From Thalassobaculaceae bacterium (GTDB lineage Bacteria > Pseudomonadota > Alphaproteobacteria > Thalassobaculales > Thalassobaculaceae): 64,000 nt of DNA. Below are positions 1 through 64,000 of this stretch, piece by piece. The DNA lies in NCBI GenBank assembly GCA_965228875.1, contig OZ245843.1, positions 3,640,616 through 3,704,615 on the forward strand, in the 5' to 3' direction. Position 1 is the first letter of the stretch. Each line of letters begins with the position of its first letter. The notes below the pieces were generated by a model. It made no database searches. It saw nothing but the letters and a program-made list of their open reading frames with translations, and was not told where the DNA came from. The position numbers were made by a program, and so were the translations under genes.

Positions 1-1
1 G

Positions 2-91
2 ATCGACTGGCTGATCCGCACCGGCCGCATCGCCCCGGATCACCCGGACTACCTGGAGCTCTGCACCGGGCTGCATGCCGCGTTTCCGTGA
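2..91 (+). CDS. 3' fragment of a CDS, possibly NUDIX/DUF4743-like (partial)
   Basis: Frame 2 reads IDWLIRTGRIAPDHPDYLELCTGLHAAFP* to TGA at 89-91; resembles the C-terminus of DUF4743 NUDIX proteins. Confidence 0.45.
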   Translation: MDWLIRTGRIAPDHPDYLELCTGLHAAFP

Positions 92-123
92 GCGACGGCC
101 CATTCTCTGGAGAGTGTCGTCAG

Positions 124-915
124 TTATGGCGCCGTCAGGTCGGGACGCCCGAGCAGGTCCGCCAGAGGCGCGATGGACACCGTCCCGGACGCGCGGTCGA
201 GGCGCGCTGCGAGATGCCCGGCCGTCGCCTCGGCGAAGGCCCGCTCCGGCACCGCGTCGGCCGCGACGATCCGGAACTCCAGGGCCAGCCGGCGGACCTG
301 CGCGCCCTCCAGACGCTGGGTCCGGTGCAGCACATGCTGATCGAAGACGAAGCAGGTACCGGGAGCGATCACCGGCGCGACACGCCGAGGCGTCGGCCCG
401 GTCAGGTCCCCGATCCGCTCGGGGTCCAGCGATCGCCCACCGCTGGCGTCGCGCTCCAGACCCTCCCAGAACCTGCGGACCTCGGCGTCCGGAACCGGCG
501 ACGCCGGCAGACAGAACTCCAGCCCAGGCGCGGTGCGTCCGACCTCCATGAACGGCACCCAGGCGGTCAGCAGGGGAACGTCGAAGCCATAGAAATTGGC
601 GTCCAGATGCCAGGGGACATAGGTCCGGTTCACCTCCGGACGCTGTGAGCGAAATTTGCTCATCTCCAGCAGAAGAACGGGTTCACGACCGAACGCCTCG
701 CGGTACAGCGCCGGCAGCGGACCGTTCCAGAAATACCGCAGGACCAGTCGCAGATAGTCACGCTCGCGCGGCGCGAACGGCGCCTCGTGGAACACCGCCA
801 GCGAGCGGGGATCGGGCTGTCCCGCCGCCGTTCGCGCCGCGACGATGGCCGCGATCCCGCGATAGATCCGCAGGGTCGTCTCGGCGTCCAGCGATCGGCA
901 TTCCTTGAGCAGCAC
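124..915 (-). CDS. Phytanoyl-CoA dioxygenase (PhyH)-like Fe(II)/2OG oxygenase
   Basis: HxD motif (VPWHLD), TAWVPF strand, distal His (HVLHRT) and terminal R (RRLALEFR). Confidence 0.7.
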   Translation of the reverse strand: MLLKECRSLDAETTLRIYRGIAAIVAARTAAGQPDPRSLAVFHEAPFAPRERDYLRLVLRYFWNGPLPALYREAFGREPVLLLEMSKFRSQRPEVNRTYVPWHLDANFYGFDVPLLTAWVPFMEVGRTAPGLEFCLPASPVPDAEVRRFWEGLERDASGGRSLDPERIGDLTGPTPRRVAPVIAPGTCFVFDQHVLHRTQRLEGAQVRRLALEFRIVAADAVPERAFAEATAGHLAARLDRASGTVSIAPLADLLGRPDLTAP

Positions 916-957
916 GACGTTCCCCCGATGCCGCCGCCATGGACAGCTGGTCGAATG

Positions 958-1818
958 CTATCCCCGCGGCCGCCCGCCGGCCACCCGCGCCCGGACCTCC
1001 TCGGCACTGACCCCGCTCTCCTTCAGGGCCCGCAGCGTCAGCGACCGGTCACGCTTGGCGAAGCGCCGGCCGGTCTCGGGGTCGACCAAGAGCGGATGGT
1101 GGGCGTAGTCCGGCACCGGCAGGTCCAGCAGCGCCTGGAGCAGGCGGTGGACATGGGTCGCGTGGAACAGGTCCTCGCCGCGGGTCACCAGGGTCACGCC
1201 CTGCAGCGCGTCGTCCACCGTCACCGCCAGGTGATAGGAGGTGGCGATGTCCTTGCGCGCCAGAACCACGTCGCCGAACACCTCGGGCCGGGCCTCCTGA
1301 ATGCCGTGGTTCCGGTCGGACCAGGTCAGCGGACCGGCGATCCGCGCCGACTCGGCCATGCGAAGGCGCAGGGCGTAGGGCTCCCCCGCCGCCTCCCGAC
1401 GGTGCCGCTCCTCCTCCGGCATCAGGGCGTCGGTATCGGTCACCGCCGGTCCGTCCGGTCCCGTCATCGGCCGGTGATGCGGGGCGGAGAGCGCCTCGTC
1501 CAGTTCCCTTCGGGAATGGAAGCACTTGTACAGCAGCCCCATTCCCTCAAGCCGGTCGAGGGCGGCGCGGTGGTCGTCCAGGTGCTCGGACTGGCGCCGC
1601 ACCGGCGTCTCCCACTCCAGGCCGAGCCACGCCAGATCCTCCAGGATCGCCGCCTCGAACGCCGGCCGGCAACGGGTGATGTCGATATCCTCGATCCGCA
1701 GCAGGAACCGGTCCCCCCGCACGCGCTCGACGAACGACGTCGCGTGCAGCGCCGAATAGGCGTGGCCGAGATGCAGGAAGCCGGTCGGGCTCGGGGCGAA
1801 GCGGGTCGTGGTGGCCAT
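958..1818 (-). CDS. gluQ: Glutamyl-Q tRNA(Asp) synthetase
   Basis: TRFAPSPTGFLHLGH, LRIEDID, YHLAVTVDD...VTRGEDL; catalytic domain only, no anticodon-binding domain. Confidence 0.9.
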   Translation of the reverse strand: MATTTRFAPSPTGFLHLGHAYSALHATSFVERVRGDRFLLRIEDIDITRCRPAFEAAILEDLAWLGLEWETPVRRQSEHLDDHRAALDRLEGMGLLYKCFHSRRELDEALSAPHHRPMTGPDGPAVTDTDALMPEEERHRREAAGEPYALRLRMAESARIAGPLTWSDRNHGIQEARPEVFGDVVLARKDIATSYHLAVTVDDALQGVTLVTRGEDLFHATHVHRLLQALLDLPVPDYAHHPLLVDPETGRRFAKRDRSLTLRALKESGVSAEEVRARVAGGRPRG

Positions 1819-1875
1819 CCCCGCCGACTATAGCTAGGCTCGCGCCCGGTCAACGGATAGCGATGGAAGACGGCG

Positions 1876-2529
1876 ATGACGGAACTCGACGGCCCCCGGT
1901 TCGGCCCGGCCAAGGAAGGCGACGCCGAAGCGCTGGTGGTGATGCTGCACGGTCTCGGCGCCGACGGGAACGACCTGATCGGCATCGCCCCGGTCTGGGC
2001 ACGGGAACTCGCAACGGTCGCCTTCGTCTCGCCGCACGCCCCCTTCCCCTGCGACATGGCGCCGTTCGGCCGTCAGTGGTTCAGCCTGCAGAGCCGCGAT
2101 CCGGCGGACATGCTGGCCGGGATCCGGGTCGCCGCACCGATGCTGAACGCCTTTCTAGACGCCGAGCTCGCGCGGTACGGCCTCGGCCCGGACCGGCTGG
2201 CCCTGGTCGGCTTCAGCCAGGGCACGATGACATCGCTCTACACCGCGCTGCGCCGCCCGGCGCCGGTCGCGGGCATCGTCGGCTATTCCGGCGCGCTGAT
2301 CGCCGGCGACCTGCCCGACGACCCGGTCACCGCAAGGCCGCCGGTCGTCCTGGTGCATGGCACGGCCGACGAGATCGTGCCGTTCGCGGCGATGGAGAAT
2401 GCCGAAGCCGGGCTGAGGGATGCGGGGATCGCCGTCGAATCGGTCGCCCGTCCGGGTCTCGGCCATGGCATCGACGAGGTCGGCCTGGGTGTCGGCGCCG
2501 CGTTTCTGCGCCGGGTTCTTGGAGTTTAG
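1876..2529 (+). CDS. Phospholipase/carboxylesterase (alpha/beta hydrolase)
   Basis: LHGLGA, GFSQG nucleophile, HGTADEIVP, GHGI triad. Confidence 0.9.
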   Translation: MTELDGPRFGPAKEGDAEALVVMLHGLGADGNDLIGIAPVWARELATVAFVSPHAPFPCDMAPFGRQWFSLQSRDPADMLAGIRVAAPMLNAFLDAELARYGLGPDRLALVGFSQGTMTSLYTALRRPAPVAGIVGYSGALIAGDLPDDPVTARPPVVLVHGTADEIVPFAAMENAEAGLRDAGIAVESVARPGLGHGIDEVGLGVGAAFLRRVLGV

Positions 2530-2758
2530 CCGCCCGCGCGGTGGGGCCTTGCAGGGACCATAAAACTGTAACAACATATAGATATAAGCAGCTTATCGCT
2601 TGGCGCGAAATCTCGGGTATGTGGGCGATCACGATCATGAGATGCGGTTGGAACGACAAGATGTTGTGGCAAGGCCTGCGGCGAAGCGCCGTCCGGCGTG
2701 CCGCGAGTCGGCCTAGTCGCAGCATGCGCGCCCTGCCGAGAACTCGGAGGAGCGCGCG

Positions 2759-3367
2759 GTGACCGGCCCGGACGCCGCACCCGCGCTCGTCCTCAACGCC
2801 GATTTCCGGCCGCTCTCCTATTTTCCGTTGTCGCTCTGGTCCTGGCAGGACGCCGTGAAGGCGGTGTTCCTCGACCGGGTCAACATCGTCTCCGAGTACG
2901 ACCTGTCGGTGCGCAGCCCGAGCTTCGAGATGCGCCTGCCGAGCGTCATCGCGCTGAAGGAATACGTCCACCAGTCGCGCCGGCCGGCCTTCACCCGGTT
3001 CAACGTCTTCCTGCGCGACCGGTTCACCTGCCAGTACTGCGCCGAGCGGTTCCCGACCCAGGAGCTGACCTTCGACCACGTGATCCCCCGCTCGCGCGGC
3101 GGGCGGACCAGCTGGGAGAACGTGGTCACCGCCTGCGGGGCGTGCAACCTGTTCAAGGGCAACCACATGCCGCGCGACATCGGCATGGTGCCGATCACCG
3201 CCCCGAAGCAGCCCAGCGCCTACGAACTGCAGCAGAGCGGCCGGGGGTTCCCGCCGAACTACCTGCATGAGAGCTGGCGCGACTACCTCTACTGGGATAT
3301 CGAGCTGGAACAGGACGGCTCCGGCGACGACATCGCCCGCATCACGGCGACCTCACCGGCATTCTGA
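2759..3367 (+). CDS. HNH endonuclease (McrA-like, conserved alphaproteobacterial type)
   Basis: LRDRFTCQYC, TFDHVIPRSRGG, WENVVTACGACN. Confidence 0.9.
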   Translation: MTGPDAAPALVLNADFRPLSYFPLSLWSWQDAVKAVFLDRVNIVSEYDLSVRSPSFEMRLPSVIALKEYVHQSRRPAFTRFNVFLRDRFTCQYCAERFPTQELTFDHVIPRSRGGRTSWENVVTACGACNLFKGNHMPRDIGMVPITAPKQPSAYELQQSGRGFPPNYLHESWRDYLYWDIELEQDGSGDDIARITATSPAF

Positions 3368-3449
3368 ACCGCTACGGGGACCGATACGGCAGTATGGTCG
3401 GCGCTGTCGCGAAGGTCTTCGACGAACCGAAGCCACGGAGGCTTAACCT

Positions 3450-4190
3450 ATGCGGACAACGCCGGATTTGCAGGGCCGGGTGTGTCTCGTGACAGGATCT
3501 TCGAGAGGCATCGGTCGCGCGATCGCATTGGAGCTTGCGGCGGCCGGAGGCAACGTAGTGGTCAACTACCGCTCGGACCGGTCAGGAGCGGAGAGTGTGG
3601 CATCCGAGATTGCAGCGCTGGGCCAGCGCGCTCTTCCGGTCGAAGCCGACGTCAGCTCAAGCGCCGACGTCACTCGGATGATCGCCGACATAAACCGGGC
3701 GCTCGGTCCGGTGGACGTGCTTGTCAACAACGCCGGTATCGCGCTGCCGCGGACGATCGACGACCTTTCGGAAGACGACTTCGACCGAACGGTCTCGGTG
3801 AACCTGAAGTCTGCCTTTCTGTGCATACAAGCCGTGCTGCCCCACATGTTGTCCCGCAAGTGGGGCCGCATCGTGAATATCTCATCTGGCGCCGCGCGTG
3901 GCCGCGGCGAGATCGGCGTGCACTACAACGCCGCGAAAGCCGGGTTGGAAGGACTGACCCGCGGGTATGCGATGAGAGTGGCGGCGGACGGAGTGACGGT
4001 GAACTCCGTCGCCCCTTCGCTGATTTCGACCGAGATGATATCCGGCATCGCGAATAGCGCGATCGACCGGGTGCCCGTCGGCCGTCTGGGGCGCGTCGAA
4101 GAGGTCGCACAGGCGACGCTCATGGTGATCGCGAACGAGTTCATCACAGGCCAGACAATCCCGGTGAACGGCGGGAAGAGCCTGATCTAA
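3450..4190 (+). CDS. SDR oxidoreductase (FabG-like)
   Basis: TGSSRGIG, NNAG, YNAAK. Confidence 0.9.
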   Translation: MRTTPDLQGRVCLVTGSSRGIGRAIALELAAAGGNVVVNYRSDRSGAESVASEIAALGQRALPVEADVSSSADVTRMIADINRALGPVDVLVNNAGIALPRTIDDLSEDDFDRTVSVNLKSAFLCIQAVLPHMLSRKWGRIVNISSGAARGRGEIGVHYNAAKAGLEGLTRGYAMRVAADGVTVNSVAPSLISTEMISGIANSAIDRVPVGRLGRVEEVAQATLMVIANEFITGQTIPVNGGKSLI

Positions 4191-4209
4191 GCCATAGCGA
4201 TCCAGGCGT

Positions 4210-4231
4210 CGGGGGATGGCGGCCGTCCCCG
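4210..4231. terminator. Hairpin between convergent SDR and MFS genes
   Basis: GGGGATGG/CCGTCCCC inverted repeat between two stop codons. Confidence 0.4.
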
Positions 4232-4232
4232 G

Positions 4233-5519
4233 CTATGCCCTTTTCTCCCGTACCGTCAGCAGCAGCGCGAAGCCGACCGCCAGGAACAGCACGATGGTCG
4301 CCATGCCGGCGCGCTGGCTGTCGAAGGCCAGGGTGACCCAGCCGAGCACGAGCGGACCGGCGAAGTTCGTCACCTTGCCGGACAGAGCGAACAGACCGAA
4401 CATCTCGGCCCGCTGGTCTTCCGGCGCGAGACGCGCCATGAAGCTGCGCGAGGCCGCCTGGGCCGGTCCCATGAACGTGCCGAGGGCCATGCCGATGACC
4501 CAGAACCAGGTCTTGTCCGGTGCCAGAAGGGCGGCGACGCCGAAACCGATCAGACCGACCAGCGCCCAGGAGATTGCCCGCTTGGCCCCCACCCGGTCGT
4601 CGATCCAGCCGAAGGCGATCGCACCAGCTCCGGCGGTGACGTTGAGGGCGATGCCGAACAGGATGATCTCGTCGAAATCCATGCCGAAGGTACCGGCCGC
4701 ATAGATCCCGCCGAACGCGAACAGGGTCGTCAGTCCGTCGGCGTAGAACATCCGCGCCACCAGGAACCGGGTCATCGGCTGCGACCACCGGAGCTGACCG
4801 AGGGTGCGGCGGATCCGCGCCAGGCCGTCGCGCACCGCCTGGCCGAGCGGCTCGCGCTCGCGCAACGGCGGTTCCGGGACCATCAGGAAGGTCGGCAGCG
4901 AGAACACCGCGAGCCAGACGGCCACCAGCAGCGACGTGGCCCGCACCGGCTCCGCCGCCTCCGGATCCAGGTCGAAGGGCGGCGGATCGGCCTGGATCAG
5001 CAAGAACAGCGCCGCGACCAGACAGGCAAGGCCGCCGAAATAGCCGAGACCCCAGCCCAACCCGCTCACCCGTCCGAGCCGACCGGGTGGCGCCACCTCG
5101 GCCAGCATGGCGTTGTAGAACACGGTGGCGAACTCGAAGCCGATGGTGGCAACGATCACCAGTGCCAGGGCGCGCATGGCGAAGGCCGGATCCGGTTCCA
5201 CCGTCCACAGGGCGGCGGTGGCGAGCACGCAGATCCAGGTCAGCACGAACAGCCAGGGCTTGCGGCGGCCGGTGCGGTCCGCGACGGCACCGAGCATCGG
5301 GCTCAGCACCGCGATGCAGACGGCGGCGATCGCCGTCGCGTTGCCCCACAGGAAGGTCCCGTAGGCCTCGTCCGGCGCCACGCCCTTGGTGAAATAGGCG
5401 GCGAACACGAAGGTGGTGATCACCGTGGGAAAGGCCGAGTTCGCCCAGTCGTACACGCACCAGCCGAGAATCGGCGTCAGGCGCGCGCGCGTCGGACCGG
5501 GATCAGCCGGTTCGCTCAT
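4233..5519 (-). CDS. MFS transporter (UMF1/Atg22-like)
   Basis: WCVYDWANSAF, GAVADRTGRRK, ~12 hydrophobic segments, QAASRSFMARL. Confidence 0.9.
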   Translation of the reverse strand: MSEPADPGPTRARLTPILGWCVYDWANSAFPTVITTFVFAAYFTKGVAPDEAYGTFLWGNATAIAAVCIAVLSPMLGAVADRTGRRKPWLFVLTWICVLATAALWTVEPDPAFAMRALALVIVATIGFEFATVFYNAMLAEVAPPGRLGRVSGLGWGLGYFGGLACLVAALFLLIQADPPPFDLDPEAAEPVRATSLLVAVWLAVFSLPTFLMVPEPPLREREPLGQAVRDGLARIRRTLGQLRWSQPMTRFLVARMFYADGLTTLFAFGGIYAAGTFGMDFDEIILFGIALNVTAGAGAIAFGWIDDRVGAKRAISWALVGLIGFGVAALLAPDKTWFWVIGMALGTFMGPAQAASRSFMARLAPEDQRAEMFGLFALSGKVTNFAGPLVLGWVTLAFDSQRAGMATIVLFLAVGFALLLTVREKRA

Positions 5520-5932
5520 GCCGCGCCGATCCAGGCGGCCGCGTCGTCGAAATCCATGAAGATGCGGAATGTCGTGCCCGGATAGTCGAAGGCGACGATC
5601 CTGGCGACCTTGGCGAGCCAGCCGTCACCGACCACGACGGCGACCTGACTACCGCCGTCCCGGCCGCCGGCGAAGCCGCGCCACTGCCGCGCCACGTCCC
5701 TCAGCCCCCTCCAGCTGTACTCGCCCTCGTTGTTCACATCGCGGGCGTCGACCAGAGTCGAGAACGTCACGACTTCCGGGTGGCGTTCCCACATGCGCGG
5801 CAGGCCGCTGGACAGATCCTCGTCGGTGACGGGGCCGGACACCCGGATCGTCAGAACCCGGCGATCGCGGTCCACCTTCCAGGTGATCCGTCCCCCCGTC
5901 ACCTCCCCGAGCGCGAATCCGTCCATCCTCAT
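5516..5932 (-). CDS. STAS/SEC14 (SpoIIAA-like) protein
   Basis: 138 aa with VAVV strand and FRIFMDFDDAAAWI C-terminus; 4-nt overlaps with gdh and MFS. Confidence 0.6.
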   Translation of the reverse strand: MRMDGFALGEVTGGRITWKVDRDRRVLTIRVSGPVTDEDLSSGLPRMWERHPEVVTFSTLVDARDVNNEGEYSWRGLRDVARQWRGFAGGRDGGSQVAVVVGDGWLAKVARIVAFDYPGTTFRIFMDFDDAAAWIGAA

Positions 5933-8900
5933 CGCGACAGCAGCGTCCGCATCTGTCCGTTGGCGACGGCGAGCATGGCCAGGTCGACGCCGTCGGCGCC
6001 GCGGATGTCGTCGAGCAGGCGGGCGGTGCGCGCCACATCGTCGGCCCGGCCGGCGCTCCAGGCGGCGATCGCCGCCTCGGTGTCGTCGGCCTCCGCCTTC
6101 TTCCTGTCATCCTCCGGCTCGACATGGCCGAGCACGTTCTGGGCGAGCTGACCCTGATGCAGGTAGAAGTCGTCGACCAGGGCGTTCACGGCCTGCTTCT
6201 GCCAGTAGGTGTCGGCCGACAGCTCCAGCGCCCGGTCGCGCAGCCAATCCAGGGCGAAGCGCGAGCCGACCTCGAAATACACCTTCGCCACGGTCATCTC
6301 GTCGAGCTTGGCGGCGCCGGACAGCCGGACCACGTCGCAGGCGGCGGTCAGCGCCTCCAGCGAGGCGATCTGATGCGCCAGGTCGTGCGGCACGCCCTGC
6401 TCCTCGAGCTCGGCGCAGGTGCGCTCCAGGTCCTCGCGTTCGGTGCCGCCGATCACCTCGACCAGCCCGCCCTTGAGTACCGTGACGCCGGGCTCGAATT
6501 CGCTCACGTGGCTGGCGATGTCGAACGGCCGGCGGCCGTTGCGCAGGAACCAGACGGTCTTGCGCTCCACCAGACGCTGAATGTCCAGCATCATCCGGGT
6601 CTGCACCGCGGCGGGCACCGTGTTGTCCAGCGCCTCGATGGCGTCCCACAACTCCCGCAGTCCGAAGACGTCGCGCACGATGGTGTAGGCCCGGGCGATC
6701 TCCGCGGCGCTCGCGCCGGTCTGCTCGCTGAGCGTGTTGATGAAGGTGGCGCCGACCCGATTGATCATCGAGTTGGTCACCGTTGTCGCGATGATCTCGC
6801 GGCGCAGGCGGTGCGCGGCGATCGGTTCGGCGTACTTGCCCCGCACCCGTTCGGGGAAATAGCGCGCGAGATCGTCGGCCAGCGCCTCGTCGTCCGGCAG
6901 GTCGCTGGCCAGCAGATCGTCGTACAGCGCCATCTTCGCGTAGGCGAGCAGGACCGCCAGCTCCGGGCGGGTCAGCCCCCTGCCGTCCTGGACCCGGTCG
7001 CCCAGGGCCTCGTCATCGGGCAGGAACTCGATCCGCCGGTTCAGTCTGAGGTGCCCGCGCTCGAGCCCGCGCATCAGCCGGCTCTGGGCGTCGATCAGGC
7101 CGAGGCCCTGGTGCTCGGCGATGGTGAGCGCCTGGCTCTGGTCGTAGTTGTCCGCCAGCACCAATTCGGCGACCGCGTCGGTCATCTCCTCCAGCAGCCT
7201 GTCGCGCTGCTTCAGGGTCATGTCGCCGTCGGCGACGATCGACCCCAGCAGGATCTTGATGTTGACCTCGTGGTCGGAGCAGTCGACGCCGGCCGAATTG
7301 TCGATCGCGTCGGTGTTGAGGCGCACACCGCGCAGGGCGGCCTCGACCCGGCCGCGCTGGGTGACGCCGAGATTGGCGCCTTCGCCGATCACCTTGGCCC
7401 GCAGCTCGCGGGCGTCGATGCGGACGGGATCGTTGGCCCGGTCTCCGGCATCCGCATGGCTCTCCCGGTTGGACTTGATGTAGGTGCCGATTCCGCCGAA
7501 CCAGAGCAGGTCGACCTCGGCCCGCAGCAGGGCGCTGATCAGGTCGTTAGGGGTTACCGAATCCTCCTCGATGCCGAAGGCCTTCTTGATTTCCGGCGTC
7601 AGCTTGATCGACTTGGCCGAACGCTCGAACACGCCGCCGCCCTTGGAGATCAGCTTGGCGTCGTAGTCCGACCAGCTCGATCGCGGCAGTTCGAACAGGC
7701 GCTTACGCTCGGCGAAGCTGGCGGCCGCGTCGGGGTTGGGGTCGACGAAGATGTGCAGGTGATTGAACGCGCCGATCAGGCGGATGTGCTCCGAGAGCAG
7801 CATGCCGTTCCCGAACACGTCGCCCGACATGTCGCCGCAGCCGACGACCGAAAACGCCTCCGCCTGCGTGTTGCGGCCGATCTCGCGGAAGTGGCGCTTG
7901 ACGCTTTCCCAGGCGCCGCGCGCGGTGATGCCCATCTTCTTGTGGTCATAGCCGGCCGACCCGCCCGAGGCGAAGGCGTCATCCAGCCAGAAGCCGTAGT
8001 CCTGGGACACGCCGTTGGCAATGTCGGAGAAGGTCGCAGTACCCTTGTCGGCGGCGACGACCAGATAGGGATCGTCGTCGTCGTAGCGGACCACGTCGCG
8101 CGGCGGGATCACCTCCGTCCCGGCGATATTGTCGGTGATGTCCAGCATCCCGCGCATCAGCGTCTTGTAGCACTCGATGCCTTCGGCCTGGAATTCCTCG
8201 CGGGTGCCACCGACCGGCGGGCGCTTGACGACGAACCCGCCCTTGGACCCGACCGGGACGATGACCGCGTTCTTCACCTGCTGGGCCTTCATCAGGCCGA
8301 GGATCTCAGTGCGGAAGTCCTCGCGCCGGTCGGACCAGCGGATGCCGCCGCGCGCCACCTTGCCGCCGCGCAGGTGCACGGCCTCGACCCGCGGGCTGTA
8401 GACCCAGATCTCCACGTGCGGGCGCGGCAGCGGCAGCTCCTCCAGCTTCTGGCTGTCGAGCTTGAAGGAGATGTAGCTCTTCTCCCCGCCATCCTCCGCC
8501 GCCTGATAGAAATTGGTCCGCAGGGTGGAGCGGATCAGGTTGAGGAAACGGCGCAGGATCCGGTCCTGATCCAGGTTGGCGACATCGTCCAGCGCGGCCA
8601 GGATCTCGCCCTCCAGGGCGCCCACCGCCTTGTCCCGCTCCGAGCCAGCCGCCGGATCGAAGCGCGCGGCGAACAGCTTCACCAGCAGGCGCGCGATCGG
8701 CGCGTAGGCGAGCAGCGTCTCCTCCATGTAGTCCTGGGAGAAGGTGAAGGCCGCCTGGCGCAGATACTTGGCATAGGCCCGCACGACCGTGACCTCGCGC
8801 CAGGTCAGGCCAGCCGCCAGCACCAGGCCGTTGAAGCCGTCATTCTCCATGCGGCGGTCCCAGACCGCGGCGAAGGCCTCCTGGAACGGCGCCTTGATGG

Positions 8901-10815
8901 CGGCAAGGTCGCAGTCGGTGTCGGCGCGCAATCGCATCTCGAAATCGTGCAGCCAGACGTCATGGGCCATCGTCCCGCCGGAAATCTCGAACGGAACCTC
9001 CGCCATGACCCGCACGCCCATGTTCTCCAGCATCGGCATGACGTCGCTGAGCGGCACCGGCTCGCCGCCGTGGAACAGCTTCAGGTGGAGAACGTCGTCG
9101 TCGACGCCGATCGGCCGGAACAGGTTCATTCCGAGACGGCCGTCCCCCGCCCCCTGGCCACGGGCGATCTCCTCCATGCGCGCCATGTCGAAGATCGCGG
9201 CGTGGGCGGTGTAGGCCTCCTTGTAGCTGGTCGGGAAGGCCGGCCCGTAGCGTTGCAGCAGCATCTGCGCCGCCTCCTCGCCCTTGTCCTCGACCAGGGC
9301 GTCGTGCAGCTTGTCCGCCCAGCTCCGCCCGGCATCGATCAGCCGCTGCTCCAGGTCGTCGTTGTCGACCTCGGGGATCGCGCCGCGGGTGGTGGCGACG
9401 ATGAAGTGAAGCCGCGCCAGCACACTGTCCGACATCTGCGTGTAGAACGCCGTCACCTCGCCGTTCAGGGCGGTCGACAGGATCGTCTGGAAGCGCTGGC
9501 GGAGCTGGGTGTTGAAGTGGTCGCGCGGCACGAACACCAAGGCACTCACGAACCGCTCGAAGGCGTCTCGGCGCAGGAACAGCGCCGTCTTCTGACGCTC
9601 CTGAAGGTGCAGGATGCCGATCGAGATCTCGTAGAGCTCGTCCTCGCTGGCCTGGAACAGCTCGTCGCGCGGATAGGTCTCGAGGATATTGACCAGGGCC
9701 TTGCCGTCGTGGCTGGCCGGCCGGAACCCGGCGCGCTCGACGATCTTCTCCACCCGGCGCCGCAGCAGCGGGATCTCCTTGGGGCTCTGGTTGTAGGCGA
9801 CCGAGGTGAACAGACCGATGAAACGGTGCTCACCGGTGACCTTGCCGGACTTGTCGATCTTCTTGACGCTGATCGAGTCCAGCGGCACCGGGCGATGCAC
9901 GTTGGAGACCTTGTTCGCCTTCATGACCAGGAGCGGCGTCGGGTCGAGAAGGAACCCCTGGACCCGCTCCGGCAGGGTGCCGATCTCGCGCAGGCCGTCG
10001 AACACGCTGACATCGGGCGAGCGCAGGATGCCGAGCCCGCGGCCGTCGACCACCTCCATGCGCATCTTCTTGCCGCTGCCCGCGTAGTCGTACTGCCGGT
10101 AGCCGAGGAAAGTGAAGTGATTGTCCTCGATCCACCGCAGGAAGGCGCAGATCTCGGCCAGATCCGCCTTGCTCTGCCCTTTCGGCGGCGCGCTCTCGAG
10201 GGCGGCGATCACGTCGACCATGGACTGGCGCATCGCCCGCCAGTCCTCGACAGAGGCCCGGACGTCCTTGAGGACCTCGGCCAGGGTCGCCTCGATCTCC
10301 TCCAGCGCCTCTGACGAGGTCTGCTCCGACACCTGCAGGTGCATGAACGACTCGCCGATCGATCCGGCGGCGGACTCGTCGGCGCCCAGCAGGCCCGTGA
10401 CCGCCCCCTTGGCGTCGCGGGTGACGTGCAGGATCGGGTGGATCACCAGATGGACCGTCAGCCCCCGGCGGTTCAGCGCATGGGTCACCGAGTCGACGAG
10501 GAACGGCATATCGTCGTTGACGATCTCGATGACCGTGTGGGTCGACTGCCAGCCGACCTCCTCGAAACGCGGGTTGTAGGCGCGGATGCGCGCCTGCCCG
10601 GGCATGCGGTCGCGTCCGAAGGTCCACATGGCGATCGCCGCGCCGAACAGGTCCTCGACCTCCTCGTCGACCAGGTCGTGCGGCGCGACGTTCTCGAAGA
10701 ACTGACTGACGAAAATCTCCGCCGTCTCCGCCTTGGTTCCCTGCAATCGCTCGCGAACCAGGGCGCAGACCGCCTCGATCTTCTCGACCTTCAAGGTTTC
10801 GGTGCGACCGCGCAT
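5929..10815 (-). CDS. gdhB: Large NAD-specific glutamate dehydrogenase
   Basis: ~1630 aa; DDMPFLVDS, ARGGIRWSDRREDFRTE, VAADKGTATFSD, GDMSGDVFGNGM; start taken at ATG 10815. Confidence 0.96.
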   Translation of the reverse strand: MRGRTETLKVEKIEAVCALVRERLQGTKAETAEIFVSQFFENVAPHDLVDEEVEDLFGAAIAMWTFGRDRMPGQARIRAYNPRFEEVGWQSTHTVIEIVNDDMPFLVDSVTHALNRRGLTVHLVIHPILHVTRDAKGAVTGLLGADESAAGSIGESFMHLQVSEQTSSEALEEIEATLAEVLKDVRASVEDWRAMRQSMVDVIAALESAPPKGQSKADLAEICAFLRWIEDNHFTFLGYRQYDYAGSGKKMRMEVVDGRGLGILRSPDVSVFDGLREIGTLPERVQGFLLDPTPLLVMKANKVSNVHRPVPLDSISVKKIDKSGKVTGEHRFIGLFTSVAYNQSPKEIPLLRRRVEKIVERAGFRPASHDGKALVNILETYPRDELFQASEDELYEISIGILHLQERQKTALFLRRDAFERFVSALVFVPRDHFNTQLRQRFQTILSTALNGEVTAFYTQMSDSVLARLHFIVATTRGAIPEVDNDDLEQRLIDAGRSWADKLHDALVEDKGEEAAQMLLQRYGPAFPTSYKEAYTAHAAIFDMARMEEIARGQGAGDGRLGMNLFRPIGVDDDVLHLKLFHGGEPVPLSDVMPMLENMGVRVMAEVPFEISGGTMAHDVWLHDFEMRLRADTDCDLAAIKAPFQEAFAAVWDRRMENDGFNGLVLAAGLTWREVTVVRAYAKYLRQAAFTFSQDYMEETLLAYAPIARLLVKLFAARFDPAAGSERDKAVGALEGEILAALDDVANLDQDRILRRFLNLIRSTLRTNFYQAAEDGGEKSYISFKLDSQKLEELPLPRPHVEIWVYSPRVEAVHLRGGKVARGGIRWSDRREDFRTEILGLMKAQQVKNAVIVPVGSKGGFVVKRPPVGGTREEFQAEGIECYKTLMRGMLDITDNIAGTEVIPPRDVVRYDDDDPYLVVAADKGTATFSDIANGVSQDYGFWLDDAFASGGSAGYDHKKMGITARGAWESVKRHFREIGRNTQAEAFSVVGCGDMSGDVFGNGMLLSEHIRLIGAFNHLHIFVDPNPDAAASFAERKRLFELPRSSWSDYDAKLISKGGGVFERSAKSIKLTPEIKKAFGIEEDSVTPNDLISALLRAEVDLLWFGGIGTYIKSNRESHADAGDRANDPVRIDARELRAKVIGEGANLGVTQRGRVEAALRGVRLNTDAIDNSAGVDCSDHEVNIKILLGSIVADGDMTLKQRDRLLEEMTDAVAELVLADNYDQSQALTIAEHQGLGLIDAQSRLMRGLERGHLRLNRRIEFLPDDEALGDRVQDGRGLTRPELAVLLAYAKMALYDDLLASDLPDDEALADDLARYFPERVRGKYAEPIAAHRLRREIIATTVTNSMINRVGATFINTLSEQTGASAAEIARAYTIVRDVFGLRELWDAIEALDNTVPAAVQTRMMLDIQRLVERKTVWFLRNGRRPFDIASHVSEFEPGVTVLKGGLVEVIGGTEREDLERTCAELEEQGVPHDLAHQIASLEALTAACDVVRLSGAAKLDEMTVAKVYFEVGSRFALDWLRDRALELSADTYWQKQAVNALVDDFYLHQGQLAQNVLGHVEPEDDRKKAEADDTEAAIAAWSAGRADDVARTARLLDDIRGADGVDLAMLAVANGQMRTLLSR

Positions 10816-11089
10816 GTCGTTGACCCCCCATGCCATCGCCCCGCGCCGCTGGCCGGCGCGTTCCATGGGCGAAAGCGTAACAGATGGGCGGAACCTGCGG
10901 AAACAATTCAGATTTTAAGAGTTCAAGACGATCCGCCGCGACCGGAGAAACGACGACCGAAGGGCACGGGCCGGACCGGCGGCGGCGGGGGCCGGTCGCA
11001 GCCCGTTCTGGGCGAGGAATTCGTCACTCATTACACCCTATTTTGTCGTGTACTATGCATTTACCACAAAATATAGGAGGCAAAATTGC

Positions 11090-11104
11090 ATAATTTCGCG
11101 TTAA
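11090..11104. promoter_or_regulatory. CtrA-box-like site (ATAA-N7-TTAA)
   Basis: ATAAtttcgcgTTAA, one mismatch to TTAA-N7-TTAA, in AT-rich DNA 60 nt upstream of the acyltransferase-like gene. Confidence 0.35.
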
Positions 11105-11163
11105 AGGCGTTGCATTCTCCGCGCCAGGATCCGGCGACCGCCGCCCCGTCCAGGGTCGATCTG

Positions 11164-11907
11164 ATGACCGACTATCTGGAGGCGACCTTCGCGATGCTGG
11201 CACGGGAAGGCGTGTTGGCACGGATGTCCCTCGGCCTGGAGGACTGGCTGGCGGAGATCAGGGACGCGCCCGGCTCGGTCGGAGTCAACCCGACCTTCGA
11301 CTCCTCGATCCAGAGGATCGATCCGGCCGACAGTTTCGCCATCATCCTGTCCGTCGACGGACGGACCGCCGCGCTCATGGCCTGCCGGCGGTTCCGGACC
11401 GACAGCTATTACGACCTCGTGAGCAGCGGCCGCGTCTGGTACGCGGATCCGGAGTTCAGCCCGCTCCCGCTGCGTCAGTCGGGCGCCGGCCCGAGCGGCA
11501 CCGTCAGCCACACGGGCGGACTCTGGGTCCATCCGGACCACCGCGGCATCGGCCTCTCCTGGATCCTGCCGCGGATGATCGGCGCGACGGCGGTCGCGCT
11601 CTGGGGGATCGACTGGCACACCGGAATGGTGTTCGCGAAGCTGAACCAGACGCAGATCTCGCAGAAGAACTACGGCTCGACCGACAACCGGGTGCTAATC
11701 GAGGGCTACTTTCCGCCCACCGGCCGCATCGAGAGGATTTTCAGCAACGAGACGCCGGTCGCCGACATCGTGGAACGCACCCGCAGGGACCTGGTCCAGA
11801 TTCGGGGTAACCGAAACCAGAAGGTGCGTGACCTTGCCCCGATCGCCAACAAGCGGGCAGATCAGGCGCCGGTACTGCCGCATGCGTCCAGAAAAGAAGC
11901 CGTGTAG
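11164..11907 (+). CDS. Hypothetical GNAT/LuxI-fold acyltransferase-like protein
   Basis: GGLWVHPDHRGIGLSWIL matches GNAT motif A (V.P..RG.G); high-GC3 codons; start at ATG 11164 (ORF open from 11086). Confidence 0.6.
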   Translation: MTDYLEATFAMLAREGVLARMSLGLEDWLAEIRDAPGSVGVNPTFDSSIQRIDPADSFAIILSVDGRTAALMACRRFRTDSYYDLVSSGRVWYADPEFSPLPLRQSGAGPSGTVSHTGGLWVHPDHRGIGLSWILPRMIGATAVALWGIDWHTGMVFAKLNQTQISQKNYGSTDNRVLIEGYFPPTGRIERIFSNETPVADIVERTRRDLVQIRGNRNQKVRDLAPIANKRADQAPVLPHASRKEAV

Positions 11908-12300
11908 GAGCGACAGACTGGAGGTCCTGTCCCGCTTGGCCCGATGATAGTCGGCATAGGCCAGTTCGCTCATCACGCGGGTGCGGCCATCGCGCAGACA
12001 CATGCCTTCGTAGGACGCCCCATCCTCCAGGCCGACGCGCAGGCCGTACGTGACGAAGGAATAGTCGCCCGGATCCTCGGCCGAGACGTTCAGCACATGC
12101 GTCCGGCCGAGCTGTCCGGCGGCGAACACGGCGTCCACGCCGATATCGTCGACATGCGGAAGCGATGCTGTCGCCCGGGCGCCGAGATACCGATGCAGCC
12201 TGATCAGCCCGTTGTCGATGCCGGCGATGAATCCGTCCGGCTGACAGTACCGGACATGCAGCGACTCGCCGGCGATCGACACGGTCCGATCTGCCCCCAC
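11695..12300 (-). CDS. Stand-alone PAS-like (PAS_5-type) protein
   Basis: DYSFVTYG...YEG...ADY...YRRLICPLVGDRGKVTHLLV pattern; GTG at 12300 one nt after the upstream TGA. Confidence 0.6.
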   Translation of the reverse strand: MGADRTVSIAGESLHVRYCQPDGFIAGIDNGLIRLHRYLGARATASLPHVDDIGVDAVFAAGQLGRTHVLNVSAEDPGDYSFVTYGLRVGLEDGASYEGMCLRDGRTRVMSELAYADYHRAKRDRTSSLSLLHGFFSGRMRQYRRLICPLVGDRGKVTHLLVSVTPNLDQVPAGAFHDVGDRRLVAENPLDAAGGRKVALD

Positions 12301-12301
12301 C

Positions 12302-12724
12302 TCACCACTCCGCCACGGTGATCGCCTGGACGGGAAGGCCATGCAGGTCGATCGGCAGGATCGCAGCGTTGACGCGATCCCGGTAGGGGTCCCGGACCAG
12401 ACACTGGAACGCCCGCGGCTGATCCGACACGCCCGCCGCGTGGGCGATGTCCCGAACGGCCGCGAACCGCGCCTCGGCGCCGCACAGGGTACGGCAGAGC
12501 GCGCCCCGATTCAGAAACCGGTCGCCGGCGAAATCGTAGAGGAACGTCGTCCGTCCGACGACCAGGGTGTTGGCGAGAACGTCGCGGAAACCGCTGCGAC
12601 TCTCCTCCAGCCACTCGATCATCATCTCCTGCATGCGGGGCGTCAGATAGGCGAACCGCATCGGCTCGACGACGACCCGTGGCGACGGCATCAGCGCGGC
12701 GATGTTGCTATTGGCGGGAATCAC
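12302..12724 (-). CDS. Hypothetical protein, possibly divergent PAS-like fold
   Basis: GAGGAG SD before GTG; W...FLYDFAG...AAILPI...ITV pattern parallels PAS_5 elements. Confidence 0.55.
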   Translation of the reverse strand: MIPANSNIAALMPSPRVVVEPMRFAYLTPRMQEMMIEWLEESRSGFRDVLANTLVVGRTTFLYDFAGDRFLNRGALCRTLCGAEARFAAVRDIAHAAGVSDQPRAFQCLVRDPYRDRVNAAILPIDLHGLPVQAITVAEW

Positions 12725-12757
12725 ACCAGACTCCTCAACTCGTGGTTAAGTCGTTGA

Positions 12758-13240
12758 TCATCCCCGATTGCGGTTCCCTGTCAATGACGTTCCGGCCGGT
12801 ATGCCGGTCGCGCTCGCCCGTTCCCGCGCCAGCCGCTGAGCGCGCTCGCGGATCGTCCGGGCCAGGCGCGGCGGATCCATGTCCTGGCCGAGAGAGGCCG
12901 CGATCTCGATCACGGTCTCCGCCGCCTGCTCCACCAGGGAGAAGTCGTCCAGGGCGGCGGTGTCGGGCCGGGCGGTGTCGGGCCGGGCGATGTCGGGGTC
13001 GGCGCCGGCGGAACCGGGCACGCCGAAGGCCAGCCAGGCCGGGTCGACATCGGCGACCTCCGCCAGGCGCGCGGCGTGGTGGAGCGAGATCTTGCTCTCG
13101 CCGTCGCGCCAGCGCGCCGGCGTGTCCTTGCTGACCTCAAGCGCGCGACCGACCGCGATGACCCCGCCGGCCTTCTCAATGGCCACCGCGATCCGGTCGC
13201 CGAGTTCCGGACTGAATCCAGGAGCAGTTGCTTTTTTCAT
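12758..13240 (-). CDS. XRE/CI-like HTH repressor
   Basis: GDRIAVAIEKAGG..AVGRALEVSKDTPARWRDG..ARLAEVADVDPAWLAFG; helical C-terminus, no S24 peptidase domain. Confidence 0.8.
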   Translation of the reverse strand: MKKATAPGFSPELGDRIAVAIEKAGGVIAVGRALEVSKDTPARWRDGESKISLHHAARLAEVADVDPAWLAFGVPGSAGADPDIARPDTARPDTAALDDFSLVEQAAETVIEIAASLGQDMDPPRLARTIRERAQRLARERASATGIPAGTSLTGNRNRG

Positions 13241-13274
13241 GCCCACCTTGCAACTTTGGCAGGAAAAGTACGGA

Positions 13275-13300
13275 TTGACGTCCAGATTTTTCTGGATCAA
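13275..13300. promoter_or_regulatory. Palindromic operator overlapping a TTGACG -35 hexamer
   Basis: TTGAcgTCCAGA-tttt-TCTGGA-TCAA between the divergent repressor and the 13388 ORF. Confidence 0.55.
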
Positions 13301-13387
13301 CCTTATCACGAACCCCAGATGGCAGGATAGAGCCGTTCGCCTGCCCTCCCGACCGCCGAGGTCACCGCTGACTGATGGACCCGAACG

Positions 13388-14194
13388 ATGCCCCCCATGG
13401 ATGACCTGCCCGGCGGTGACGCGCCCCGGTCCGGAGACCTGGAGTCGTCCGGGCCTCCGGCGCCGTCCGGGGTGGAGTCGATCGTCGACTTCGCGGAGTC
13501 GCTGGCATCGCTGCGGGGGGCGCCCGAGCCGTCCGGGTACATGCCCCAGCTTGCCGGCACCGCCTTCGCGGGACCGGACCGTATCGCCGCCGCGCCGGCG
13601 GTCGGCGGGAGCCTGCCGATGGGGATGACGGTACCCGCGGTTCAACTCGCCCACGCCCTCCAGCTGCTGCGCGAGCGGCGGGCCGGCCCGCCAAGCCAGG
13701 CTCCGGGCCGAAGGGGCTCCGCGCCCCGGCGGACCGGTGATGGCCCCTGCGACGGCGCGCCATCGGACACCGGGCACTCCGACGCCCGGGACGAGGCGAT
13801 CGAGGCGGCGGCTCGGCTGGTCTCCGATGCGCTCGCCGCGGTGACCGGAGCCGCCGGCCTCAGCGTGCCGATGTGGACGCTGGCGGTCGCTCCCCGGCCC
13901 GAAGTCGCCGATCCGGAGCTTGAATCCGTGTTCGTGGAGTTCGACACCGCGCTTGCCGCCTGGCGGGCGCTGCCCCCGGCGGCCGAGACCTGGCGGCCGC
14001 GGGCCGAGGTCGACCGCTATCTCGCGGCGGAGGAGGCGGTGCTCAACCTCGCCGACGCCCGTCCCGAAGTGCTGCGCCGGCAGGCCCGCCTGCTGCTGGA
14101 CCTGGCCGACGAGTTCGCCGACCAGGCCGGCCTCTCCGCCGCCAACGCGATCGCCAACGTCGCCCAGGGCCTGCTCGACCGCACGGAGCGCTGA
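13388..14194 (+). CDS. Hypothetical helical protein, phage-like
   Basis: 268-aa ORF divergent from the repressor; the C-terminal DPEL...AAWRA...AEEAVL...RRQARLL segment recalls alphaproteobacterial prophage early proteins; start uncertain. Confidence 0.55.
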   Translation: MPPMDDLPGGDAPRSGDLESSGPPAPSGVESIVDFAESLASLRGAPEPSGYMPQLAGTAFAGPDRIAAAPAVGGSLPMGMTVPAVQLAHALQLLRERRAGPPSQAPGRRGSAPRRTGDGPCDGAPSDTGHSDARDEAIEAAARLVSDALAAVTGAAGLSVPMWTLAVAPRPEVADPELESVFVEFDTALAAWRALPPAAETWRPRAEVDRYLAAEEAVLNLADARPEVLRRQARLLLDLADEFADQAGLSAANAIANVAQGLLDRTER

Positions 14195-14273
14195 GGGCGC
14201 ATCGCCGCCACAGCGGCTGACCGCCCGGAGGGCAGCCTCCGCACGCGCCGAAAACAGATTGTTCCGAGAAAAT

Positions 14274-14348
14274 TGGAGCGGGCGATGAGATTCGAACTCA
14301 CGACCCCAACCTTGGCAAGGTTGTGCTCTACCCCTGAGCTACGCCCGC
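14274..14348 (-). tRNA. tRNA-Gly(GCC)
   Basis: Reverse complement GCGGGCGTAGCTCAGGGGTAGAGCACAACCTTGCCAAGGTTGGGGTCGTGAGTTCGAATCTCATCGCCCGCTCCA, 75 nt with CCA. Confidence 0.98.
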
Positions 14349-14493
14349 GCTCCGTCAAGGCCGCGGATAATACCGGTGGATCGCGCGATTGCAAGAGCGT
14401 TTAGCGCCTTTTCGCACGGAATTTTTCTTTCGTCGGATACCCGCGAAAAATCCAGCGTTTTCCACGTCTTACCGAAGCGACCGCGGTCGCCGT

Positions 14494-15108
14494 TCACTCC
14501 TCCGAGGTGATTTTCAGGTGAAAGACCGCCCAGGCGAGGCCGGAGTCGTCCTCCGCCGTCTGCCCCTCGTCGCTGCCGGGCGGGAACACCAGCCAGGTGG
14601 GCCCGCGCCCGCCGATCGACAGCGGCTGGCCGTCCATCGACGTCGCAAGCACGAAATCGCCCGCCCGGACCTCGGCGATCCGGAAGGAGGGGGCGTAACC
14701 GTCGACCGCCTGCACCAGAACCTCGCCGCCCTCGGCGCCGGCGGCGTCGAGAACCGAGGCCAGGCTCGGGCCGCTCACGCGCACCGGGGCGGGCCAGTTC
14801 GGATAGCCGACCTGGAGCGTTCTCTGCGGCAGGGCCGCCAGATCCTCACTGGTCAGCGCGAAGGCGCGCTCGAACGGCTCGTCCAGAGCGGCGAACAGGG
14901 CGTCGGCGAACGGATCGAACGGGCCGCGGTTGGTGCTGGCGATCTGTCCGGTGACGGTGACGACGACCGGTCCGTCGGCACGGGCGGGGCCGGCCCCGGG
15001 AAGCAGGTACAGGACGGCGCATACCGCAGCCGCGGTCAGGATCCGGACGAGCCGGCAGGCGATCCGGGACGTGGCCCGGGAAGTAGTCCGGGAAGTGATC
15101 CGGCGCAT
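14494..15108 (-). CDS. Periplasmic SUOX/molybdopterin-oxidoreductase-like protein (PruR-like pterin binder)
   Basis: Signal peptide ending ARA; VTVTGQI, AVDGY, DGQPLSIGGRGPTWLVFP, terminal WAV; TGGAGG SD; no Cys in the mature part. Confidence 0.65.
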   Translation of the reverse strand: MRRITSRTTSRATSRIACRLVRILTAAAVCAVLYLLPGAGPARADGPVVVTVTGQIASTNRGPFDPFADALFAALDEPFERAFALTSEDLAALPQRTLQVGYPNWPAPVRVSGPSLASVLDAAGAEGGEVLVQAVDGYAPSFRIAEVRAGDFVLATSMDGQPLSIGGRGPTWLVFPPGSDEGQTAEDDSGLAWAVFHLKITSEE

Positions 15109-15229
15109 CGGGAACCTCCACACGGGAACAATCGATCGGCGAATGGCGAGCCATCGTACCATGTTTCGGCGATGCACCGGAGAGCCGGCCGAGGAGACGG
15201 GCCGGAATTCGGCGGCGGGTGCTGTCGGC

Positions 15230-15281
15230 GCGATTGCCGGTGGCGGTTTCCGGCGGCGATTTCCGGGGGCGATTTCCGGGG
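15230..15281. repeat. 13-bp tandem repeat x4 (gcgatttccgggg)
   Basis: Four imperfect units read directly in a divergent intergenic region. Confidence 0.8.
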
Positions 15282-15371
15282 GGTGCTGCCCCCGGCCGGA
15301 AAAATGCGCTAGACAGGAGACCGACACGCCGCTGTCCCGTTTCCACCCCCCTTAAGCCCGGAGCCGGCGCC

Positions 15372-15902
15372 ATGGCCGAGACCGATCCTCCCACGCCCCC
15401 GACCACTCCCGAGACGCTTCTCGCGCGCCTCGACGACCTGGGCGTCTCGTACGACCTGCATACCCACCCGCCGCTGTTCACGGTCGAGGATTCCAAGGCG
15501 CTGCGCGGCGACCTGCCGGGCGGACACTGCAAGAACCTGTTCCTGCGCGACCGCAAGGGCGCGATGTGGCTGATCGTCTGCCTCGAGGACCGGCGGATCG
15601 ATCTGAAGGCCCTGGGTGCGGCACTCGGCGGAGCGCGGCTGTCCTTCGCCAGCGCCGACCGGCTGATGCGGGTTCTGGGCGTGATCCCGGGCGCCGTGTC
15701 GCCCTTCGCACTGATCAACGATACCGACGCCTCGGTCACCGTGATCCTGGACGCCGAGATGATGGAAAGGTCGCCCCTGAACTATCACCCGCTGTCGAAC
15801 GAGATGACCGTCGCGGTGACGCCGGACGGGCTCATCCGATTCGTCGAGGCCTGCGGTCACACCCCGCAGATTGTCGATCTCTCCGTCGCATCGGGCGATT
15901 GA
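15372..15902 (+). CDS. proX: Prolyl-tRNA editing protein (YbaK/ProXp-ala)
   Basis: HPPLFTVE, HCKNLFL, RLSFA, GVIPGAVSPFALIND, YHPLSN. Confidence 0.9.
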   Translation: MAETDPPTPPTTPETLLARLDDLGVSYDLHTHPPLFTVEDSKALRGDLPGGHCKNLFLRDRKGAMWLIVCLEDRRIDLKALGAALGGARLSFASADRLMRVLGVIPGAVSPFALINDTDASVTVILDAEMMERSPLNYHPLSNEMTVAVTPDGLIRFVEACGHTPQIVDLSVASGD

Positions 15903-16001
15903 CCCGCCACGGTGCCGGGTTCAGAAATCCCGGACCGTCACCCTTGTCGCGACTTCCCCGCACTTTAGATAGACACTTCCAGAACAGAGGAACGAAAAGA
16001 G

Positions 16002-16919
16002 ATGGAACCGATCCTGGGCGCGGCGCAGCCGGGCGGACAATCCGGCGAGGCCGTCATCGTCGACGCAACGACGGCGACGTTCATGACCGAGGTGGTCGAC
16101 GCCTCGATGCAGCAGCCTGTCCTGGTCGACTTCTGGGCGCCGTGGTGCGGTCCGTGCAAGCAACTCACCCCGGCCCTGGAGTCCGCCGTGCGGAAAGCCG
16201 GCGGCTCGGTCAAGCTCGTGAAGATCAACATCGACGAGAGCCCGGAGATCGCCCAGCAGCTCCGCATCCAGTCGATCCCGACGGTCTACGCCTTCAGCAA
16301 CGGCCAGCCGGTCGACGGCTTCCAGGGCGCGGTGCCGGAGAGCGAGGTCACCGCGCTGATCGAACGACTCGGCGGCGCCGTGGCACCGTCGCCGCTCGAG
16401 CAGGCTCTCGAGCAGGCGGATCAGCTGCTGCAGGCCGGCGACCACCAGCAGGCCGGCGCCCTGTACCAGCAGATCATCCAGCACGATGAGAAGAACGCCC
16501 CCGCGCTCGCGGGTTTCCTGCGCTGCCTGATCGCCGATGGCCGGCCGGACCATGCCGAGAAGGTGCTGGAAAAGGTCCCCGAGGAGCTGAAGTCGGACAA
16601 GGCGGTGCATGCCGCCATCGCCCAGCTCGAACTCGCCCTGGAAGGCGCCAAGGCGAGCGCCGAGCTCGACGGGCTCAAGGCGAAGATCGAGGCCGACCCC
16701 AAGGATCACCGCGCCCGGATCGACCTGGCCGCCGCGCTGTACGCGACCGGCGACCGCGAAGGTGCGGTGGATCAGCTCCTCGAGAGCATCCGCATCGACC
16801 GCAAATGGGAGGAAGAGGCCGCCCGAAAGGAGCTGCTGAAATATTTCGAGGCGATGGGGCCGACCGATCCGGTCACCGCCGACGCCCGGCGCCGTCTGTC
16901 CTCGATCCTGTTCTCCTGA
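16002..16919 (+). CDS. ybbN: Thioredoxin-TPR chaperedoxin YbbN/CnoX
   Basis: WCGPC domain, TPR region, ARRRLSSILFS terminus. Confidence 0.92.
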   Translation: MEPILGAAQPGGQSGEAVIVDATTATFMTEVVDASMQQPVLVDFWAPWCGPCKQLTPALESAVRKAGGSVKLVKINIDESPEIAQQLRIQSIPTVYAFSNGQPVDGFQGAVPESEVTALIERLGGAVAPSPLEQALEQADQLLQAGDHQQAGALYQQIIQHDEKNAPALAGFLRCLIADGRPDHAEKVLEKVPEELKSDKAVHAAIAQLELALEGAKASAELDGLKAKIEADPKDHRARIDLAAALYATGDREGAVDQLLESIRIDRKWEEEAARKELLKYFEAMGPTDPVTADARRRLSSILFS

Positions 16920-16947
16920 CGGCCGAGGGATGGAAGGCGGCGCAGCG

Positions 16948-17616
16948 ATGAGTCAGAGCCCGTTCGACCCGAGCTTCGACGATCTGCCGGCGACCCTGCC
17001 GGTCTTCCCCCTGCCCGGCGTCCTGCTGCTGCCGCGCGGCAGGCTGCCGCTGAACATCTTCGAGCCCCGCTACCTGAACATGACGCGCGACGCCCTGGCC
17101 ACCGACCGGCTGATCGGCATGATCCAGCCGATGCCGGCCACCGGCGGCACCGAGGCCGGGTCGCGCGCGCTGTACCGCATCGGCTGCGCCGGACGGATCA
17201 CCCAGTTCGCCGAGACCGACGACGGCCGCTTCCTGATCACACTGTCCGGGGTCTGCCGCTTCACCGTCGACCAGGAGATCGCCTCCATGCGCGGCTACCG
17301 CCGGGTGATCGCCGACTGGGGGCCGTTCGCCGGCGACCTGGACGACGACTGCGAGGCGGATCTCGATCGCGCCGTTCTCGTTTCGCGTCTGAAACGGTAC
17401 TTCGACGCCCAGGGCATCACCGCCGACTGGGAGGTCATCGAGGAGACGCCGGACGACCGGCTGGTCACGACGCTCGCCATGGTCTGCCCGTTCGAGAGCA
17501 GCGAGAAGCAGGCGTTGCTGGAATGTGAGACGCTGAAGGCGCGGGCCAGCATGATGCTGGCGCTGCTCGACATGGCGGTTGCCGGATCGAACGGAGGCGA
17601 TCATGCCCGACACTGA
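16948..17616 (+). CDS. LON peptidase substrate-binding domain protein
   Basis: LPVFPL..LLLP...[17 protein letters not shown]. Confidence 0.9.
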
Positions 17617-17848
17617 CGCCACCGGCGCCCCGGAGGAGACGAGCGTCGACCCGAAGCTGCTCGAGATCCTGGTCTGCCCGGTGACCAAACAGGCCCTGGC
17701 CTACGACCGGGCTGCGCAGGAGCTGGTGAGCGCGACGGCGGGGCTCGCCTTTCCGATCCGCGAGGGGGTGCCGATCATGCTCGTGGAGGAGGCGCGGCGG
17801 ATCGACGAGGACCCGCTCGAGGAGCCGGCGGGCGAGCCCGCCCCGTGA
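17603..17848 (+). CDS. Trm112 family protein
   Basis: [28 protein letters not shown]. Confidence 0.9.
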
Positions 17849-18225
17849 CCGACCCCGCCGATGCCGCAACCGGCGACTGGCCGAGCGACCTGCGCGTCAG
17901 CAGCGACCGCGCGACCCTCACGGTCCGGTTCCAGAGCGGCCTGACGGCCTCGATACCGGCTGAACTCATGCGCGTCGAGAGCCCCTCGGCCGATGTGCAG
18001 GGCCACAGCGCCGCCGGCAAGACGCTGGTCTCCGGCAAGCGCGGCGTCTCGATCACCGCCATCGAGCCCGTCGGCAACTACGCCGTCCGCATCACCTTCA
18101 GCGACGGTCACGACACCGGCCTCTTCACCTGGCGTTACCTGCGGACGCTGGCGACAGAGGGCGACGCGATGATGGCCGCGTACGAAACCGCCCTGGCCGC
18201 CGCCGGACGGTCGCGCGACGGCTGA
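17845..18225 (+). CDS. DUF971 (GBBH N-terminal-like) protein
   Basis: [33 protein letters not shown]. Confidence 0.9.
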
Positions 18226-18233
18226 CCCGATGG

Positions 18234-19820
18234 TCAGCCGGCCGCCGGCGGCATCGCCCCGCTTTCCGCTTGCGCCACCTCGGCCACGCGGTGCGGCGGG
18301 AACCAGAGCGACACCGTCGTGCCGACGTCCTGTTCGCTTCTGAGCGTCAGGGTGCCGCCATGGAGCTCCATCAGCCCCTTGCTGAGGGACAGGCCCAGCC
18401 CGGTGCCGTGGTTCGATCGCGCATAGGCACCCTCCACCTGGGCGAAGGGGGTCAAAACGCGCTGCAGATCCTTGGCCGGAATGCCGATACCCGTATCGGT
18501 GACCGCCACGGTGAACCCCCGGTCCCGGGTGACGCGGATCGAGATAGAGCCGTTCGCGTGGGTGAACTTCGACGCATTGGACAGGATGTTGATCAGGACC
18601 TGACGCACGCGGACGGGGTCGCAGAGCAGCGGCACCTCCAGGTCCGCGCGGCCCGGCAGCGACAACCGGATCCGCTTGCCCTCCAGCGCCGGCGCGACGA
18701 TGGTCACCGTATCCTCGACGATCGACCGCAGGCTCACCCTCTCCTCGTTGAGGGTGAGATTGCCGGACTCGACCCGGGTCATGTCGAGAATGTCACCGAT
18801 GATCTCCAGCAGGTGCTCGGCGCTCTTCAGGATATCTTTTGTGTAGCCCTCGTATCGCGAGTTGCCGAGCGCCCCGAAGATCTGCTTCTCCATGACCTGC
18901 GAGAACCCGATGATCCCGTTCAGCGGCGTCCTGAGTTCGTGGCTCATGTTCGCCAGGAACGTCGACTTGCTGCGGTTGGCCGCCTCGAGCTCCGCCTTCG
19001 AGCGCTCCAGTTCGTCGATCATGCGCCGAAGCTCCGTATTCGCGTTCTCGAGCTGCGCGGTCCGGTCGCCGACGAGTTCCTCCAGCTGACCGCGATAACG
19101 CTCGAGTTCGCGGTGCTGGGCCTCGATCTGTTCCAGCATGTGGTTGAAACCGGCGATCAGCCCGCCGAGTTCGTCTCCGGCTTCGGTCTGCGCCCGTCTC
19201 TCATACGCGCGATCGGCGCTCACGGCGCGCATCACCTCGGCCAAGTGGCTGATCGGCCGGATGAGGGCGCGCTGGAGCGTCGAGGAGAGAGCGAACGCGA
19301 TCAACGTCGACAGGGCCGCGATGATCGCGGCGATCAGGAAGAACGCGTCCCGCTCCTCCCAGAGAACGTCGAGCGAGACCACCAGTTGGATCCAGCCCAC
19401 CAGTTCACCGTCGAGCCTGACCGGCCGCTGGATCCACAGCAGATCCTGGCTAAACCGCGCGCCGATATCCTCCAGGCGCTCGGGAACCGCGGCGTCGGGC
19501 GGCACCGCGCCATACTCCGCGAACTGCACGCCGTCGGGACCGACCAGTCTGGCGGCGATCACGTCTGGCTTCACGTGCAGGTGGGCGAGTGTCCGTTCGG
19601 CCGCCGCCGGATCATTGAACACCATGGCGGGACTTGTGGTCTCGGCCAGCACCTGGGCCAGGGCCGTCATCTCGCGCACCAGGCCGTCCCGTGTCGCCGA
19701 ACTCGCATAGATCAGCAGGCTGCCGGTCGCGAACGCCGTGGTCACGACCCCGACCAGCATGGTCACGGCCATGAACTTGTTCCGCAGCGACAGATCGCTG
19801 AACCAACGAGGTACACGCAT
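18234..19820 (-). CDS. Sensor histidine kinase, TM-CHASE8-TM-HAMP-HisKA-HATPase, PleC/DivJ type
   Basis: AMVFNDPAAAERTL sensor, HAMP DELGGLIAGFNHML, FLANMSHELRTPLNGIIGF, NASKFT, DTGIGI, GTGLGL. Confidence 0.93.
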   Translation of the reverse strand: MRVPRWFSDLSLRNKFMAVTMLVGVVTTAFATGSLLIYASSATRDGLVREMTALAQVLAETTSPAMVFNDPAAAERTLAHLHVKPDVIAARLVGPDGVQFAEYGAVPPDAAVPERLEDIGARFSQDLLWIQRPVRLDGELVGWIQLVVSLDVLWEERDAFFLIAAIIAALSTLIAFALSSTLQRALIRPISHLAEVMRAVSADRAYERRAQTEAGDELGGLIAGFNHMLEQIEAQHRELERYRGQLEELVGDRTAQLENANTELRRMIDELERSKAELEAANRSKSTFLANMSHELRTPLNGIIGFSQVMEKQIFGALGNSRYEGYTKDILKSAEHLLEIIGDILDMTRVESGNLTLNEERVSLRSIVEDTVTIVAPALEGKRIRLSLPGRADLEVPLLCDPVRVRQVLINILSNASKFTHANGSISIRVTRDRGFTVAVTDTGIGIPAKDLQRVLTPFAQVEGAYARSNHGTGLGLSLSKGLMELHGGTLTLRSEQDVGTTVSLWFPPHRVAEVAQAESGAMPPAAG

Positions 19821-19822
19821 GG

Positions 19823-20407
19823 CTACCTGTCCACGATCTCGGCGAGCTGAAGCAGACCGGAGCCGAGTTTCAGCTTCGCCTGGGACACGCTCTGCAGATT
19901 GACCTGGAACCGCAGGCGCTGACGATCCGCGATCAGACCGATGTGGCCGCCGTTCCGGGCGAACGACATCTCATCGGAAACCAGAAGAATCCGATACCGC
20001 CTGGCAGCCTCAAGCACCGAGCGGCGATCCTCCTCCGACGCGAAGCGGCTTACGAACAGGACGTCACACCTCTCGATCTGGTCTCCGGGCCCAACCGTGA
20101 CGGTCCGGATCGGGCGATCCTTGACGGTCTTGCCATCAAGCGTCCGCGTCGCCCGGATGTCCAGGTCGTTTCGGCGGACGCAGACCTGGACCGACGCGTC
20201 GGAATCCTCGAACTCTCCGGCGGGCCATTCGGTGAACTTCGTGAAATTGTACACGAAGGCGATCTTGATCGCCGAAACCTCAAGGCTGTCGCCGGGCGCC
20301 GCCGCGACCGGTCCGGCCGACACGAGCGTCTGCGCCGTGAGGACGAGGGCCGCCAACAGCGACCTGGCCGGCCTTCGAAACGGGGTGAGGTTGGGCGCGA
20401 GGGGCAT
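19823..20407 (-). CDS. yfiR: YfiR family (DUF4154) periplasmic protein
   Basis: KIAFVYNFTKFTEWP, two Cys (VCV, CDVLFV), RLRFQVN...LLQLA; signal peptide. Confidence 0.88.
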   Translation of the reverse strand: MPLAPNLTPFRRPARSLLAALVLTAQTLVSAGPVAAAPGDSLEVSAIKIAFVYNFTKFTEWPAGEFEDSDASVQVCVRRNDLDIRATRTLDGKTVKDRPIRTVTVGPGDQIERCDVLFVSRFASEEDRRSVLEAARRYRILLVSDEMSFARNGGHIGLIADRQRLRFQVNLQSVSQAKLKLGSGLLQLAEIVDR

Positions 20408-20423
20408 CGTCAGGAATAGCCCG

Positions 20424-22424
20424 TCAGAAGCGAACGGCCAGGGAGGCGAAGACCGAGCGCTCAACCTTCGTGCCGTAGCTGACGAAACCGTCGCTGGCGA
20501 ACTCGGTCCGCTTCTCGTGCAGGAGGTTCTGGCCGGTCAGCGCGAGTTCGATATTGGCCTGCGGCCGCCAGGCCACGCGCACCGCGAGCTCGCCGTAGCC
20601 ACCGGTCTCCGGCTCCGGCAGTTCGCCGACGATGCGTCCCATGACGTCCAGCGAAACGTCCGGCGTCACGTCGTACTGGGCCCGCAGCGCCATCTGGTAA
20701 TCCGGACCGGAGCCCCCCGTCGGATCGACGGTGTCACCCTGCAGCAGGGCGTACCACCCCTGCAGCGCCAGCGCCTCCGTCGGGCGCCAGTTGGCGACGA
20801 GTTCGACGCCGTAGACATCCGCACTCCCGCCGTTCTCGAACTGGATCGGCAGTTCCAGGTAGGACGTCGATCCGTCCGACTCCACCGTCGCCGTTGCGAT
20901 CGAGGTCGAGACCAGGTTGTCATAGAAATTGTAGAAGGCGGCCGTGTCGAAGGACACGGTCGGAGAGGCGGTCCAGCGGTGGCCGATCTCCAGGGCAAGC
21001 AACTCCTCCGACTCCAGGTCGGAACTGCCCCGGACGCGAAGATCCACGGGAAGCCCGATGTTCGGGATACCGACCAGCGGCGCGGCTGCCGGCGAGAGCA
21101 CGCCTATCGATATGTCGGCGTCACGCTCGGCGCGCGACGGCGTGCGCACCGCCCGGGAGACCGCCGCCCAGACGTTGTGATCGGGCGTGACCCGCCACAG
21201 GGCGCGGGCGTTCGGCTGCAGCTCGACGCCGGTATAGCTGTTGTACTCGAGCTTGGTCCCCAGGGTCAGCGAGACATCGCCGTCCCAGAGCGCGATCGTG
21301 TCCTGCACGAAGGCGTTGACCATGTACTGGTCGGCATTCTCATCGGTCACCTGATAGCGGAAGTTGCCTGTGACCTCGTCGTTGCTGTAGCGCCCCCCGA
21401 CGCCCCACACCACGGTGTGGTTATCGCCGAGCCGAAACCGGTGATCGGCGTCAATGTCTACGATGTTCCGCTCCTCCGAGATCTCGTCGCCTTCCCAGAC
21501 CTCGCGCTGGATGTAGGAACGAACCTCGACGCGGTTGTCGGGGGCGAGATCGCGCGACCAGCTGCCAAGGAGATAGCTGCCCCTCGTCGTGTCGTCGTCG
21601 TTGGTCCGCGACGAATAGGGTGTGTTCAGGCTCAGCATGTCGTAGGTCGAGCCGCTGACGCCGCCGAACGAGGCGCCCTGCAGGTGCCAGGAGTCGCCGT
21701 TTTCGGTCATGCCGTCCGCCCGGAAGCCGCCGCGTCCTTCTCGGAAGTCATCGGCGCCGGCGGTGCCGTCCCCCAGTTCCCGGGCCCCCACGCTGCGGGT
21801 CTTGCCGTAGACCCTGTAGTGGGCGTCATCGGACAGGGCGCCCCCATGGCGCGCGGCCGCCTCGACGTCGTCGTTCGAACCGGCGCCGGCGAACAGGTAC
21901 GTCCCCTGCGTCTCGCTGGCATTCTTGGTGATGATGTTGATCACACCGTTCACCGCATTGGCGCCCCACAGGGAGGCGCCGGGGCCGCGGATCACCTCGA
22001 TGCGGTCGACGTCCTCGAGCAGGAGGTCCTGGCGGTTCCAGAACACCCCGGAGAACAGCGGCGTATAGACCGACCGGCCGTCGATCATGACCAGCAGCTT
22101 GTTGGCGAACGCGTTGTTGAAGCCGCGCGCGGAGATCGCCCAGGACTGATTCGAGATCTGCGCGACGTTGAGCCCCGGCACCAGCCGGAGCGCCTCGGGG
22201 ATCGAGCGGGCTCCGCTGCGCCGGACGTCGTCGTTGGTGAGCACGTAGACCGCCGCCGGCGTATCCGCGACCGAGACCGGGCGTTTCGCCGCCGACGTCA
22301 CCTCGATGCGCATCAGCTGTTCAAGCGACATCTCGCTGTAGTCACCGACCGCCGAACTCGCCGGTCCGGATGGAATCACCACCGCGCACAACCAAGCCAC
22401 TCCGATGCGAATCGAGCGATTCAT
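20424..22424 (-). CDS. TonB-dependent receptor
   Basis: MSLEQLMRIEVTS, plug IPEALRLVPGL, RIEVIRGPGASLWGANAVNGVINIITK, C-terminal F. Confidence 0.93.
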   Translation of the reverse strand: MNRSIRIGVAWLCAVVIPSGPASSAVGDYSEMSLEQLMRIEVTSAAKRPVSVADTPAAVYVLTNDDVRRSGARSIPEALRLVPGLNVAQISNQSWAISARGFNNAFANKLLVMIDGRSVYTPLFSGVFWNRQDLLLEDVDRIEVIRGPGASLWGANAVNGVINIITKNASETQGTYLFAGAGSNDDVEAAARHGGALSDDAHYRVYGKTRSVGARELGDGTAGADDFREGRGGFRADGMTENGDSWHLQGASFGGVSGSTYDMLSLNTPYSSRTNDDDTTRGSYLLGSWSRDLAPDNRVEVRSYIQREVWEGDEISEERNIVDIDADHRFRLGDNHTVVWGVGGRYSNDEVTGNFRYQVTDENADQYMVNAFVQDTIALWDGDVSLTLGTKLEYNSYTGVELQPNARALWRVTPDHNVWAAVSRAVRTPSRAERDADISIGVLSPAAAPLVGIPNIGLPVDLRVRGSSDLESEELLALEIGHRWTASPTVSFDTAAFYNFYDNLVSTSIATATVESDGSTSYLELPIQFENGGSADVYGVELVANWRPTEALALQGWYALLQGDTVDPTGGSGPDYQMALRAQYDVTPDVSLDVMGRIVGELPEPETGGYGELAVRVAWRPQANIELALTGQNLLHEKRTEFASDGFVSYGTKVERSVFASLAVRF

Positions 22425-22685
22425 ATCCCATCCCCCCGAAACCCTCGATTTAGTCGAGGAAGGCAATACTCGCGGCAACCCTGCATTAGTCTGCAAAGCC
22501 GAGTTCCCGTTTTATAGATTAACGGGTTAGCGGCTCGTAAAGACAGCGTTCGATTCAATTAACTTATAGATTTTGCTGTCGCCGCGCATCCATCCGGTGC
22601 GGATCGATTGGGCACCGATCGATCTGGCGGGGATCGCTGCGGCGGACCTGGTCCGACCGGCGGTATTTCCCTCGGGTCCGGCAGA

Positions 22686-23936
22686 TCAGACCGGCTCGCC
22701 CCGCAGCAGCCGCGGCAGGTCGCCCAGTGTTCCCATGGCATGGCGGATTGCCGCCCGCTTGAAGAGCGGCACCCGCTCGACCACCGACAGCCCCAGCCGG
22801 CGCGCCGCCTTGATCGGTGCGATGTCGTTGGAGAACAGCCGGTTGAGACCGTCCGTCGCCGCAACCAGCGACATGACGTCGAAGCGCCGTCGGCGCTGGT
22901 AGTCGCGCAGGACCGGCGCGCTCCCGATGTCGAGCCCGAGCCGCGCGGCGTCGGCCGACACCTCGGCGAGGGCGGCGACGTCGCGCAGGCCGAGGTTGAA
23001 GCCCTGGCCGGCGATCGGATGAATGGCATGGGCGGCGTCGCCGACCAGGGCGACCCGGTGGGCAATGGTCGATTCCGCGACGATGAGGGACAGCGGATAG
23101 GTGCGTCGGGGGCCGACCGGCGTCAGGCGTCCGAGGGACTCGCCGAACCGCTCCTCCAGGGCCGCCGCGAAGGCGTCGTCGTCCAGCCGGGCGATGCGCT
23201 CGGCGACGGCGCTGCGCTCCGTCCAGACCAGGGCCGACCGGCGGCCGGCCAAGGGCAGGAGCGCCAGAGGTCCGCCCGGCAGGAACCGCTCGTGGGCGAT
23301 GTTGGCGTGGTCGGCGCTGTGGGCGATGGTATCGACGATGCTTGTCTGGCCGTAGTCCGAGGTGGTGTGGCGAAGTCCCGCCAGGGCCCTAACCCGCGAA
23401 TTGCGACCGTCGGCGGCAATGACCAGCGGCGCGGCCAGGACCCGGCCGTCGTCCAGGGTCAGCGCGGCTGACCCCGCCGTCGGCGCCAACGCCACCGCCG
23501 AGCCGGGCGCCGCGACCGTCACCAGGTCGCCATGCCCGGCGATCCGGTCGAGCAGCGCCGCCTTCAGGGCGCCGTTGTCGACGATGTGGCCCATCGGCTC
23601 GTCGCCGACGGCGGCATGATCGTAGTGCAGGTACCGCCGCGATCCCTTGTCGGACACCCGGATGTCGAGGATCGGCTCGGCATCGTCGGCCACCGCCTGC
23701 CACGCGCCGAGCACCGTGAGCATGCGCCGCGACGAAAGCGAGATCGCGGTGGTGCGGACGTCGTTCCGGCCGGCGACGGCGTCGCGCGGATCGACGCGAT
23801 CGACGATCACGCTCGACACGCCCGCTTCGGCGAGGGCGAGGGCGATGGTCAGACCGGACAGGCCGGCGCCGACGATCACGGTGTCGGTTTTCGAGCCGGT
23901 ATCCGCGTCTCGCGTCGAAACCCCTTTGTCGGCCAT
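22686..23936 (-). CDS. ubiH: UbiH/UbiL-family FAD-dependent ubiquinone hydroxylase
   Basis: IVGAGLSG, AADGRNS.VR, GDAAHAIHPIAGQGFNLG. Confidence 0.88.
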   Translation of the reverse strand: MADKGVSTRDADTGSKTDTVIVGAGLSGLTIALALAEAGVSSVIVDRVDPRDAVAGRNDVRTTAISLSSRRMLTVLGAWQAVADDAEPILDIRVSDKGSRRYLHYDHAAVGDEPMGHIVDNGALKAALLDRIAGHGDLVTVAAPGSAVALAPTAGSAALTLDDGRVLAAPLVIAADGRNSRVRALAGLRHTTSDYGQTSIVDTIAHSADHANIAHERFLPGGPLALLPLAGRRSALVWTERSAVAERIARLDDDAFAAALEERFGESLGRLTPVGPRRTYPLSLIVAESTIAHRVALVGDAAHAIHPIAGQGFNLGLRDVAALAEVSADAARLGLDIGSAPVLRDYQRRRRFDVMSLVAATDGLNRLFSNDIAPIKAARRLGLSVVERVPLFKRAAIRHAMGTLGDLPRLLRGEPV

Positions 23937-24043
23937 GCCCGTGGTCTCCCAGATGTTCCGGCCCAGCGGGGCCTCACCCCTCCAACATGCCGCACCTGCG
24001 CCGGCGGGCAAGGGTCAGTTGGTCGCGACTGCCTGAATTTTGA

Positions 24044-24060
24044 TGCCTATTTTTTAGCCA
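24044..24060. promoter_or_regulatory. NtrC-type enhancer candidate
   Basis: 17-bp near-palindrome TGCCTATTTTTTAGCCA ~115 nt upstream of a sigma54-like site before glnK. Confidence 0.5.
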
Positions 24061-24174
24061 ATTATGGAATATCGCCCAATTTTTCACCTCCTCTCGGCGT
24101 CACATGCGGACCGGCGCCCCGCGCGATCCCGGTAACTCGCCGGAATCAATCATTGATTCAGTATCCCTAACTTT

Positions 24175-24189
24175 CGGCATGTTTCTTGA
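24175..24189 (+). promoter_or_regulatory. sigma54-like promoter of glnK-amtB
   Basis: CGGCATGTTTCTTGA (GG-N10-GA variant of -24/-12). Confidence 0.5.
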
Positions 24190-24213
24190 TGAGAGCACCA
24201 CCGGCCTGCATGA

Positions 24214-24657
<444 letters not shown>

Positions 24658-24680
24658 GTAGCGGCGGGGAGCACAATCCG

Positions 24681-26012
24681 ATGAAGAAGTTCATGTCCTT
24701 CAGCCTGCTGGCACTGGCGGCGTCCGTCGCCACGGTCGGCTTCACCAAGAGCGCGTCCGCCGAGGTTTCGGTCGAGACCGCGTTCATCTTCAACACGTTC
24801 TCGTTCGCCTTCCACGGCGCACTGGTCATGTGGATGGCCGCCGGCTTCGCGATGCTCGAGGCCGGGCTGGTCCGTACCAAGAACACGACCATGCAGCTGA
24901 CGAAGAACATCGCGCTCTACTCGATCGCCGGCCTGATGTACTGGGTGATCGGCTACAACCTGATGTACGCCGACGTTTCCGGCTTCTTCGGGTCACCGGG
25001 CCCGTGGTCGGCCGCCGATCCGTTCGACGCCGACGGTGCGTTCATCGGTGACGACGCCGCCGGCTACGGCGCGGCCTCCGACTGGTTCTTCCAGATGGTG
25101 TTCGTCGCGACCGCGGCCTCGATCGTCTCCGGCACCATGGCGGAGCGCATCAAGCTGCTGCCGTTCCTGGTCTTCGTGGTGATCCTGACCGGCATCCTCT
25201 ACCCGATCCAGGGCTCCTGGAGCTGGGGCGGCGGCTGGCTGTCAGAGGCCGGTTTCCTCGACTTCGCCGGTTCGACCATCGTGCACTCGGTCGGCGGCTG
25301 GGCGGCTCTCACCGGCGCCATCATCCTCGGCGCGCGCAAGGGCAAGTACAACGCCGACGGCTCGATCAACCCGATGCCGGGCAGCAACCTGCCGCTCGCC
25401 GCGCTGGGCACGTTCATCCTGTGGATGGGCTGGTTCGGCTTCAACGGCGGCTCGCAGCTCGCCATGGGGTCGGCGGCCGACGTGGTCGCGATCGCGACGA
25501 TCTACATGAACACCAACCTGGCCGCGGCCGCGGGCGTGGTGGTCGCGATCATCCTGACCGGCATCATGTACAAGAAGGTCGACCTCACCATGGCGCTGAA
25601 CGGCGCGCTGGGCGGTCTGGTGGCCATCACGGCGGAGCCGCTGGCCCCGTCGCCCTTCCTGTCGATCTTCATCGGCGCCATCGGCGGCCTGCTGGTCGTC
25701 TTCGCGGTGCCGCTGCTCGACAAGCTGAAGATCGACGACGTGGTCGGCGCCATCTCGGTGCACCTCGTCGCCGGCATCTGGGGCACGATCGCGGTCGTGT
25801 TCTCCAACGGCGACGCAACGATCGGCGGCCAGCTCACCGGCATCGTCGGCGTGGCGGTCTTCATGATCGTCACCTCGGGCATCATCTGGTTCGCCCTCAA
25901 GCTGATCTTCGGCCTGCGGCCGAGCGAAGAGGACGAGGATCTGGGTCTCGACCGTGCCGAGAACGGCATGGAGGCCTACCCCGAGTTCGGTCGCGGTTCG
26001 CAGACCTTCTGA
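24681..26012 (+). CDS. amtB: Ammonium transporter
   Basis: FQMVFVATAASIVSG..AER, DFAGSTIVH, WFGFNGGS, DDVVGAISVH. Confidence 0.97.
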   Translation: MKKFMSFSLLALAASVATVGFTKSASAEVSVETAFIFNTFSFAFHGALVMWMAAGFAMLEAGLVRTKNTTMQLTKNIALYSIAGLMYWVIGYNLMYADVSGFFGSPGPWSAADPFDADGAFIGDDAAGYGAASDWFFQMVFVATAASIVSGTMAERIKLLPFLVFVVILTGILYPIQGSWSWGGGWLSEAGFLDFAGSTIVHSVGGWAALTGAIILGARKGKYNADGSINPMPGSNLPLAALGTFILWMGWFGFNGGSQLAMGSAADVVAIATIYMNTNLAAAAGVVVAIILTGIMYKKVDLTMALNGALGGLVAITAEPLAPSPFLSIFIGAIGGLLVVFAVPLLDKLKIDDVVGAISVHLVAGIWGTIAVVFSNGDATIGGQLTGIVGVAVFMIVTSGIIWFALKLIFGLRPSEEDEDLGLDRAENGMEAYPEFGRGSQTF

Positions 26013-26023
26013 TCCAAGAGTTG

Positions 26024-26047
26024 CCGGGACCGCCACGGCGGTCCCGG
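26024..26047 (+). terminator. Hairpin after amtB
   Basis: CCGGGACCGCC-AC-GGCGGTCCCGG perfect inverted repeat. Confidence 0.55.
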
Positions 26048-26293
26048 TCCCCAGGCGGCGGGTCCTTCCGATGCCGCGCACTCTCCCTCGACTCGGGCTC
26101 GATGCTGGTCATCGGGCCCGCTTTCTATTTGAGGCGACTCGGTTTTTCTGACCTGAGCTGTGAAGGTTGCCCGCTAACTCCCTGTCGTATAGAGTGGTTC
26201 CACGTTTGGAACAAACCCGATACGCGCGGAATGTCCGGGCCCGGCCCCGGTACCGGCCCGCGCGTCAGCGTGACGTGGGAGGGCTGAGGCGCG

Positions 26294-28771
26294 ATGGCAC
26301 GGGCGTCCGGCAGCAACGACAACCGCACACTCCTGCCGGTCGAGGCGACCCGGTACCTGCAGCGTCGCGGCGAGGAGGCCGCCGGCCTGGCGCTGATCGC
26401 CGCCGCCGGCGCCCTGGCGGTGACCATCGGCGCCTACGATCCCGCCGACCCGTCGCTGAACGCCTCCGGATCCGGCACGATCTCGCATCCCTTCGGCCTG
26501 CCCGGCGCCATCGTCGCCGACCTGCTGCTGCAGTCCCTGGGCGCGGCCAGCGCCCTGCTGGTTCTCGTTCCGGCGGTGTGGGGCTGGCGCATCCTGCGTC
26601 ACGAGACGATCGGCCGCTGGCCTCTGCGCGTCGCCCTGCTGCCGCTGTCGATGATCCTCGCCACCGCCGCCCTCGCCCTGGTCACGCCGCCACCGTCCTG
26701 GCCGCTGCGCGCCGGGCTCGGAGGATTCCTCGGGCCGCTCGTGCTGTCGCCGGCCGGCGCCCTGGCCCCCCATCTTGCCGGTTTCGGTGGACTGCTTCCG
26801 GTCGCGGCTCTGTCCGGGCTGCTCGCCATCGCCGCCGGGCTTTGGTCCGCCGGGATCGGCCTGCTGGAGGCCGGGGCCGGGCTGTTCGCCCTGCTGCGCC
26901 GCGCCGCTTCCGGTGCGGTGACCGGCGCGCGGATCGGCGCCCGCGGGGCCGGGGCCGGCGCCCGCATCGGTGCCCGCATCGGCGCCGGGCTGAGCTCCGG
27001 GGTGCGCCGCTTCGAGCCGCGGATCGGCGCCGCCGCCAGCGACGGGGAGGGAGACGAAGAGGGCGAGGACGAGTCGCCGCCCTGGCGCGATGAGACGACG
27101 GAAGCGCCGACGCCGGCTCCGCGCCAGGCCGTCCGCGCCGCCAAGGCCGCCGCCGCCCGACCGGCCGAACCGGCGGTCAGCCGGGTCGAGAAGCCGGCCA
27201 AGACCGCACGCCCGCGCACGGCGACCCAGCGCCAGCTCGACCTCGGCTCCTCCGACGGCAGCTACGCCTATCCGGAACTCGACCTGCTCACCGACCCGCC
27301 CGCCGCCGCCAGCGGCCCGGACGAGGACGCGCTGGAACAGAACGCCCGCATGCTCGAGAGCGTGCTCGCCGATTTCGGCGTCAAGGGGACCATCGGCAAG
27401 GTGCGCTACGGTCCGGTCGTGACCCTGTACGAGCTGGAACCGGCACCGGGCACCAAGTCCTCGCGGGTGATCGGCCTGTCCGACGACATCGCCCGCTCGA
27501 TGAGCGCGGTGTCGGTCCGCGTGGCCGTGGTTCCGGGGCGCAACGTCATCGGCATCGAACTGCCGAACGCCCGACGCGAGACCGTGTACTTCCGCGAGGT
27601 GCTCGAGTCCGACGCCATCAACACCTCCTCGCACAAGCTGGCAATCGCGCTCGGCAAGGATATCGGCGGCACGCCGGTCGCGGTCGACCTCGCCCGCATG
27701 CCCCACCTGCTGATCGCCGGCACCACCGGCTCCGGCAAGTCGGTGGCGGTGAACACCATGATCCTGTCGCTGCTCTACCGGCTGCCGCCGGAGCGCTGCC
27801 GCTTCATCATGATCGACCCCAAGATGCTCGAGCTGTCGGTCTATGACGGGATCCCGCACCTGCTCTCCCCGGTCGTGACGGACCCGAAGAAGGCGGTGGT
27901 GGCGCTTAAGTGGACGGTGCGCGAGATGGAGAGCCGCTACCGGGCGATGTCGAAGCTCGGCGTGCGCAACATCGACGGCTACAACGCCCGGATCGCCGAC
28001 GCGATCAAGAAGGGCGAGGTCCTCAAGCGCAAGGTCCAGACCGGCTTCGACGCGGACAGCGGCAAACCGGTGTTCGAGGAGGAGCCGCTCGACCTGGTGC
28101 CGCTGCCCTACATCGTCGTGGTGATCGACGAGGTGGCCGACCTGATGCTGGTCGCCGGCAAGGACATCGAGGGCGCCGTCCAGCGCCTGGCCCAGATGGC
28201 GCGCGCCGCCGGCATCCACGTGATCATGGCGACCCAGCGCCCCTCGGTCGACGTCATCACCGGTACCATCAAGGCGAACTTCCCGACCCGGATCTCGTTC
28301 CAGGTCACCTCCAAGATCGACAGCCGCACCATCCTCGGCGAGCAGGGCGCGGAACAGCTCCTCGGCATGGGCGACATGCTCTACATGGCGGGTGGCGGCC
28401 GCATCACCCGCGTGCACGGACCGTTCTGCTCCGACGAGGAGGTCGAGGACGTGGTCCGCCACCTGAAGACCCAGGGCGAGCCGGAATACGACGAGAGCAT
28501 CACCGAGGACGACGAGAACGCGCCCGACCCGCTCGGTTTCTCCGGCGCCGGCGAGGGCGGCGGTTCCGGCGACGACCTGTACGACCAGGCGGTGGCCATC
28601 GTCTCCCGCGAGGGCAAGGCGTCCACCAGCTTCATCCAGCGCCACCTGAAGATCGGCTACAACCGCGCCGCCACCCTGATCGAACGCATGGAGAGCGAGG
28701 GCGTGGTCAGCCAGGCCAACCACGTCGGCAAGCGCGAGGTGCTGGTCGGCGACCATTCCGGCCGGGACTGA
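26294..28771 (+). CDS. ftsK: DNA translocase FtsK
   Basis: N-terminal TM domain, [26 protein letters not shown], gamma domain IGYNRAA. Confidence 0.97.
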
Positions 28772-28868
28772 CGGCCGTCACGGAGCCGTCCCCCCGTGGC
28801 GGCATCGTGGCACCGCCGTCATCCAATTGCCGCTTGCCAACCGCCTTGCGAAACGCCAATTGAGCGCC

Positions 28869-29507
28869 ATGGACACACGCCGCTCCCTTCTTGCCGCCCT
28901 GCTGGTCGCGCTGGCCACCTGGGTCGCCTCCGTCCCGGCCGCCGCCCAGGGTCTCACCGCCGACCAGCGGGCCGAGGTCCAACGGGTCGAGGCGTATTTC
29001 AACAGCCTCACCACCCTGCGCTCGACCTTCCTGCAGGCGAGTTCCACGGGCCTGGTCGCCCGCGGCGTGGTCTGGCTGCAGCGCCCGGGCCGGATGCGTT
29101 TCGAGTACGCGCCACCCTCGCCGGTGCTGATCACCGCGGACGGCCTGTGGCTGACCTACCAGGACAACGAGCTGGAACAGACGACCCAGATCCCGCTGAT
29201 CTCGTCGCCGCTCTCGGTCCTGGTCTCCGACGAGGTCGACCTGATGGACGAGCTGATCGTCGAGGCGGTCGACAAGGGATCGAACGTGCTGCGCCTGCAA
29301 CTGCGCCAGCGCAACGATCCGGACCAGGGCAACGTGATCCTGACGTTCCAGGACAAGCCGCTGTCGCTCAAGCAGTGGGTGATCACCGACGCCCAGGGGG
29401 TCGAGGTCAAGGTCGCGCTGCTCGACCCGGTCTTCGGCCTCGACCTGCCGCCGGACCTCTGGCGCCCGACCGATTTCGGCCGCCCGTCCGACGACGTCGG
29501 TCGTTAG
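28869..29507 (+). CDS. lolA: Outer-membrane lipoprotein carrier LolA
   Basis: Signal peptide, RPGRMRFEY, W.ITDAQG; follows ftsK. Confidence 0.88.
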   Translation: MDTRRSLLAALLVALATWVASVPAAAQGLTADQRAEVQRVEAYFNSLTTLRSTFLQASSTGLVARGVVWLQRPGRMRFEYAPPSPVLITADGLWLTYQDNELEQTTQIPLISSPLSVLVSDEVDLMDELIVEAVDKGSNVLRLQLRQRNDPDQGNVILTFQDKPLSLKQWVITDAQGVEVKVALLDPVFGLDLPPDLWRPTDFGRPSDDVGR

Positions 29508-29574
29508 CGCAGATCACGGTCAGACGGAAATATCTGCTCGTGTGAGTTCGCGCTGACTTGAATGGGTTAGAGCG
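29505..29574 (+). repeat. RIME1/CIR/BRU-RS-like palindromic element (degenerate, left part)
   Basis: TAGCGCAGATCACGGTCAGACGGAAATATCTGCTCGTGTGAG aligns with the 34763 copy; begins at the lolA TAG. Confidence 0.75.
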
Positions 29575-29577
29575 CCC

Positions 29578-29949
29578 TCAGAAGAACTTGTTGGGCTGCA
29601 GGAACGTCCCGAGCAGCAGCGCGCCGTTGCGCGACTTCGCCACATGGCGCGATCCGGCCGGGCGCCAGACGAAGTTGCCGGCGGTCACCTCGCCCTCCTC
29701 GTCCTCGATCGATCCCTCCAGCACGAAGGTCTGCTCGATCCGCGTGTGCTCGTGCAGCGGCAGTTCCGAGCCCGGCGCCCATTTGAACAGCGCCGTCAGC
29801 AGCCCGCTCGCCTCGTCCTTCAGCAGGATCTTCCACTCCACGCCGGGATAGGGCGTGGGCTCCCAGTCCATGGCCTCGACGTCGACATAGCGCGAGTCGA
29901 GCGGGCCAAGCCCGGCGTGGTTGGCGGCCTTCGGCGTCACGGCGGTCAT
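29578..29949 (-). CDS. ChrR-like cupin
   Basis: LPLHEH..IEQTFVLEG, WRPAGSRH. Confidence 0.85.
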   Translation of the reverse strand: MTAVTPKAANHAGLGPLDSRYVDVEAMDWEPTPYPGVEWKILLKDEASGLLTALFKWAPGSELPLHEHTRIEQTFVLEGSIEDEEGEVTAGNFVWRPAGSRHVAKSRNGALLLGTFLQPNKFF

Positions 29950-29960
29950 GGTCTCCTCCT

Positions 29961-30380
29961 TCAGTCTTTTCTGTCGTCCGGGATCACGGCGATCACATCG
30001 ATCTCCATGAGCCATTCCTCCTTGGCCAACCCGGCCACCATCAGGCCGGTGGAGACCGGATAGACGCCCTTCAGCCAGCGCCCGACCGTGCGGTAGACCG
30101 GCTCCCGATCCTCGCGGCGGGTGATGAAGATCGTGATCTTGACGATATCCTCCAGGCGGGCACCGGCCTCGCGCAGCAGCGTCTCGACATTGCGCATGGC
30201 CTGATCGGCCTGGGCCGCCGGATCGTCGCCGCCGACCAGGGTGCCGTCGAAATCGGTGCCGACCTGGCCGCGCAGGTAGACCGTACCGTTGGCGACCACC
30301 GCCTGGCAGAGATCGTTGTCGAGCGACTGATCGGGATAGGTGTCGCGGGTGTTGAACCTGCGGATGCGCTGATGGGCCAT
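29961..30380 (-). CDS. RidA family protein
   Basis: VYLRGQ, QAMRNV..LL, PVSTGL.V.GL...EID. Confidence 0.88.
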   Translation of the reverse strand: MAHQRIRRFNTRDTYPDQSLDNDLCQAVVANGTVYLRGQVGTDFDGTLVGGDDPAAQADQAMRNVETLLREAGARLEDIVKITIFITRREDREPVYRTVGRWLKGVYPVSTGLMVAGLAKEEWLMEIDVIAVIPDDRKD

Positions 30381-30489
30381 GGCGGCTGCCCTTCGGGTGG
30401 GACCGGGGGTCGATTGTTTCGTCTGGCGCCGCCGCCGGCAAGCTCGTAAACCGGGGCACCCTCGCGTCAACAGCTTCCGGCAGACCTCC

Positions 30490-31374
30490 ATGACCCGCGG
30501 CCGCGCCACCCTGATCGGCTTCACCGCCGTGCTGAGCTGGGCCCTGCTCGCCCTGTTCACCGCCCTATCCGGTCAGGTGCCGCCGTTCCAGCTCCTGGCG
30601 ATGACCTTCGCCATCGCCACGGCGATCGGCATCCTCGCCAGCCTCGTCCGGGGCACGTCGCCGCTGGCCCATCTGCGCCAGCCGGCCCCGGTCTGGCTGC
30701 TCGGGGTCGGCGGGCTGTTCGGCTATCACTTCTTCTACTTCCTGGCCCTGCGCAACGCGCCGGCGGTGGAAGCGAGCCTTATCGCCTACCTCTGGCCGCT
30801 GCTGATCGTGGTGTTCTCCGCCCTGCTGCCGGGCGAGCGGCTGCGCTGGTTCCATGTCGGCGGCGCGCTGCTCGGCCTGGCCGGGGCGGCGCTGCTGGTG
30901 ACGAAGGGGCAGAGCCTGGAAATCGACCCGCGTTACACGTTGGGCTACCTCGCGGCCGGTGTCTGCGCCCTGACATGGTCGACCTACTCGGTCGCCTCGC
31001 GTCGTTTCGGACACGTACCGACCGATGCGGTCGGCGGATTCTGCGCCGCCGCGGCGATCCTTGCGGTGCCCTGCCACCTGGTTTTCGAGACCACGGTCTG
31101 GCCACGGGACACCGTCGAGTGGCTGGCGGTGCTGGCGCTGGGACTGGGGCCGGTCGGCGGCGCGTTCTTCACCTGGGACATCGGCGTGAAGAAGGGCGAC
31201 ATCCAGGTACTCGGCGCCTCCTCCTATGCGGCACCGCTGCTGTCGACCCTGGTGCTGGTGGCGGTCGGGCTGGCGCCGGCCACCTGGGTGGTCGCGATTG
31301 CCTGCGTGCTGATCGTCGGCGGCGCGGTGCTGGCGGCGAAGGAGATACTGCTTCGCCGCCGGGCGCCGACCTGA
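30490..31374 (+). CDS. DMT/EamA transporter (YddG-like)
   Basis: 10 hydrophobic segments, IAYLWPLLIV, WDIGVKKGD. Confidence 0.88.
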   Translation: MTRGRATLIGFTAVLSWALLALFTALSGQVPPFQLLAMTFAIATAIGILASLVRGTSPLAHLRQPAPVWLLGVGGLFGYHFFYFLALRNAPAVEASLIAYLWPLLIVVFSALLPGERLRWFHVGGALLGLAGAALLVTKGQSLEIDPRYTLGYLAAGVCALTWSTYSVASRRFGHVPTDAVGGFCAAAAILAVPCHLVFETTVWPRDTVEWLAVLALGLGPVGGAFFTWDIGVKKGDIQVLGASSYAAPLLSTLVLVAVGLAPATWVVAIACVLIVGGAVLAAKEILLRRRAPT

Positions 31375-31401
31375 CAGGACACCCGGACCAAACCAGGGAG
31401 T

Positions 31402-31863
31402 TCAGGCCCCCGACGGCGTCCTCGGGACCGGGCGCCAGTCGGGCGGCGCCATCTCGAAGCCGGAGAACTCGAAGGCCGGGGCCACGGTGCAGCCGCACAG
31501 GGTCCACGCGCCGAGGCTCTCCGCCGTCTGCCACCAGCCGGGGCGGACCACCACCTGTGGCACCTGCCCGGCCAGGACGTCGGGCCCCAGCGTGTGCGCC
31601 TCGGCATCGTGGCCGTTCGGCGACAGGGTCAGCACCAGCGGCGCGCCGGCATAGTGGTGCCAGATCTCCGTCGCGTCGTTCACCCGGTGCCAGGCCGACA
31701 GCTCGCCCGCCGCCAGCAGGTAGTAGATCTGCGTCACCGCCCCGCGGCCGCCGCCGTCCGGCGCGTCGCGGTAGGTTTCCGCGTACCAACCGCCTTCCGG
31801 ATGGGCCTGGAGACCCATCCGGTCGATCAGACGGCGCGCTTCATCGGTCGCCGCCACGGTCAT
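31402..31863 (-). CDS. Cupin_5 (DUF985) protein
   Basis: HPEGGWY, EIWHHYAG, CTVAPAFEF. Confidence 0.9.
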   Translation of the reverse strand: MTVAATDEARRLIDRMGLQAHPEGGWYAETYRDAPDGGGRGAVTQIYYLLAAGELSAWHRVNDATEIWHHYAGAPLVLTLSPNGHDAEAHTLGPDVLAGQVPQVVVRPGWWQTAESLGAWTLCGCTVAPAFEFSGFEMAPPDWRPVPRTPSGA

Positions 31864-32471
31864 GCGTCGGGACGGGTAGCTTGCATGGACGGCCGGGCGG
31901 AGAACCGCTCGTACCAGGCGGCAAGCGCCCGGTGCTCGCCGCGCCAGTCCTTCTGCGGGAAGCGGAAGTCGAGGTAGCCGCAGGCGCAGCCCGCCGTGAT
32001 GGTGCCGATGTCGACCCGGTCGCCGAAGCCCTCGGACCAGCCGTTCATCGCCGCCAGCGCGCCGTCCACCTTGCCCATCTGCGCCTCGGTCCAGGGGGCA
32101 TAGTGGATCTCCTCGGGGCGGATCCGGCCTTCGTAGATCCACAGGATCGCGGCATCCATCAGGCCGTCGCCCGCCGCCTGCAGGCGCAGCGCCTCCCAGC
32201 GGGCCGGGCCCGGCGCCGGGAACATCTTCGCCCCGGAATGCTGGCTGTCCAGGTACTCGCAGATCACCGGGCTGTCGAACAGCGTCATGCCGTCATCGGC
32301 GACCAGCGCCGGGATCTTCTTGATCGGGTTGGCCTGCACGACGCCGGCGTCGGGGTTGACCGGTGTGGTCGCGACGGTCGCGATCTCCAGTTGGTCGACC
32401 AGGCCGGTCTCGTGGGCCAGCACCATGACCTTGCGCACGAACGGCGAGGCGGGAGCGTGATACAGCTTCAT
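31860..32471 (-). CDS. Glutathione S-transferase
   Basis: SPFVRKV, NPIKKIPAL, DSPVICEYLD. Confidence 0.92.
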   Translation of the reverse strand: MKLYHAPASPFVRKVMVLAHETGLVDQLEIATVATTPVNPDAGVVQANPIKKIPALVADDGMTLFDSPVICEYLDSQHSGAKMFPAPGPARWEALRLQAAGDGLMDAAILWIYEGRIRPEEIHYAPWTEAQMGKVDGALAAMNGWSEGFGDRVDIGTITAGCACGYLDFRFPQKDWRGEHRALAAWYERFSARPSMQATRPDA

Positions 32472-32501
32472 CGGGGCGTCCTCTCCTGGAACGGTTTCTT
32501 T

Positions 32502-32596
32502 GAGCAATTCACGATCAGGCGGAACCATCTGATCGTGTGACTTCGGTCTGTCTTCAACCGCTTGCAGCGCGGTCCACGGTTCAGGTCGCGCGCTAG
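32502..32596 (+). repeat. RIME1/CIR-like element with internal deletion
   Basis: GAGCAATTCACGATCAGGCGGAACCATCTGATCGTGTGA...GCGCGCTAG; terminal CTAG contains the gloB stop. Confidence 0.75.
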
Positions 32597-33363
32597 AAGT
32601 TGTCCTTGCCCTGGCGCACGGCGGCGAAGACCTCGACCGGATCGGCGCCGACCTTGCCGACGGCGGCGGCGATCGCCGGATCGTCGGCGCGCAGGAACGG
32701 GTTGATCGCCTTCTCCTGGCCGAGCAGCGACGGCACGGTCGGCCGGTCCGCGGCGCGCTGCTCGTCGATCTCCGCCGCCCGGGCCTTCAGCGCGGCGTTG
32801 TCGCCGTCGATCGACAGGGCGAACCTGGCGTTGGAGGCCGTGTACTCGTGACCGCAGTAGATCCGCGTCGCATCCGGCAGGTCGCGCAGCTTCGACAGGG
32901 AGTCCCAGAACTGCGCCGGCGTTCCCTCGAACATGCGCCCGCAGCCGAGCGAGAACAGGGTGTCGCCGCAGAACAGGGCGTCGCTGTCGGCGAAGTAGAA
33001 CGCAATGTGGCCGGTGGTGTGGCCCGGCGTCTCGAACACCTGGGCGACATGGCCGGCGAAGTCGTAGGTGTCGCCCTCCGCCACGGTGACGTCCATGCCG
33101 TCGATCCGGGACACTTCCGATTTCGGACCCACCAGGGTGGCGCCGTATTTCGCCTTCAGCGCCTCGTTGCCGTCGATGTGGTCGGCGTGGTGATGGGTGT
33201 TGAGGATGTGGGTGAGCGTCCACCCGCGCTTCGCCAGGGCGGCCTCCACGGGCGCGGCCTCGCCGGGATCGACCACGGCGGTGGCGCCGCTGGCGGCATC
33301 GTGCAGCAGGTAGACGTAGTTGTCGGACAGGGCGGGGACGAGAACGATGTCGAGAGCGGGCAT
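32593..33363 (-). CDS. gloB: Hydroxyacylglutathione hydrolase (glyoxalase II)
   Basis: DNYVYL, THHHADH, GDTLFSLGCGR, NPFLR. Confidence 0.95.
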   Translation of the reverse strand: MPALDIVLVPALSDNYVYLLHDAASGATAVVDPGEAAPVEAALAKRGWTLTHILNTHHHADHIDGNEALKAKYGATLVGPKSEVSRIDGMDVTVAEGDTYDFAGHVAQVFETPGHTTGHIAFYFADSDALFCGDTLFSLGCGRMFEGTPAQFWDSLSKLRDLPDATRIYCGHEYTASNARFALSIDGDNAALKARAAEIDEQRAADRPTVPSLLGQEKAINPFLRADDPAIAAAVGKVGADPVEVFAAVRQGKDNF

Positions 33364-33564
33364 CGGCGAATTCCTCGCGGGTTCTTTGGCGGGTTCTCGG
33401 GTGTCGGCCCCCGGTCCGGCCGGCCCGGCCAGGCGGTCGGTCGATCCGGGGTCGACAGCGGCCGGCACGGTAGCACTAAGATGTCACGCCAACCAATCGC
33501 GCAAACGGCAACAATTCAGTGACAGGGTCCCGGTAACGCGGACCGCGCCGAGGGAGAAACGCCA

Positions 33565-34659
33565 ATGAAGATCGCCGCCGTCGAGGCCATACCGCTCCGA
33601 ATTCCCTTCAGCCACAGCGGCGAGACCAAGGCGTTCGCGACCGGCCAGTGGGCAGAGCTCGACACCTGCCTGGTCAAGGTCACGACCGATACCGGGATCG
33701 TCGGCTGGGGCGACGCCTTCGCCTACCATTGCCTGGACGCGGTAACGGCGGCGGTGGAGCACATGATCGCGCCGGCCGTGATCGGCGAGGACGCGACCGA
33801 CATCGCCGGGCTGAACCACCGCCTGCAGCAGAAGATGCACCTGTTCGGCCGGCACGGGATCACCATCTTCGCCATCTCCGGCCTCGACCTGGCCCTGTGG
33901 GACATCGCGGGCAAGGCGGCGAATATGCCGCTCTGCCAGCTGTTGGGCGGATCGGCGGCGGCCCGGCTTCCGGCCTACTCCTCCCTTTTCATCCTGCGCG
34001 ACCGGGAGGCGGTCGTTAAGGATGTGAAACAATCCCTGGAAGAGGGCTACAGGTACATCAAACTGCACGAGATCGCGGCCGAGGAAGTCGGCGCGGCGCG
34101 CGAGGCGGCGGGCGACGACATCCCGATCATGGTGGACACCAACTGTCCGTGGACGCCCGAGCAGGCGCGACGCATGGCGGTCGAACTGGACGCGTTCGAC
34201 CTGCACTGGCTGGAGGAACCGATCTTCCCGCCGGAGGATTTCGCCAGCCTCGCCCATCTGCGGCGCGAGACCGGCGTGCCCATCGCCGCCGGCGAGAACT
34301 GGTGCACGGCGATGATGTTCGGCCAGGCGGTGCAGGCGGGGGCGGTGGACTACGCCCAGCCCAGCGTGACCAAGGTCGGCGGCATCACCGAGTTCCGCAA
34401 GACCGCCGCCGTGTGCGAGGCCGCAGGCGTTCAGGTGATGCCGCATTCGCCGTATTTCGGTCCCGGCTTCCTCGCCACCCTGCACCTGGCGGCGGGCCTC
34501 GCCAATCCGGGCCTGATCGAGCGGTTCTACATCCGCCCGCAGGCGATGCTGTACGAGCGGTGGCTCGATCCGGTGGACGGGTTCTTCGCGGTGCCCGACA
34601 CGCCGGGCCTGGGTCCGGAGCCGGACGCCGACGTGATCAAGGATTATCGGGTGCGGTAA
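33565..34659 (+). CDS. Mandelate racemase/muconate lactonizing enzyme family
   Basis: DLALWDIAGK, WLEEP, AAGEN, PGLG. Confidence 0.9.
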   Translation: MKIAAVEAIPLRIPFSHSGETKAFATGQWAELDTCLVKVTTDTGIVGWGDAFAYHCLDAVTAAVEHMIAPAVIGEDATDIAGLNHRLQQKMHLFGRHGITIFAISGLDLALWDIAGKAANMPLCQLLGGSAAARLPAYSSLFILRDREAVVKDVKQSLEEGYRYIKLHEIAAEEVGAAREAAGDDIPIMVDTNCPWTPEQARRMAVELDAFDLHWLEEPIFPPEDFASLAHLRRETGVPIAAGENWCTAMMFGQAVQAGAVDYAQPSVTKVGGITEFRKTAAVCEAAGVQVMPHSPYFGPGFLATLHLAAGLANPGLIERFYIRPQAMLYERWLDPVDGFFAVPDTPGLGPEPDADVIKDYRVR

Positions 34660-34762
34660 CCGCCCCCTGCCCTCTCACACTCCCCGGATCAATTCCGGCG
34701 CCTACTCGTCATCGTGGCCCGCACGCCCACGGTTCGCGCAGACTCATCCCTGGGCCCCGGAA

Positions 34763-34878
34763 CAGAGCAAATCACGATCAGATGGAAACATCTGATTGTG
34801 TGAATTTGCTCTATTTTTAATAGCTTAGAGGACGATTCACGCATCAGATCGATTCGATCTGATGCGATCGCGCTCTAG
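34763..34878 (+). repeat. RIME1/CIR/BRU-RS-like element, full copy (~115 bp)
   Basis: Two hairpins (AGAGCAAAT..ATTTGCTCT; CATCAGATCGATTCGATCTGATG), AT spacer, GANTC sites, ends CTAG. Confidence 0.88.
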
Positions 34879-34903
34879 ATCCGGGGAGGGCGTGAGGGAG
34901 GAG

Positions 34904-34940
34904 AAAACAAAGAACCCGGCGCCTTGGAGGCACCGGGTTC
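34904..34940 (-). terminator. Intrinsic terminator of sdhCDAB
   Basis: GAACCCGG..CCGGGTTC stem followed on the minus strand by TTTGTTTT. Confidence 0.75.
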
Positions 34941-34982
34941 GATGTCGTCGCCGTCGTGCGTGGGCCTCGCCGGGCCCCGCCA

Positions 34983-35762
34983 CTACTGGCGCAGCACCAT
35001 GAGCTTCTTGATCTCGGCGATCGCCTTCGCCGGGTTCAGCCCCTTCGGGCAGGTCTTGGTGCAGTTCATGATCGTGTGGCAGCGGTACAGGCGGAACGGA
35101 TCCTCCAGCGCGTCCAGACGGTCGCCGGTGCGCTCGTCGCGGCTGTCGGCGATCCAGCGGTAGGCCTGCAGCAGCACGGCCGGGCCGAGATAGCGGTCGC
35201 CGTTCCACCAGTAGCTCGGGCAGGAGGTCGAGCAGCAGAAGCACAGGACGCATTCCCACAGCCCGTCGAGCTTTTCGCGCTCCTCCGGCGACTGCCGCCG
35301 CTCCTCGGTCGGCGAGGGCGGGGTGTCGGCCTGCAGCCACGGCTCGACCGAGGCGAGCTGGGCATAGGGCACCGACAGGTCGGGGACCAGGTCCTTGATC
35401 ACCGGCATGTGCGGCAGCGGATAGATGTTGACGTCGCCCTTCACGTCCTCGATTGGCTTCAGGCAGGCCAGCGTGTTCGTTCCGTCGATGTTCATCGAGC
35501 ACGACCCGCAGATGCCCTCGCGACAGGACCGGCGGAAGGTCAGGGTGGTGTCGATCTCGTTCTTGATCTTGATCAGCGCGTCGAGAACCATCGGCGCGCA
35601 GTCGTCCATGTCGATCTCGTAGGTGTCGAGACGCGGATTCGTCCCCTTGTCCGGATCGTAGCGGTAGATCTTGAACTTCTTGACCCGCTTGGCCCCGTCC
35701 GGCGCCTTGTAGGTGTCGCCGATCTTGACCTTGGAATTCGCGGGCAGAGTGAATTCGGCCAT
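34983..35762 (-). CDS. sdhB: Succinate dehydrogenase Fe-S subunit
   Basis: [34 protein letters not shown]. Confidence 0.98.
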
Positions 35763-35833
35763 CGGTGTCTATCCTCGCTTGCTGGCCTTGCCGTGCTGGG
35801 TTTCCGTGCTGGGTCTCCGTGGACGGGCGCGCC

Positions 35834-37624
35834 TCAGTAGACGCGCGCAACCGGCGGGATGACCTCGACCTCGTTCGACAGCGTGTTCATGTGCACGTCG
35901 CGATACGAGACCGTGGTCTCGTTCTTCTCGTTCAGCCACATGACCGTATGCTTCATCCAGGTGTCGTCGTCGCGGTCCGGGAAATCCTCGTGGGCGTGGG
36001 CGCCGCGGCTCTCCTGGCGAAGCGAGGCCGAGGCGAGGGTGACGATCGCCTGACCCATCAGGTTGTCGAGTTCCAGGGTCTCGACCAGGTCGGTGTTCCA
36101 GATCAGCGACTTGTCGTTGACCCCGACATCCGGCATCGACTTCGCGACCTCGTGGATCTTCTTGAGGCCGTTTTCCATCAGCTCGGTCGTGCGGAACACC
36201 GCCGCGTGGGTCTGCATGGAGCGCTGCATGTCGAGCCGCACCTCGCCGGAGCGCAGGTCGCCCTTGGCGTTGCGGATACGGTCGAGGCGGGCGATCGCCT
36301 TCTCGCTGGCGTCGGCAGGCACCGGCTTGTGGCCCTCGCCCGGGCGCACCGTCTCGGAGGCGCGGTGGGCGGCGGCGCGGCCGAACACCACGATATCGAG
36401 CAGCGAGTTGGTGCCCAGGCGGTTGGCGCCGTGAACCGACACGCAGGCCGCCTCGCCGATCGCCATCAGGCCCGGCACCACCCGGTCCGGATCGTCGGCG
36501 GTCGGGGCGATGACCTCGCCGTGATAATTGGTCGGGATGCCGCCCATGTTGTAGTGCACGGTCGGCAGCACCGGGATCGGCTCCTTGGTCACGTCGGAGC
36601 CGGCGAAGATCTTCGCGGTCTCGGAGATCCCCGGCAGGCGCTGGTGCAGCACGTCGGGGTCGAGATGCTCCAGGTGCAGCATGATGTGGTCGCTGTTCGG
36701 ACCGACGCCGCGTCCCTCGTTGATCTCGATCGTCATCGCCCGGCTGACCACGTCGCGCGACGCCAGGTCCTTGGCGGTCGGGGCGTAGCGCTCCATGAAG
36801 CGCTCGCCCTCCGAGTTGGTCAGGTACCCGCCCTCGCCGCGCGCGCCTTCGGTGATGAGGCAGCCCGCGCCGTAGATGCCGGTCGGGTGGAACTGCACGA
36901 ACTCCATGTCCTGCAGCGGCAGGCCGGCGCGCAGCACCATGGCGTTGCCGTCGCCGGTACAGGTGTGGGCCGAGGTGCACGAGAAGTAGGCGCGGCCGTA
37001 ACCGCCGGTCGCCAGCACCGTCTGGTGGGCGCGGAAGCGGTGGATGGTGCCGTCCTCCAGGCACAGCGCCATCACGCCGACGCACTCGCCCTCCTCGCTC
37101 ATGATGAGGTCGAGGGCGAAGTACTCGATGAAGAACTCGGCGTTGTTGCGCAGCGACTGCTGATACAGCGTGTGCAGGATCGCGTGGCCGGTGCGGTCGG
37201 CGGCGGCGCAGGCGCGCTTGGCCATCGACTTGCCATGGTTCAGCGTGTGGCCGCCGAACGGCCGCTGGTAGATCTTGCCCTCTTCGGTGCGCGAGAAAGG
37301 CACGCCGAAATGCTCCAGCTCGATCACCGCCGGAATGGCGTTACGGCACATGTACTCGATCGCGTCCTGGTCGCCGAGCCAGTCGGAGCCCTTGACGGTG
37401 TCGTACATGTGGAATTTCCAGTTGTCCCCCTCGCCCATGTTGTTGAGCGCGGCGCCGATGCCACCCTGGGCGGCGACCGTGTGGCTCCGGGTCGGGAAGA
37501 CCTTGGTGATGCAGGCCGTCTTCAGCCCTTCCAGCGACATGCCGAGCGTGGCGCGCAGCCCCGCGCCGCCGGCACCCACGACGACCACGTCGTACTCGTG
37601 TTCGATGATGGGATAGGACTCCAT
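35834..37624 (-). CDS. sdhA: Succinate dehydrogenase flavoprotein
   Basis: [22 protein letters not shown]. Confidence 0.98.
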
Positions 37625-37628
37625 GGCG

Positions 37629-38033
37629 TCAGCCTCCGAAGGCGATTTTCAGAACGGCGAAGATGGCGGCGACGGCCAGAACGATCGAGGCGAATTTAAC
37701 CAGAACCAGTACCGCGAGCTTCACACCTTCGTTGTGAATGTAGTCTTCGACCACGACCTGAACGCCGAGCTGGGCGTGGTAGAATGTCGCACCGATCAGA
37801 AGCACCAGGGCGATCGCGACCGGCGGGGAGGCGATCCAGGCGACCGCCGCCGCGTGGTCCATGCCGGCCATGCCGGCGACCGAGGCGACGAACCAGAGCG
37901 TCAGCGGGATCAGCGCCAGCGCGGTGAGCCGCTGCATCCACCAGTGGTGAACGCCCTGCTTCGCCGAGCCCAGGTGACGGACCCGCCCGAGCGTGCTGCG
38001 CATCGAGGTGCTGTGCATCGAATTCTCAGCCAT
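37629..38033 (-). CDS. sdhD: Succinate dehydrogenase membrane anchor
   Basis: [22 protein letters not shown]. Confidence 0.96.
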
Positions 38034-38048
38034 GTTCCTTGCCCTCTC

Positions 38049-38432
38049 TCAGGCGGCGAAGCCGATGATCCAGGCGACCACGGTCAGGACCACGGTGCCG
38101 CCGAGCGTCATCATGTTCGCCTTCTCCGCCGTCTCCAGCTCGAACCCGTAGCCGGCGTCCCAGAACAGGTGCCGGATGCCGTTGCACAGGTGGTACATCA
38201 GCGCCGCGGTGAAGCCGAACAGCACCAGCAGGCCGAACCACGATCCCAGCACGCCCTGGGCGACCGCGAAGGCGTCCGGCCCGGCGGCGGCGGCGAGCAG
38301 CCACCAGACCAGCAGAACGGTCCCGGCGGACAGGGCGACGCCGGTTGCCCGGTGAGAGATCGACATGACCGCCGTGAGAGGCAGCCGGTAGACCTGAAGA
38401 TGCGGCGACAGCGGCCGGTTATGAGCGCTCAT
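38049..38432 (-). CDS. sdhC: Succinate dehydrogenase cytochrome b556
   Basis: RPLSPHLQVY, SISHRATG, HLCNGIRHLFWD. Confidence 0.96.
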   Translation of the reverse strand: MSAHNRPLSPHLQVYRLPLTAVMSISHRATGVALSAGTVLLVWWLLAAAAGPDAFAVAQGVLGSWFGLLVLFGFTAALMYHLCNGIRHLFWDAGYGFELETAEKANMMTLGGTVVLTVVAWIIGFAA

Positions 38433-38433
38433 T

Positions 38434-38471
38434 CTTCCCTCATGCTCGCTGGCTTCCCTCATGCTCGCTGG
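38434..38471. repeat. Perfect 19-bp tandem duplication over the sdhC ribosome-binding site
   Basis: CTTCCCTCATGCTCGCTGG x2. Confidence 0.9.
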
Positions 38472-38859
38472 CATCGCCGGGCGGCGGTGCCGGTTCGCCC
38501 CGACGGCGGCACGGTGCGGCTCGCGGATCCCGTGCCCCGACGAATCCGACCCGTCTTATAGACCATCACGGGTCAGCCTCAAACCAGACCTTCGTCCGCC
38601 CGCCAGAAAAGTCCAGCCTCGCGGATCGATGGACCGGCGTTTTCCACAGCCGATGCGGGCATCCGGACGGACAGGGAGAACGCGTTGATTTCGTGGAGCC
38701 ATTGAGCGTCGGCACAGCACCCGGGCTGTGGATATGTCAGTGGATAATAATCAAATAAGATGTGAAAAATATTTTGGCTGGCGATATTGCGAGTTCCGCA
38801 GGAACCCGGCAGATTTTTACTTGCCACACGAAAGAACCGGTGTCACGCTACTTTCATCG

Positions 38860-39105
38860 CGCGGGGCCTTGACCCGCCTACCTTTGGTGACCCGGACCAT
38901 CCGGGCTCCCGAGTCGGGTGGGCGGCGTAGAGGCCCGGTCCGGGCCGGTGCCACCTCTCCTGGGGTGAGCCGGCCACCGTTGACGCTGCAGCGCGGCCGG
39001 CGCGGCTGCCCTCAGGGGCGCCGTCGGCGCGGGGGTCTCCGCCCCGCGATCGCCGACCTCTCCGGGCCAAGGGGAGGGTCGGCGACGGGCCGCCGGGCAG
39101 CGACC
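38860..39105. ncRNA. Candidate structured ncRNA (unassigned)
   Basis: Dense nested hairpins in a ~900-bp intergenic gap after an AT-rich promoter-like tract; no family recognised. Confidence 0.3.
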
Positions 39106-39336
39106 GTCCCAACGGACCGGACCGGTGGCGGATGACCTCGTCGGGCCTGTGCCGGCGGAGTCCGTGCCAAGACACTCGCTCATGGCACGATCCGGCGACC
39201 ACCGCCCCCGCGCGACCTGATTTCCCTCACCGGTCCCGGACCGATCCGTTCCGCGCGGGCCAAGCCTCTTTGCTGCCCAATTCGCCGTGATAGTCTGGCG
39301 CGCATGCAAGCATCCGCCCCGCACGTCGAGGATCCC

Positions 39337-39840
39337 ATGCCGCGCCTGTCCGGCCTCTGCCTTGTTGTCCCGCTTCTTCTGATGCTGGCCAGCGCCGGCG
39401 CCGAAGCCGCCTGCACCGACCCGCCCGGTCCCGGAGTCGACTGGCGACGGTGCAACTTCGACCGGGTCGACCTGGAGCGGATCGACGTGAGCGGCGGACG
39501 GTTCGACGATTCCTCGTTCAACCGCGCCAAACTGGCCGGATCCGACTTCTCGCGGATCCAGGGCGGGCGGGCCCGCTTCATCGGCGCGGACCTCGAAGCG
39601 GCGCGTTTCGAGGGTGCGCGCCTGAAGTTCGCCGATTTCAGTCAGGCGGACCTGACCGGCGCGTCCTTCGTCGACGCCGACCTGGTCGACGCCCGCATGG
39701 TATCGGCCGTTCTGCGCGGTGCCGACCTCTCCGGCGCCCGGATCCGCGATGTCGACTTCTTCCGCGCCGACCTGTCGGGAGCGACCTGGATCGACGGCGA
39801 GCGGGTCTGCGCCGAAGGGTCGATCACCTTCTGCCGCTGA
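39337..39840 (+). CDS. Secreted pentapeptide-repeat protein
   Basis: Signal peptide, ACTDPPGPGVDW..C, A(D/N)LxG repeats, GATWIDG..C..GS...C. Confidence 0.9.
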   Translation: MPRLSGLCLVVPLLLMLASAGAEAACTDPPGPGVDWRRCNFDRVDLERIDVSGGRFDDSSFNRAKLAGSDFSRIQGGRARFIGADLEAARFEGARLKFADFSQADLTGASFVDADLVDARMVSAVLRGADLSGARIRDVDFFRADLSGATWIDGERVCAEGSITFCR

Positions 39841-39888
39841 CCGCGGCGCTCCCTCGTCGGGCGGTGCCCTTCCGCTTCCATTTGCAAG

Positions 39889-40002
39889 GAGCGCGATCGC
39901 TTCAGATCGACTTGCCCTGAAGCGTGAATTGCCCTCTAAGCCATTAAATATAGAGCAGATTCACACGACCAGATGTTTCCCTCTGATCGTGATTTGCACT
40001 AG
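39889..40002 (-). repeat. RIME1/CIR-like element, full copy, inverted relative to 34763
   Basis: Reverse complement aligns over ~113 bp with the 34763-34878 copy. Confidence 0.88.
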
Positions 40003-40011
40003 TCTCGCGCG

Positions 40012-40869
40012 ATGTTCAGCGACGCCATCGATCTGCGGGATTTCTACGATGCCCCGCTCGGCCATCTGGCACGGCGCATGCTGCGGCGCCGGGTGCGGGA
40101 GCTGTGGTCGGATCTGCGCGGCCAGTCGCTGCTCGGCCTGGGGTTTCCCACGCCCTATCTGCGGCCGTTTCGCGGCGAGGCGGACCGCGTGCTGGCCTTC
40201 ATGCCGGCACAGCAGGGAGTCCTGCACTGGCCGCCGGAGGGCCCGAACCTGACCGCCCTTGTCGACGAGGGCGAACTGCCGCTGGAGGATGCGTCGATTG
40301 ATCGCATCCTCGTCATCCATGCCCTCGAGGGCACCGAGCAGCGGGCGGCGATGATGAGCGAGCTGTGGCGGGTGCTGGCGGCGAACGGCCGGATCCTCAT
40401 GGTGGCGCCGAACCGGCGGGGACTGTGGGCGCGCTTCGACCACACGCCGTTCGGCCACGGACAGCCCTACACCATCGGACAACTCTCCCGGCTGCTGCGG
40501 GAGTCGCGCTTTACGCCGACGCGCACGGTGAACGCCGTCTACACCCCGCCCTACACCTCCGGACTGCTTCTGCGCTCCGCACCGGCGGTCGAAAGGGTCG
40601 GCGACCGCTGGTTCAAGACCTTCGCCGGCGTCGTCATGATCGAGGCGCAGAAACAGGTGTACGCCATCCGTCGCGACCGCAAGCGCGTCCTCGCCCGGGC
40701 CCGCGAACTCATCGCGGCACCGGGCGCCCGCCCGGTGCCGGCGCCCCACGCCGTCCATCCATCGAAAGCAATCACCAACCACCACCCAGGAGGAAATCCC
40801 GAATGTACATCGTTGCCGTCAATCTGGTCGTGGCCCCCGAGAACGCCGACACCTTCGCCGAACGCCTGA
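40012..40869 (+). CDS. Class I SAM methyltransferase (YafS-like)
   Basis: DLRDFY..PLG, LGLGFPTPYL, ELWRVLAANG, PNRRGLWA; 3' end overlaps the next gene by 67 nt. Confidence 0.85.
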   Translation: MFSDAIDLRDFYDAPLGHLARRMLRRRVRELWSDLRGQSLLGLGFPTPYLRPFRGEADRVLAFMPAQQGVLHWPPEGPNLTALVDEGELPLEDASIDRILVIHALEGTEQRAAMMSELWRVLAANGRILMVAPNRRGLWARFDHTPFGHGQPYTIGQLSRLLRESRFTPTRTVNAVYTPPYTSGLLLRSAPAVERVGDRWFKTFAGVVMIEAQKQVYAIRRDRKRVLARARELIAAPGARPVPAPHAVHPSKAITNHHPGGNPECTSLPSIWSWPPRTPTPSPNA

Positions 40870-41087
40870 AGCAGCACGCCAAGAACAGCCTGACCCAGTC
40901 CGGCTGCCTCGGCTTCTCGGTCAGCGCCGACCACGACGCGCCGGGATCGTTCCACCTCTGGGAGGTGTACAAGGACGCCGCCGCCTTCGAGGAGCACAAG
41001 AACGCCGACTTCATGGCCGATTTCCGCGACTTCTCCGCCCCGCTGGTGCAGAACCGGGTCCTGGCGACCGGCGATCAGATCGCCTGA
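40803..41087 (+). CDS. ABM-family (quinol monooxygenase-like) protein
   Basis: GGAGG SD; GCLGF, FHLWEVYKDAAAFEEH. Confidence 0.85.
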   Translation: MYIVAVNLVVAPENADTFAERLKQHAKNSLTQSGCLGFSVSADHDAPGSFHLWEVYKDAAAFEEHKNADFMADFRDFSAPLVQNRVLATGDQIA

Positions 41088-41108
41088 CCGGGCCATCGCC
41101 CCGCAAGA

Positions 41109-41123
41109 GTTCTTGTTTTGTTC
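41109..41123 (+). promoter_or_regulatory. Alphaproteobacterial LexA box
   Basis: GTTC-TTGTTTT-GTTC, exact GTTC-N7-GTTC, 55 nt upstream of the 41178 start. Confidence 0.7.
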
Positions 41124-41177
41124 TAAAGATCGCGCTATCCTCCCGGACCCTATCGACGGCGACCGGGAGGATCGGCC

Positions 41178-41981
41178 ATGGCGCACACGTTCCGCGACCT
41201 GCACGCACAGCCCGGAGCCTTCGTCATCCCCAATCCGTGGGACACCGGGTCGGCGCGGATTCTGGCCGCCATGGGCTTCCCCGCCCTGGCCACCACGAGC
41301 GCCGGAATGGCCTTCGCCCTCGGCATTCCGGAGGGCAGCGCCACGCCGGAGCAGGTGATCGACCACTGCCGCGAGATCGTCGCGGCGACGCCTCTACCGG
41401 TTTCCGCCGACCTCGAGAAAGGGTTCGGCGACAGTCCCGAGAGCGTGGCCGACACGATCCGGGCCGCCGCGGCGACGGGCCTGGCCGGCGGCTCGATCGA
41501 AGACCATACCGGAAGCGAAACGGACCCGATCTACGACTTCCCGCTGGCGGTGGAGCGGATCGCCGCGGCGGTCGAGGCCGCGCGCGGCCTGCCGGTCGAC
41601 TTCGTGCTAACGGCGCGCTGCGAGAACCTGCTGTGGGGCCGGACGGACCTGGACGACACGATCCGCCGGCTGCAAGCCTACGAGGCGGCCGGTGCCGACG
41701 TGCTCTACGCGCCCGGGCTGCACGACCTGGAGACGATCCGCACCGTGTGCTCCGCCGTGTCCAGGCCAGTCAACGTGGTCATGGGCATGCCGGGCGCCAC
41801 CTTCGGCGTCGACGCGCTGGCCGAGGCCGGGGTCAAGAGGATCAGTGTCGGATCGGCCCTGGCCCGGCTGGCCTATGGCGTGTTCATCGAGGCCGCGCGG
41901 GAGATGCGGGCGGGCGGAACCTTCGGCTTCTCCGACCGGGCGATGGGTTTCGCCGAGATTCAGGCCCACTTCACCGGCTGA
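41178..41981 (+). CDS. Isocitrate lyase/PEP mutase family protein
   Basis: PNPWD.GSA, ATTSAG, ADLEKGFG, IED, AGADVLYAPG. Confidence 0.9.
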   Translation: MAHTFRDLHAQPGAFVIPNPWDTGSARILAAMGFPALATTSAGMAFALGIPEGSATPEQVIDHCREIVAATPLPVSADLEKGFGDSPESVADTIRAAAATGLAGGSIEDHTGSETDPIYDFPLAVERIAAAVEAARGLPVDFVLTARCENLLWGRTDLDDTIRRLQAYEAAGADVLYAPGLHDLETIRTVCSAVSRPVNVVMGMPGATFGVDALAEAGVKRISVGSALARLAYGVFIEAAREMRAGGTFGFSDRAMGFAEIQAHFTG

Positions 41982-42026
41982 TCTGCGGAGCGGATTGCGG
42001 CCCGGACTGCGCCCCTCCCCCGGTTG

Positions 42027-42773
42027 TCAGGCGGCCACGCTGAGCTTGTCCTGGACGCCGAACCGCTCGAGCAGCGCGGCGATCGTCCCGTCGGCTTTGG
42101 CGGCGGCGAGGAACCCGGCGATCTCCGTCTGCAGGGCAGCGTTGTCCGGCTTCGTGCCGACGGCCTGGCGGACGGCGGTGTAACGGCCGTCGAGGATGCG
42201 TTGACCGCCGAGGGTGGCGGCATTGTCCTTCAGCGCCGGGCGCAGGCCGGCAAGCGCGTCGAGCCCTTCGCCGGTATACAGGTCGAGCGCGCCCTGCAGT
42301 CCCTCGGCCCGGCACAGTTCCGCGTGCCGCAGCGTGCGGCTGAGATACAGGTCGTAAGCCGATCGGTCCGACACCGCGATCCGCACCCCCGGCACGTCGA
42401 CCGCCGCGATATCCGTCAGGGTCGAGCCCTCGGGCACCATGTAGGTCGCCTCGATCTCCACATAGGCGTCGACGAAAGCGATGGTCCGGGCCCGCTCCGG
42501 CTCCTCGGCGATCAGGGCGATATCCCAGGCGTCCTCGGCCAGCGCGTCCGCCACCTTGCCCGGCGAGGCGAAGGGGACGAGTTCAAGCGTCAGCCCGAGG
42601 CGGTCGGCGATCAGGCCGGCGAGACTCGGCGCCACACCCTCGGGAGCACCGTCGGCCGTCCGCCCGGTCACCAGCAGGATGTTTCCGAGGTTGATCCCCG
42701 CCCGCAGGGTCCCGGGTCTCGACAGCTCGGCGGCGATCCCGGCCGCGGTCGTGGTGGCATTGTCGGCACTCAT
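42027..42773 (-). CDS. Substrate-binding protein family 3 domain
   Basis: GTLRAGINLGN, WDIA, SAYDLYLSR; no clear signal peptide, no permease adjacent. Confidence 0.8.
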   Translation of the reverse strand: MSADNATTTAAGIAAELSRPGTLRAGINLGNILLVTGRTADGAPEGVAPSLAGLIADRLGLTLELVPFASPGKVADALAEDAWDIALIAEEPERARTIAFVDAYVEIEATYMVPEGSTLTDIAAVDVPGVRIAVSDRSAYDLYLSRTLRHAELCRAEGLQGALDLYTGEGLDALAGLRPALKDNAATLGGQRILDGRYTAVRQAVGTKPDNAALQTEIAGFLAAAKADGTIAALLERFGVQDKLSVAA

Positions 42774-42877
42774 GGCGGTCTCCGGTCCGGTTGCTCGCCC
42801 GCCAGCCTAGCCGAAGGCCCGTTGCGTTCGTACCGCCGATCATACCGACTGTCGCGCCGCCGGTACCGGGAGCGCCG

Positions 42878-43936
42878 TCAGCCGACCTCCAGGACGATCT
42901 TCCCGGTATAGCCCTTCTCGGCGAAGGTCGCCTGCGCCGTCCGGATCTCGCGGAGCGGGAAGGTCCGGGCGACCAGCGGTCGAATCTCGCCACGCTCGAT
43001 CCGCTTCACCAGCGCGGCGAAGACGCCGTCGTCGAGGGCGGTGCAGCCGAAGAAGCTGAGATCCTTGAGGTACAGGGTCCGCACGTCGAGTTCCACCAGC
43101 GCGCCGCCGACCGCGCCCGCGACCGCGTAGCGCCCCCCCGGTCGCAGAACCTCCAGGAGACTGGGCCATTTCGCACCGGCAACGAGATCGATGACGACGT
43201 CGACACTGTCGCGGCCGAGCTCGGCCGCGTAATCGGCATCGCGGTCCAGCGTCCGCGCCGCGCCAAGGTCCCGCAGCGCGGACGCCTTCGGCGGGCTCGT
43301 CACCGCGATCACCGACGCGTCCCGCGCTCGGGCGAGCTGGACCGCCGCCGAGCCGACGCCACCCGACGCGCCGGTGACGAGAACGGTGTCGCCGGCCGCG
43401 ACGCCGGCCCGCGTCAGCATGTTCTCGGCGGTCGAGTACGAGCACGGGAACGAGGCGAGCTCGACATCCGTCAGGGCGCTGTCGATGCCATGGGCGTGGC
43501 GGGAGGCGACGCGCGTGTACTGGGCGAAGGCGCCGTCGCATTCGGAACCGAAGAACCACGGCGTCTCAAGCGTCTCGCCGCCGGCCTCGCGCAGGCACGG
43601 CTCGACCAGCACCCGCTCGCCGATCCGCGCCGGATCGACCCCGGCCCCCACGGCGACGATGCGGCCGCAGGCGTCGATGCCCTGGATATGGGGAAACGTC
43701 AGCGGCTTGCCCGACCACGTGGCATCCTCCGCCTTCGCCCCGGCCTTGGAGTACCAGGCCGTGCGGGTATTGATGTCGGTGTTGTTCACGCCGGCGGCCG
43801 CGACCCGGATCAGCACCTCCCCCGCCGCCGGCGCCGGCACCGCCAGATCGTCCCGCCAGGCCAGCATATCGAGACCGCCGTGGCCGGTCAGGACGACGCC
43901 GGACATCGTGTCGGGCAACGCGTGTGCTTCGGGCAT
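42878..43936 (-). CDS. MDR alcohol dehydrogenase family
   Basis: GVNNTDINTR, TGASGGVG, GKIVL. Confidence 0.9.
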   Translation of the reverse strand: MPEAHALPDTMSGVVLTGHGGLDMLAWRDDLAVPAPAAGEVLIRVAAAGVNNTDINTRTAWYSKAGAKAEDATWSGKPLTFPHIQGIDACGRIVAVGAGVDPARIGERVLVEPCLREAGGETLETPWFFGSECDGAFAQYTRVASRHAHGIDSALTDVELASFPCSYSTAENMLTRAGVAAGDTVLVTGASGGVGSAAVQLARARDASVIAVTSPPKASALRDLGAARTLDRDADYAAELGRDSVDVVIDLVAGAKWPSLLEVLRPGGRYAVAGAVGGALVELDVRTLYLKDLSFFGCTALDDGVFAALVKRIERGEIRPLVARTFPLREIRTAQATFAEKGYTGKIVLEVG

Positions 43937-43948
43937 GGGGATCCTCCG

Positions 43949-43992
43949 GTAGAACGGTTTCTCTACTTGCCTGAGTAGAATGTTCGCTCTAC
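43949..43992. promoter_or_regulatory. Two TetR-type operators
   Basis: GTAGAACGGTTTCTCTAC and GTAGAATGTTCGCTCTAC between divergent ADH and TetR genes. Confidence 0.75.
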
Positions 43993-44002
43993 ATCGTCAA
44001 GC

Positions 44003-44524
44003 ATGATCGGAACGCAGGAGAAAATCGCCGCCGGCCTTGAACGGGCCTTCGCGCGCCACGGCTTCGCCGAGCCCAACATCGAGACCCTGCGCGACGCCGC
44101 CGGGGTCAGTCTGCGCACGCTGTACAAGTATGCCCCGTCGCGCGACGAGATGGTCCGCAGCGCCCTGGAGCACCGCCACCGGCGCTACATGGACCGGGTG
44201 TTCGCCGACCTGCCGGCCGATCCCGGCCCGGCGCTGGCGACACTCGTGGAGCGGGTCGCCGACTGGATGGCGGGCGAGGCGGCGCACGGGTGTCTGTTCC
44301 ATGGCGCCGTCGCCGCGGCACCCGACGACCCCCGTCTTCGGGAACTGCTCGGGCGGCACAAGTCGGAAGTCGCGCGCCGCGCCGCGGCAGCCGCCGGCAT
44401 CCCGGAGAGGGAGGCCGACCTCCTGCTGATCCTCGAGGGCCTCACCCAGACCTGGCCGCTGCTCGGCGATGCCGCCGTGGCGAGCGCCAAGCGCCTGGGC
44501 GCCTGCCTCATCGCCGACCGGTAG
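44003..44524 (+). CDS. TetR/AcrR regulator
   Basis: FARHGF, AAGVSLRTLYKY, GCLF. Confidence 0.9.
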   Translation: MIGTQEKIAAGLERAFARHGFAEPNIETLRDAAGVSLRTLYKYAPSRDEMVRSALEHRHRRYMDRVFADLPADPGPALATLVERVADWMAGEAAHGCLFHGAVAAAPDDPRLRELLGRHKSEVARRAAAAAGIPEREADLLLILEGLTQTWPLLGDAAVASAKRLGACLIADR

Positions 44525-44579
44525 GGCGGCGCCCGGCGGCAACGGTTCCGCGCCGCCGGCCCGTACCACCGATGCGACC

Positions 44580-46385
44580 CTACGCGGCGGCCTCGGCGCC
44601 GGCGTTGGCCAGGATCTGGCGCAGGTGGGTCCGCATATCGGTCACCGCTTCGGTGATACGGCTTGAGGATTCCGACATGTGACCGCTCATGGAGCCGGTC
44701 TTCTCGGCGGCGCTCGCCACCCCCTCGTTGACGCCGGCCACCCGATGGGCGCGGTCGGCCACGTCCTCGACGGTGCCGGTGATCGCTCCGGTCTCCAGGC
44801 TCAGGGTCTCGATCCCGTCCGCCACCTCGGTCATCCCGCTATCGACGGTCCGCAACCGCTCCTGGATCGCGTCGGTCGCCGCCGCCACCCTGTCTATACT
44901 GGAACGGAATCCGCTGACCTGATCGGCGATGCGCACGGTGGCGTCGGCGGTCTGGCCCGACAGTGTCTTGACCTCGCCGGCGACCACCGCGAAACCCTTG
45001 CCCGCCTCGCCGGCGCGGGCCGCCTCGATGGTGGCGTTGAGCGCCAGGAGATTGGTCTGCTCGGCGATGTTCTGGATCAGTTCGACCACGCTGCCGATCC
45101 GGACAGCGGTCTCGGTGAGGTCCCGCACCACGGCGGCGACATTGTCCGCCTCGGCCGCCACCTCGCTGGTCAGCGTGCGCTGCGAGCGGACGGTGCCGGC
45201 GATCGTCTGCGAGGTCTCGCTGAGGCGACGCACCACCGCCCGAACGTCCTGGATGAAAGTCGCGCTCTCCTCGGCCAGAGCATGGGACTGGGTCGACCGC
45301 GACAGCGTGTCGCTCGCCAGACTGTTCAGCTCGGCCGAGATCTCGACCAGTTTCTCCACGCTCTCGGTGACGACGGAGACCCGCGACCCCATGCCGGTCT
45401 CGATCTCGGAACTCAGCGTGGCAAGCTGCTGCGAAAGCTTGCGCTCGCGCGCCGCCCGCTCGGCTTCCTGGGCGGTCCGCATCTCCGAGATCTCGGTCAG
45501 GGCCGCCTTGAACCGCTGAATGCCGCCGGCGAGCGCGCCGATCTCGTCGCTGCGGTCGGTATAGGAGACCTCGGCCTCCTCCTCGTTGGCGATGGCGCGC
45601 AGGGCGCCGGACAGGCGCGACAGGGCACCGGTCACGAGATGACGCATGACCGCCCAAACCGCGAGATTGGCAACCAGAACCCCGGCAACGCTGATGCCGA
45701 CGATCAGGATCAGCGCGTTGGTCAGCGTCCGCTCGACGCTCGCCTCCGCCGCGTGGATCCGGTCGACCTGATCGAGAATGGCGTTGCGGGTGGTCTCGGC
45801 CGCCAGGGCCTGGTCGACGATCGTGCTCTTCAGCTCGGCGACCTTCAGTTTCAGGGCATCCGGGCTGGCGGCGGTGGACGCGACCTCCTCGACCTTGGCG
45901 GAAACAACCGTCGGATCGGCGCCCCTGAGCACGAGTTCCTCGACCGTGTCGGTGAACGCGTCGTTCTCGAACAGACCGTAGGCGATGCCGACCCCGCCAT
46001 CGGTCTCCTTGACGACGAAGCGACCCGGTTTCTGCAGGTCGCGGCGCTCACCGCGTTTCCTGAAGCGCGCGACGATCTCGTCCCGGCCGGCAAAGCGACG
46101 GGTCTCCACCTCGAACGTCGCCGTGGCCCAGGCCGTCAGCACGGGCAGGGGATCGGTCTGGAGCCGGTCCGGAATCGCGACCAGCTTGGCCTGAAGGTCG
46201 AAGACTTCGGCGCGCAGCTCGCTGTTCAGGTCCCGGAACAGGGTGGCGCGTGCCTCCTGCTCATCCATCAACTGGTTGACGACGGAGATGTAGACACCGG
46301 CCAGTCCCCCCAGGATCAGGCACAGGGTGCAGGCAAGCGCGACGGTGAGCTTTACGTTCAGGCGCGATCGGATGAACGCGAGCAT
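44580..46385 (-). CDS. Methyl-accepting chemotaxis protein
   Basis: Two TMs, HAMP (RSDEIGALA), [34 protein letters not shown]. Confidence 0.93.
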
Positions 46386-46523
46386 GCGGGCGGCCTCACG
46401 GATACGTTCCGGTAGTGGGTTGGTATCGATTGAATCAGGCGGTCAGGATCTTCGGCGCGATCCGATCAAGACCCCTCGCAAGTCCCCTCGTCGGATCACG
46501 AGAATCAGTTTACGGCACGAATG

Positions 46524-46538
46524 CTAACCAAATATTAA
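46524..46538. promoter_or_regulatory. CtrA-box-like site upstream of the MCP
   Basis: CTAA-CCAAATA-TTAA (minus strand TTAA-N7-TTAG), with GAATC sites nearby. Confidence 0.5.
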
Positions 46539-46705
46539 TCATTCATTCCAAATACATCGAAAATTATGCATTGCACACAAACCCGGTCCAACCTCCGGCG
46601 GACCACCACGCGGGTCTACCCGGTCGGGTCGCGGCTTGCCTTACGCAGTGCGCTCCGATAGGTCTTGCCGGTTTTCTTTTGGTCGTCCTCTCAAGGAATG
46701 CCGGA

Positions 46706-47467
46706 ATGGCGGATGTCGCGCCCTCGCTGGCCCAGCTCCGGGCCGAAATCGATCGCATCGACGACGAGCTGCTGGCCACGCTCGAGCGCCGCGTTGCGAT
46801 CGGTCGGCGCGTGGCCGCGGCCAAGGGCGATGCGACCGGCCCCTATCTGCGGCCGGGGCGCGAGGCGGCGATCCTGCGGCGGCTCTCCGCTGCGGCCAGC
46901 GACGACCTGCCCATCGCGACGCTGGAGCGGATCTGGCGGGAGATCCTCGGGGCCAACCTCTCCCGGCAGGTGGACCCGCTGACGGTTGTCTACGCACCGG
47001 CCGGAGCCGATGGCGTGTTCGACCTGGCACGCGACCGGGGCGGCGCCGCGACGCGGATCGAGCGTGCCGACAGCGCCGCCGAGGCGATCCGCGCCTGCGT
47101 CGACGGCCGGGCCACCCTGTCCGTGCTGCCGGACATCGCCGACACGCGCTGGCGCTGGTGGCCGGAGCTTATCGAGGAATCCGCCCCGAGGCCGCGCGTC
47201 ATCGCGCGGCTTCCGCTTTTTCAGGCCGCCGGTTCGCCGGCCTACGGCGTCGCCGCCCAGGAGCCGGATCCGTCCGGCGACGACGTGACGCTGTACGCCG
47301 TGCGCGGCGCCGCGGAGGGCGCGCTGGACACGGCTGAGATCGAGGGGACCCACTGGTCGCTGATCGCCGCCGACGGCTATCTGGAGGTCGGGCATATTCC
47401 GGCCGGCGCGGCGCTGATCGGCGCCTACGCCCGGCCCGAGACCTCCCGCTCGACGACGAGCACCTGA
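46706..47467 (+). CDS. Chorismate mutase with degenerate PDT-like tail
   Basis: LAQLRAEIDRIDDELL...RPGREAAILRRL; precedes hisC-tyrC. Confidence 0.85.
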   Translation: MADVAPSLAQLRAEIDRIDDELLATLERRVAIGRRVAAAKGDATGPYLRPGREAAILRRLSAAASDDLPIATLERIWREILGANLSRQVDPLTVVYAPAGADGVFDLARDRGGAATRIERADSAAEAIRACVDGRATLSVLPDIADTRWRWWPELIEESAPRPRVIARLPLFQAAGSPAYGVAAQEPDPSGDDVTLYAVRGAAEGALDTAEIEGTHWSLIAADGYLEVGHIPAGAALIGAYARPETSRSTTST

Positions 47468-47495
47468 CCCGATTCTTCCGTCCGAGGACTGTCCT

Positions 47496-48593
47496 ATGCC
47501 CAGCGTGGCCCCCAAAGCGTCAATCGCCGATCTCGCCGCCTACAAGCCGACGAGCTATCCCAAGAGCCTGCAGCGAATCATCCGCCTCAACCTCAACGAA
47601 GGGGCGCTCGGCCCGTCGCCGAAGGCGATGGAGGCCCTGGCCGGCATCGCGTCGCAGATCCACACCTATCCGGCCGTCGCCGCCTCCGGCCTGGCCGAGG
47701 CCATCGGCGAGCGGCACGGCATCGACCCGTCGCGAATCATCCTGGGCTGCGGCTCGGACGAGCTGATCCAGGTGCTCACGCAGGCGTATCTTGAGCCCGG
47801 CGACGAGGTGATCCACACCCAGTACGGCTTCCTGCTGTTCCCGATGGCGACCAAGATCGCCGGCGGCGTGCCGGTCTCGGCTCCCGACATCGGCTTCACT
47901 GCGAGCGTGGACGCGATCCTGGAGCGTGTGACCGAGCGCACCAAGATCGTGTTCCTGGCGAACCCGAACAACCCGACCGGCACCCACGTTCCGACCGACG
48001 AGGTGCGCCGCCTGCGCGCCGCGCTGCCGTCGCGGGTGCTGCTGGTGCTCGACGCCGCCTATGCCGAATACGTCCAGCGCAACGACTACATCGCCGGCAT
48101 CGAGCTTGTGGAGGAGACCGACAACACGGTCATGCTGCGCACCTTCTCGAAGATGTACGGCATGGCCGGCCTGCGCCTCGGCTGGGCCTACTGCCCGGCG
48201 GAGATCGCCGCCACCCTCTACGCGGTGAAGCCGCCCTATGGCGTCAACACCCCGGCCCTGGCGGCCGGCATCGCGGCGGTCAGGGACCTGGAATTCCAGG
48301 AGAGATCGGTCGCGCACAACGCCGCCTGGCTGCCCTGGCTGCAGGACGAGTTCAAGAAGCTCGGCCTGGAGCCGTATCCGTCGGTGACCAACTTCTTCAT
48401 CACCCGCTTCCCCACCGAGGCCGGCAGGACGGCGGCCGAGGCGCGGGACTTCCTGGCCAAGCGCGGCATCATGGTGCGCAGCATGTCCGACTACGGCGAG
48501 CACGAGTTCATCCGGGTCTCGATCGGCCAGGAGGACGAGAACCGGGCCGTGGTCCAGGGTCTCGCCGACTTCCTGAACGGAGCCGCGGCGTGA
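47496..48593 (+). CDS. hisC: Histidinol-phosphate aminotransferase
   Basis: GSDELI, ANPNNPTG, DAAYAEY, RTFSKMYGMAGLRLGW. Confidence 0.93.
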   Translation: MPSVAPKASIADLAAYKPTSYPKSLQRIIRLNLNEGALGPSPKAMEALAGIASQIHTYPAVAASGLAEAIGERHGIDPSRIILGCGSDELIQVLTQAYLEPGDEVIHTQYGFLLFPMATKIAGGVPVSAPDIGFTASVDAILERVTERTKIVFLANPNNPTGTHVPTDEVRRLRAALPSRVLLVLDAAYAEYVQRNDYIAGIELVEETDNTVMLRTFSKMYGMAGLRLGWAYCPAEIAATLYAVKPPYGVNTPALAAGIAAVRDLEFQERSVAHNAAWLPWLQDEFKKLGLEPYPSVTNFFITRFPTEAGRTAAEARDFLAKRGIMVRSMSDYGEHEFIRVSIGQEDENRAVVQGLADFLNGAAA

Positions 48594-49552
48594 CGAATGG
48601 CAGCGGGGCGGCCGGCAGCGAGGAGGCCGGCTGCGAGGCGGGGGAGCCGATATTCGCTACCCTCGCCGTCATCGGCATCGGCAATCTCGGCTCGTCGGTC
48701 GCCCGCGCCGTGCGCAAGTACGGCGCCGTCGAGCGGGTGATCGCCGCCGACCTGTCGATCGACGCGCTCGATCGGGCGCGCGCGCTGAACCTGGCCGACG
48801 CCTACTTCGAGGCGCCGTCCAAGGCGGTGGCCGAGGCCGATATCGTCGTCCTGTGCACGCCGCTCGGCGCGTTCGGGGCGATCGCCAAGGCCATGGCCCC
48901 GCATCTGAAACCGGGAGCCGTGGTCACCGATGTCGGCTCGGTCAAGGCGGCGGTCATCGCCGCCGCCGCCCCGCACATGCCGGAGGGGGTCGCCTTCGTG
49001 CCGGGCCATCCGATCGCCGGCACCGAGAAGTCCGGCCCCGACGCCGGCTCCTCCGACCTGTTCGTCGGCCGCTACTGGATCCTGACGCCGCAGGAGGATA
49101 CGGACCGGGTCGCCGTCGACCGGGTCGCCGCCCTGTGGGCCCGCTGCGGGGCGATCGTCGAGGAGATGGCCGCGCCGTATCACGACAAGGTGTTGGCGGT
49201 GACCTCGCACCTGCCGCACCTGATCGCCTACACCATCGTCGGCACCGCCTTCGACCTGGAGGGCCAGGAGCAGCAGGACGTGATCCGCTTCTCCGCCGGC
49301 GGCTTCCGCGACTTCACCCGCATCGCCGGCTCCAGCCCGGTCATGTGGCGCGACATCTTCCTCAACAACCGCGAGGCGGTGCTGGAGATGCTGCAGCGGT
49401 TCAGCGAGGACCTGACCTACCTGCAGCGCGCCATCCGCTGGGGCGAGGGCGACAAGCTGCAGGAGCTGTTTACCCGCACCCGCGAGGTGCGCCGCGGGGT
49501 GATCGAGGCCAAGCAGGACAAGCCGTTCCCGGAAGGCGGCAACGGCAAATAG
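48590..49552 (+). CDS. tyrC: Cyclohexadienyl (prephenate/arogenate) dehydrogenase
   Basis: GIGNLGSS, DVGSVK, HPIAGTE, SHLPH, GFRDFTRIA. Confidence 0.92.
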   Translation: MTNGSGAAGSEEAGCEAGEPIFATLAVIGIGNLGSSVARAVRKYGAVERVIAADLSIDALDRARALNLADAYFEAPSKAVAEADIVVLCTPLGAFGAIAKAMAPHLKPGAVVTDVGSVKAAVIAAAAPHMPEGVAFVPGHPIAGTEKSGPDAGSSDLFVGRYWILTPQEDTDRVAVDRVAALWARCGAIVEEMAAPYHDKVLAVTSHLPHLIAYTIVGTAFDLEGQEQQDVIRFSAGGFRDFTRIAGSSPVMWRDIFLNNREAVLEMLQRFSEDLTYLQRAIRWGEGDKLQELFTRTREVRRGVIEAKQDKPFPEGGNGK

Positions 49553-49604
49553 CGGTCACGGTCCTCTGACCCAATCGGGGGACGTCTGACCCGGTCGGGT
49601 GTCG

Positions 49605-50237
49605 TCAGAACGGCATCCAGGAGAATTCCCGGCTGTAGTGCAGGTAGCCGATGTTGACGCCGGAGCGCAGGCCGACGCCGGTGCGGATCGGCGCCAGCGT
49701 CAGTTCGCCGTCGGACTGGTAGTTCACGCCGACTCCGGCGATCAGGTAGTAGGTGCCCTCGACCCCCGGTATCCGGCGATAGATCTGCTCCGGCTCGGCG
49801 AGCCGGTAGACGAGGACGAAGACCTTCGAGGCGTTGCCGCCGAGGTCGAAGCCGATCGACGGCCCCTGCCAGTACACCTTGACCGACCCGCCGCCGGCCA
49901 TGTTCAGCATGCCCTCGCCGTAACGCAGGCCGACGCCGATGGCGCCGCTGAACTCCTCGCCGGCGATGTAGGCGTTCGGCTGGCCGAGATCCTTGAACAC
50001 CTTCTCGATCACCGTCGCCAGACCCTCGGTGGTCTCGCCGAACAGGTTCTTGGTGGCCGTCAGGATCTCGTTCTCGCTGTAGGTCTCCCCCTCGGGCGCG
50101 GACTGCGGCGCGGACTGCGGCGCGGGCTGCGGCGCCGGAGCGGCCTGGGTATCGGACGACGCGGTCTGGGCTCCGGCGGCGGCCGGCACCAGGGCGAGCG
50201 ACAGGGCAAACAGGGCGGCACGCAGCCAGCGGATCAT
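49605..50237 (-). CDS. eipA: DUF1134 / EipA family periplasmic protein
   Basis: G.PNAYIAGEE, GLRYGEG, YWQGPSIGFD, PIRTGVG. Confidence 0.8.
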   Translation of the reverse strand: MIRWLRAALFALSLALVPAAAGAQTASSDTQAAPAPQPAPQSAPQSAPEGETYSENEILTATKNLFGETTEGLATVIEKVFKDLGQPNAYIAGEEFSGAIGVGLRYGEGMLNMAGGGSVKVYWQGPSIGFDLGGNASKVFVLVYRLAEPEQIYRRIPGVEGTYYLIAGVGVNYQSDGELTLAPIRTGVGLRSGVNIGYLHYSREFSWMPF

Positions 50238-50355
50238 CGAAGCCTCCATGAAGGGGGAACGCACGGGTTCCGCCGACTATATGGCGCCGGCGCTGGCGAA
50301 TGTGAGAAATCGCGATGACACGCGCGTCCGCCGCGCGGCACCGCGGCCAACGCAA

Positions 50356-51141
50356 TCAACCGGCGTCGCGCCGGGGCAGGAACGGCCGCGCCAGCAGCGC
50401 CAGGAACCCGGCGTCGCGGGCCCGCTCGACGCCGATCTCCATCGAGGGCGTGCGCGGCGTCGGGCTCAGTGTCGCGAACAGGCGATCCCAGACCGAGAGC
50501 ATCGTGCCGTAGTTCGAATCCGTGTCCCGCCGGACCGCGTGGTGATGCACCCAATGGATCGATGGCGTAATGATTACCCGGGACAGAGTCCGTTCCAGGC
50601 CGGCGGGCAGCCGCAGGTTCGAATGCTGGAACACCGCGGCGACCAGGACCAGGGTCTCGAACGCCAGGACCGAGGCCAGGGGAATGTCCAGCGCGACGAT
50701 CACCACCGCCCGCACCCCGGCGGAGAGCAGCACCTCGCCGGCATGGAACCGGACGGCCGAACTGGCGTCGAGGAACTCGTCCAGATGGTGGATCTCATGG
50801 AACCGCCACAGAATCGGGAACGCGTGGTTGGCCCGGTGCCAGAAGTAGATCCAGAGATCGAGCACCAGCAGGTCGATCAGGATCACCCAACCGCCGTCGA
50901 GCCAGGTCGGCCTCCAGTCCAGCGTCATGCCGGCGGCGAACACGGTGATCGGGATCACCGCCAGGCGCGACAGACCGATATTGACGGCGAACAGGCCGGC
51001 GTTGCGTAGCACCCGCGGCCAGCCGCCCCGCCGCCTCACGGCGGGCAGGAGGCGCTCCGCCAACACGATCGCGACGATCCAGACGGTGACGGCGACGGCC
51101 TTGGCGGCGGCCAGCGCCTGCGGGTCGGAGATGTCCAACAT
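50356..51141 (-). CDS. Sterol desaturase/fatty acid hydroxylase family
   Basis: His boxes HRANH, HEIHH, HWVHH. Confidence 0.9.
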   Translation of the reverse strand: MLDISDPQALAAAKAVAVTVWIVAIVLAERLLPAVRRRGGWPRVLRNAGLFAVNIGLSRLAVIPITVFAAGMTLDWRPTWLDGGWVILIDLLVLDLWIYFWHRANHAFPILWRFHEIHHLDEFLDASSAVRFHAGEVLLSAGVRAVVIVALDIPLASVLAFETLVLVAAVFQHSNLRLPAGLERTLSRVIITPSIHWVHHHAVRRDTDSNYGTMLSVWDRLFATLSPTPRTPSMEIGVERARDAGFLALLARPFLPRRDAG

Positions 51142-51205
51142 GACGGGGATATGGCATCTTCAGGTCCCGCGACCAACCGCCAGCCCGCTCCGGAGCCGTC
51201 CCACC

Positions 51206-51985
51206 ATGCGCACCCTGCCCCTCGTCGGCGTCACCGCCTGCCGGATCACGGCGGAAAATTCCGCCAGTCACCGGGTCGGCGAGAAATACGTGACCGCCAT
51301 GTCGGAAGCCGCCGGCGTGTGCCCGGTCATCATCCCGGCCCTGCCGAACGGGGTCGAGATCGACACGTTGCTCGACCGGCTCGACGGGGTGTTTCTGACC
51401 GGCAGCCCGTCCAACGTGGAGCCGGCCCACTACGGCGGCGGCGACAGCGCGACCCCCGAGGAACACGATCCGGCCCGCGACGGGGTCACCCTCGCCCTGG
51501 CCCGCGCCGCGGTCGAGCGCGGCGTTCCGCTGCTCGGGGTCTGCCGCGGAATCCAGGAGATCAACGTCGCCTTCGGCGGCACCCTGCATCAGGAGGTGCA
51601 CACCGACAGCGGCCGTCTGGACCACCGCATGCGCCGCGACGTGCCCTATGACTGGAAGTACCGGCCAGCCCATTCGGTGGAGCTGGTGGAGGGCGGCGAT
51701 CTGGCCGCCATCGCAGGCCCCGGCCCGCACCTGGTGAACTCGCTGCACGGACAGGCGATCGACCGGACGGGCGCGCGGGTCGTGGTCGAGGCGCGCGCGC
51801 CGGACGGGGTGATCGAGGCGGTCTCGATCGCCGACGCCCCGGCCTTCGCCCTGGCGGTCCAGTGGCATCCGGAATGGCCCCGGCCGATCGGCGGCATCAA
51901 CCTGGCGCTGTTCGAGGCGTTCGGCGCCGCGGCGCGGGCCGCCGCGGATCGCGTCCGGCCGGCGCTCGGTACCGCGGCGGAATAG
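51206..51985 (+). CDS. puuD: Gamma-glutamyl-GABA hydrolase (peptidase C26)
   Basis: LTGSPSNV, GVCRGIQE, VNSLH, VQWHPE. Confidence 0.85.
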   Translation: MRTLPLVGVTACRITAENSASHRVGEKYVTAMSEAAGVCPVIIPALPNGVEIDTLLDRLDGVFLTGSPSNVEPAHYGGGDSATPEEHDPARDGVTLALARAAVERGVPLLGVCRGIQEINVAFGGTLHQEVHTDSGRLDHRMRRDVPYDWKYRPAHSVELVEGGDLAAIAGPGPHLVNSLHGQAIDRTGARVVVEARAPDGVIEAVSIADAPAFALAVQWHPEWPRPIGGINLALFEAFGAAARAAADRVRPALGTAAE

Positions 51986-52104
51986 AGCACACAACCTTCG
52001 CTAGCTAAAATTTTAGAATAATTATACCCTGAGATAGACAACTCGGCACGCTGGCGGGCTTGGTCCCGGGATCGCGCGTGCCTCCGTGACAAGGGGAGGA
52101 TGCA

Positions 52105-53799
52105 ATGCCCACACGCCGACCGCATATCACGCGCCGCCAGCTGCTGAAGGGACTGAGCGCCGTCGGCGGCATCGGTGCCGCCTACACCGCGCTCCACGCC
52201 ATGGGCCTTCTGGGACCAGGTTCGGCACTCGCGGCCGGCGACACCACCGAGCCCCTGCCCTCCGGCAGCCTGACCGGCAAGCGGGTGACCGTGATCGGCG
52301 CCGGATTGGCCGGTCTGTGCACCGCGATGCGCGCGGCCCGGGCCGGCGCCAGCGTCGTCATCCTCGAGGCGACGGCGCGGGCCGGCGGCCGCAGCCTCAC
52401 CCTGCGCAACGGCGACACCTTCAGCGAATGGGACTGGGACACACCCTCGACCATGCGGTTCGAGGCGGTCGGCGACGTGCCGGCCGACAGCCCGGACAAC
52501 TACCTGAACGCGGGTCCGGGCCGGATCCCCTCGCACCACACCCGGCTGATCGACTACTGCAAGGAGCTCGACGTCGCCCTCCAGCCCTTCATCTTCCACT
52601 CGTCCAACAACCTCATGCAGAACGACGGCTGGAACGGCGGCGTGCCGGTACAGCTGCGCCGGCTGAAGAACGACCTGCGCGGCGAACTCGCGGAGATGCT
52701 GGCCAAAGTGCAGAACCAGGGCGCCCTCGACCAGCTCGTCGATCCCTCGGAGGTTGATGCCTTCCTCGGCATGCTGCAGCACTTCGGCCAGCTCACCGCC
52801 GAAGGGGCGGAGATGGTCTACCAGGGCGCGGCGATCACCCACGACTATCCGCGCTCCGGCTACCTCATCGACTCCTTCACCCATGAGCAGCTCAATCCCG
52901 GCAACGTGTGGAATCCGGGCGACCCCTGGCCGACCCTGTCGCTCGACGACGTCCTGAAGTCGGACTTCTGGAATTCCGAGATGTTCAACAACCTGGAGTA
53001 CTTCTGGCAGGCGACCCTGATGGAACCGACCGACGGCATGGACAAGATCGTCGACGGCTTCATGCGCGCGCCGATCCCCGGCGGTCGGGTCAGCGACCTC
53101 GTCCGCTACGGCCAGCCGGTCGAGGCGATCGACATCCGCGACGGCAAGGCTTTCGTGGTCACCTCCGCCGGCAGCGGCGAGCCGTCCGATTATGTGGTCG
53201 CGACCTGCGCGCCGACCATTCTCGCGCGGATCGGCGGCAACTTCATGGGCGGCACCGTGCGCCAGACCCTGTCGGAGGTCTACATGTCGCCGGCCTGCAA
53301 GGTCGGGCTGCAGGGCCGGTCCCGGTTCTGGGAGAACGAGGATCGGATCTACGGCGGGATCTCCTGGACCAAGGACATCATCAACCAGATCTGGTACCCG
53401 TCCTACAGCTTCAATTCGGACACGGGCGTGCTGACCGCGGCCTACAACCGGATGGCCCAGGCCCAGGTCTTCGAGACCTACACCCGCGAGCAGCGCCTGG
53501 AGGCGGCCCTGCAGGGCGGCGAGAAGATTCACCCGGGGTTCCGCGACAAGGTATTCGCCGAAAACGGCGTCTCCGTCGCCTGGGCGAAGATCCCCTATCA
53601 GGCCGGAGGCTGGGCCAACGAGACCGCTTTCACCCAGCCGACGCTGTTCGAGCAGATGCGCAGCTCCGACGCGCTCGGCAACAAGGTGTTCTTCGCCGGC
53701 GACTGGTTCAGCTACTGGCCGGGCTGGCAGGTCGGCGCCCTGGACAGCGCCCACCTGGCCACCGACCTGATCCACCGCCAGGCGGCCGGCAATGGGTGA
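52105..53799 (+). CDS. Tat-exported flavin amine / L-amino acid oxidase
   Basis: TRRQLLK Tat motif, GAGLAG, EA..RAGGR, NAGPGRIP, FAGD..W.VGA. Confidence 0.88.
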   Translation: MPTRRPHITRRQLLKGLSAVGGIGAAYTALHAMGLLGPGSALAAGDTTEPLPSGSLTGKRVTVIGAGLAGLCTAMRAARAGASVVILEATARAGGRSLTLRNGDTFSEWDWDTPSTMRFEAVGDVPADSPDNYLNAGPGRIPSHHTRLIDYCKELDVALQPFIFHSSNNLMQNDGWNGGVPVQLRRLKNDLRGELAEMLAKVQNQGALDQLVDPSEVDAFLGMLQHFGQLTAEGAEMVYQGAAITHDYPRSGYLIDSFTHEQLNPGNVWNPGDPWPTLSLDDVLKSDFWNSEMFNNLEYFWQATLMEPTDGMDKIVDGFMRAPIPGGRVSDLVRYGQPVEAIDIRDGKAFVVTSAGSGEPSDYVVATCAPTILARIGGNFMGGTVRQTLSEVYMSPACKVGLQGRSRFWENEDRIYGGISWTKDIINQIWYPSYSFNSDTGVLTAAYNRMAQAQVFETYTREQRLEAALQGGEKIHPGFRDKVFAENGVSVAWAKIPYQAGGWANETAFTQPTLFEQMRSSDALGNKVFFAGDWFSYWPGWQVGALDSAHLATDLIHRQAAGNG

Positions 53800-53852
53800 T
53801 GCGGGCCCGGGCCCGTCGGGAGGGTCGGCCGTCGTCAACGCTCTGACGACAA

Positions 53853-53959
53853 GGGCACTACCCCATGGGTATGACCGCCGGAACGGGCCGACGACAAGCT
53901 CGTTCCGGAACCGGAATGTGAAGACGGTTTGCCCGCTCCCGTAGCCCATGGCCGTGCCC
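53853..53959. ncRNA. Candidate three-way-junction RNA element
   Basis: Closing stem plus two internal stems read by eye; no family recognised. Confidence 0.25.
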
Positions 53960-54160
53960 GCCGCCCGGTGTCCCGGCGGCGACGCCGGCCCACCGGCGCC
54001 CGGCCCCGCGATCGGGACTGGACCCGGGGGACCGAAGCCCGCCATAGTCTGGCGGCCGTTCGCCCCTATACGCGACGCATGTCCGCAGCACCGCAGCGGA
54101 CACCGCTGGCGCAGAGGCTCTGAAAACCGGCATATCGAGACGAAAAAAGGTTTCTATTCA

Positions 54161-54847
54161 ATGGAATATGTCATCACCCCGCCCCGTACCGTCGCCGTGC
54201 CCGTCGCCGGGTCCGATCAGGGATTTCCGGTGCGCCGAATCTTCTGCGTCGGCCGGAACTACGCCGCGCACGCCCGCGAGATGGGCCATGACCCCGACCG
54301 CGAGCCGCCGTTCTTCTTCATGAAGCCGGCCGACGCGCTGGTCACCGGCGGCGCCGCCATGCCGTATCCGCCGGCCACCGAAGACGTGCACCACGAGATC
54401 GAGCTGGTGGTGGCGCTCTCCGGCGGCGGTCGCGACATTCCGGTCGAGGAGGCCAACGGCCACATCTGGGGCTATGGCGTCGGCCTCGACATGACCCGGC
54501 GCGACATCCAGGGCGAGGCCAAGAAGATGGGCCGCCCCTGGGACATGGCGAAGGGCTTCGACCATTCGGCGCCGATCGCCGACCTGCACCCGGTCACCGA
54601 GACCGGGATCATCGAGGACGCGGCCATCTGGCTCGACGTCAACGGCACCCGCCGGCAGGAATCGGTGCTCAAGGCGCTGATCTGGTCGATTCCGGAGACC
54701 ATCAGCTACCTGTCGGGCCTGGTCATGCTGGCCCCGGGCGACCTGATCTTCACCGGGACCCCGGACGGGGTGAACGCGGTCCAGCGCGGCGACGAGCTGG
54801 TCGGCCACGTCGACGGCCTGACGGACCTGCATGTGAAGGTGGTCTGA
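54161..54847 (+). CDS. Fumarylacetoacetate hydrolase family (fumarylpyruvate hydrolase-like)
   Basis: CVGRNY..HAREMG, HHEIEL, DMTRRD, TGTP. Confidence 0.9.
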   Translation: MEYVITPPRTVAVPVAGSDQGFPVRRIFCVGRNYAAHAREMGHDPDREPPFFFMKPADALVTGGAAMPYPPATEDVHHEIELVVALSGGGRDIPVEEANGHIWGYGVGLDMTRRDIQGEAKKMGRPWDMAKGFDHSAPIADLHPVTETGIIEDAAIWLDVNGTRRQESVLKALIWSIPETISYLSGLVMLAPGDLIFTGTPDGVNAVQRGDELVGHVDGLTDLHVKVV

Positions 54848-54849
54848 GC

Positions 54850-55641
54850 GTGCGGGTCGTCACCTGGAACATCAACTCGGTCCGCCTGCGTCTGCCGCTG
54901 GTGCTGCGCCTGCTCGAGGAGGTGCAGCCGGACGTGCTCTGCCTGCAGGAGACCAAGGCGCTGGCCGACCAGTTCCCGGCGGCCCCCATCGCCGAGGCCG
55001 GCTGGTCGCACCAGATGGTCGCCGGCATGAAGGGCTATAACGGCGTCGCGATCGTCTCGCGGCTGCCGTTCGAGCAGACCGTGTCGCGGGAATTCTGCGG
55101 CCGCAGCGACGCCCGCCACGTGGCGGCCCGCATCGACGGCGGGCCGGAGGTGCATAACTTCTATGTCCCGGCCGGCGGCGACGTGCCGGATCCGGCGGCC
55201 AACGACAAGTTCGCCCACAAGCTCGACTTCCTGGCGGAGATGACCGACTGGCTCGCCGCCGAGCGCAGCGCCGAGGCGCCGATGGTGCTGGTGGGTGACC
55301 TGAACATCGCGCCGCTGGAAACCGACGTGTGGTCGCACAAGCAGCTCCTCAACGTCGTCAGCCACACCCCGGTGGAGGTCGAGGCTCTGGGCCGGGTCCA
55401 GGGCTCGCTCGGCTGGGTCGACGCGGTGCGCAAGATGGTTCCGCCAGAGGAACGACTGTATTCCTGGTGGAGCTACCGGGCGCGGGACTGGTCGGCGACC
55501 GACAAGGGCCGGCGGCTCGACCACGTCTGGGTCACCCAGCCCCTGGATGCCGGCATCCGGCACGCCGAGGTGGTCCGCGACGCCCGCGGCTGGGAAAAAG
55601 CCTCGGACCACGCGCCGGTGGTGGTGGATCTGGATCTCTAG
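54850..55641 (+). CDS. xth: Exodeoxyribonuclease III
   Basis: TWNINSVR, LQETK, GDLN, SDHAPV. Confidence 0.93.
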   Translation: MRVVTWNINSVRLRLPLVLRLLEEVQPDVLCLQETKALADQFPAAPIAEAGWSHQMVAGMKGYNGVAIVSRLPFEQTVSREFCGRSDARHVAARIDGGPEVHNFYVPAGGDVPDPAANDKFAHKLDFLAEMTDWLAAERSAEAPMVLVGDLNIAPLETDVWSHKQLLNVVSHTPVEVEALGRVQGSLGWVDAVRKMVPPEERLYSWWSYRARDWSATDKGRRLDHVWVTQPLDAGIRHAEVVRDARGWEKASDHAPVVVDLDL

Positions 55642-55690
55642 AGGTCTATCGCGTCAGATCGAACCGATCCGAAGCGGGAATCGCCCTCTA
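55638..55690 (-). repeat. RIME1/CIR-like element, half copy
   Basis: CTAGAGG..TCGCGTCAGATCGAACCGATCCGAAGCGGGAATCGCCCTCTA aligns with 39889-39938; CTAG includes the xth stop. Confidence 0.7.
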
Positions 55691-55694
55691 CCAG

Positions 55695-56186
55695 TTACAC
55701 GCGGTCGTACAGGTGGATCCGCCCCGGCCTGACGCCGTCGGGCGTGGGGAGTGGCGCAAAGGCGGCGTGGCCGTCGAGAGGCTGGTCGCTGATCACCACG
55801 CCGCCCACCGCCAGCAGATCCGCCACCATGGGCGCCGCCCGTTGCGAAAGCGCAACGCTCTGCGCCTTGTCACCGGTACCGATGTCCAGATGGGCCAGGA
55901 CCGCCGTGCCGCCGAGGTCGGCGACCGCGCGCGGCAGAGTGTCGAACAGGTCGCCGAGATACAGCCGGTCGTCCGGCGGGATGCAGTCGGGATGGGCGGC
56001 GACCTGACGGTCGAAGACGTAGATCTCGCGCCCCGGAAGAATCTCCCGCAGGTGATCGTAGGTCCGGCCGTTGCCGAGACCGAACTCGAGGGCGACGCCG
56101 GGGCGGTCGGCGACCCGGGCGGCGGCGGCGTTCAGGGTGGCGCGCTGGGCCTCCAGGCGCCGGATCATGCTGTCCAGCCGGCTCAT
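55695..56186 (-). CDS. SAM-dependent methyltransferase (Methyltransf_17-like)
   Basis: MSRLDS.IRRL.AQR, LEFGLGNGRTYDHLRE, HLDIGTG. Confidence 0.8.
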   Translation of the reverse strand: MSRLDSMIRRLEAQRATLNAAAARVADRPGVALEFGLGNGRTYDHLREILPGREIYVFDRQVAAHPDCIPPDDRLYLGDLFDTLPRAVADLGGTAVLAHLDIGTGDKAQSVALSQRAAPMVADLLAVGGVVISDQPLDGHAAFAPLPTPDGVRPGRIHLYDRV

Positions 56187-56629
56187 CGGCTGAGCGCCTC
56201 GCGCAGTTGCACGTTGGTCCGCTCCAGCCGGGCGGCCAGTTCGCGCATGATCTCGATCGAGATTTGCGGAAATTCGCTGACCAGGCGGAAGAAAAGTTCC
56301 TTGGTGATGCGCAGGGTGATGAGTTTGCTTGTCGCCTCGACCGAGGCGGTGCGCGGCACGTCGCACAGGATGGCGATCTCGCCGACGACGTCGCCCTTGC
56401 CGAGCTCGGCCACCTGGATCTCGCCGCCGTCGGTGTCAATCCGCACCGAGGCGGCGCCGTCGACGATGATATAGGCGGCGTCGCCGATATCGCCCTGCTG
56501 GAACAGGCGCTGTCCGTCCTGGTAGGTCAGCCGCTCGGAGGTGAAGGCCAGAAGCTTGAGCTTCGACGGTTCGATCTTCGCGAACAGCGGGATCTTTCGA
56601 AGCAGTTCGACCTCTTCGTTGAGACTCAT
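56183..56629 (-). CDS. Stand-alone cyclic nucleotide-binding protein
   Basis: LFQQGD.GD, GEIAILCDVPRTASV phosphate-binding cassette. Confidence 0.92.
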   Translation of the reverse strand: MSLNEEVELLRKIPLFAKIEPSKLKLLAFTSERLTYQDGQRLFQQGDIGDAAYIIVDGAASVRIDTDGGEIQVAELGKGDVVGEIAILCDVPRTASVEATSKLITLRITKELFFRLVSEFPQISIEIMRELAARLERTNVQLREALSR

Positions 56630-56696
56630 GTCGACCCTCCTTCGGGGAACTGGGCCATCATCTGAAGTGGGGAGCGGCGCGGCATCGTCAAACCCC

Positions 56697-59339
56697 TCAG
56701 GTCTGGGAAGCGATTTCGTGGAACACGCGGCCTTCCCGGTCCAGGTCGTCCGGCGTGCCGATTTCGGCCAACCGCCCGCCGCGCATCACCGCGATCGTCG
56801 GGAACTGGCGGGCAAGGTCGGGCCGCTGGGTCGTCCAGATCACCGTGCGGCCCGCCATGGCCTCAAGCGTGGCCTCGACCATCCGGCGCTGCGACGGCGC
56901 GTCGAAGGCGGCGGCCGCTTCGTTGAGGATCAGGATGTCGGGCCGGCGCAGCAGTGCCCGGGCGATACCGATCTTCTGGCGCTGCATGGCGGACAGCCGG
57001 GCGCCGGCGATGCCCACCTCGAAGTCCAGGCCGACCTCGACCACCGTGTCGCGCAGGTCGAGATCCGCAAGCACCTCGCCGATCACCCGACCGACACGGG
57101 CGGCGCTGTCGGCCTGGCCGTATGCGATCTTGCCGAACAGGATGTTGTCCTGCAGCGAGGCGGCGGCGTTATAGGCGTCGGCACTGAAGAAGGCGACGGA
57201 GTCGGCCAGATCCGCCGGCAGGTCGCGGGCGAAGGCGGCCCGCGCCTCCAGGACCCGCGCGCGGATCTCGCCCTCGAGCATGCCGAGGCGATGGCGCGCC
57301 GGAATCAGCTTGAACGGCAGCGACAGCAGCCGCGCGCGGTCTTCCTCGGACACCGACTCGAGCCCCAGGCGCTCGACACGGTTCAGCAACGACTGGAATT
57401 CCGGCAGGTCGTCCGGCGAGATGAAGCTGAACTGGGCGAAGAACTCGTGATCGGAGGGCAGGTCGGCGAACAGCTCGACCATGGTGGCGGCGACATCGCG
57501 CCCGATCTTCAGCAGGTCGCCGGTCAGGCCCACACTCTCCAGCGTCTGCCGCACATAGGGATGGGCGGCGATGGTCTCCGGCTGGAACGCGTCGCCCACC
57601 GGCGTTCCGAACAGCAGATTCTCGGCCAGGGTGGCATTGGTGTTGTAGCGGTCGGCGGCGAACGGCTCGACCAGGTCGACAAGCTGCGGGTCGTCGGCCA
57701 ACCGCCCGGCGAAGGATCGGCGCGCGTCCAGAATACGCTCGGCGATCTCCGGGCGGCTCTGCGGGTCGATGGCGCCGCGCAGGCCGAGACTGTAGCAGTC
57801 GTCGACCAGGTCGACCAGCGCCAGGTCCGCGATCAGTCGGGCGACGAGGTCCGCGCCGGAGCCGACCGCTTCGGCGTCGATCCACGGGCCGTCCGGATCG
57901 TCCGTGGAGTTGGCGGCCAGAGCCGCGTTCTCCAGCGTCTCCCGGGTCACGGGGACGTCGCGGGCGGGGCCGGTCGGACGGTGCATCACGCCGAGCAGCA
58001 GGTTCTCGCGGATGGTCGAGCTGAACACGTAGGTCGAGGGACCGACATAGCCCATGCGCCGGCCGGTGACCGCCTCGGGCAGGGTATGGAGGTCGACCTG
58101 CCCGACCGTGACCCGACCGCCGGTCGGCGGGATCAGACGCGCCAGGGTCATGGCCAGGGCCTCCTGGCCGCTGGCGCTGCCGGAGCCGAACAGGGCGACG
58201 TGGCTGCCCGGCGCCAGGGTCAGCGACACGCCCTCGAACTGCACCTCACCATCGTCGTCGACCAGGCTGAGATTGCTCGCCCGGAGCTCCCCGTCCAGCG
58301 CCACCGGCGCCTCCGGCTCGTCGACCTGCTGCGCCTCCTCCATCATGTCGGGCAGGTCGAACTGGTCGATCACCTGCTCGTACTTGATGCGGGCGTCCTC
58401 CTTGCGCTGGTAATAGTTCAGCAGCTCCTTCCACGGCGCCGACAGGTCCTTGTAGGCGGCCAGCACCGCCACCAGCGCGCCGAGGGTGAGGCTGCCGGTG
58501 ATCGCCAGGTAGCCGCCGATCGCATAGAAGAAGAACGGCGTCAGCTGGGCGATGAAGTTGTTCAGGAACTTGATGACGAACTTGCGCCGATAGATCTCGA
58601 AACGGATGTCGTAGATCACGCCGAGCTGGGCGGTGAACCGCGCCAGCATGAGCCGGGCGAGGTTGTGGGAGTGGATCTCCTGCACGCCCGAGATGCTCTC
58701 GCCGATCCGGTCCGACAGCACGCGGACGGCGCGGACCCGCTGCTTGCCGAGGGCGTTCACCCGGCGCTGCAGTTTCGGCACCACGTAGGCCTGCACCGGC
58801 GACAGCGCGATCGCCGCCAGCCCGAGCACCGGGTCCTGGACGAACATGAACACCAGGATGGTGATGAGGGTCCCGCCCTGGAATGCCGGCAGCGAGATCG
58901 AGTCGCCGATGAATCCGCCGAGCGGCTCGACCTCCTGGGTGACGATCGGGATGATCTCGCCCTGGCTCACGCGGCGGAAATGCGGGATCGGGAAGCGCAG
59001 GATGCGGGCGTAAAGCTCGTAGCGCAGCCGGCGCAGCATCAGCTCGCCGAGCCGGCCGCGATAGACGTTGATGACGTACTTGAAGCCACCGTTGATGAAG
59101 ACCAGGGCGAGGAACAGTCCCGACAGCGTCCAGAGATACTCGAGCTGCTGGAACTCAATGCCGAGGAAGGTGATCGGAAACTCGGTCTCGCCCTTCGCGC
59201 CAAGCGCGTCGTTGACGATCCGCTTGGGCAGGTCGAGCGAGTAATAGAGGAACGGGAACGACACGAGCGTAAGCGCCAGCAGCACGATCTGCTGGCGCTT
59301 TGAGTGGCGCAGGATGAAGCGGTAGATCGTCGGTTCCAT
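56697..59339 (-). CDS. Fused ABC exporter (TMD plus expanded, degenerate NBD)
   Basis: Hydrophobic TMD, signature LSAMQRQKIGIAR, Walker B ILILNE; start at MEPTIY. Confidence 0.85.
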   Translation of the reverse strand: MEPTIYRFILRHSKRQQIVLLALTLVSFPFLYYSLDLPKRIVNDALGAKGETEFPITFLGIEFQQLEYLWTLSGLFLALVFINGGFKYVINVYRGRLGELMLRRLRYELYARILRFPIPHFRRVSQGEIIPIVTQEVEPLGGFIGDSISLPAFQGGTLITILVFMFVQDPVLGLAAIALSPVQAYVVPKLQRRVNALGKQRVRAVRVLSDRIGESISGVQEIHSHNLARLMLARFTAQLGVIYDIRFEIYRRKFVIKFLNNFIAQLTPFFFYAIGGYLAITGSLTLGALVAVLAAYKDLSAPWKELLNYYQRKEDARIKYEQVIDQFDLPDMMEEAQQVDEPEAPVALDGELRASNLSLVDDDGEVQFEGVSLTLAPGSHVALFGSGSASGQEALAMTLARLIPPTGGRVTVGQVDLHTLPEAVTGRRMGYVGPSTYVFSSTIRENLLLGVMHRPTGPARDVPVTRETLENAALAANSTDDPDGPWIDAEAVGSGADLVARLIADLALVDLVDDCYSLGLRGAIDPQSRPEIAERILDARRSFAGRLADDPQLVDLVEPFAADRYNTNATLAENLLFGTPVGDAFQPETIAAHPYVRQTLESVGLTGDLLKIGRDVAATMVELFADLPSDHEFFAQFSFISPDDLPEFQSLLNRVERLGLESVSEEDRARLLSLPFKLIPARHRLGMLEGEIRARVLEARAAFARDLPADLADSVAFFSADAYNAAASLQDNILFGKIAYGQADSAARVGRVIGEVLADLDLRDTVVEVGLDFEVGIAGARLSAMQRQKIGIARALLRRPDILILNEAAAAFDAPSQRRMVEATLEAMAGRTVIWTTQRPDLARQFPTIAVMRGGRLAEIGTPDDLDREGRVFHEIASQT

Positions 59340-59590
59340 CGCCGATATGGCCTGCCTCGTCTCGCACTGCGCCATTCCATGAACGGCCGGCACCCGCCCG
59401 CGCGGGCGATCTTGCGGTGTTCGTGCCGCCGGCGCAATCTTCCGCTGCGTCAGAACGTCCCGCTGCGTCAGAAGGTTACCATTTCTCGCGATCGTGCACT
59501 GTGCCATAGTGCGGTTCTCATCGACCTCCGCAAGGGCCGCAGCGCAAGAGCCGTGACGACGGGGGCAGAGATGACAGCGACGGGGAATCC

Positions 59591-60841
59591 ATGACCAGTA
59601 CGAAGGCCCCGGCGCCGGCACGGAGCTTCGCGGAGCATCCGCCGGCACGCGTCCTCATGTACAGCCACGACACAATGGGTCTCGGCCACCTGCGTCGCTG
59701 CCGGGCGATCGCCCATGCCCTCGTGGAGGACAATCCGGGCCTGTCGGTGCTGATCCTGTCCGGCTCGCCGATCATCGGCAGCTTCGATTTCCGCACCCGC
59801 GTAGACTTCGTGAGGATTCCCGGAGTCATCAAGCTGCGCAATGGCGACTACACGTCGTTGTCGCTGCACCTCGACATCGAGGAGACGGTGGCGTTGCGCA
59901 GCGCCATCATCCGCCACACCGCCGAAGTCTTCGACCCCGACCTGTTCATCGTCGACAAGGAGCCGCTCGGCCTGCGCGGCGAAGTGAAGGACACGCTCGA
60001 ACTGATGAAGAGCCGCGGCACGCCGCTGATCCTGGGCATGCGCGACGTCATGGACGAGCCGGAACTCCTGGAGCAGGAGTGGGAGCGCAAGAAGGTCCTC
60101 CCGGCGCTTCAGGATCTGTACGACGAGGTGTGGGTCTACGGCGTCAAGGAAGTGTGCGACCCCTACCACGGGCTCGACATACCCGCCGAGATCAAGCTGA
60201 AGACCCGCTACACCGGCTATCTGCGCCGGACCGTGTCGCGCGTGCCGACCCCATCGACCGCCCTGCCGTTCGGCGACGATCCGTTCATCCTCGTCACCGC
60301 TGGCGGCGGCGGCGACGGCGAGGCGATGATGGACTGGGTGCTGCGCGCCTACGAGGAGGACGAACAGCTGCCCTATCCGGCGCTGCTGGTGCTCGGTCCG
60401 TTCATGCAGCAGGAACAGCAGCACGAGTTCATGGAGCGCGCCGACCGCCTCGACCGGGTCGAGGCGATCACCTTCGACAGCCGCATCGAGTCGCTGATGG
60501 CGCGCTGCGCCGGCATCGTCGCCATGGGCGGATACAATACGTTCTGCGAGATCCTGTCCTTCGACAAGCGCTCGATCGTCATTCCGCGGACCGAGCCGCG
60601 CCTGGAGCAGTACATCCGCGCACGCCGGGCCGAGGAACTCGGCCTCCTGCGCATGCTGGTGGATGACGGCGACCGCGATCCGGGGCAGATGGCGGCGGCG
60701 CTGCGCCAGCTTCCCGGACAGAAGACGCCCTCCCAGGCCAATGCGGTGGCCATGCTGAACGGTCTGGACCAGGTCGGACGGTTGACCGACCGCTGGATCG
60801 ACGACCGCCGGCGCGGCGCCCTGGAACGCCGGACCGCCTGA
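59591..60841 (+). CDS. GT-B glycosyltransferase (COG4671-like)
   Basis: YSHDTMGLGHLRR, AGGGGDG, MGGYNTFCE. Confidence 0.88.
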   Translation: MTSTKAPAPARSFAEHPPARVLMYSHDTMGLGHLRRCRAIAHALVEDNPGLSVLILSGSPIIGSFDFRTRVDFVRIPGVIKLRNGDYTSLSLHLDIEETVALRSAIIRHTAEVFDPDLFIVDKEPLGLRGEVKDTLELMKSRGTPLILGMRDVMDEPELLEQEWERKKVLPALQDLYDEVWVYGVKEVCDPYHGLDIPAEIKLKTRYTGYLRRTVSRVPTPSTALPFGDDPFILVTAGGGGDGEAMMDWVLRAYEEDEQLPYPALLVLGPFMQQEQQHEFMERADRLDRVEAITFDSRIESLMARCAGIVAMGGYNTFCEILSFDKRSIVIPRTEPRLEQYIRARRAEELGLLRMLVDDGDRDPGQMAAALRQLPGQKTPSQANAVAMLNGLDQVGRLTDRWIDDRRRGALERRTA

Positions 60842-60843
60842 CC

Positions 60844-62127
60844 ATGACCCACAGCGAGGGTTCCTCGACCGTGCCCAAGGTCGGCATCGTGGTGAAAGGC
60901 TATCCGCGCCTGTCGGAAACCTTCATCGCCCAGGAACTCCTCGGCCTTCAGCGCCGGGGCCTGGACTTCCGCATCATATCCCTGCGCCGACCGACGGACC
61001 GGGCGACCCATCCGGTGCATGACGCCATCACCGCTCCCGTCGACTACCTGCCGGAGTACCTGCACGAGGACCCGGGCCGGGTGTGGCGCGGCTGGCGGGC
61101 GGCGCGTCGGCTGCCGGGCTACGGCCGGGCGCTGCGGACCTGGCTGCGGGACCTCGGCCGCGACCCGACACCGAACCGGGGCCGGCGGTTCGGGCAGGCC
61201 TGCGTGCTGGCGGCCGAGCTCGACCCGGAGATCGGCCACCTCTACGCCCATTTCCTGCACACCCCCGCCTCCGTCGCCCGCTACGCGGCGATGATGCGCG
61301 GCATTCCCTGGTCGGTCTCGGCGCATGCCAAGGACATCTGGACGACTCGGGACTGGGAGAAGCGGGAGAAACTGGCCGACGCGGCCTGGGCGGTGACCTG
61401 CACCGGCGTCGGCGCGCGCCACCTGGGCGAGCTCGCGCCGCGGCCCGACCGGGTCAGCCTGCTCTACCACGGGCTCGACACCTCAGGCTTCCCCGCCCCG
61501 ACCGCACGCTTGAAGCGCGACGGCGGCGATCCGAACGACCCGGTGACCATCGTCTCGGTCGGCCGGGCGGTGCAGAAGAAGGGGTATGACGACGTCCTGG
61601 CGGCGCTGCGGGCGCTGCCGAACGACCTGAACTGGCGCTTCGTGCATATCGGCGGCGGCGCCCTCGCGTCGCGGTTGCGCCAGGCGGCCGACATCATGGG
61701 CCTGTCCGGACGCATCGAGTGGCGCGGCGCGCAGCCTCGCGCCGGCGTCATCGAGGCGCTGGCCGAGGCCGACCTGTTCGTGCTGGCGAGCAAGATCGCT
61801 CCCGACGGCGACCGCGACGGCCTGCCCAATGTGCTGATGGAGGCCCAGGCCATGACCCTGCCGGTGGTGGCGACCTCGGCCTCGGCCATTCCCGAACTGA
61901 TCGACGACCGGGTCAACGGGCGGCTGGTCCGGCCCGGCGACTCCCTGGCGCTCGCCGCGGCGCTGGAGGACCTGATCCGCGATCCGGCGGCCCGGCTGCG
62001 CCTGGCGGCGGCCGGTCGCGCCCGGGTGCTCGGCGAGTTCTCGGCCGATGCCGGCCTCGACCGGCTCGCCGGGATGTTCGGGCTGGGCGGCGGCGCACGG
62101 GCCGAGGGCCGGCCCGACGCGGCGTGA
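60844..62127 (+). CDS. GT4 glycosyltransferase
   Basis: GYPRLSETFI, GRAVQKKG, DGLPNVLMEA. Confidence 0.9.
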   Translation: MTHSEGSSTVPKVGIVVKGYPRLSETFIAQELLGLQRRGLDFRIISLRRPTDRATHPVHDAITAPVDYLPEYLHEDPGRVWRGWRAARRLPGYGRALRTWLRDLGRDPTPNRGRRFGQACVLAAELDPEIGHLYAHFLHTPASVARYAAMMRGIPWSVSAHAKDIWTTRDWEKREKLADAAWAVTCTGVGARHLGELAPRPDRVSLLYHGLDTSGFPAPTARLKRDGGDPNDPVTIVSVGRAVQKKGYDDVLAALRALPNDLNWRFVHIGGGALASRLRQAADIMGLSGRIEWRGAQPRAGVIEALAEADLFVLASKIAPDGDRDGLPNVLMEAQAMTLPVVATSASAIPELIDDRVNGRLVRPGDSLALAAALEDLIRDPAARLRLAAAGRARVLGEFSADAGLDRLAGMFGLGGGARAEGRPDAA

Positions 62128-63236
62128 GGATCGCCTTCCACGCGCCGCTGAAACCCCCGGACGCGCCGGTTCCCTCCGGCGACCGGCGGGTCGCCCGGCT
62201 GCTGATCGCCGCCCTGCGCCACGGCGGACACACCGTCGACCTCGCCAGCCGCCTGCGGACCCGCGACGCCAGGGGAGACATTGTCCGCCAGCTCAGGCTC
62301 GCCGAGCTGGGCGGCCGTCTGGCGGCCCGGTACCTGCGCGCGGTGCGCGACGGCCGACGCCCGCGCCCGGACGTCTGGTTCACCTACCACCTGTACTACA
62401 AGGCCCCCGACCTGATCGGTCCGCTGGTCGCCGACGACCTGTCGATCCCCTACGCCGTCGCCGAGGCGTCGGTGGCGCACAAGCGCGCCGGCGGCCCCTG
62501 GGATCCGGGCCACCGCGCCACCCTCGCGGCGCTTGCCCGGGCCGATCTGGTCATCGGCCTCAATCCCCGCGACCGCTCCCTGGTGGAACCCTGCCTGTCG
62601 CACGGCGCCCGATATCTCGACGTGCCGCCGTTCCTTGAGATCGCCGCACCGCCTCCGCCGGACCGGCCGCGGCGCCCGGCCGAGTTGCTCGCCGTCGCCA
62701 TGATGCGGGCCGGCGACAAGCTGGCCTCCTACCGGGTTCTGGGGGCGGCGCTGGCGAAGGTGCCCGGCGACTGGCGGCTGACCGTGATCGGCGACGGACC
62801 CGCACGGGCAGAGGTCGAGGCCGCCCTGGCGCCGGTCGCCGACCGGACCGTCTTCCGCGGCGCCCTGGACGCCGCCGGGCTGGACTCGGCCTATCGCGAC
62901 GCCGACCTTCTGGTCTGGCCGGCGGTGAACGAAGCGTTCGGCATGGCCCTGCTCGAGGCCCAGGCGGCCGGCCTGCCGGTGGTGGCCGGCGACGGCGGCG
63001 GCGTGCCGGCGATCGTCCGCCATGGCGAGACGGGGCTCCTGACCCCGGTCGGCGACGCCGACGCCTTCGCGGCGGCCACCGCCGAACTCGTTCTGGATGC
63101 ACAACGACGCCGGTCGCTCGGCGCCGCGGCGGCGACGATCGCCCGGCGCGACCATGCCCTGCCGGCCGCGGCCGCCCGCATCGATGCCGCGCTGCGGGCG
63201 CTGGTCGACCGGGACCGCAGGAGGATCCGGGCATGA
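62124..63236 (+). CDS. GT4 glycosyltransferase
   Basis: GTG start overlapping the previous stop; PSGDRR, EAFGMALLEA. Confidence 0.88.
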   Translation: MRIAFHAPLKPPDAPVPSGDRRVARLLIAALRHGGHTVDLASRLRTRDARGDIVRQLRLAELGGRLAARYLRAVRDGRRPRPDVWFTYHLYYKAPDLIGPLVADDLSIPYAVAEASVAHKRAGGPWDPGHRATLAALARADLVIGLNPRDRSLVEPCLSHGARYLDVPPFLEIAAPPPPDRPRRPAELLAVAMMRAGDKLASYRVLGAALAKVPGDWRLTVIGDGPARAEVEAALAPVADRTVFRGALDAAGLDSAYRDADLLVWPAVNEAFGMALLEAQAAGLPVVAGDGGGVPAIVRHGETGLLTPVGDADAFAAATAELVLDAQRRRSLGAAAATIARRDHALPAAAARIDAALRALVDRDRRRIRA

Positions 63237-63853
63237 CCCGCCTGGCCCTGACCCGCCTGGCCCTGATCCGCCTGGCCCTGATCCGCCACGGCCCGACGGA
63301 CTGGAACGCGGACAAGCGACTCCAGGGTCGGGCCGACCGGCCGCTCAGCGCGGCCGGCGAGGAGGAGGTGCGGCGCTGGCACCTGCCGCCCGATCTCGCG
63401 ACGCAGCGGTGGCTGACCAGCCCGCTGGGCCGGGCACGGAGGACCGCGGAGCTTCTCGGCGTCGACGCGGCGGTCGAGCCGGCGGCAACAGAACTGGATT
63501 TCGGCGCCTGGGAAGGCCGTCGCCTGATGGATATCCGCGCCGCCGACCCGGCCGGCACCGACGCGAACGAGGCGCGCGGCCTGGATTTCCGCCCGCCCGG
63601 CGGCGAGAGCCCGCGCGACGTGCAGGCACGCCTGATCCCGCTGCTGCGCCGGCTGGCGGCGGATGGTCGCGATACCGGCATCGTCACCCACAAGGGGGTC
63701 ATCCGCGCGGTGTTGTCCCTGGCCACCGGCTGGCCGATGACGGATAAGCCCCCGGTGAAACTCGCCTGGGACTGTGCGCATCTGTTCACGATCGCCGCCG
63801 ACGGAACGCCGCGCCCGGACCGACTGAACCTGCCCCTGAAGGCCGACCGATGA
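63233..63853 (+). CDS. Histidine phosphatase family
   Basis: IRHGPTDWN, SPLGRA, GESP, THKGV. Confidence 0.9.
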   Translation: MTRLALTRLALIRLALIRHGPTDWNADKRLQGRADRPLSAAGEEEVRRWHLPPDLATQRWLTSPLGRARRTAELLGVDAAVEPAATELDFGAWEGRRLMDIRAADPAGTDANEARGLDFRPPGGESPRDVQARLIPLLRRLAADGRDTGIVTHKGVIRAVLSLATGWPMTDKPPVKLAWDCAHLFTIAADGTPRPDRLNLPLKADR

Positions 63854-64000
63854 CCCGACCGACCGTGATGCTCTACGTCCAGAACCTGCTCGGAATCGGC
63901 CATCTGCGCCGGGCGGCGGCGGTCGCGCGGGCGCTGGCCGATCACGGGGCAGAGGTCGCCTTCGTCTCCGGCGGCATGCCGGTGCCGCACCTGCCGCTCG
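63850..64000 (+). CDS. COG4671-like glycosyltransferase (partial, runs off window)
   Basis: MLYVQNLLGIGHLRRA; ATG overlaps the previous TGA. Confidence 0.8.
   Translation, partial: MTRPTVMLYVQNLLGIGHLRRAAAVARALADHGAEVAFVSGGMPVPHLPL

Follow-up and report, generated by a model that had tools for sequence, protein, structure and literature searches.

What is the small group of genes between gdh and a tRNA-Gly gene in a Thalassobaculaceae bacterium, and how did it come to lie there? The window, i.e. the whole analysed stretch of 64,000 nucleotides of contig OZ245843.1, carries at this place a cassette of about 10,920–13,368, in which gene A on the forward strand faces genes D, C and B on the reverse strand. 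A sequence-only reading had described it as an islet integrated at the 3' end of the tRNA. ORFs A to E and the tRNA-Gly were all found where that reading had placed them (Table 1), as was the gap of one nucleotide between C (TGA at 12302–12304) and B (GTG at 12298–12300). The GC content at third codon positions (GC3) is 0.865 for A, 0.75 for B, 0.858 for C, 0.845 for D, 0.888 for E and 0.928 for gdh, and all of these genes fit the coding signature of the genome.

Table 1. Features of the region between gdh and tRNA-Gly, in window coordinates.
Feature	Position	Strand	Basis or remark
Left boundary of variable DNA and region 5' of A	10920..11085	.	congener alignment
AGGAGG, 5 nt ahead of the TTG start of A	11075-11080		read from sequence
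A, GNAT-fold acyltransferase of unnamed family (predicted), 273 aa	11086..11907	+	AF2, Foldseek, VIA
Convergent 3' overlap of A and B, 213 nt	11695..11907	.	ORF coordinates
B, single-domain PAS protein, distant PAS_5 relative, 201 aa	11695..12300	-	hhalign, AF2, Foldseek
C, 140 aa	12302..12724	-	matches no recognised family or fold; coupled to B in translation
Sigma-70-like promoter match TTGACA-16-GATGAT	12757..12784	-	within 3' end of D, 5' of C; consensus match only
D, predicted phage-type HTH repressor, 160 aa	12758..13240	-	PHROG, PDB, Pfam; within longer ORF 12758-13777
Imperfect palindrome across D start codon	13234..13267	.	20-nt arms, 80% complementary
Conserved operator/promoter block	13268..13316	.	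holds perfect palindrome CCAGATTTTTCTGG; operator putative
E, conserved core gene outside cassette	13388..14194	+	congener comparison
tRNA-Gly(GCC)	14274-14348	-	sole tRNA of window; neighbour of cassette, not attachment site

The limits of the cassette have been drawn through alignment with congeners. Similarity fades past about 10,912–10,925, which gives the left edge, and homology picks up again at ~13,368. As the variable DNA thus stops about 900 nt off the tRNA 3' end, the cassette is no tRNA-inserted islet. The intervening gene E, previously taken for a phage-like divergent ORF, is present in seven congeners at 42–56% identity (nearly full length in four), its DNA is conserved together with the tRNA, and its orientation is divergent to that of the regulator gene in either version of the cassette. 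No family was found for E in PHROG or Pfam; conserved in congeners and lacking a PHROG match, it is not phage-like. Site-specific integration at the tRNA-Gly 3' end would fit the nearness of the tRNA and the variable content between gdh and E; because E is a conserved core gene between cassette and tRNA, such integration is nevertheless unsupported, and it is contradicted by the cassette boundaries. The repeats listed for 10850–14420 include none of the tRNA 3' end, and the related phages are of the transposable Mu-like type carrying MuA and MuB, which is not known to use tRNA att sites. Integration at the tRNA is accordingly given almost no weight.

According to its model, the A product is a GNAT-fold enzyme retaining the CoA-loop and Tyr motifs. 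The AF2 model has a pLDDT of 87.6; Foldseek matched 232 PDB chains at E<=1e-3, the best rows listed being GNATs, and VIA gave Z scores up to 12.3, the top 50 listed being overwhelmingly GNAT-type acyltransferases or GNAT-like domains. The GNAT fold, first proposed from the motif WVHPDHRGIG, which is present in A, is therefore assigned with confidence. Conserved in the family alignment are the R-G-x-G-x-S loop (R153, G156) and Y196-G197. The family comprises 1209 clusters and has no Pfam model; Pfam and NCBIfam gave no GNAT match for the window protein. Searches of GenBank phage records, and of IMG/VR with A as the query, returned neither A nor B.

The two ORFs upstream of the convergence point had both been read as PAS_5-like proteins with no output domain; this holds for B, which has the PAS fold; for C, similarity to PAS did not reach significance in repeated comparisons. 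B matches the PAS_5 proteins of its own genome in hhalign (probability 98%, E 1.6e-13), and its AF2 model (pLDDT 79.1) matches LOV/PAS domains in Foldseek at probability 1.00; Pfam and NCBIfam gave no PAS match, the PAS_5 link appearing in profile-profile comparison alone. At its longest the B ORF spans 11695–12342, and the last ~35 residues of the protein are non-conserved in the alignment. Searches of Pfam, PHROGs, PADLOC, PDB and Atlas gave nothing significant for C, and NCBIfam gave no PAS or GNAT match. A C-like gene of similar size is found 5' of B in the window and in 13 of 14 related loci (L043 left out). C and B lie downstream of D in one operon, and a consensus scan found two sigma-70-like sites against 0.3 expected. 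Judged by AF2 model confidence, the A/B overlap encodes structured parts of both proteins on opposite strands, the GKVTH of B being the antisense of VRDLAP in A.

From its sequence, D is predicted to be an HTH repressor of phage type, with a putative operator block that is conserved and palindromic. The evidence comprises matches to phrog_2328 'transcriptional repressor' (E 2.6e-7) and to the regulator 4ich_A in the PDB (E 8.5e-6), and a weak one to HTH_3 in Pfam. D forms its own small HTH family, with a helical C-terminal part and a linker made of a PD[IT]AR pentapeptide repeat in 15-nt units (12943–12995). Pfam shows no peptidase domain, in line with the claim of a repressor devoid of the S24 autocleavage domain. 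A palindromic operator had also been claimed, and palindromes do occur in the D–E spacer: CCAGATTTTTCTGG, a perfect 14-bp palindrome at 13282–13295, is kept in prophage homologues, the block around it being common to the D–Ner spacers of the Mu-like prophages of G007 and G008 (palindrome 14/14).

The cassette recurs across Thalassobaculaceae, with several copies per genome. Either D-C-B or C-B faces A in the window and 14 related loci, so that these genes form one recurring unit. A is accompanied by B in the window and in 13 of the 14, and both are intact and convergent, with overlaps of 99–222 nt, in the window and 11; with the window counted, an ORF in the C position is present in 14 of 15 loci and D in 8, D being undetected in the other 7. 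Five of the eight D-bearing loci, including the closest relatives of the window copy, are left (repressor) ends of Mu-like prophages. One of these five, a second copy in the same genome, resides inside a complete ~40-kb Mu-like prophage extending from transposase to tail fibres; outside A' there are repeats resembling transposase sites, and a terminal inverted repeat of 18 nt. These loci bear out the claimed phage derivation. Divergent from D lie Ner, ParB, cII-like, MuA and MuB in L030, L031, L034 and L038, and Ner and ParB in L037.

In the immunity region of phage Mu, the repressor gene c faces ner-A-B. Here D takes the place of the repressor, divergent from Ner, ParB-like, cII-like, MuA and MuB genes across an operator-bearing spacer, and likewise has no LexA/S24-type cleavage domain. 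The differences relate to the additional genes C, B and A between repressor and phage end, to the separate HTH family of D, and to the window copy, which is without the remaining phage genes (lost or never had). No Mu genes lie near that copy and no Mu ends are recognisable; its phage origin is deduced from homology to the prophage copies. For the ancestor the direction may have been the opposite, phages having captured a chromosomal cassette.

The congeners show what else may occupy the gdh–E site. All seven carry there a gene for an HTH-fusion protein, and in all five loci reaching far enough an A-like GNAT gene converges on it; the congener GNAT matches the A family in hhalign (98%, E 2e-13). 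The cassette proteins are ~20% identical to the congener versions and the flanking genes 50–82%, which points to replacement rather than vertical descent. By these comparisons, the cassette has replaced the two-gene version, an HTH-fusion regulator facing an A-like GNAT, that the congeners carry. The C-terminal domain of the HTH-fusion is weakly PAS-like (E 0.0046, single comparison), which weakens the 'fusion' argument for a D–B partnership.

On a wider scale, of 401 alphaproteobacterial genomes sampled, 31 contain A-family genes. A PAS_5/B-like neighbour is present at 20 of 29 A-family loci and is convergent in 16 of these 20, including all 15 best-scoring loci; such class-level PAS_5 partners pass the PAS_5 cut-off of Pfam. 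In two genera the pair is flanked by genes for a CcrM-type methylase and MutY. Ten class-level A–PAS_5 pairs examined for C and D showed neither, and since D is also undetected in 7 of the 15 loci, the repressor is an add-on, dispensable for A and B. We favour, at a probability of about 55%, the reading that 10,920–13,368 is an orphan left-end (immunity) module of a Mu-like phage, built around an older alphaproteobacterial gene pair. For this reading also speak the differences listed for metagenome copies of the cassette, beyond which there are 96 more: those in B fall on third codon positions in 9 of 10 cases, and those in A in 5 of 7.

In such a module D would repress divergent promoters at the operator, governing the early lytic operon in prophages and, in the window, its own operon and perhaps E. 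A would be an acyl-CoA-dependent N-acyltransferase with its output coupled to B, and the face-to-face overlap could cause mutual interference of the two transcription units. B is proposed to bind a partner, A or D; MopJ of Caulobacter crescentus, the one studied PAS_5 protein, works in this way by binding DivJ (PMC4432633). Like MopJ as described there, B is one PAS_5-type domain of ~180–200 aa with no output domain (PMC4432633); it differs in falling below the Pfam PAS_5 threshold, with a relationship at profile level only, and in being paired with a GNAT gene and, in the window, a repressor, with no kinase link. The main text of the MopJ paper mentions neither an acetyltransferase or GNAT nor the flanking tags CCNA_00998 and CCNA_01000 (PMC4432633).

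A coupling of A to B would resemble the cAMP-regulated Rv0998 (PDB 4avb, rank 25 in Foldseek with A), a GNAT enzyme tied to a small-molecule-sensing domain. AcuA with AcuB is a further example of a sensor-coupled protein acetyltransferase. In contrast to both, the sensor here is a separate PAS_5-type protein on the opposite strand, and no gene for a target protein or a deacetylase accompanies the cassette. Literature searches agree with the claim that no such system has been described: no account of this repressor/PAS/GNAT arrangement was found in print.

The sequence-only reading had gone further, having A make a small acylated signal that B (and C) bind so as to modulate D, which would give a chemical, non-SOS lysis–lysogeny or gene switch similar to a split LuxI/LuxR pair. 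Pairs of the esaI/esaR type do face each other with overlapping 3' ends, as the GNAT-fold and ligand-binding-fold genes do here, and EsaI is among the Foldseek matches of A (rank 8, E 1.7e-5). The cassette adjoins the repressor in Mu-like prophages, congeners join the HTH to a sensor-sized domain of ~150 aa in one protein facing the GNAT, the copies have diverged strongly (30–45% identity), as in specificity-diversifying signal systems, and a search of this genome for LuxR-type receptor domains gave none. However, A matched no Pfam model, of LuxI (Autoind_synth) or FeeM type included, and Autoind_bind membership is lacking too; in the fold searches ordinary N-acetyltransferases, N-terminal acetyltransferases among them, score at least as high as EsaI, which is absent from the VIA top 50, and A retains the R-G-x-G-x-S loop typical of acyl-CoA N-acetyltransferases. 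The candidate ligand binder is moreover PAS_5-like, the HTH is a separate phage-type protein, and the cassette has no gene for a product, for export or for uptake associated with it. The studied PAS_5 protein, as far as its paper describes it, acts by contact with other proteins, no ligand being known for it (PMC4432633). A signal switch is rather unlikely on this balance.

A prophage defence or addiction module, with A a GNAT toxin (acetylating an essential target, for instance charged tRNA), B and/or C neutralising it or sensing infection, and D regulating transcription, is quite unlikely. The cassette has the position, downstream of a prophage repressor, in which genes for exclusion and defence lie, as rexAB does in lambda; its copies are multiple, patchy and fast-diverging, module GC3 is below that of the neighbours in several loci, one copy is broken by an IS, in another A is interrupted by a stop codon, and the fold matches include 7byy_A, a GNAT 'bacterial toxin' (Z 11.0). 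TacT/AtaT/KacT, GNAT toxins of type II toxin-antitoxin systems, share the fold, the association with mobile elements and the several copies per genome. A, on the other hand, is ~100 aa longer and converges with its putative antidote instead of being co-transcribed with a small RHH/DUF1778 antitoxin, for which Pfam showed no candidate; PADLOC models matched none of 11 proteins tested, and in other families A and its PAS_5 partner form a stable pair beside housekeeping genes, unlike mobile defence islands. Those housekeeping contexts, and the regulator with A-like GNAT at the gdh–E site of every congener checked, would suit an ordinary chromosomal pair that plays no phage-related part here, in which an N-acetyltransferase of detoxification or metabolism is controlled by an HTH regulator with a PAS helper and the prophage copies are passengers. 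This is about as improbable, as it is in prophage immunity ends that the four window proteins and the operator block all have their nearest relatives, D matches phage repressor families, and the identity values given above argue for replacement. The native-like GC3 of the window copy speaks for it, as do cassette copies about 99% identical in contigs of the two marine/aquatic metagenome runs examined, which come from two studies; an index of metagenome runs gave 20 holder runs in 11 studies. One metagenome contig carries a variant of D with a 15-nt deletion.

Four cassette genes lie between gdh and the neighbouring core gene E in the window: A encodes a GNAT-fold protein, B a PAS_5-type protein, C a protein of no recognised family and D a phage-type HTH repressor. 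The region is GC-rich (about 0.61-0.77), and the third-position GC bias typical of the real genes of this genome has been found for A to E and not in the other strands and frames. The GC3 values are 0.865 for A, 0.75 for B, 0.858 for C, 0.845 for D and 0.888 for E, with 0.928 for gdh. The TTG start of A is preceded by AGGAGG, 5 nt upstream. Judging from the sequence of the homologues, the GTG at 12300 is most likely the start codon of B; it is separated from the stop codon of C by 1 nt, as the sequence-only reading of this DNA had stated. A and B are convergent, with a coding overlap of 213 nt at 11695-11907.

Features of the gdh to tRNA-Gly region
Feature	Position	Strand	Remarks
gdh (NAD-glutamate dehydrogenase)	5929-10866	-	cassette-side neighbour
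A	11086-11907	+	273 aa; TTG start
B	11695-12342 (open frame)	-	201 aa from GTG at 12300; start set by homologue comparison
C	12302-12724	-	140 aa
D	12758-13240	-	160 aa; ATG-initiated portion of a longer open frame
E	13388-14194	+	268 aa
tRNA-Gly(GCC)	14274-14348	-	sole tRNA in the window

The same reading had placed these genes in an islet integrated at the 3' end of tRNA-Gly, with a phage-like gene (E) across the operator. Neither element was retained after comparison with seven relatives at the gdh-E site, called congeners here. E, a conserved Ala/Pro-rich protein without a match in Pfam, NCBIfam or PHROGs, is present in all seven at 42-56% identity, nearly full length in four, beside the same tRNA-Gly, and is thus a core gene. 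Each of the seven has, between E and gdh, a gene whose 221-aa product (the HTH-fusion protein) joins a Cro/C1-type HTH to a C-terminal domain of ~150 aa. Wherever the congener locus was long enough (5/5), this gene is convergent with and overlaps a gene for a 267-aa A-like GNAT, which matches the A family with a probability of 98% (E 2e-13). The identity between window and congeners is 50-82% for the flanking proteins and ~21% for the GNATs. Towards gdh, homology is lost near position 10,920; it restarts near 13,368, a short distance upstream of E. Because it breaks at these two points around differing contents, a two-gene cassette of ~1.75 kb has been replaced by a four-gene one of ~2.45 kb in the same orientation. 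With these boundaries, a core gene at the tRNA side and no duplicated tRNA 3' segment among the repeats listed, tRNA-directed integration of the cassette is essentially excluded.

The regulator of the congeners gave no significant similarity to the B, C, D or PAS_5 profiles. In one comparison with a 40-sequence PAS profile its C-terminal domain reached E 0.0046, which makes it weakly PAS-like as a hint only, and its Atlas matches consist of HTH clusters together with one lead, at 0.78, to a partly PAS_5 cluster. The way the HTH-fusion protein is built suggests joint action of an HTH with a domain of sensor size. In both cassette versions an HTH regulator gene is divergent from E, and E may be under its control.

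A second copy of the cassette (A'-D') has been identified in the same genome, where it is situated at the left end of an entire Mu-like prophage. This myovirus prophage of ~40 kb lies outside the window and occupies about 2,224,200-2,264,440 of contig G000:C1 (loci L034, L067 and L068). Divergent from D', the following genes occur in order: a Ner-like ORF, ParB-like, cII-like, Mu transposase (phrog_310, E 2.9e-155), MuB-like ATPase and a Mor-like late activator; the later genes encode terminase, portal/head, sheath, tube, tape measure, baseplate, PAAR, fibre and methylase proteins. An 18-nt terminal inverted repeat, its two copies separated by about 40 kb, and recurring transposase-site-like motifs lie outside A', which places the copy A'-D' inside the phage. 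When the early proteins of this prophage were used as queries, four further cassette loci proved to be Mu-like left ends, which brings such ends to five of the eight D-bearing loci. Two of the four are the loci closest to the window, with identities of 51-52% for D, 44-46% for C and 41-45% for A.

The phage derivation proposed for the window cassette is favoured by these closest relatives in Mu-like left ends and by an operator block shared with them. Ner, ParB, cII-like, MuA and MuB of L034 have no match in the 64-kb window (tblastn, E<=1e-4), and neither the end repeats of the G007 and G008 prophages upstream of A nor any recognisable phage end was seen at the cassette, which is an orphan immunity-end module. 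Searches for A in GenBank phage records (tblastn) gave no match, and in IMG/VR (protein alignment A6) ten pattern matches were obtained, none of them confirmed.

A 12-mer upstream of gdh, GAACCTGCGGAA (window 10891-10902), was considered as a relic Mu end. The 5-Mb genome contains it only four times, twice in the left-end repeats of the Mu-like prophage, once just upstream of gdh and once at 1,913,518. Its orientation relative to A is the same at gdh as in the prophage, and 9 of its 12 positions match in the congeners. Because the surrounding DNA aligns with that of the congeners, the 12-mer was not accepted as evidence of a relic end, and its occurrence at gdh is treated as coincidence. A distant A-like GNAT paralogue is present ~1.4 kb outside the left ends of the G007 and G008 prophages (L030:8919-9704 and L031 about 9087-9464); such adjacent phage and resident GNAT genes might favour recombination between cassettes.

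The identity of D as a phage-type HTH repressor, suggested earlier, was confirmed by matches to phrog_2328 ‘transcriptional repressor’ (E 2.6e-7), to phrog_4 (E 1.6e-4) and, among PDB sequences, to the HTH regulator 4ich_A (E 8.5e-6), followed by Cro proteins (E 0.1-0.2). In Pfam and NCBIfam D has only sub-threshold HTH matches, HTH_3 of Pfam being reached at E 0.14. No peptidase family of Pfam was found in D, in agreement with the earlier view that it has no S24/LexA-type autocleavage domain; its C-terminal part is helical in the alignment. The linker of D contains a PD[IT]AR pentapeptide repeat, encoded by 15-nt tandem repeats at 12943-12995. One metagenome contig is short by one 15-nt unit (absent at 12956) with the frame kept, and the number of linker repeats is therefore polymorphic, in frame.

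The spacer between D and E contains a block of about 50 nt (13268-13316) common to the window and the two closest prophages, in diverged surroundings, and within it a perfect 14-bp palindrome (13282-13295), identical in all three. This block is the best operator candidate, and the palindromic operator predicted in the spacer stands as a candidate by virtue of its conservation in the two prophages. A second, imperfect palindrome spans the start of D. A sequence match to a sigma-70-like site is located inside the 3' end of D and might drive C and B separately. In the homologous loci L030, L031, L034 and L038 the genes divergent from D are those for Ner, ParB, MuA and MuB; in the window, E stands opposite D instead.

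The window protein A matches no Pfam family at E<=1, Autoind_synth (PF00765) included, and has no NCBIfam match. Its AlphaFold2 model, built on an alignment of 23 relatives (A1), reached a pLDDT of 87.6 and a pTM of 0.84. With this model Foldseek returned 232 PDB chains at E<=1e-3; the top rows among the matches listed are GNAT acyltransferases, many GNATs having a probability of 1.00. An all-against-representatives structural search (VIA) gave Z 10-12.3 and rmsd 2.4-3.9 over 127-165 residues, and among the top-50 rows listed the overwhelming majority are acyltransferases of GNAT type or GNAT-like domains. The GNAT fold anticipated for A is thereby established at the level of structure prediction. 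EsaI (1kzf) ranked 8 in Foldseek (E 1.7e-5, TMq 0.37), N-acetyltransferases scoring equally or better, and is absent from the best 50 rows of the VIA search, so that a lower rank is possible. The LuxI family was not found in the genome under study, in a search that carries no information, its control likewise being without a match in any genome.

The pyrophosphate loop of GNAT motif A follows the pattern R/Q-x-x-G-x-G/A. The A family possesses a loop R153-G-I-G156-L-S158, in which R153 and G156 are at least 90% conserved and the final position is S, not G or A; Y196-G197 is invariant in alignment A1. We take the R-G-x-G-x-S loop to be the pyrophosphate loop for CoA of motif A, and Y196-G197 to contain the motif B tyrosine. 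Because loop and tyrosine are kept across the family, A is probably an active acyl-CoA-dependent N-acyltransferase.

As for B, no match to Pfam PAS_5 (PF07310, 22-bit cut-off) was obtained even at E<=10, nor any in NCBIfam. Profile comparison (hhalign) of the B family with PAS_5 proteins of the same genome gave a probability of 98% and E 1.6e-13 over 134 columns, and Foldseek with the B model (pLDDT 79.1, from the 11-sequence alignment A2) retrieved LOV and other PAS domains at probability 1.00, with a best E of 3.1e-4. Since B combines a profile match and a PAS-fold match with a position below Pfam detection, it is a divergent single-domain PAS_5-type protein. Fused forms of the B family were not found among longer proteins, a result graded by the search tool as weak evidence. 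A six-frame scan of the genome revealed 33 places above the Pfam PAS_5 cut-off, none of them at B or C; the ten ORFs extracted from these are 157-267 aa long. The PAS_5 genes of this genome form a large paralogous family of sensor-like proteins. MopJ, the only studied PAS_5 member found, is a single-domain protein of 165 aa that binds the kinase DivJ (PMC4432633).

The C family was assembled by position alone; its 14 sequences are very divergent, with a mean column identity of 28%. C has no match in Pfam, NCBIfam, PHROGs, PADLOC, PDB sequences or Atlas, and its hhalign comparisons with PAS_5 or B (E 0.21, 0.11 and 0.021) are not significant. Only under the relaxed alignment with E 0.021 do an N-terminal ‘EW’ helix and a C-terminal ‘LP...G’ strand come into register with PAS_5. 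In a genome from a different family (G195), the protein occupying the C position matches weakly both the N-terminus of C (E 0.0015) and the PAS core of B (E 8.5e-4). These similarities offer a hint that C is a second PAS protein. Of the two stand-alone PAS proteins originally proposed, B is thus upheld by fold and profile, and the likeness of C to PAS_5 is not significant. A complex prediction of A, B and C, with C as the scored partner, gave 0.01 against a mark of 0.32, which speaks neither for nor against binding.

The cassette genes recur as neighbours, as had been expected. Of the 41 related genomes searched, 15 yielded a match for A, 13 for B and 5 for C. The 14 related loci fetched, with gene calls from our own GC3-based script, are samples of related genomes and not independent; A and B occur together in 13 of them, B not being detected with the query in one. 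In 11 loci both genes are intact and convergent, with an overlap of 99-222 nt, and two loci are damaged, by a stop in A or by a frameshift and an IS between A and B. The decayed copies lie in one genome (L042, G012:C48, and L039, G012:C60): one carries an IS (DDE transposase) and a frameshifted A, the other a premature TAA in A. B is directly preceded by a C-sized ORF in 13/14 loci (L043 being outside the check), often with an overlap at the start of B, and D is detectable upstream in 7/14. Several cassette copies per genome are found; the genome under study has a second full cassette and, in all, six A-family genes. The named records with the cassette belong to Thalassobaculaceae and Thalassobaculum.

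The overlap of A and B is true antisense double coding: the last PAS strands of B and the C-terminal helix of A are both confidently modelled and are encoded on opposite strands. In the window this stretch spans 11802-11907, where the last PAS beta-strands of B face C-terminal helices of A. The conserved VRDLAP of A is the reverse complement of the conserved GKVTH of B, and one of the two may be conserved only as a shadow of the other. Among the differences listed (a partial list) between near-identical metagenome copies, 9/10 in B and 5/7 in A fall at third codon positions, which shows both genes to be under purifying selection in these copies. No RNA run with the sequence is listed among 24 runs; two runs presumed to be RNA contain only short, partly diverged pieces of it.

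Beyond these relatives, the A-family profile, searched against 1.84 billion representative proteins, matched 1209 clusters (50% identity level) at E<=1e-3 and 733 at <=1e-10. This GNAT family has no Pfam model of its own; among 34 representatives, sampled from the 150 listed, Acetyltransf_1 matches were found in 8 at E<=0.01, and 5 reached the 20.7-bit cut-off. In a spread sample of 401 Alphaproteobacteria genomes from 307 genera, the family is present in 31 genomes and 23 genera. A PAS_5/B-like gene lies within 1.5 kb of the A-family gene in 20 of the 29 loci returned (16 convergent, 2 tandem, 2 divergent) and in all 15 of the best-scoring ones. Ten loci viewed in detail have partners that pass the Pfam PAS_5 cut-off and ordinary chromosomal surroundings; neither C nor D was detected in these ten. 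Taken together, A plus a PAS_5 protein forms the core unit, to which the Thalassobaculaceae versions add C and the phage-associated versions D. In two genera of another alphaproteobacterial family (L107, G190:C4, and L112, G329:C86) the facing PAS_5 and GNAT genes are placed between RNase HII and CcrM-type methylase genes on one side and MutY on the other. The same place in two genera indicates stable vertical inheritance of the pair in this lineage.

For the window locus we favour, with a probability of about 55%, a phage-derived, sensor-coupled acyltransferase under a repressor. D would repress at the conserved palindrome, and C and B would be co-produced with it. By analogy with MopJ, B may work through partner binding, with A, D or both as the regulated partner, and A would acylate a substrate from acyl-CoA. 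The face-to-face overlap would couple the expression of both units negatively. The sequence-only reading had gone further and proposed a GNAT signal synthase with its receptor. A LuxI/LuxR-like gene arrangement and the position beside a repressor speak for such a signal, whereas A has no family membership of that kind (no Autoind_synth match), and this version, though attractive, is unlikely. A GNAT-toxin defence or addiction module appears quite unlikely: no PADLOC model matches A-E, A'-D' or the GNAT of the congener G009 at E<=0.1, the gene arrangement is atypical, and the pair has stable housekeeping contexts elsewhere; the HTH-fusion protein of G009 gave two weak PADLOC matches, both HTH-only (E 0.018 and 0.037). 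An ordinary regulator-enzyme pair, whose phage copies would be passengers, is regarded as improbable.

A broader form of the signal reading is speculative and rather unlikely, namely that the PAS_5-GNAT pair is a new alphaproteobacterial small-molecule signalling unit, composed of a GNAT synthase and a PAS_5 receptor, captured by Mu-like phages and wired to their repressor. If so, lysogeny would be governed by an acylated signal, self-made or host-made, and not by DNA damage, the chromosomal copies, including that of the window, would be switches that have been domesticated, and the orphan PAS_5 proteins, ~33 per genome, would be a receptor family. The parts are of known kinds (repressor, PAS, GNAT). 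For their combination and placement, whether as a PAS_5-GNAT pair or as such genes in a Mu-like immunity region, no description was found in the literature searched, which includes few subscription journals; within that scope this agrees with the earlier statement that no such architecture had been described. The passages found on Thalassobaculum and quorum sensing contained nothing relevant.

The cassette is a candidate for host-state sensing by transposable phages without a cleavable repressor, and the single chromosomal site, occupied in sister species by either the two-gene or the four-gene version, provides a clean natural experiment. Should A prove to make a signal, the locus would represent a new system of phage-linked communication; failing that, it would still be a new module with a sensor-coupled acyltransferase. 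PAS_5, once named DUF1457, is among the large protein families of Alphaproteobacteria, and the conserved pairing gives both PAS_5 proteins and A-type GNATs a testable functional partner. In the actinomycete Streptomyces boetiae (NZ_JAVREN010000003.1, L063) an A-family GNAT of 33% identity, with an Acetyltransf_1 match and no PAS_5 partner seen, adjoins a BCCT transporter and a cluster of gas-vesicle genes.
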